Shown here: piece after piece, positions 1-27,798 of the stretch
Numbering within the stretch: position 1 is the first letter of the stretch
Layout of the letters: every line of letters starts with the position of its first letter
Assembly: GCA_964652335.1 (NCBI GenBank)
Contig: CAZZDL010000008.1
Location: forward strand, 3,646 to 31,443
Direction of reading: 5' to 3'
Length of the DNA stretch: 27,798 nt
Source: Candidatus Micrarchaeota archaeon
Lineage (GTDB): Archaea > B1Sed10-29 > WALL01 > WAMD01
Notes under the pieces: model-generated
Database searches by the model: none
Told to the model about the DNA's origin: nothing
The model's input: only the letters and a program-made list of their open reading frames with translations
Made by a program: the position numbers and the translations under genes

Positions 1-55
1 TCCTGTTCTGTTGGGGTTGTATAGTCTACCTGTGGAGCAGTTGTATCTATAGTAA
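1..55. repeat. Exact intragenic direct repeat, copy A (truncated by window edge)
   Basis: 1-55 is identical to 562-616. Offset 561 nt = 187 codons. Encodes TIDTTAPQVDYTTPTEQ. Confidence 0.95.
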
Positions 56-1256
56 CCTGTCTTACTTCGGTCTGATTTGAATTTCCTGCAGTATCATTAG
101 CGATTGCGTAGAATGTATATGTCCCATCTGCAAGTCCTGTCTTGTTGCTCCACCAATTAGTTCCATCATTGCTTTGGAAAGCCTCTTGTCCACCATTCCA
201 TACCAAAATAACACTGTCCAAATTAGCGTCTGATACAGTAACGTTTATGAATGTCCAATTTCTATTGTATGTTCCATTTGTGTCTGTATTTGGATTGTAT
301 GATATGCTCGGATTGCTTCTATCCAAGGTTATCTTCCTTGTTGCAGTACTGCCTAAATTCCCTGCATCGTCGTATACAGTCACATTGTACCAATACTCTC
401 CCTCGGGCAGACCTGTCCAATTAACAGCATTTGGATATGACGTGTATGTTGTGCTATTGATCAATCCAGACGAATTGTACAAGTAATACGTGAAGTTGGC
501 AAGATTGCTCTCAGTAATGGTTACGTTTACCGCGATCCAATCTCTGCTTACATTTGCATTGTCCTGTTCTGTTGGGGTTGTATAGTCTACCTGTGGAGCA
601 GTTGTATCTATAGTAAATGTCACTGTCTGAGAAAAATCAACGTTTCCTGCGTTGTCTGTGGCATATATCTTAATTGTGTGAGTTCCTTCTCCAATGTTTA
701 CAGTATCGTTATAGTAATAATCTGTTCCTGCTTGGTTGACAAGGGTGATATTTGTTGTTCCATCTATTTCAGCTGTTACAGAATTCACTCCAGAAGTTGA
801 GTCTGTCACGGTTGCATTTATGTTAGTAACATTTGCTCCATATGTTGTGTTTTGAGGATAGTTTATTGTTACGGATGGTGCAATATTATCAATTCTAACC
901 CACCAGCTAGCGTTTGAATCTGTTGCCGTGCTATTATCAGCAGTGGCGTTCAATTGATAATCACCATCAGGGACAGTGGTAGTGTCCCATGTAATATTGA
1001 AATTAGCAGGGAGTGAAGCATTTGAATTATCAGAACCTATAGACACCCATGCACTTGAAGTGCTGTTCCAATAATAGAACGTAACATTCGCATTCCCACT
1101 AATAGTGGTCGCGTCAACTGTCACATTTAATAGTATACTCCCCCTTTGCCATGTATAATTTGCAGGAGCATTCCAAGTAACAGTCGCAAGACCAAAAGAC
1201 AAAACAAAAATCAAGCTGACAATTAGTAATGAGATAAAACTAACCTTTTTCTTCAT
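1..1256 (-). CDS. Secreted cell-surface/S-layer-like glycoprotein with tandem Ig-like repeats (runs off the window's left edge; missing from the ORF track)
   Basis: ATG at 1256 with GGAGGGAGG upstream. Translation MKKKVSFISLLIVSLIFVLSFGLA (signal peptide) is followed by Thr/Asn-rich beta repeats ending in ..ATDNAGN..TIDTTAP, ..YDDAGN..TLDRSNP and ..NDTAGN..TIDTTAP. Many N-x-S/T sequons; frame open to position 1. Confidence 0.85.
   Translation of the reverse strand, partial: MKKKVSFISLLIVSLIFVLSFGLATVTWNAPANYTWQRGSILLNVTVDATTISGNANVTFYYWNSTSSAWVSIGSDNSNASLPANFNITWDTTTVPDGDYQLNATADNSTATDSNASWWVRIDNIAPSVTINYPQNTTYGANVTNINATVTDSTSGVNSVTAEIDGTTNITLVNQAGTDYYYNDTVNIGEGTHTIKIYATDNAGNVDFSQTVTFTIDTTAPQVDYTTPTEQDNANVSRDWIAVNVTITESNLANFTYYLYNSSGLINSTTYTSYPNAVNWTGLPEGEYWYNVTVYDDAGNLGSTATRKITLDRSNPSISYNPNTDTNGTYNRNWTFINVTVSDANLDSVILVWNGGQEAFQSNDGTNWWSNKTGLADGTYTFYAIANDTAGNSNQTEVRQVTIDTTAPQVDYTTPTEQ
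562..616. repeat. Exact intragenic direct repeat, copy B
   Basis: Identical to 1-55. Confidence 0.95.
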
Positions 1257-1295
1257 AGCACAAACCTCCCTCCGCTGTATGGTTTACCGTACAAG

Positions 1296-1315
1296 TATAT
1301 ATAAACCTTTCTTTT
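1296..1315 (-). promoter_or_regulatory. BRE/TATA promoter of the surface protein gene
   Basis: Minus strand reads AAAAGAAAGGTTTATATATA about 40 nt upstream of the ATG. Confidence 0.65.
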
Positions 1316-1450
1316 AACCAAAAAGAGACAACAACCTGTTTATCAGCTAAGGTAGCAAAAATGAGCAAATTTTACATCTAAAAGGCTAATTAATTGGAAA
1401 ATAGAAGGACTAATTGCTAAATGGAAAGGGGGTTATAAACGGGTTTAAGC

Positions 1451-3088
1451 TTACTCAAACTCTCCCATTCCTTCTCCGCCTGGCATTCCCTTGCTCTCAC
1501 TTGACTTCTTGCTGGCTGCTATTATATCGTCAATCCTCAAAATCATCTCTGCAGCCTCGCTTGCTGAGGAAATAGCCTGTTTCTTAACACTCATTGGCTC
1601 TAGTACGCTGGCATCCTTCATGTTAGAGATCTTTGCATTAAAGACATCAATGCCCAAATATGGATTCTTCTCCTTCTCCTGCTTTGCTCTTAATTCTACT
1701 AGTGTATCAATTGGATCCATTCCTGCGGACTCAGCTAGTGTTGTTGGAATTATCTCTAGAGCAGATGCAAATGCCTCTATAGCCAACTGCTCTCTCCCGC
1801 CGACGGTCTTTGCATAATCTCTTAACTTCATTGCCAAAGCCACTTCAATGGCTCCTCCACCCGCAACTATCTTCCCATCCTTCAAAGTGGATGCCACTAC
1901 GCCTATGGCGTCATTCAACGCTCTCTCAGCCTCATCAACCACATGCTCTGTTCCTCCTCTCACTAGGATAGTCACTGCCTTTGGCTCTTTGCAGTTCTCA
2001 ACAAATATCATGTTCTCTCCAGCAATCTTCTTCTCCTCAACCTTTCCAGCGAATCCGAGATCCTTGTCGCTCAAGTCCTTGATACTAGTGACTATCGTAG
2101 CTCCTGTAGCCTTTGCAAGCTTCTCCATGTCAGACTTCTTAACCCTTCTTACAGCCAAAATTCCTTCCTTTGCTAGGAAATGCTGGGCTAGGTCATCTAT
2201 TCCTTTCTGGCAGAAAACAACATTTGCACCACTAGCCTTTACCTTTTCAACCATATCCCTAAGCATCTTCTCTTCCTGATCTAGAAATGCCTGAAGCTGG
2301 TCTGGACTGGTGATCCTTATCTCTGCATCTGTCTCTGTTTCCTTGACCTCTATTGGGGCATTAATCAAGGCTATCTTTGCATTCTCAACTACCTTTGGCA
2401 TTCCAGGATGAACTCTCTCCTTATCAATTATTATTCCATTCACCAGCTCAGTATCAGCTAGGTCTCCACCCTGTTTCTTCTCTATCTTTATGTAGTCCGT
2501 ATCCACAATCATCTTTTCATCGTTCTCTGCCACTTGCTTGACAGCTTTAACAACAATATCTGCTAGCTTTTCTCTAGCTTCTTCAACGCCTTTCCCGGTC
2601 ATTGATGTTATTGCTAGCTTTCTTAGTGTCTCCTCGTCATTTGCGTCTATATCCATGGCTAGCTCGTTTAACAAGCTAATTGCCTTTCCAGCTGCCATCC
2701 TGTATCCCTTTATTATTAGTGTGGGATGTATCTTCTTGTCCAATAATTCCTCTGCCTTTGCTAGAAGCTCTCCACCCACGACAACCGCGGTTGTCGTTCC
2801 ATCGCCTACTTCCTTGTCCTGGGTCTTTGCAACCTCTACCATCATCTTTGCAGCTGGGTGCTCAACATTCATCTCATCTAATATTGTGGCTCCGTCGTTT
2901 GTCACCACTATGTCGCCCAAATCGTCCACTAGCATTTTATCCATTCCCTTTGGACCAAGGGTTGATCTTACAGCGTTGGCCACTGCTTTGGCCACTGTAA
3001 TATTTATTCTCTGCGCATCCCTACCTACAATTCTTTGGGTTCCTTCAGGCAATATCAATACTGGTTGCCCACTCAACTGCATCTTCAT
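1451..3088 (-). CDS. ths: Thermosome subunit (group II chaperonin)
   Basis: Motifs [31 protein letters not shown] and GGGAIE; GM-rich C-terminal tail; AAGGAGGG RBS. The start could be the ATG at 3082. Confidence 0.98.
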
Positions 3089-3311
3089 CCCTCCTTTAAA
3101 AATTTTTAAACATGCATGTTCATCAGAACAAGCTGGATATCTTTTTATACCAGGGTATTTAAAAATGTAAAAAATTAGTGGATATACACTTAATTATCCC
3201 CTAGTTACTAGGTATCTCTGCTTAGAACAAGTGTTTATATCTCAGCTTCAAACAATTAACAGATATGCATTATTTTCTATAGATAATAGACACATGTAAA
3301 CCATTTCTCAT

Positions 3312-3326
3312 AAAAGGTTTAAATAT
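3312..3326 (+). promoter_or_regulatory. BRE/TATA promoter ahead of the GC-rich structured element
   Basis: AAAAGGTTTAAATAT; the expected start site (~3347-3350) coincides with the first hairpin. Confidence 0.55.
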
Positions 3327-3348
3327 AATCACTGTCCCCAATCCAACA

Positions 3349-3428
3349 GCTCTTTTTGAGAGCAGCTCCAGCTTGGGGGACTGGAGCAGGGGGAGAGGGA
3401 CGGACTCCAGGGGCGGCGAAGCCGCCCC
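3349..3428 (+). ncRNA. Candidate structured non-coding RNA (three hairpins), family unknown
   Basis: GC-rich island in an AT-rich spacer. Stems: GCTCT/AGAGC (3349-3363), GCTCCAG/CTGGAGC (3365-3387) and GGGGCGGC-GAA-GCCGCCCC (3410-3428). Strand inferred from the upstream TATA only. Confidence 0.55.
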
Positions 3429-3490
3429 ACTAATTCTTCACAGTTTCCAAAACAAAAACCTTTTAATCACATTTTTCTAAAACTAGCTTC

Positions 3491-3844
3491 ATGTCAGATA
3501 TAAAGGATATAATGAAAAAAATCGCAGAGTTTAGCGAAGTAAGAGACTGGAGACAGTTCCATTCACCCAGAAACCTAATGATAGCTTTAGTTGGCGAAGT
3601 GGGTGAGCTAGCTGAATTAATGGCATGGAGAAACGACGATGAAATAATTGAGAGATACAAGAAAAACCCTCAAAAATTTGAGCATGAAATAGCTGATGTG
3701 TTCATAGTTTTACTAACCCTGTGCTGTGAGCTAGGCGTAGATCCTGAAAAAGCAATAATGGAAAAGTTAGAGCATAACGAGAAAAAATATCCGATAGAAA
3801 CCACTTCAGGGCATGGCTGGAAAAATATGGAAAAATGGAGGTAG
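3491..3844 (+). CDS. MazG-like (DCTPP1-type) nucleotide pyrophosphohydrolase
   Basis: RDWRQFHSPRNL..GEVGELAE..EHEIADV..KLEHNEKKYP signature. TATA-like AAAACCTTTTAA ~25 nt upstream suggests a leaderless mRNA. Confidence 0.93.
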   Translation: MSDIKDIMKKIAEFSEVRDWRQFHSPRNLMIALVGEVGELAELMAWRNDDEIIERYKKNPQKFEHEIADVFIVLLTLCCELGVDPEKAIMEKLEHNEKKYPIETTSGHGWKNMEKWR

Positions 3845-3858
3845 GCCAAAGAGATAGG

Positions 3859-4518
3859 CTAGTGCTTTTCTTTTCCCTTTTTTATCTCCTCAACCACCCT
3901 TTTAGCTAGGGATTCAGCACCTTTTGGTATGGGGACGACGGTAGGCTTGTATTCTATCTTTTTAGGTTCTATATCCATTCCAAGCTCCTTTCCAAGCTCA
4001 ACCAAGTCATTCCACATATCATCCCTTACCTCAAAGAAGTATCCATGTCTAATATGTGCCATGGACAGATAATCTGTAAGTGATTTTACCCTAGAATTGT
4101 CCTCTCCCAAATCTCCAAGTGCAATCTCAACCACCTTTAATCTCTTCATCGCATCCTCGTAATGATCAGATAGTTCATCTATATTCTTCTCTGCCTCATG
4201 ATACAAGTCTGCAATTTCGGAAATCTTGTTTCTCGCATTCTCTAGTTCATTATTGTTTATGCTCTCCTCTATCTCGTCAAGCAGTTTCTCTATTCTCTCT
4301 TTTATCTCGTCTCTCTTTTTAGAAAGCTCTAAAAACTTTACAACTGACTCATGTTTCAGATATGGTTCCAATGGCTTGTACTTTCTAGCTAGCTCGTCAA
4401 TGTTAATATCAAATGTTTCTGGATGTCTAGAGTACTTGGACATGTTCTCAAATATCTTTCTTCTCCTCTCTCTAAGAGCTCTCAATCTCTCCCTTGCCTT
4501 TTCTGGATTAAATGGCAT
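3859..4518 (-). CDS. Hypothetical helical/coiled-coil protein
   Basis: Long E/K-rich ORF. Start moved to ATG 4518 (MPFNPEKARERL..) because the track's 5' extension overlaps the divergent kinase gene. Confidence 0.75.
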   Translation of the reverse strand: MPFNPEKARERLRALRERRRKIFENMSKYSRHPETFDINIDELARKYKPLEPYLKHESVVKFLELSKKRDEIKERIEKLLDEIEESINNNELENARNKISEIADLYHEAEKNIDELSDHYEDAMKRLKVVEIALGDLGEDNSRVKSLTDYLSMAHIRHGYFFEVRDDMWNDLVELGKELGMDIEPKKIEYKPTVVPIPKGAESLAKRVVEEIKKGKEKH

Positions 4519-4566
4519 GATTAATTTTGAAAAATCAATAAATAAATAATCATCGTAATTTGTAAC

Positions 4567-5064
4567 ATGAACGTGGTAATAATCGGAGCTCCCTGCACAG
4601 GTAAGACAACCCTGTGCAAAATGCTTGAAAACTATGGATTTGAGCATGTTTCCATAGACCAGTTCAGAAAAAAGGATTGGGAGAGCTTCAAACCTGAGGA
4701 TGAGAAAGAGATATATGAAGAGTTCTTCAAGTACGTAATCCCTAGAGATAACCTAGTTATAGACACCCCTGGGATATCCCCATTCTTTCAGGAAAGAAAG
4801 CACATGATAAGGGATGCATTATTCATAAAACTAGAGTGCTCTCTTGAAGAATGTCTAAGAAGACTAGAAAGAAGAAAAGATCAGATAAATGTAACTCCAT
4901 CACTTCTCAGATGGCTGTATCTATCTGCAGAAAAGCTTCCCGCTCATGTTGTAATAAACACAGAAGAGCTAACCCCTGCACAAGTCCTAAGAAAGGCATT
5001 AGAAGCAATAAGAAGGCATGAGAAAAGAATAGAGGACAAGTATCTGGATGAACTACTAGACTAA
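4567..5064 (+). CDS. P-loop nucleoside/nucleotide monophosphate kinase family protein (adenylate/shikimate kinase-like)
   Basis: N-terminal VVIIGAPCTGKTT, HVSID, LVID, LECSLEECLRRLERR lid and INTEELTP. Confidence 0.8.
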   Translation: MNVVIIGAPCTGKTTLCKMLENYGFEHVSIDQFRKKDWESFKPEDEKEIYEEFFKYVIPRDNLVIDTPGISPFFQERKHMIRDALFIKLECSLEECLRRLERRKDQINVTPSLLRWLYLSAEKLPAHVVINTEELTPAQVLRKALEAIRRHEKRIEDKYLDELLD

Positions 5065-5075
5065 AACAAATATAT

Positions 5076-5765
5076 CTACACTATTCCTTTCAGTATTCTA
5101 GCCATCTCGTCTGGGTATTCTAAGAACATCTTGTCAAGACGGTCAAACTTCTCAGCCAATGCAAACATTAATGTCGGATGGGTCTTGTATCTTGGGTTTG
5201 TCACAAAAACAAGATCCCTAAGTAAATAATACGCAAACCCTCTCTTTTTCTTCACAATGGAATAATTACTTGAAAACCCATCCATGACTAAGTTTCCTAT
5301 AAGCAAAGGTCTCCTTCCTACATTAACAGTAACATGCCCATATCCTGGAGGAATGAAAACTCCTTCCCCCTTCTTTGCCTCCACCACAATAAACTCATCC
5401 AGCCTCCTGTCCTGAAACAAGAAAACTGCGTTTCCAGATAAGACTTCATAGAACTCTGTGTAATAACTTTTTCCTGCTCTTGGATGATAATGACCAAACG
5501 TCTTCACGTATTCACTACCTATGAATCCGGGTTTAATCAATGTAAGATCATATCTAACAGAGCGATCAATGAACTCCTTTGCCTTTGCGACCTTCTCTAA
5601 TCCTCTGTACATGTAATACAATGGCCCTTTCCAGCCCTCCAAGCCAGTGGGGTCCATTACCACTGGTTCCATTTCCTTAGGAAGTCTCAGACTCGGCTTA
5701 ACTCGCTTGCCTTGAAAGATCAATCCGTCTTTGCTGAGCTTGAACTTTATGCCTAACCTCTCCAT
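5076..5765 (-). CDS. pgi: Cupin-type glucose-6-phosphate isomerase
   Basis: LYYMYR, RYDLTLI.PG, KTFGHYH, EFYEVLSG and IPPGYGHVTVN metal-binding cupin motifs. Confidence 0.85.
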   Translation of the reverse strand: MERLGIKFKLSKDGLIFQGKRVKPSLRLPKEMEPVVMDPTGLEGWKGPLYYMYRGLEKVAKAKEFIDRSVRYDLTLIKPGFIGSEYVKTFGHYHPRAGKSYYTEFYEVLSGNAVFLFQDRRLDEFIVVEAKKGEGVFIPPGYGHVTVNVGRRPLLIGNLVMDGFSSNYSIVKKKRGFAYYLLRDLVFVTNPRYKTHPTLMFALAEKFDRLDKMFLEYPDEMARILKGIV

Positions 5766-5817
5766 TTCATCAACCCATTGTAATAAATTTATACGGTTAT
5801 ATATTGATTGAGCATGA

Positions 5818-5875
5818 ATATAAACTTTCCGATTTTCCGACTATTTTTATAGAAAATCAGTCGGTTTTTCGGAAA
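5818..5875. repeat. 58-bp palindromic element, copy 1
   Basis: ATATAAACTTTCCGATTTTCCGACTATTTTTATAGAAAATCAGTCGGTTTTTCGGAAA, identical to 7101-7158. Confidence 0.97.
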
Positions 5876-5886
5876 GTTAGATAAAG

Positions 5887-7077
5887 TTAAAATGCTGACA
5901 GGGTAATTAATTGTCTTGGCTTTATGATAATTCCATTAAGCTTCATATTTAATAATTGTTTTTTAGTTTTACTCTCTCCACCAACCTCAACCAGAAATAT
6001 TGTCTTTCCTTTTCTCACAATATAATCTGGACTTCGCTTTGCTCCTTTTATAGTGTTAACAGTGTACCCTCTGTTTATCAAAGAGAAAACAGCTATTTCT
6101 TCCCTAACAGCTCCTAAATCAGCATCTTCACCCAGTTCCTCACATACAGCTATTCTCATTGCTGGGTGGGAAAACATCACCTTCGGTTCCCCTCTAACTA
6201 ATTTTGGCCCCTTTCCATACGGCCTCACTATCCTAATAATCTGCATACTTTCAAGTGTATTTATTATCTCGTACGCAGTGTACTTACTTATCCCAAGATT
6301 CTTACTAGCGGAGTTTACGCTGAATTCCCCAAGAGAACTTGTAGCTATCATGTAGAGCATGGATTCCATCGCCGTTATTTTCTCACCACTCATATTAAGA
6401 TAGTACAAAGCGTCTTCCCTTATAGACTTCTTAATTGAATTGAAAACTGCGCTAGATACATTTTTATTAAATGAAAAAAACAATGGTAGCCCTGATCTAA
6501 TGTATTCATCCCAATTACGAGATAATGAAGGATTTCTAGCAATGAACCTTAATGTAGCATCCGGGTCTTTCCACACGTCATCGCTAGCGATTACCTTTGT
6601 CCCATCCATGAGATAAATAAACTCAGACAAAGAAAGAAATTCCATATTAAGTTCTGTCTCTCTTCTGCCCGCAGAAAAAACTAAAGGAGCACTCCCAGAA
6701 ACAACAAAACTAGCGTTTGGATTCTCATCATACAAAGCTTTAATATGTGACCTCCAATCTATAAACGTATGTGCCTCGTCTATGAGTAGTATGTCGTAAC
6801 CCCTTTCTATCGCATCTGATCCTATCTGATACAAACCTTCTCGTTTTACTTTGGGATTATCTGCATTTATGTATATACTCCTTTCGCTATGCTCACCAAA
6901 TAGCTGAAGCAACAAGGTAGTTTTTCCTGTTCCTCTAAAACCCCTAACTAATTTTATTCTAGGCTCGGAACCTAGTTTACTATTTATCTTGTGGAAGATC
7001 CATCTCTTCCTAAATTCCTTCACTAATTCATATAGTTTGAAACTATTCTCCCTAAGCCAATCTATTGAATCTGACAT
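5887..7077 (-). CDS. AAA+ ATPase, AAA_14/DUF4143 family, with C-terminal wHTH and PD-(D/E)xK-like region
   Basis: Walker A GFRGTGKTT, Walker B ILLIDEAH, VSGSA, AGRR; C-terminal PDYIV..LVEVG. Confidence 0.88.
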   Translation of the reverse strand: MSDSIDWLRENSFKLYELVKEFRKRWIFHKINSKLGSEPRIKLVRGFRGTGKTTLLLQLFGEHSERSIYINADNPKVKREGLYQIGSDAIERGYDILLIDEAHTFIDWRSHIKALYDENPNASFVVSGSAPLVFSAGRRETELNMEFLSLSEFIYLMDGTKVIASDDVWKDPDATLRFIARNPSLSRNWDEYIRSGLPLFFSFNKNVSSAVFNSIKKSIREDALYYLNMSGEKITAMESMLYMIATSSLGEFSVNSASKNLGISKYTAYEIINTLESMQIIRIVRPYGKGPKLVRGEPKVMFSHPAMRIAVCEELGEDADLGAVREEIAVFSLINRGYTVNTIKGAKRSPDYIVRKGKTIFLVEVGGESKTKKQLLNMKLNGIIIKPRQLITLSAF

Positions 7078-7100
7078 GATATACTTCTAGCACAAATGAT

Positions 7101-7158
7101 ATATAAACTTTCCGATTTTCCGACTATTTTTATAGAAAATCAGTCGGTTTTTCGGAAA
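7101..7158. repeat. 58-bp palindromic element, copy 2 (contains the BRE/TATA of the ATPase gene)
   Basis: Identical to 5818-5875. Minus strand CGGAAAGTTTATATA lies ~24 nt upstream of ATG 7077. Confidence 0.97.
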
Positions 7159-7170
7159 ATCTCCACCAAA

Positions 7171-9615
7171 TCACCTTTCAATATCCAAGCTGATGTTCAT
7201 GTTCTCTATGCCAATGCTCCCTTCTCCTTTGGCAAATACAATCTCTTTTATCTTGAGGGTCTCCTTCAAGTCTTTTTCCCAATGCTGGATATCGGCGTTG
7301 TATATTGTAACCTTATTCAATTCCCCTGCCTGTGACATCTGATTCTTTGTCTTGAATCCCCTAATCTCTGATGCAATAGCCATAACCATCTTTCCTTCCT
7401 CTTCTATTTTCTCATCTGAAAACCCTATTTCATTGGGCCAGCTTGCTAGGTGCACAGATGCTAGCCCTGTGAACTTCTTCAAATACAATTCATGTATCTC
7501 CTCTGTTATATGTGGAATAAATGGAGCTAGCATCTTGGTAACGTCAACTAAAATCCTGTACAGAACCTCTCTTGCTACTTTCTTCTCATCCTCGTTATCT
7601 CCATAGAGTCTGGGTTTTGCCATTTCCAAATAATTATCACAAACTTCGTGCCAGAAGAATTCTCTAATAGCATTCAGCGCCTTTCCAAACTCATACTTGT
7701 CCAATGCCTGGGTTGAATACCTAATCACAGAATCTAGCCTAGATAATATCCATTTATCAGATGGTCTCATAATTGACTTAACCCCGTCCAAACCATCTGG
7801 CTCAAAACCCTCTAAATGCTTCCCTATGAAGAAGCTTGCATTCCATAGCTTTGTCTGGAATTTACTTGCATATTTTATCTGCTTCCAGTCAAACGGATAA
7901 TCTTCCCCTAGGGCAGCCCCCAAAGCCCATTGCCTCAATGCATCTGCACCATATTTATCAAGAACTTCCTCTGGTGGGATGATATTACCATAGGACTTAT
8001 CCATCTTTCTCCCGTCAGGGCCAGCCACCATACCATTTACTACTACATCTTTAAACGGTGGTTTCCCTGTGAGTATTAGGTCTCTAAATATTGTATAAAA
8101 TGCCCATGTTCTAATTATGTCATATCCCTGTGGTCTAAGCGTAACTGGATAAACTCGGCTAAATAGCTTGTCATCCCTTTTCCAATGAGCTACCACCAAT
8201 GGAGTTATACTTGAATCAACCCAACAATCACAAACATCCTTTGATCCCTCTATGTTAGTAGATCCACATTTGGGACATTTATCCACAGGTGGTTTGTCCT
8301 TTGCAGGATCAACGAACCTGCCAGCCAACAAATCCTCTTCCTTAGGTGGTATTATCTCACCACAATCCTTGCAGTACCAGAATGGAATTGGGGTTCCATA
8401 TACCCTTTGCCTGGATATTATCCAATCCCAATCCAGGCTATCTGCCCAGGCTTTCAGCCTTTCCTTCATGTGCTCAGGATACCAATTCATTGTATCTGCT
8501 GCATCACTTACATCCTTAGTAAATTCCTTAACCTTTATGAACCACTGAGGTATTGGTAGTAGCTCAATTGGATGCATGCATGAATGCCTTTCTGCATGAA
8601 CTAAAACATTCTGCTCATAGTCCTCAACCTTAACCAAATAACCATCTTCCTTTAGCTTTTCTGCCACTTTCTCTCTGGCTTCATCCGCCTTCATGCCTGC
8701 AAATTCTCCAGCCAGCTCTGTGAGCCTTCCCTTCGGATCAATGCTTATGTAAACTGGAAGGTCATACTTCATCTGCCATTTTACGTCCATTTCATCTCCA
8801 AACGTACAAAGGTAAACCGCCCCTGTACCAAATTCCTTGTCCACCGCATCATCTGCTATTATAGGAACCTCTCTATCAACGTAAGGGATAAACGCCTTTT
8901 TCCCAATTAAGTGTTTGTATCTATCATCCTCAGGATGAACAAATATCCCGACACATGAGAACATGAGTTCTGGCCTAGTTGTGGCAATGGTTATCTTCTC
9001 TTCAGTCTTCTTCCCATCTTCAACTATAGGGAAGGCAATGTACCATAGCTTGCTTTTTCTTGGTATGTATCCAACCTCTGCCTTTGCCAAGGCTGTCTCG
9101 CATCTCGGACACCATAAAACTGGGGCTTGGCTTCTGTAGATCAGCCCCTTCCTGTAGAACTCCAAGAGAGAGTACTGAACCAATGCCTTGTACCATGGCA
9201 TTCTGGTCTCATAATATTCATCCCAATCAGCTGAATACCCAAGCCTTAGGTACTGATCCTTCATCTTGGCTATTGCCTCTGTTGTCCATTCTTCACATTT
9301 TTCCCTGAATTTGTCTCTATCCTTCTTATCAATTCCGTAAACCTTTTCCACTTTTAGTTCTGTAGGAAGCCCATGACAGTCAAAGCCTACTGGAAACAGA
9401 ACATTGTATCCTCTCATCCTCTTGTACCTAGCTATAAAATCTATCCATGAGTGATTCAAAGCATGACCCATGTGTAGACTTCCAGACGTGAATGAAGGTG
9501 GATTGTCTATACTGTATATCTTTCCTTCCTTACTGGGATCAAACTTGTACACGCCATCTTTAATCCATCTGTCCTGCCATTTTCTCTCTATCTCTTCAAA
9601 ATCATACCTTGGCAT
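7171..9615 (-). CDS. valS: Valine--tRNA ligase (archaeal type)
   Basis: HMGH, GFDCHGLPTE, ATTRPEL, GTGAV, WDWIISRQR, RPQGYDIIRTW and KMDKS; GAGGTG RBS. Confidence 0.96.
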   Translation of the reverse strand: MPRYDFEEIERKWQDRWIKDGVYKFDPSKEGKIYSIDNPPSFTSGSLHMGHALNHSWIDFIARYKRMRGYNVLFPVGFDCHGLPTELKVEKVYGIDKKDRDKFREKCEEWTTEAIAKMKDQYLRLGYSADWDEYYETRMPWYKALVQYSLLEFYRKGLIYRSQAPVLWCPRCETALAKAEVGYIPRKSKLWYIAFPIVEDGKKTEEKITIATTRPELMFSCVGIFVHPEDDRYKHLIGKKAFIPYVDREVPIIADDAVDKEFGTGAVYLCTFGDEMDVKWQMKYDLPVYISIDPKGRLTELAGEFAGMKADEAREKVAEKLKEDGYLVKVEDYEQNVLVHAERHSCMHPIELLPIPQWFIKVKEFTKDVSDAADTMNWYPEHMKERLKAWADSLDWDWIISRQRVYGTPIPFWYCKDCGEIIPPKEEDLLAGRFVDPAKDKPPVDKCPKCGSTNIEGSKDVCDCWVDSSITPLVVAHWKRDDKLFSRVYPVTLRPQGYDIIRTWAFYTIFRDLILTGKPPFKDVVVNGMVAGPDGRKMDKSYGNIIPPEEVLDKYGADALRQWALGAALGEDYPFDWKQIKYASKFQTKLWNASFFIGKHLEGFEPDGLDGVKSIMRPSDKWILSRLDSVIRYSTQALDKYEFGKALNAIREFFWHEVCDNYLEMAKPRLYGDNEDEKKVAREVLYRILVDVTKMLAPFIPHITEEIHELYLKKFTGLASVHLASWPNEIGFSDEKIEEEGKMVMAIASEIRGFKTKNQMSQAGELNKVTIYNADIQHWEKDLKETLKIKEIVFAKGEGSIGIENMNISLDIER

Positions 9616-9625
9616 AAAAGCACCT

Positions 9626-10033
9626 CTAGAATACTTCTTTTATCTTTCCTTTTACCATCTTCTCTATTCCGATACTAACATCTTCCGGAACCTCTATTAC
9701 CAATGCCTTCCATTCAATACCCAAATCCATGGCTGCCTTGAGTCGCCTGTGGCCGTCAAGTAAAATCAGCTTATTTCCCTTTTTCAAAAGGATAACAGGA
9801 GTATCATATCCATATGGGATCGCCTTCTTCACTCTTTCCACCTTCTCATTGAAGGTAGCTTCTTCCTCTATGCCTGGATAGGTGTAATAAACCTCCTCAA
9901 TGTCCTTTGGAGAAAGAATGATCTCAGATTTTTCTATAGGTATTTCTGGGTATATCTTCTTGTAGTATTCAACAAGCCTTTCAAAAAGCTTTTTCTCTTC
10001 ATAGTCCTGTATAAGCTCTTCCATAATCACCAC
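9626..10033 (-). CDS. Stand-alone ParB/sulfiredoxin-fold protein
   Basis: GYDTPVIL..LILLDGHRRLKAA motif; no HTH; lies 10 nt upstream of valS. Confidence 0.85.
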   Translation of the reverse strand: MVIMEELIQDYEEKKLFERLVEYYKKIYPEIPIEKSEIILSPKDIEEVYYTYPGIEEEATFNEKVERVKKAIPYGYDTPVILLKKGNKLILLDGHRRLKAAMDLGIEWKALVIEVPEDVSIGIEKMVKGKIKEVF

Positions 10034-10095
10034 TAATGCTGAAATTAGGTGACAATTGATTTTAATATTTTTCCCTAATTAATGCTCCTTAACTC

Positions 10096-11904
10096 TCACT
10101 TATATCTCTTTGACCCCCTAGTCCGCCTACTGATCATTTCTAACTTTTTCAACACAGATAACTTTCCCTCACCTGAAATCTTCTTTACCCAGAATATACT
10201 TTCGTCTACCCCGCATATATCCTTCCGCCCAAGCTGTTTCAGGGAATAGCCCTTTTTCATAGGTAATTCTGTGTAAAGTTCATGAGCAACTCTAGGGTTT
10301 ATGCTCTCCCACCTTCTAACTTGAAAATTAGCCGGAGTGATTGCCACTCTTTCATAACCATTTCTCTTAGCATACTCTTCCACAGCATCTAGCAGAACCT
10401 CTGCCCATTTTTTCAATCTCTTTTTGAGGGACGGCCTTACCTTAACATGTGGTGAGAATATACTTGACTGAATGTTTATGACATATAATGTTTTGCCAAT
10501 TGGATACAACTTTACATACCCTAAGGTATCTGGGAAATCAATGGCTCTATCCCAACTAATGCCCTCTAGATTTTTTGGAAACATGGCTAGAGTTATTATC
10601 TTTCTTAGATACTTTTCCTCCTCTATGGCTGGACCTACAGCTAGCCTCACAATAGAACCAGTTGGTAGTCTAGATTGTTTCATTGCATGGAGTTTTTGAA
10701 TTAAATCATATATGTCTGCATAACTCATTTCCTCTTTTATCAACCTTTCCAGCTCTGGGACATATGCTCCTTTCTGCCTAGCAACCTTGAGCAGCTCATC
10801 CTTGCTAATCATATTCCTCTTAGGAATCAAAAATGTTCCATCCTTAGTTTTAATCTTCGTTTCAATCATTTTTCCTTTGATTATATCCTCTTTCAAAAAC
10901 CGCAATATTCTGTCAACGCTCCCCTTGTTCACGATCCATTGCTCCTCCTCCAAAAGAGGAGGTACGTTCCAATAACTCCTTGTGTATATCCTTATCATTT
11001 GTTGAAGGTCTTTTTCGCTGTCAAACTCGCGCCCGCTCACAGATCCTCCCATAACCCTTTCCCATGCTTTTTTCTTTTCTATCTCTTCCTTTTCATAGTC
11101 CTTTATCTTATCAAATTCATCAGGGCTCATGCTCTGGAATCTAGAAGAGAGGTTGATTATTAACTCAGACATTTCATTGGGATCCTCTTCACCTGAATTA
11201 ACTTTTTCCAATAACTTCCTTGCTAGCTTTGGATTCTTCGCAATGGCTGTCGCCCATGTATACTTGTAATCCTCAGGTATCTTGTACTTTTTCAGTATAT
11301 CTACTGCCTCTTCCAAAGGAGCATAATTCCCTGGCTCACACATAAGCAAAACTGTCAACAGAAACGGAAAATGATTCCTTGGCAGTTTATTCTTCTCAAT
11401 CAGATCAACGAGCTTGTTTACAGCCCATTTCTTGGATGTAAGGTATGAAACAGTAAGCTGAAAACTGTTCTCATCAATGAACCCCTTCTCCCAGAGATCA
11501 ATGGCCCTCTTGACTTCCTCCTCTGTCTCTGGCATGAAATTTACGACTCTCGTGAAATACTCTGGAGGGATACCAGTATTTGCTACATAATCAACATGCT
11601 CTTTCTTCACGTCTTTGAAAAGATAAAACCTATCGTAAAGGTGTTCTGGTTTTATTTTTCCCTCTTTGATAAGCTCTATTATCCTCTTCTTCGCCCCCTC
11701 ATCTTTAAGATTTATGAGCGCGAACCAGACAGGGATGATTTGAGTAATGTCAAACTTCTTCTCTTTTATCAGATCAAGAAGCTCCTTTTGATGTTCTACC
11801 CCAGTAGCAGAAATCAATTTGTCGGCAAACTCCCTATCAAAACCCATCTGAATTAGACGTTCTCTGGCCTTGTCCAGTTTGGTCTTTTTCTGCCTTGAAG
11901 GCAT
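10096..11904 (-). CDS. Large hypothetical protein: helical N-terminal region, possible GNAT-like C-terminal domain
   Basis: 602-aa ORF. C-terminal TLGYVKL..LYVINIQS..WAEVLLDAVEEYAKRNGYERVAI..LY..LP.K.GY pattern. Confidence 0.7.
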   Translation of the reverse strand: MPSRQKKTKLDKARERLIQMGFDREFADKLISATGVEHQKELLDLIKEKKFDITQIIPVWFALINLKDEGAKKRIIELIKEGKIKPEHLYDRFYLFKDVKKEHVDYVANTGIPPEYFTRVVNFMPETEEEVKRAIDLWEKGFIDENSFQLTVSYLTSKKWAVNKLVDLIEKNKLPRNHFPFLLTVLLMCEPGNYAPLEEAVDILKKYKIPEDYKYTWATAIAKNPKLARKLLEKVNSGEEDPNEMSELIINLSSRFQSMSPDEFDKIKDYEKEEIEKKKAWERVMGGSVSGREFDSEKDLQQMIRIYTRSYWNVPPLLEEEQWIVNKGSVDRILRFLKEDIIKGKMIETKIKTKDGTFLIPKRNMISKDELLKVARQKGAYVPELERLIKEEMSYADIYDLIQKLHAMKQSRLPTGSIVRLAVGPAIEEEKYLRKIITLAMFPKNLEGISWDRAIDFPDTLGYVKLYPIGKTLYVINIQSSIFSPHVKVRPSLKKRLKKWAEVLLDAVEEYAKRNGYERVAITPANFQVRRWESINPRVAHELYTELPMKKGYSLKQLGRKDICGVDESIFWVKKISGEGKLSVLKKLEMISRRTRGSKRYK

Positions 11905-12018
11905 AGATTCACTTCCTAGAACCTATTCGTTGACCTTACCTATTGATTTTACTCATTGATTTAATCAACAATAAATTAAAAAGATTGAGCAAATTGTAAC
12001 TGGCTTACAAGAAGAATG

Positions 12019-12810
12019 TTACATAAACCTAGACAATCCCTCTAGTCCAAGCTCCTTTGCTAGATCAAGCCTCATGAAATCCTTTGCGGCTATACATTTG
12101 ACTCCTGTTTCTTCTGTTATATCCCTTGCCATCCTCTCTGGGCCGTATCTCAATGCCCTTATTCCAAAATGCTGGATTATTGCTAGCTTCGGTTTCGCAG
12201 CATTCACCAGTTCAATCGCTCCTCCTAGGCTCATAGCATCTTCAAAGACCTCTTTATCTGGAGCGATTGTATTCATAATGATCGCGTCCACTCCTTTAAA
12301 CTGTTTCACAAAGTCGTTCTGAACTCCAGAATCAGAGGTATAACCCAGTTTTATCTTTCCATCGTCCAAGACAAAACCTATTGCTGTTTCCTCTGTGTGA
12401 AATGCCTTTGTTATTCTGATATTCATGTCACTAACAGACAACTCATCACCAGGAATTCCTATCTTCCAATCTGTTAACGATTTGTGATACTCTGATATGC
12501 CTTGCACGTCATTATTCCCTTCTAGAAAAGCCTTACTACCAATTAGCATTCCTCTATGCTTTCTCGTCCCTTCTGTCATTGCCTCTACGATGGCGGGAGT
12601 ATCTACGCAATGATCTGGATGACTATGTGAAACAAATATTAGCCTAGTCTTTGTTGGGTTCTCCTTAGTCTGCCATGCATTCACCAATGCCCCAGGGCCA
12701 GGATCCACATGTATCTGCACGCTAGACTTTATCAAAAACCCGCCTGTCTTCCTTTTCTGGAATGACATAACAAATCTTCCGCCACCTGTCCCAAGGAAAA
12801 TTAGTTGCAT
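12019..12810 (-). CDS. Metallo-beta-lactamase-fold hydrolase (RNase Z/PhnP-like archaeal family)
   Basis: MQLIFLGTGGG, VDPGPG, SHSHPDH (HxHxDH), YTSDS and QHFG. Start reassigned to ATG 12810. Confidence 0.9.
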   Translation of the reverse strand: MQLIFLGTGGGRFVMSFQKRKTGGFLIKSSVQIHVDPGPGALVNAWQTKENPTKTRLIFVSHSHPDHCVDTPAIVEAMTEGTRKHRGMLIGSKAFLEGNNDVQGISEYHKSLTDWKIGIPGDELSVSDMNIRITKAFHTEETAIGFVLDDGKIKLGYTSDSGVQNDFVKQFKGVDAIIMNTIAPDKEVFEDAMSLGGAIELVNAAKPKLAIIQHFGIRALRYGPERMARDITEETGVKCIAAKDFMRLDLAKELGLEGLSRFM

Positions 12811-12902
12811 GCAGAAAGTTACAAACTTGATAGATTTAAAAATATCGAATAACAAGCGAGTCATGATTAAACATCATTAAATGAAAAAACCGAGAAGGGT
12901 GA

Positions 12903-13532
12903 TCACTCTTTTTCTTCCTTCTCTGGTTTGCGCTTGCTTAGCTTGTATACGATAAGCCCCAGGATAGCTATTAGTAATATGCCCCCTCCTGCTATCAGCA
13001 TAACTGTATTATCCATACCCTTATTTATATTCTCGCTGCTGCCAGTTGGAGCTGGGGCTGAAGCCGAAGGTGTTTCATCACTTGGAACAACCTCTGCTGG
13101 TATTTCCTCTGGTGGCCATATTTTGTTATGGAGGTCAGCTAATAATTCATCCATGTCAAAAGGAGGATCCGCATGTGAAGTTAGCCAATAGGTCAGCCAC
13201 TCATGATACGTATCTACCTTATCTAATAACTCATAATCCCCATAGTTCTGAATGCATGCCTTAGTGTGAGCTCCTCCGTAGTATTCCAATGCCACAACTC
13301 TTCCATTCCAGTCTCCTTGATTGAAATTCCATTCCTTCTCTGCCTCCCTAGCTCCCTTCAAGAGATAATATGTACACTTGTCCCATATCTTGAATTGTTC
13401 ATAACAAAGGCCTGCGTCTATATACTTCCCCTGGTTTGCTAACTCGTCACATTGGTTTAGGCTATCATAGCTAGCTGCAATTGTAAATGGAACTAACAAT
13501 GCCATAATGACTACTAGAAAACTCAATCTCAT
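12903..13532 (-). CDS. Exported protein with C-terminal membrane anchor
   Basis: Signal peptide, Cys-containing helical domain, P/S/T-rich linker, TM helix then KLSKRK; AGGTGA RBS. Confidence 0.8.
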   Translation of the reverse strand: MRLSFLVVIMALLVPFTIAASYDSLNQCDELANQGKYIDAGLCYEQFKIWDKCTYYLLKGAREAEKEWNFNQGDWNGRVVALEYYGGAHTKACIQNYGDYELLDKVDTYHEWLTYWLTSHADPPFDMDELLADLHNKIWPPEEIPAEVVPSDETPSASAPAPTGSSENINKGMDNTVMLIAGGGILLIAILGLIVYKLSKRKPEKEEKE

Positions 13533-13579
13533 GAAATCACCTGTTAGATTATTGAGCCAGACACATAAAAATGTGGCTG

Positions 13580-14749
13580 TTAGAAAACATTTATCTTTCC
13601 TTCAACAAAATCATCTGTCAGGGAAGTTATCTCCTCTAGCCATTTCTCTGCTATGTACCTGGCCTTGTCCCTAGCCTTGTCCACATCCCCTTCCAATGCT
13701 ATCTTCAAAACCTGTGGCTCGTTTATTGGCTTACCTATCTGAGACAGAATCTCAACGCTTGCATAGCTAACCTCAGGTATCCCCTCAACTATGTCCTTTG
13801 CTATCCTATTAGCTAAAACATTGTACAGCTTTCCCACATGATTGACTGGATTCTTCCCAGCTAAAGCTTCAAGTGACATTGGCCTGCTTGGAGTTATCAA
13901 GCCGTTACCTCTATTTCCTCTACCAACCTCTCCATCGTCTCCATTTTCTGCAGACAGACCTGTTACTGTTATGTAAACGCTTCCCTTAGACGGGTCATCA
14001 GCTGTATTTACATTAACTTCAACCTCTTTTTCAAAGCTAGCTAAGAGGTTGTCCAAGTCATTTTTCATCTCTTCCTTGAACTTAACATACTCATCCACAT
14101 TACTAACATACTTGGAAACAAATGCTGCTGCAACAGTTATCTTGTAGTTCTCACCGTTCCTCAATCCCATTACCTTTATATCCTCTCCCAACCATGGATG
14201 CTTAGAAAGGTATTCTTTAGAATTCAGGTATGTCTCTGTCTCCAAAACCATCTTTTCCAGAGCATCAAATGGATAATATCCAACTCCAAAACTAGTATCG
14301 TTCGCTAGAGGGATCTTTCCTCTTTCAAACAACTCTGTTAGATCCTGTGAGCCTTGCCCTATCTGAATGTCAATATCAGTATGCAACTCAACATTTAAAT
14401 GCCTAAACTGGGACATGTAGTCTATTATTGCCTTTCTAGCTATTTCATCCACAGGTATTTTCTTCTCACCAACCTCAGTAATAGCTCTACCGCTTTGTAA
14501 GAGTATCATGGGCTTTATGATTTCTCCACCACCGAACTCAGGTGAAGCCCTTCCAGCAATTAGAAGGAACTTGTCAACGTTATGATGGAGTATTGTGCCA
14601 AAGTTTTCCAGATAGTACTTACTCAATTCTCTTGAAACTGCCTCAGCACATCCGTCAGAAATGCTATCTGGGTGACCAAAACCTTTTCTTTCAACTATTT
14701 CAGTCTCAGGCATTATCCATCTGTTTTCCTCAACTGATATGTTCTTCAT
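13580..14749 (-). CDS. mat: S-adenosylmethionine synthetase, archaeal type
   Basis: [40 protein letters not shown] and [23 protein letters not shown] favours ATG 14749. Confidence 0.97.
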
Positions 14750-14774
14750 TTGTAACACCTCTATTTGTCATTAG

Positions 14775-15713
14775 CTATTTCTCCATAAACTTAGCCACGA
14801 GCAAGGGAAGGATAACTGTGGCATCTCCTTCTATTGTAACGTATTTCGCATTCTCTTTTACCTTTCCCCATGACACAGCCTCTCTAACCCTTGCCCCTGA
14901 TAGAGAGCCATCCCATTCCACGGCTGTAGTAACATAAACTGCGTAATCTAGTCCATCCTTAAACTGGTTCCACCAAATGGTATGGTGCTTTGAAATACCT
15001 CCTCCAATCATCAATGCCCCTGTCTTCTTATTTGAAAAGACAATATCTGCAAGCTTGTCCTCATCCTTAAACACATTCACATTGAAATCCTTGTGATCCT
15101 GTCTAAACATCCATATTTGGCTACCAACTGCTCCATCAGTTATTCCTGGTATGAACACAGGTATCCTATTCTTCCACGCCCAATATACTATGCTCTCCTC
15201 TGCCTTCTCCTCCCCCTCTAGCCTTTTTCCTATTTCCCATACAAGCTCATAGCTAGCTAGATCCCTTTTTCCAGAATCATATATATCCTTCAATATCGGC
15301 TGAAGCTTCTTTTCCAAAACTATGCCATAGCTTTCATTTGGGACAAATATATTGCCAAGTCTATTTATCCCTTTTTCATGCAGCTCTTTATCATCTGCAA
15401 GGAAGTGGCCGTGATAGTAATCCTTCCATATTCTAGCCAGGTCATGATCAAGGGTTCCACATGTAGTTATTACTGCATTAAACTTCTTCTCTTTGATTAG
15501 GTCTCTAATAATTCCTCTTGTCCCAGTTGCAATGATACAAGCAGGAAAAGAGAGAAAGTTATAACAGTCCTCAGAGAACATTTTTTCCAAAATCTTAACA
15601 CCCATTCCAAGATGCTTTGCGACAAAGCCACCAGAATCTAGATATTCCTCTGCTAGCTCAGAGATAGAAGTCTTCCCAGACACATGCATATCCTTTATTG
15701 GCTCTAGTTCCAT
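14775..15713 (-). CDS. dys: Deoxyhypusine synthase
   Basis: GINRLGNIFVP, PGITDGAVG, GGGISKHH and DGSLSGARVREAVSWGK (catalytic Lys). Confidence 0.97.
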   Translation of the reverse strand: MELEPIKDMHVSGKTSISELAEEYLDSGGFVAKHLGMGVKILEKMFSEDCYNFLSFPACIIATGTRGIIRDLIKEKKFNAVITTCGTLDHDLARIWKDYYHGHFLADDKELHEKGINRLGNIFVPNESYGIVLEKKLQPILKDIYDSGKRDLASYELVWEIGKRLEGEEKAEESIVYWAWKNRIPVFIPGITDGAVGSQIWMFRQDHKDFNVNVFKDEDKLADIVFSNKKTGALMIGGGISKHHTIWWNQFKDGLDYAVYVTTAVEWDGSLSGARVREAVSWGKVKENAKYVTIEGDATVILPLLVAKFMEK

Positions 15714-15777
15714 TTACACCACTACTTGTATTTCAGTTTCATTAAAAATTTTTTAAATTTTTAAATCACTAGTTTTT

Positions 15778-15793
15778 AAACCTTACGTAGAAT
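15778..15793. repeat. 16-bp direct repeat, left
   Basis: AAACCTTACGTAGAAT, identical to 18107-18122. Confidence 0.93.
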
Positions 15794-15812
15794 CGGGAAG
15801 ATATAATCTTGT

Positions 15813-15831
15813 GGATAAGTTTTTAATATAA
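15813..15831 (+). promoter_or_regulatory. BRE/TATA promoter of the cassette
   Basis: GGATAAGTTTTTAATATAA; predicted start ~15848-15851. Confidence 0.6.
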
Positions 15832-15849
15832 AAAAACCAAAAGATAGAC

Positions 15850-15907
15850 GGGGGTCATGAGGCGACATTTCGTCTCAACTAAGGGGGACGTCGCCTCGCA
15901 CACCCCC
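15850..15907 (+). ncRNA. Candidate structured RNA / 5' leader (long bulged hairpin)
   Basis: GGGGGT(15850-55)/ACCCCC(15902-07); TGAGGCGA(15858-65)/TCGCCTCG(15891-98); CATTT bulge; CGTCTC(15871-76)/GGGACG(15885-90). Confidence 0.65.
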
Positions 15908-15920
15908 ATGGAGGGAGGAT

Positions 15921-17126
15921 ATGGGGGAAAATGATGTCTACAAAGAATTACTGATACGCTCATTCTCAACAGCATTCCCGGAGTACAGCGATTTTGAAAA
16001 GCTACAAACACTCCTTACAGACGACTACAAAAGATTCAAGGAACTTATCAAAATGCCCATAAATGATAATTTCAAGATAGCCGCATTGTTAATGTTGATA
16101 CAAAAGAAAAAGGATACTAATCTTGTCCTTAGCACGTTAAACAGTATGAAACCACAAGGTGCTCTGAGGTTTTTCCAGCTTTGCATAATGGTAAACAAAA
16201 CTGGCAAGACAATTAGAAAACTCTTCAGAGAATACATGAAAGATAAAGATGAAAGATTTGTTATATTGAACAAAAGGAGAATAGCGTACCTATCCAGAAA
16301 GTTTCATCTGAAGAGAGAGCCTAGGAACGAAGATATGTTGACGTTTTTGTTTGAGAAAAAAGCTAAAAAAGGAACTATATACTACGATTACCTAATGGCA
16401 AAAAAAAGTATGAAAAGTCTTAAAAAACTTCCATTTTCAATTGGGATTGGGTTTCTAAATCAGCTATCACTGAAAAAACGAAAAGAATATCTTAAGAGTA
16501 TAGCTAGGAAAATAACTCCAAATGAAGCGGTAAAGTACTTCAAGCTATTCAAAAGAGAGGGAATCGATGTCACGAAAAAGCTTGAAAGTGCGGATCCATT
16601 AAAGGTTTACAAGCTCTACAAGCTTGGACAGGTAAGCATTGATACGTATATGAAGTCAGTAGCCAACTTTGCAAGGAAATTGAACATCCCAAAGGAAATG
16701 AAAAATGCTGTATTAGTCTACGACAACTCAGAGAGCACAAGATTCACAGTCGGCTCAAGGTTCAATGATATCCTCCTCGTGTTGGCAGATACACTCTCAC
16801 ACACAATTCCTGTGTACCTCGGAAATGGGAAGGCATTTGATAGAACCCACAGGAAAACAGAATACAAAACAATACTTGTTCCTGGGTTGTGGAAAGCAGC
16901 TAAAAAAAGCGACATAGTAATAATAGCAACAGATGGATACGAAAACTTCCCCGCGTTCTTGACAGATATTATATTCAACAAGTACAACAATTCGGGGAAG
17001 AAGAAATTCATCCAAATAATGCCCGAAAATGGAAGAAGAATAACAGGCATACCTGCATTTGGGATAAGGAATACAAATCAGATAGAGCCAATCCTAAAAA
17101 TAGCAAAAGAGGTGATCAGAGATTAA
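15921..17126 (+). CDS. Basic helical domain + C-terminal vWA domain protein (TROVE/Ro-like architecture)
   Basis: MIDAS-like AVLVYDNSES (DxSxS), T in YKTIL, and IVIIATDGYEN. Lys/Arg-rich helical N-terminal ~260 aa; GGAGG RBS. Confidence 0.75.
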   Translation: MGENDVYKELLIRSFSTAFPEYSDFEKLQTLLTDDYKRFKELIKMPINDNFKIAALLMLIQKKKDTNLVLSTLNSMKPQGALRFFQLCIMVNKTGKTIRKLFREYMKDKDERFVILNKRRIAYLSRKFHLKREPRNEDMLTFLFEKKAKKGTIYYDYLMAKKSMKSLKKLPFSIGIGFLNQLSLKKRKEYLKSIARKITPNEAVKYFKLFKREGIDVTKKLESADPLKVYKLYKLGQVSIDTYMKSVANFARKLNIPKEMKNAVLVYDNSESTRFTVGSRFNDILLVLADTLSHTIPVYLGNGKAFDRTHRKTEYKTILVPGLWKAAKKSDIVIIATDGYENFPAFLTDIIFNKYNNSGKKKFIQIMPENGRRITGIPAFGIRNTNQIEPILKIAKEVIRD

Positions 17127-17823
17127 AAAAACAATATTAATCAAAGAGTTATTGAGTAATTTTAATATTAGGCTTATTGATCCACAGTTTTATGGAGACT
17201 ACGTTTTTGTGCCAGCAGTATCAGACAAAAGGACGAATCCTGGCAGAAAAAGGATAGTAAAAAGATCCCAGGCGAGAAGCATAATAAGATTTGCTAAACT
17301 AATAAAAAGTATAATCGGTACCTCAACCATGAGAAATAGAAAACACTTCATTGAACAGTTTATGGAACACACAATATCAAGAAAGAAAAAGAATCCCACA
17401 ATGCAAGAGCTATTCAACGGGAGGGACGTCCACCCAAACCAAGCTGGAGGAGTCCTGCTCAAAAAGACAATGAAGCTCTACTACGTTCCATCAGTCATCT
17501 ACATATCAAGTAACCCATCTAGAAATCCATTCAAAAGCTACATACCAAACGAAGAGATAAAATTTGGATTACTAGATGAAACAATTGGAATGTACAGCGA
17601 CATAAACAGTGAACTTAGCAAAGCCAATGACTACGTTAAGGGTTTACTGAGTGAAGCTGAAAATATAAAAAAGCAGATATATGATATGGAGATTGAGGTG
17701 CTTGATCACACATACAAAGGAACTACAATGAAAGCAGATGTGCAATACAAAAAGCATATACACAAGCTCAATGGAATATTCGCAACAGGTCCAAAGGGAA
17801 TGGTGATCTATCTAAAGCATTAA
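17122..17823 (+). CDS. Hypothetical protein, ARPP-like (start either ATT 17122 or TTG 17152)
   Basis: RLIDPQFYGDYVFVP and DVHPNQAGGVLL resemble my recollection of ARPP-family motifs (PQ..G...VP; HP.Q.G). Frame is open from 17116. Confidence 0.55.
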   Translation: MKKTILIKELLSNFNIRLIDPQFYGDYVFVPAVSDKRTNPGRKRIVKRSQARSIIRFAKLIKSIIGTSTMRNRKHFIEQFMEHTISRKKKNPTMQELFNGRDVHPNQAGGVLLKKTMKLYYVPSVIYISSNPSRNPFKSYIPNEEIKFGLLDETIGMYSDINSELSKANDYVKGLLSEAENIKKQIYDMEIEVLDHTYKGTTMKADVQYKKHIHKLNGIFATGPKGMVIYLKH

Positions 17824-17836
17824 TGGAGGGATATCA

Positions 17837-18100
17837 ATGGAAATTGATGCCATATATCAAGAGCATGGGAAGATTTATGTAATTGTTAGTATGGAACCAA
17901 AGGAGGCGAAAAAAAGCAAGATAAATCTGACATCAGACACCATATTCATAAACCAAGACTATTTGGTTCCATTAACAATAAAGAGTGACAAAAGGTCTTT
18001 ATACATAAAGATACCTCCCAAAATGCTTAAGGCTTTTCCAAAAATAATTAACGGGGCTAAATGGACAACAGACGGGAGATATATTATAATAAAACCCTAG
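17837..18100 (+). CDS. Small beta-rich protein; Hsp20-like N-half, AbrB/MazE-like C-half
   Basis: GGAGG RBS. IDAIYQEHGKIYVIV..KINLTSDTIFI, then RSLYIKIPPKMLK..W..DGRYIIIKP. Confidence 0.65.
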   Translation: MEIDAIYQEHGKIYVIVSMEPKEAKKSKINLTSDTIFINQDYLVPLTIKSDKRSLYIKIPPKMLKAFPKIINGAKWTTDGRYIIIKP

Positions 18101-18106
18101 ATTGGC

Positions 18107-18122
18107 AAACCTTACGTAGAAT
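18107..18122. repeat. 16-bp direct repeat, right
   Basis: Identical to 15778-15793; forms part of the inverted repeat CCTTAC-N9-GTAAGG (18110-18130). Confidence 0.93.
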
Positions 18123-18130
18123 GAGTAAGG
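18107..18130 (-). terminator. Possible acs terminator hairpin
   Basis: Minus strand CCTTAC-TCATTCTAC-GTAAGG-TTT, 12 nt after the acs stop. Confidence 0.3.
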
Positions 18131-18141
18131 GGTTGAAGGGG

Positions 18142-20109
18142 TTATCCTTGAATTGCCTTTCTCACGTGGTCAACTGCCTCTGGGTTCGCTAGTGTACTAG
18201 TGTCTCCTGGATTCTCTCCGAGCAATATTGCCCTACATACCCTTCTCATTATCTTACCACTTCTAGTCTTTGGTAGGTCGTCAACAAAGAAAATCTCATC
18301 TGGTCTTGCTATCTTTCCTATTTCATTGCCCACATGCTCTCTCAATGCCTTCTTTAGATCGTCACTTGGCTCAACTCCCTTCTTTAGCACTACGAACGCA
18401 ACTATTGCCTCTCCTTTTACCTCGTGTGGTTTACCTACCACTGCAGCCTCACTAACCGCTTCATGAGTAACCAATGCTGATTCCACTTCTGCATTTCCTA
18501 TCCTGTGTCCAGAGACATTCAAGACGTCATCTAGCCTTCCTTGGATCCAGAAGTAACCGTCTTCGTCTATTCTAGCCGCGTCACCAGCAAAGTACACGCC
18601 TTCATATTTGCTCCAGTATGTATTGATATACTTCTCTTCGTTTCTCCAGAGGCCTTGAAGCATGGCTGGCCATGGTTTCTTTATAACTAGCTTTCCTCCC
18701 TTGTTCTTGCCATAGAGCGAATTGCCCTCTTCGTCAAAGACATCTGCCTCAACACCAGGGAATGGCTTTGTGGCGGAACCAGGCTTTAATGGTGTTATTG
18801 GCAATGGAGTAATCATGTGCATTCCTGTCTCTGTCTGCCACCAAGTATCCATTATCGGACACTTCTCTTTACCTATGTGTGTGTAGTACCAAACCCACGC
18901 CTCTGGGTTTATTGGTTCACCCACAGAACCTAGGAGCCTTAGACTGCTTAGATCCCTAGCATTTATCGGGTCTTCCCCTAGCCTCATGAACATTCTTATG
19001 GCTGTTGGGGCAGTGTAGAAAACTGTAACTTTGTACTTCTCAACTATCTCCCACCATCTGTCCTGCCTTGGATACAAAGGGCCACCTTCATACATGATGG
19101 AAGTGGTTCCTAGAATTAGTGGTGCGTAGACTATATAGCTGTGTCCAGTTATCCAACCTATATCTGCTGTACACCAGAATACATCGTCATCCTTTATGTC
19201 AAAAACAAATTTTAGAGTTGCCGCGGTCCCAACTGCATATCCTACGTGATCATGCATCACTCCCTTTGGCTTCCCTGTTGTTCCTGATGTGTAAAGGATG
19301 AATAATGTATCTGTTCCGTCTAGTTTCTCTGTCTCACATTCAGCTGGCTGGTTGGCAATTATTTCGTGCCACCATACATCTCTTCCCTCTTTTATGTTTA
19401 TTTCCTTGTTCGCTCTGTTGAATACAATAACTTTCTCAATTGAGGGTGCCTCGTCTAATACCTTGTCTGCTCTGTCCTTCATTGGGATTATCTTTCCGTT
19501 TCTGTAGAACCCGTCCACTGTTATCAATATCTTTGCCTCTGCATCGTTTATCCTATCAAGTAAAGCTCTCTCACTAAAACCAGAGAAAACCACAGAATGG
19601 ATTGCTCCTATCTTTGCACAAGCAAGCATGGCAATTGGAAGCTCAACTATCATTGGCATCCAGATAGCAACTCTATCTCCTTTCTTCACTCCCATAGCCT
19701 TCAATGCGTTTGCAAGCTTATTTACCTCTTCATACAACTGCTTGTATGTTACTTTCTTCACTTCTCCCTCTGGCTCGCCTATCCAGATGTAAGCTATCTT
19801 GTCTGGGTTATTTTTGGCGTGTTTGTCCAATGCATCATGAACAATGTTGTATTTTGATCCAACGAACCATTTTGCATATGGTGGATTCCACTCTAGTGTT
19901 TTCTGAGGTGGTTCGTAGAATTCTATGCCAGCTTCTTTGACCATCTCATTCCAGAACCATTCAATGTCCTTTGCCTTTTCCAACAGTTCGTCATAGCTCT
20001 TAATGCCATGCTTGTCCATGAACTTCTTAACGTTAGAATTGTTGACCAGATCCTCTGGTGGGTTGAAAATTCGCCCTTCTTTGAGTAAGCTCTCTATTGC
20101 CTCAGCCAT
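18142..20109 (-). CDS. acs: Acetyl-CoA synthetase (AMP-forming)
   Basis: [39 protein letters not shown] and [21 protein letters not shown]. Confidence 0.97.
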
Positions 20110-20232
20110 TTAGAAACACCTCACTATAATATTTTTACGACGACTGCCCGAATATCCAATGGAAGTAATTTTAGTATAATCAATATTTAAACGTTTGTCT
20201 AATACTTGATGAAAATAGATTAGACCAGTGAC

Positions 20233-22083
20233 TTATCTAAATCCTCCCCCGCCTCCTCCAAATCCACCACCAAATCCTCCGCCTCCAGACCAACTACCAC
20301 TGCTGCTAGAGGATGTCAAAGAGGCATATCTAGATTGAGATGCAGAGTATATGACCCATGGATAAATGTAATATGACCTTCTAGTGTCGTAATCAATATT
20401 TGGCAACCTAATGTTCATCTCCCTCATTGCCCTTAGTACGTTATCTGCTTTTCCTAACGCTGTGGCGTACACTAGCCATTTGCCCCACATAAGAATATCC
20501 TCTGGGGCGTATTTCTTAATCATACCATAATCCCCAAGAAGCCTGCCGAATGCCCTCCACAGCAGGACCTCTTTGTATATCTCCTTCTTGTACCTGCCAA
20601 ATGTGAAAGCATCCAAAAACAAAATTGCAAAGAACCCAAATATTGACATAAACATTATTGCCCTTTGTAAGGAAGCTGGGAGAAGGTTGGCAAGAGGGAT
20701 TGAAATTAGGGAAGGAGCTATAGCAATAAACAATGCAGCAAAGTGGCCAAGATTAGAATAGGCATCCCTCAGCGTTGGCTTAGTAAGATCATCTATCCTC
20801 TTTTTAATTTCCTTTAGCCAGCTAGTATCTGCTGACCTGGATATTTTCCCGTTGACAGACTTCATATCCAATTTGCCATCATCTGTCAACCATTTGTAAA
20901 ATTCATAAACCTTCTTCTCATAATCATCTAGCTGGTCACTCCCTTCCATGAAATCTATCTTATTCCCACTTATCTTTACCCATCCCCTTCTAGCAAGATC
21001 TAAGAGAGTAGCTGTTATCCCTTCGTGCTCAATCTTAGTAGGATCTTCAAATACCAACTCTGTAACCTGATACGGTTTCCTGTCTGTAGGTGGATAATGT
21101 AAAACATCTGGGATATTTGGGACAACCGGGTCTTTTCCAAGCAATAGATAAACTATGTATATGGCGATGGCAGTCAAACCAAAAACAAGGAGGTAAACTA
21201 CAATGTCATATTCATACAACAAGCCAGCTAAATTAGTCGTCCATTCATTTGAGTAAATCTCTGAATCTGGCTTTCCTGTATCCACCCAGTATTCGGATAC
21301 CTGGGTCCTAGGAACAATTGCCTTGACTTCTAGAAGGGTTCCTGGTGGAAGATCCCTTTTCAATTTCAATGGTGGATAAGTCCAAACCTTTTCTGCGCCT
21401 GAAACAGTTACATTTGCTTTCTCTATGTATAATCCAAAATCTGTTAAAAAATTCCAATCAAACAAACATTTAGTCTCATAGCAAGCATACGGCTTTGGGA
21501 TGTTATAAAAGAAAGTAACTGAATACTTGCCGGGTTTCACGTACTCGTCGCTCCTGCATGCAAGCTCCTTTCTATCAGCCTTGTCGTATACAATGAAATC
21601 AAACCATGGCGGGCAATCAGCACTCGCATTGTACATGCCTGCAAGTGGTCCATTCTTGTAATAGCTTCTATAAAACTCGTGTCCCCTGGCACCAGGAGAA
21701 ACAGAATAAACAAGCGTCTCAGCCACTGATGCATGGTCGGATGTAAGGTTTATTGCTAGTGAATAATCTGTTACATAGACACTTCCCTTTCCCACCACAA
21801 CAAAACCCAAAAGACCTCCAACAAGCATGAGCGAGAAAATCAACAATAAGGTTTGTTTCTCAGACAATCCTGTGCGATACTTTACAGTCCCGAATATCCT
21901 AAACAATCCAGACAGTCTGAAAAACAATCCAATCCATGGTAAGATTACTAAGAATAATACAAAGAGATATGCAGGATTCCTCGTAGTGGGGCTTATGAAA
22001 ATGGCAAAAAACCCTCCGACTAGAAACACTAGAAAAACTGAAGCCAATGTGTACTTGAAATTCATAAGAAGATAATTCTTCAC
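20233..22083 (-). CDS. DUF2207-family membrane protein
   Basis: Multiple TM helices, ATLLDLARRG, W.KWLVYATALG and a Gly/Ser-rich tail SGGGGFGGGFGGGGGG. Start codon uncertain. Confidence 0.85.
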   Translation of the reverse strand: MKNYLLMNFKYTLASVFLVFLVGGFFAIFISPTTRNPAYLFVLFLVILPWIGLFFRLSGLFRIFGTVKYRTGLSEKQTLLLIFSLMLVGGLLGFVVVGKGSVYVTDYSLAINLTSDHASVAETLVYSVSPGARGHEFYRSYYKNGPLAGMYNASADCPPWFDFIVYDKADRKELACRSDEYVKPGKYSVTFFYNIPKPYACYETKCLFDWNFLTDFGLYIEKANVTVSGAEKVWTYPPLKLKRDLPPGTLLEVKAIVPRTQVSEYWVDTGKPDSEIYSNEWTTNLAGLLYEYDIVVYLLVFGLTAIAIYIVYLLLGKDPVVPNIPDVLHYPPTDRKPYQVTELVFEDPTKIEHEGITATLLDLARRGWVKISGNKIDFMEGSDQLDDYEKKVYEFYKWLTDDGKLDMKSVNGKISRSADTSWLKEIKKRIDDLTKPTLRDAYSNLGHFAALFIAIAPSLISIPLANLLPASLQRAIMFMSIFGFFAILFLDAFTFGRYKKEIYKEVLLWRAFGRLLGDYGMIKKYAPEDILMWGKWLVYATALGKADNVLRAMREMNIRLPNIDYDTRRSYYIYPWVIYSASQSRYASLTSSSSSGSWSGGGGFGGGFGGGGGGFR

Positions 22084-22161
22084 GGATTAAAAAGGTTTAG
22101 CTAGCCGTAGAGAAAACAAAACCAGGAAATCATTTTAAACCTGTCCTTCTTTTTCTAGATC

Positions 22162-23619
22162 ATGGCATGGAAAACGAAGTATAAAGGAAAACGAGCCTGG
22201 AACCTATTCATTGGTGGAAAATGGATAAAACCCAAAGCATATATGCCTGTCTACTCGCCTGTTTTGGATAGCACATATGCATATGCACCGAAAGCAAACG
22301 AAAAGGAAGCTAGCCTTGCTTTAAAATCTGCAAGCAAAGCGAAAGGAAAAATAGCAAAAATGCCAGCTCACAAAAGGGCAGAAATTCTAGAGGAAGCTGG
22401 AGACAGGCTAAAGACATATGAGAAAGAGCTGGTGGAGATACTAGCCTATGAAGCTGGGAAACCAATCAAGCAGGGGAAAGGAGAGATAAAAGCTAGCGCA
22501 CTGAGGCTGAAGTATGCGGCTCAAGAATGTGAGGAGATATTTGGAGAGACAATAACAGGAGATTTCTCACCCTTCAAGGAAGACAAGATTGCTTTAGTGA
22601 TAAGGCAACCCATTGGAGTAATCCTAGCAATAACTCCATTCAATTATCCATTGTTTACTGCTGTATCAAAGGTAGCTCCTGCCATTGCCAGTGGGAATTC
22701 TGTAATCCTCAAGCCAGCCACAGACACACCTATTTCAGCATTTTACCTGGCAAAGGTCTTTGAGGAATCTGGCTTGCCCCCTGGAGTCCTAAATGTGGTC
22801 TCTGGAAAAGGTTCAGAAATAGGTGATCTCTTAGTGAAAAGCGATCTTGTGAATGGAATCAGCTTTACTGGTTCTACATCTGTAGGCAAACGAATAGCTA
22901 GTATTGCTGGGATGAAGAAATTGCACTTGGAATTAGGAGGAAAAGCTCCGGCCATAGTTCTAGCAGATGCAGATCTAGACCTAGCAGCAAAGGAGATAGT
23001 CACCGGAGCATTAAAGTTCTCTGGTCAAAGATGCGATGCAATAAGCAGAGTTTTAGTTGAGTCAGAAATCGCAGATGAACTAGTTGAAAGAATACTCATT
23101 GAAGCAAGAAGATGGAGGGTAGGAAGCCCTTGGAAAGCTGATTTAGGACCATTAATCAATCCAAGGGCAGTGGAAAAAGTAGATTCCCTAGTAAAGGATG
23201 CAATAGATAAAGGGGCAAAACTGCTAATGGGAGGAAAATCAAAGGGTAACTATTACTGGCCCACTGTTCTAGATTCTGTGCCTTTAAATGCTAGAATAGC
23301 ATGGGAAGAGACGTTTGGTCCAGTAATCCCAATAATAAGGGTTGGGAATTGGAAAGAGGCGTTGAAGATAGCTAACAAGTCTGAGTACGGCCTGGATGCA
23401 GCGGTGTTCACAAAAGATATAAACAAGGCTCTAGAAATTGCTTTAACCCTGGAAGACGGAGAAGTGACAATAAATGCCCATCCAGCTCATGGCCTGGGCA
23501 TATTCCCGTTCGGAGGTGTGAAGGGCTCAGGTATGGGAAGGGAAGGGATAAGATATTCTATCTTAGAAATGACAGAAGTGAAAAGCATTGTCATAAAGAG
23601 GGATAAGAATGCCATCTAG
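22162..23619 (+). CDS. gapN: Non-phosphorylating glyceraldehyde-3-phosphate dehydrogenase (ALDH family)
   Basis: ITPFNYPL, FTGST, LELGGKAP, FSGQRCDAISR, EETFGP and PAHGLGIFPFGG; overlaps tpiA. Confidence 0.85.
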   Translation: MAWKTKYKGKRAWNLFIGGKWIKPKAYMPVYSPVLDSTYAYAPKANEKEASLALKSASKAKGKIAKMPAHKRAEILEEAGDRLKTYEKELVEILAYEAGKPIKQGKGEIKASALRLKYAAQECEEIFGETITGDFSPFKEDKIALVIRQPIGVILAITPFNYPLFTAVSKVAPAIASGNSVILKPATDTPISAFYLAKVFEESGLPPGVLNVVSGKGSEIGDLLVKSDLVNGISFTGSTSVGKRIASIAGMKKLHLELGGKAPAIVLADADLDLAAKEIVTGALKFSGQRCDAISRVLVESEIADELVERILIEARRWRVGSPWKADLGPLINPRAVEKVDSLVKDAIDKGAKLLMGGKSKGNYYWPTVLDSVPLNARIAWEETFGPVIPIIRVGNWKEALKIANKSEYGLDAAVFTKDINKALEIALTLEDGEVTINAHPAHGLGIFPFGGVKGSGMGREGIRYSILEMTEVKSIVIKRDKNAI

Positions 23620-24295
23620 TCCGTTCCCAAGGGTAATAGTAAATTACAAGGCGTATGAGACAGGCATAGCTGAAGCTGGATTAAAGCTGGCTTTCATAAT
23701 GGAAAAATATGGAAAGGAATTCTTTGGAATAGCTCCTCAGATGCAAGACTTGACATTCATTGCTAGGCAGACAAGCATTCCTGTCTTTTCACAGCATGCA
23801 GATCCATTGGACGAGGACAAGGCTACAGGCTGGGTTTTGCCTAGAAGCCTTGCAAAGGCTGGCGTTTTCGGTGTAATCCTAAACCACAGCGAAAGGCCAT
23901 TACCAACAGGAAGAATTGAAGAGACAATTGCGTTGGCCAGAAAATACGGATTATCTAGTCTAGTGTGTGCAAACAGTCCTAGAAGGGCCAGGGAGATTGC
24001 CAAGCTGTCTCCAGATGCCATAGCTGTTGAACCTCCAGAGTTAATAGGGACCAAGACTAGTGTTAGCGAGGCTGAGCCAGAAGTAATTGAGAAAGCAGTG
24101 AAGAATGTGCATGACGTAAACCCAGATATTTTGGTCTTTGTTGGAGCAGGGATCCACTCAAGCAGGGACGTCTCAAAGGCATTAGAGCTTGGTGCCTATG
24201 GTGTATTACTAGCCTCTGGTGTAATGAAGGCTAGGGATGTTGAAGGCGAGATAAAGGCATTAGTTAAAGGTGTAAAGGATGGATTATCCAAGTAG
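23609..24295 (+). CDS. tpiA: Triosephosphate isomerase, archaeal type
   Basis: VNYKAY, LNHSER, AVEPPELIG, GAGI and GVLLASGV. Confidence 0.95.
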   Translation: MPSSPFPRVIVNYKAYETGIAEAGLKLAFIMEKYGKEFFGIAPQMQDLTFIARQTSIPVFSQHADPLDEDKATGWVLPRSLAKAGVFGVILNHSERPLPTGRIEETIALARKYGLSSLVCANSPRRAREIAKLSPDAIAVEPPELIGTKTSVSEAEPEVIEKAVKNVHDVNPDILVFVGAGIHSSRDVSKALELGAYGVLLASGVMKARDVEGEIKALVKGVKDGLSK

Positions 24296-24430
24296 AGAAA
24301 TATACGCTAGTCAGTCTTGGAATGAATCCAAAAGAAATATGGAATGAACTTTAGTCCCTTGGCAATGATTAGCCTTATCCTCTTACTAGCATAAGAGACT
24401 AGTTTTTTAAACGCTTGTTGCATTAGTGAC

Positions 24431-25531
24431 ATGGGGGTAAAAATGATAACTCTAAGTGTTATTAAAGCTGATATTGGTGGATGGCCAGGTCATTCACGAG
24501 TCCACCCAGAATGCATAAACGTAGCAGAGAAAAACTTGGAGAAGGCAAAACGGAAAAAACTGCTCGTGGATTATTCAGTTCTGTTCTGTGGGGATGATCT
24601 CCAGCTGATAATGACTCACAAGAAGGGTGTTGATTCCAAAGCTATTCACAAATTAGCTTGGGACACTTTTGAGCTGGCAGCAAAAAAAGCAAAGGAACTC
24701 AAACTCTACGGAGCTGGCCAAGACCTTTTGACATCTGCGTTCTCTGGTAATGTTAGAGGCATGGGTCCAGGAGTTGCAGAGATGGAATTTGAGGAAAGAA
24801 AGTCTGAGCCTGTAGTAGTATTCATGGCAGACAAAACAGAGGCAGGGGCATGGAACTTGCCATTATTCAGAATGTTTGCAGATCCATTCAACACAGCCGG
24901 ATTAGTGATAGATCCTTCAATGCACAAAGGATTCATATTTGAAGTCCATGATGTAATAAAGCATAGAAAAGTAAAGTTCAAAACCCCTGAAGAGGTTTAC
25001 GATCTGTTAGCCTTCATCGGAGCACCAAGTAGATATGTAATAAAGAGAGTGTACAGAAAAGATGGAGAGATAGCCGCAGTAACATCCACAGAAAAGCTGA
25101 ATTTCTTGGCAGGAAAATACGTAGGTAAAGACGACCCTGTCATGGTAGTAAGGGCCCAGCATGGCCTTCCAGCTCTAGGGGAAGTCCTAGAGCCCTTCGC
25201 GTTCCCTCACTCAGTGTCCGGATGGATGAGGGGTTCCCATCACGGCCCATTAATGCCTGTGGCATTTGAAGATGCCCATCCAACTAGGTTTGACGGTCCT
25301 CCAAGGGTAATTGCAGCTGGATTCCAGCTAGCTAAAGGAAAACTAATAGGGCCTGTGGACTTGTTCAAGGATCCAGCCTTTGATGAAGCTAGAAGACTGG
25401 CGAACAAAATCGCTGACTACTACAGAAGACATGGCCCATTTGAACCTCATAGGCTACCTCTAGACGAAATGGAATATACCACCTTGCCAAGCGTTGAGAA
25501 AAAGCTTGAGAAGAGGTTTGAAAGACTATGA
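24431..25531 (+). CDS. fbp: Bifunctional fructose-1,6-bisphosphate aldolase/phosphatase (class V)
   Basis: KADIGGWPGH, GDD, YGAGQDLL, DKTE, DPFNTAGL, YVGKDDP (Schiff-base Lys) and GWMRGSH. Start may be 24443. Confidence 0.97.
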   Translation: MGVKMITLSVIKADIGGWPGHSRVHPECINVAEKNLEKAKRKKLLVDYSVLFCGDDLQLIMTHKKGVDSKAIHKLAWDTFELAAKKAKELKLYGAGQDLLTSAFSGNVRGMGPGVAEMEFEERKSEPVVVFMADKTEAGAWNLPLFRMFADPFNTAGLVIDPSMHKGFIFEVHDVIKHRKVKFKTPEEVYDLLAFIGAPSRYVIKRVYRKDGEIAAVTSTEKLNFLAGKYVGKDDPVMVVRAQHGLPALGEVLEPFAFPHSVSGWMRGSHHGPLMPVAFEDAHPTRFDGPPRVIAAGFQLAKGKLIGPVDLFKDPAFDEARRLANKIADYYRRHGPFEPHRLPLDEMEYTTLPSVEKKLEKRFERL

Positions 25532-26478
25532 TGGAGTTAAGAAAGGATTATCTTATGGATAGATATTCAGTTGTCTCAAGTGCTAGAGCATATAGGCCAA
25601 AACAAGGAGGCAGTCAATCATGGGAAAGAGAAGATCCATCCAAGTGCCCGTTCTGCCCCGGGAATGAAAAGATAACACCGAAAGAGACGGCGAGAATCGG
25701 TGGTAAAAAATGGATCGCTAGATCATTTAGAAACAAATATCCATTGTTCTCTCCAAATGCAAAACTGAAAAACAAGACAAACGGATTAATGAAGAAATCC
25801 TCAGCCAAAGGGTATCATGAAGTAATAATTGATGTGAGGGATCACTATCTAGAGCTAGAGGACTTACCAAAAACAGTGATAACAAAAGTGTTTTCATTTG
25901 CATTTTCCAGATGGAAAGCAATATCTAGAAAAAGAGGCGTGAAGTATTCCTTGCTAGTAAAGAATAGGGGTCCTGCAAGCGGTGCATCAATAATGCATTC
26001 ACACATGCAGCTCATGGGCATGCCAATTGTACCTAGGCTCGTAAGAGAGGAACTAAACATAGCAGAGGACTTCTATATCAACCACGGTTATTCAATATTT
26101 GACAAGATAATTGAACTTGAAAGAGGAGGACCAAGATTTGTATATGAAAACCCTGGAGTAATTGCATTTGTGCCCTTTGCACCAAGGGCTAATCATTCTG
26201 TATGGCTAGTGTCAAAAAAAGAAACACCAAGACCTGGGTACCTAGCAGACGCCTTCAAAAGAGTCATGCTAGCCATGAGGGACTATCTAGGTAATTTTTC
26301 GTACAACTTCTTTGTCCATTATCCTCCCACTAAAGAGGAAGAACCATTCTACAGATGGCATATGGAAATCATGCCAAGGACAGAGATATACGCTGGGCTA
26401 GAGCTAGGGTCTGGGGAAATAGCAGTTGTATGTCCACCAGAAAAATCTGCGAGAGAGATAAGGGGGAGGATCCCGTGA
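25528..26478 (+). CDS. galT: GalT-family (HIT) sugar-1-phosphate nucleotidyltransferase
   Basis: RAYRP, CPFCPGNE, NKYP, GYHEVII, GASIMHSHMQ (HxHxQ) and WHMEIMPR. Substrate not determinable. Confidence 0.85.
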   Translation: MMELRKDYLMDRYSVVSSARAYRPKQGGSQSWEREDPSKCPFCPGNEKITPKETARIGGKKWIARSFRNKYPLFSPNAKLKNKTNGLMKKSSAKGYHEVIIDVRDHYLELEDLPKTVITKVFSFAFSRWKAISRKRGVKYSLLVKNRGPASGASIMHSHMQLMGMPIVPRLVREELNIAEDFYINHGYSIFDKIIELERGGPRFVYENPGVIAFVPFAPRANHSVWLVSKKETPRPGYLADAFKRVMLAMRDYLGNFSYNFFVHYPPTKEEEPFYRWHMEIMPRTEIYAGLELGSGEIAVVCPPEKSAREIRGRIP

Positions 26479-26822
26479 ACATAGTATCCCTAGCCACTGC
26501 ATTTATAATAAGGATTGCAAGCTTTTACATAGGATTCAAAAGGTCAGGTTGGATAGCAGTGAAAGGAAATGTCTTAATGATTGTTGCATTCTTCTCCCTT
26601 GTCTTGGGTGTGTTAATGCCTGCGGAGAGCTTTGACATAATGGGAGTATTTGTTAGAATGCTTGTGGTGGCTGCAATAATAATGGTTTTCATGAATGAGG
26701 ATATAACAGATGCAATAAGCATAACAATAACAGCTGCGATAGTTCAAATAATCATGACTTTCTTGCTGAGCATATTTGCGCCTTTCCTTGTTGAGGGATT
26801 AAGCCCGTTTTCAGTTCCATGA
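26475..26822 (+). CDS. Small integral membrane protein (~4 TM)
   Basis: GTG at 26475 overlaps the galT stop (GTGA) with GGAGG upstream; hydrophobic throughout. Confidence 0.75.
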   Translation: MNIVSLATAFIIRIASFYIGFKRSGWIAVKGNVLMIVAFFSLVLGVLMPAESFDIMGVFVRMLVVAAIIMVFMNEDITDAISITITAAIVQIIMTFLLSIFAPFLVEGLSPFSVP

Positions 26823-26825
26823 TAT

Positions 26826-27491
26826 CTATTTCTCAATCAGCCTTGCTTTGTCTACCTTCAAATATCCCCTCCCCTTGTCCCAGATAATTTCATAATCATC
26901 AATAACTATTTTTTTGTGAAATATTGGTCCGTCCAGAACAAGGGTTTCAAACTCTCCACCCTCCCCCACAGGAGATATGGACTTACCTATATTATTCAAA
27001 AACTCATCAAGCTTTTTACCTATCAATTCCTTGCCGAGCCCTTCTGCTGAAACTCCAGCTATTACAACGTCAAATCCTGCTCTGATTACGTCTTTCACCA
27101 ATCTAGCCTGATCCTTGTGCCACAGCGGATTAAAGTTCTTCAGGCCAGCGTTATACGCAACCCTTTCAAGTCTAGTCCTCTGGTATTCAGATGCCACTGC
27201 TCCAGAAAGGACACCGATGACATTATACTCTTTCTTCGCATTGGCTAGCGCCTTCTCCAAATCATCTAACTCTTTCTCCTTTTCCCCTAGTGTTTTAATG
27301 TACACTTGCCTAATTCCCATTGCCTCTGCTTGTAATTTGGTTAGCCACACATTTGGATAATGAAACATCCATGATTCATCTGATTTGGGTTCAACGCTAA
27401 TCATGCAGGGAATCTCCCAGCCTTGGTTCAACGCCCAGTACATAGCATATATAGAATCCTTTCCTCCAGAAACCAACGCGACAACCCTCAT
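26826..27491 (-). CDS. dph6: Diphthine--ammonia ligase
   Basis: ALVSGGKDS PP-loop, SWMFH, GAVASEYQ, PLW and GEGGEFETLV. Start reassigned to ATG 27491. Confidence 0.93.
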   Translation of the reverse strand: MRVVALVSGGKDSIYAMYWALNQGWEIPCMISVEPKSDESWMFHYPNVWLTKLQAEAMGIRQVYIKTLGEKEKELDDLEKALANAKKEYNVIGVLSGAVASEYQRTRLERVAYNAGLKNFNPLWHKDQARLVKDVIRAGFDVVIAGVSAEGLGKELIGKKLDEFLNNIGKSISPVGEGGEFETLVLDGPIFHKKIVIDDYEIIWDKGRGYLKVDKARLIEK

Positions 27492-27522
27492 GCTTTTATT
27501 TTGTCCAATGGATAATTTAATC

Positions 27523-27798
27523 ATGGAAGTTCACACATTGATAAGAAAGATAGTAGAGTACAAATGGCATGGTGAAGGAGACTACGAAGAGCTGAAAAAG
27601 GAGATAAACACAATTGAAGATGAAGAGACTAGAGACAGGCTGACCTACTATCTAGATGAAGCTAAGGAGTTCATGGAGAGAAATGCAATTGAAAGAGATG
27701 TGGAAAAGGAAATGCTAGAAGAATGGCTTCTGAATGCAAAACCAGTAAAGGCAAAGGTAAAGAACGGAAAATACGTGTTTGATTTGTCGGAAGAATAA
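27523..27798 (+). CDS. Small acidic hypothetical protein
   Basis: MEVHTLIRKIVEYKW.. to TAA at 27796-27798. The track's upstream extension overlaps dph6. Confidence 0.65.
   Translation: MEVHTLIRKIVEYKWHGEGDYEELKKEINTIEDEETRDRLTYYLDEAKEFMERNAIERDVEKEMLEEWLLNAKPVKAKVKNGKYVFDLSEE

Follow-up and report, generated by a model that had tools for sequence, protein, structure and literature searches.

A small gene cassette between two housekeeping genes of an archaeal genome raises the question of whether it encodes a ribonucleoprotein of the Ro60 type and, if so, with which RNA and which protein partner. What is understood of Ro60/Y RNA particles comes from a few animal, bacterial and phage cases; the available text of PMC12135203 calls the function of the MIDAS and the variety of effectors open. 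The window analyzed here (the whole stretch of 27,798 nucleotides) belongs to a host genome of 821,209 bases, 96.8% complete, from a phylum of 31 small genomes.

Cassette layout and flanking regions

The cassette is bounded by an exact 16-bp direct repeat. The left copy is located at 15778–15793 and the right copy at 18107–18122; the latter lies 6 nt past the gene 3 stop codon and 19 nt from that of acs. A TATA-like box, TTTAATAT (15822–15829, + strand), is predicted from its sequence to be the promoter. It lies 28 nt ahead of the first paired base of a GC-rich hairpin (15850–15907, + strand), a spacing that we take to fit archaeal promoters. A purine-rich, Shine-Dalgarno-like stretch (15910–15919, + strand) precedes gene 1 (15921–17126), which is followed by gene 2 (17152–17823) and gene 3 (17837–18100). 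All three reading frames are on the + strand and the flanking genes dys and acs (Pfam DS and AMP-binding) are on the − strand. The arrangement described in the sequence-only reading, with three co-oriented genes, one TATA box, a hairpin and an exact 16-bp repeat, antisense between acs and dys, is present in full.

The 16-mer has exactly two exact copies in the genome and one more place with 2 mismatches. Random window pairs of matching size and spacing (20,000 of them) never had a stretch longer than 14 nt in common. The GC content of the cassette is lower (0.34–0.37 versus 0.41–0.45). Its third-codon GC (0.38–0.42) is inside the range of the housekeeping neighbours (0.36–0.45) and was rejected as a foreign mark. 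An insertion is consistent with the terminal repeat, with the reduced GC content and with the finding that the archaeal genomes searched gave no matches; the cassette was likely acquired horizontally. No joint corresponding to an empty site was found in the 7 runs examined. In a genome of the same genus, the contig begins within dys, and acs was not found in that genome. A contig of run X3 ends exactly at 15793; with no right-flank junction listed, it is not counted as an empty site. Genes 1, 2 and 3 have no match to any recombinase family. Because neither an empty site nor an encoded recombinase was found, the repeat may be a scar rather than a site that is still active.

The same cassette is present in a second assembly (L002, 99.86% identical). 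Five of the 7 runs holding cassette parts are labelled hydrothermal vent metagenome, and no run holding RNA is among the listed sequencing runs with cassette parts.

Predicted structure of the gene 1 product

Gene 1 encodes a protein of 401 residues. The AlphaFold2 model, based on 23 sequences, has a pLDDT of 89.9 and a pTM of 0.85. All 12 of the Foldseek matches listed, from 13 at E ≤ 0.001, are Ro60/TROVE proteins. VIA-align gives Z-scores of 18.3, 16.7 and 16.4 for phage, Deinococcus and vertebrate Ro60, respectively. These matches span 373–387 of the 401 residues with r.m.s. deviations of 4.3–5.3, and the next entry (Z 13.1) covers the vWA domain only. The Atlas structure comparison agrees with Ro60/TROVE (TM 0.77–0.82).

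According to the model, the protein is predicted to be a basic helical ring (about residues 1–255) closed by a vWA domain with a MIDAS. Residues 1–255 contain 57 Lys and Arg versus 27 Asp and Glu. The motifs DNSES and TDGYEN are present, and the MIDAS pattern, defined as DxSxS...T...D in the available text of PMC11277228, is complete with D268, S270, S272, T317 and D338. A basic helical region followed by vWA MIDAS motifs had been proposed from the letters; the motifs, the charge count and the model agree with it. The proposed relation to TROVE is supported by the similarity of the model to Ro60 structures over the full length (Z 16–18, pLDDT 90).

Sequence libraries do not recover this relation. 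Gene 1 has no match to Pfam TROVE (PF05731) or vWA_Ro60, 22 of 22 relatives likewise lack a Pfam TROVE match, and a PDB sequence search with gene 1 returned no match. Pfam, PHROGs, NCBIfam and PADLOC gave nothing beyond noise for genes 1, 2 and 3.

The gene 1 family

Two close homologues (51–52% identity) have the same short length as gene 1 and keep all MIDAS residues. A profile built from the close homologues reaches 21 proteins at E ≤ 0.001. Gene 1 is about 70–120 residues shorter than most of its relatives, some of which occur on plasmids and phages. A quick tree with 50 rows sets gene 1 and its two close homologues apart on one side of a long branch (2.93 changes per column, SH-aLRT 100); the tree names no donor. 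By sequence, gene 1 belongs on a long branch within an unnamed family of Ro-like proteins.

Strong matches to this family are present in 6 of 201 Myxococcota genomes. Among other archaea, no full-length match to gene 1 was found in the genomes of 60 relatives, in 30 other genomes of the phylum or in samples of 201, 201, 2, 1, 5 and 40 genomes from other phyla. Five weak partial archaeal matches (E about 1e-4 to 1e-3) were dismissed as noise or as matches to the vWA domain only. The loci of the two close homologues were absent from the viral and genome contigs searched, and the 27 parts scanned of a metagenome collection in 64 parts yielded only the second assembly of the same organism. The family spanning bacteria and phages is the more interesting object, with the cassette as its divergent archaeal outlier.

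The long branch, the reduced length and the absence from the 30 other genomes of the phylum would also suit a decaying passenger. Gene 1 would then keep its fold next to an RNA and a gene 2 that are remnants or unrelated orphans, and a working particle would not form. Gene 2, with neither a homologue nor a confident model nor a cysteine, points in the same direction. Against decay, the two homologues at 51–52% identity retain the short length and every MIDAS residue, the three frames are open and the stems of the hairpin retain 20 pairs in the predicted fold. A decaying passenger is considered unlikely, and a functional Ro60-type ribonucleoprotein is the preferred reading.

A structured RNA upstream of the family genes

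A structured, covarying upstream RNA belongs to the Ro-like/ARPP family and is called the handle RNA here; it is defined by P1, an internal loop and P2, followed by a U-rich C(A/C)G motif. Upstream of the bacterial Ro-like genes, a conserved stem of about 80 nt is found by a strict pattern in 75 of 82 loci; the 7 misses comprise 6 visible variants and 1 incomplete locus. In 17 non-redundant rows (18 minus one dropped for a long insert), 97.1% of the cells are paired and 5 pairs show two-sided change, a level reached by 0 of 500 shuffles, although relatedness inflates such counts. In further Myxococcota loci the handle RNA was recognized by eye in 4 of 5 cases. The bacterial handle RNAs are single copies directly ahead of the Ro-like gene.

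Phage loci carry arrays of RNAs with the same 5' signature (RRRACU, stem, U-rich CAG) and variable inserts. Many of these inserts are tRNA-like, as judged by eye and RNAfold. The tandem arrays reach 1.5 kb upstream and one locus has copies downstream of ARPP. Covariance model R2 gives 44 matches in 47 loci, nine loci outside the training set included, and none in 17 loci. Model R1 (17 rows, 15 of them from actinomycetes) was rejected as too narrow because it detected no locus among 39 from plasmids and phages.

ARPP linkage in the family

In the available text of PMC9503650, ARPP is described as a duplicated beta-meander with an inserted barrel carrying conserved Cys and Gln. It is proposed there to act on sugars, and conflict-system contexts are described. 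In the plasmid and phage records, Pfam matches place an ARPP-2 or ARPP-1 gene just downstream of the Ro-like gene. An ARPP homologue is nearby in 85 of 86 family loci, which include the best 80 of 343 genome hits, nearly all from actinomycetes. The same holds for 78 of 80 viral loci (the best 80 of 111, duplicates included). Related members and duplicate contigs inflate both counts. The search was also run in reverse from ARPP: all 4 of the new viral loci that it turned up contain a Ro-like gene. The link drawn in the sequence-only reading between ARPP-type proteins and such vWA proteins is true at the family level.

The hairpin of the cassette

The hairpin (15850–15907, 58 nt) folds with −32.6 kcal/mol (z −2.68), a stability equalled by 4 of 200 shuffles. 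Its 20 pairs form a 6-bp P1, an internal loop, a 9-bp P2, a 5-nt bulge and a 5-bp P3. Position and layout match those of the family RNA. Pair swaps relative to the bacterial members are A-U to U-A closing P1, and G-C to A-U and U-G to G-C in P2. The closing pair of P1 varies among Myxococcota, and one myxobacterial member has the U-A of the hairpin. The invariant ACU of alignment A7 is missing from the hairpin, as is the long outer stem. Its insert is a 5-bp stem-loop, not a tRNA-like domain, and no tRNA is present on the contig.

The outcome of the searches was mixed, and no covariance model scored the hairpin at a significant level. On the window, R1 reported the opposite strand only (E 7.7) and R2 missed the hairpin. 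For model R3, built without the window yet after the resemblance had been noticed, the top-ranking site of the window is the hairpin on its + strand, in the register that was expected (7.7 bits, E 7.6; reverse strand 7.4 bits). Genome-wide scans with R1, R2 and R3 did not find it. In a two-arm scan the hairpin ranks 95 of 2080, with a score of 18.5 versus mostly 28–49 at the best sites of RNA-carrying loci. Scaled by simple arithmetic to the 127 nt of the expected RNA region, the two-arm rank and the R3 E-value correspond to about 0.01–0.02. Controls preserving shape and composition reach the score of the hairpin in 2 of 1500 cases with the bacterial-type profile and in 228 of 1500 with a phage-heavy profile. 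Layout, position and the shape-matched control with the bacterial-type profile suggest that the hairpin probably belongs to the handle RNA as a divergent, minimal member. Of the proposed Ro-like protein with a cognate small RNA, the Ro60 fold and the upstream RNA of the family stand, but the membership of this hairpin is borderline.

Classical Y RNA identity is a separate matter. The hairpin is on the same strand as the Ro gene, within 4 kb of it, and its 5' and 3' ends are paired, as in Y RNAs. According to the available text of PMC4201824, RNAs of the YrlA/YrlB type carry the motif GNCGAAN(0-1)G near the 5' end. The GGCGAC of the hairpin follows 5 of the first 6 positions and then departs. 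An Rfam search with the hairpin returned no family. With an incomplete motif and no Rfam family, identity as a classical YrlA-type Y RNA was rejected.

The location of the stem suggests an alternative role in cis. From its end it is 2 nt to the Shine-Dalgarno-like stretch and 13 nt to the start codon of gene 1, and no terminator-like site is found on the + strand between hairpin and gene 1. The Ro-like protein could bind the hairpin on its own mRNA at the ribosome-binding site and limit its own synthesis, in which case there would be no free small RNA. The single bacterial copies directly ahead of the gene are compatible with such a leader. The tandem arrays of phages, with differing inserts, distances of up to 1.5 kb upstream and copies downstream of ARPP in one locus, argue against it and fit discrete RNAs. 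A leader acting in cis is given a low probability, and a discrete RNA bound by the ring is preferred.

Genes 2 and 3

Gene 2 (17152–17823, + strand) encodes an orphan of 223 residues with a TTG start. It sits where ARPP sits in the relatives, contains no cysteine and is about 120 residues shorter than ARPP. A MAFFT alignment shows it collinear with ARPP-1 at the invariant Q12, P21, Q97, G99, P122 and Y220 columns, so that gene 2 and the family share the column order Q, P, Q-x-G, P, Y. The columns of the ARPP barrel are largely gapped. The conserved Cys and Gln of this inserted beta-barrel are missing and no catalytic motif is recognisable.

None of the HMM and profile tests of gene 2 against ARPP is significant; 62–89 of 1000 shuffles score as well. 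An ordered-block test with three block sets is matched by 35, 67 and 19 of 1000 shuffles and by 18, 42 and 13 of 550 genome ORFs. In the three-block set a true ARPP-2 scores about equal to gene 2 (−4.8 vs −6.1), and it scores higher in the other two sets. The end-free global alignment score is barely profile-dependent and hence uninformative. A homologue search with gene 2 found none, its single-sequence model (pLDDT 34.6) is unusable, and the predicted complex of genes 1 and 2, with a score of 0.02, is evidence neither way. The suggestion that gene 2 is of the ARPP type thus draws on position and aligned columns, but the HMM tests are not significant and the block test is borderline. With position counted in, descent from ARPP appears slightly favoured, and gene 2 may be a truncated ARPP core that lacks the Cys/Gln barrel.

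Gene 3 (17837–18100, + strand) encodes an orphan of 87 residues. Family libraries and profile searches returned neither an AbrB/MazE nor an Hsp20 match, so the Hsp20/AbrB identity read from the letters is unsupported by any search. The Hsp20 label was rejected, having no match of any kind. The second half of the protein may follow an AbrB/MazE-like pattern.

That pattern would suit gene 3 as antitoxin or repressor of a stand-alone unit that is antiviral or toxin-antitoxin-like. On sensing RNA damage, ring and RNA would set gene 2 free as an effector of growth arrest. The patchy, repeat-bounded insertion and the relatives on plasmids and phages are consistent with this. Conflict-system contexts of ARPP (available text of PMC9503650) are as well. 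On the other side, there is no PADLOC match, and gene 2 has neither a recognisable catalytic motif nor the ARPP cysteine. Retention of the family in large phages would suit counter-defence or repair as much as defence. Such a unit is regarded as quite improbable, and the Ro60-type ribonucleoprotein remains the preferred reading.

Proposed mechanism

The cassette may encode a reduced, horizontally acquired Ro60-type ribonucleoprotein, in which the ring binds the hairpin RNA, gene 2 is a non-catalytic remnant of ARPP and damaged or misfolded RNA is held for host enzymes. The fold is taken from the predicted model, and binding and function are inferred. As a whole this proposal is tentative, with chances a little below even.

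One promoter would yield both the RNA and the mRNA. By analogy with Ro60 and Y RNA, the ring would grip the handle formed by P1, the internal loop and P2, and the handle would gate the ring or tether a partner. In the full-size bacterial and phage versions this partner would be ARPP, a predicted enzyme acting on sugar or ADP-ribose, and the handles of phages would present tRNA-like inserts. In the archaeal form the insert is shrunk to a 5-bp stem-loop and gene 2 lacks cysteine; a role as scaffold or chaperone, catching damaged or misfolded RNA under stress or infection, is proposed for this reason. The captured RNA might be handed on to enzymes of the host, with the exosome or RtcB as the most plausible recipients, and gene 3 might be an autoregulator. 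The sequence-only reading noted no nuclease, ligase or rtcB; RtcB and two RNase PH genes are encoded elsewhere in the host genome. Engagement of a host nuclease by phage Ro60 is reported in the available text of PMC12135203.

A wider proposal is conceivable, if rather doubtful. The family could be a second, Pfam-invisible Ro branch across bacteria, large phages and small-genome archaea, with its own class of handle RNA with interchangeable inserts and with ARPP as dedicated effector. The cassette would be the minimal archaeal form (58-nt RNA, 401-residue ring, enzyme-dead ARPP scaffold), rerouting damaged RNA to the archaeal exosome or RtcB. If true, the pairing of a Ro ring with ARPP and an RNA class of its own would provide a testable context for ARPP and a new effector for Ro biology. 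The cassette is the smallest version among those examined and comes from a vent organism, which makes it suitable for structure work on the minimal needs of a Ro ring. It also allows testing whether the archaeal exosome can take the place of the bacterial PNPase.

Comparison with known systems

With Ro60/Rsr and Y RNAs (PDB 2nvo, 1yvp; available text of PMC4201824) the cassette shares the predicted helical ring, the vWA domain with MIDAS and a structured RNA on the same strand beside the gene. The RNAs of phage relatives of gene 1 add tRNA-like domains to this likeness. In contrast to Ro60/Rsr, gene 1 has 12–16% identity, no Pfam TROVE match and a length shorter by about 100–130 residues. The RNA of the cassette has neither the exact GNCGAAN(0-1)G motif nor an Rfam match, and the fixed neighbour of the family is ARPP, not RtcB/RtcA.

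The best structural match is Ro60 of Thermus phage phiLo (PDB 9l5y, 9kop; PMC12135203), with Z 18.3, 373 aligned residues, an r.m.s. deviation of 4.4 and 13% identity. According to the available text of that report, Yrl1 and Yrl2 RNAs are located upstream of the gene and use of a host nuclease is proposed. Those RNAs carry a CGAA motif absent from the hairpin, the phage is bacterial and an ARPP partner is not mentioned in this text. With ARPP (PF20208 ARPP-1, PF22549 ARPP-2; available text of PMC9503650), gene 2 has its position and some columns outside the barrel in common; it differs in being about 120 residues shorter, without cysteine and below significance. The contexts given in the corresponding passage of PMC9503650 are ARG, HIRAN, WYL and deacetylase, and TROVE is absent from that passage.

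The sequence-only reading had called such a module not described in archaea. In the literature searched (main texts, few of them from subscription journals), the text available to us neither links TROVE/Ro with ARPP nor describes the handle RNA, and no description of a Ro-ARPP module was found. Ro proteins as such, however, are known from archaeal mobile DNA: as far as the accessible parts of these reports go, TROVE/Ro60 genes are present in the Asgard virus Nidhogg (bioRxiv 10.1101/2021.07.29.454249) and in Borgs (PMC11208441), and TROVE genes are reported in jumbo phages too. The Nidhogg and Borg genes resemble the cassette as Ro-type proteins of archaeal mobile DNA. They are annotated as TROVE directly, and no partner RNA or ARPP is named in these parts. 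The cassette, in contrast, is a 2.3-kb insert in a cellular genome, with housekeeping genes on either side.

Repeats and other features of the window

The left 16-bp repeat of the cassette with the Ro60-like gene has its final base at window position 15793, and an 835-nt contig of run X3, a sequencing run that holds parts of the cassette, terminates precisely there. This contig end resembles what a branch point would give. No junction contig is present among the contigs listed for this run.

A second repeat-bounded cassette of the window consists of an AAA_14 and DUF4143 gene (5887–7077) enclosed by two copies of a 57-bp exact direct repeat (5818–5874 and 7101–7157). The repeat has internal dyad symmetry. 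At the window start, a 56-bp exact repeat (1–56 and 562–617) lies within the gene for a surface protein with Ig-like domains and probably corresponds to a domain duplication. For the two ORFs located side by side ahead of valS (135 and 602 aa, 9626–11904), a Pfam search gave no real match.

Related loci of plasmids and large phages

In an Alkaliphilus plasmid (L012:4318–8486), a TerD-domain gene precedes the Ro-like/ARPP-1 pair, separated from it by AT-rich handle-like sequences. In a Nostoc plasmid, an insertion of XisH/XisI genes (L011:7454–8193) separates the Ro-like gene from ARPP-2. Large phages carry arrays of handle RNAs, the structured RNAs of the Ro-like/ARPP family, adjoining the Ro-like and ARPP genes (L101:8860–9320, L105:5259–5590, L114:5390–5600, L120:5450–5550 and L128:4700–5160). 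In loci L101 and L102 the array is located downstream of ARPP. The inserts of these phage arrays resemble whole or partial tRNAs.
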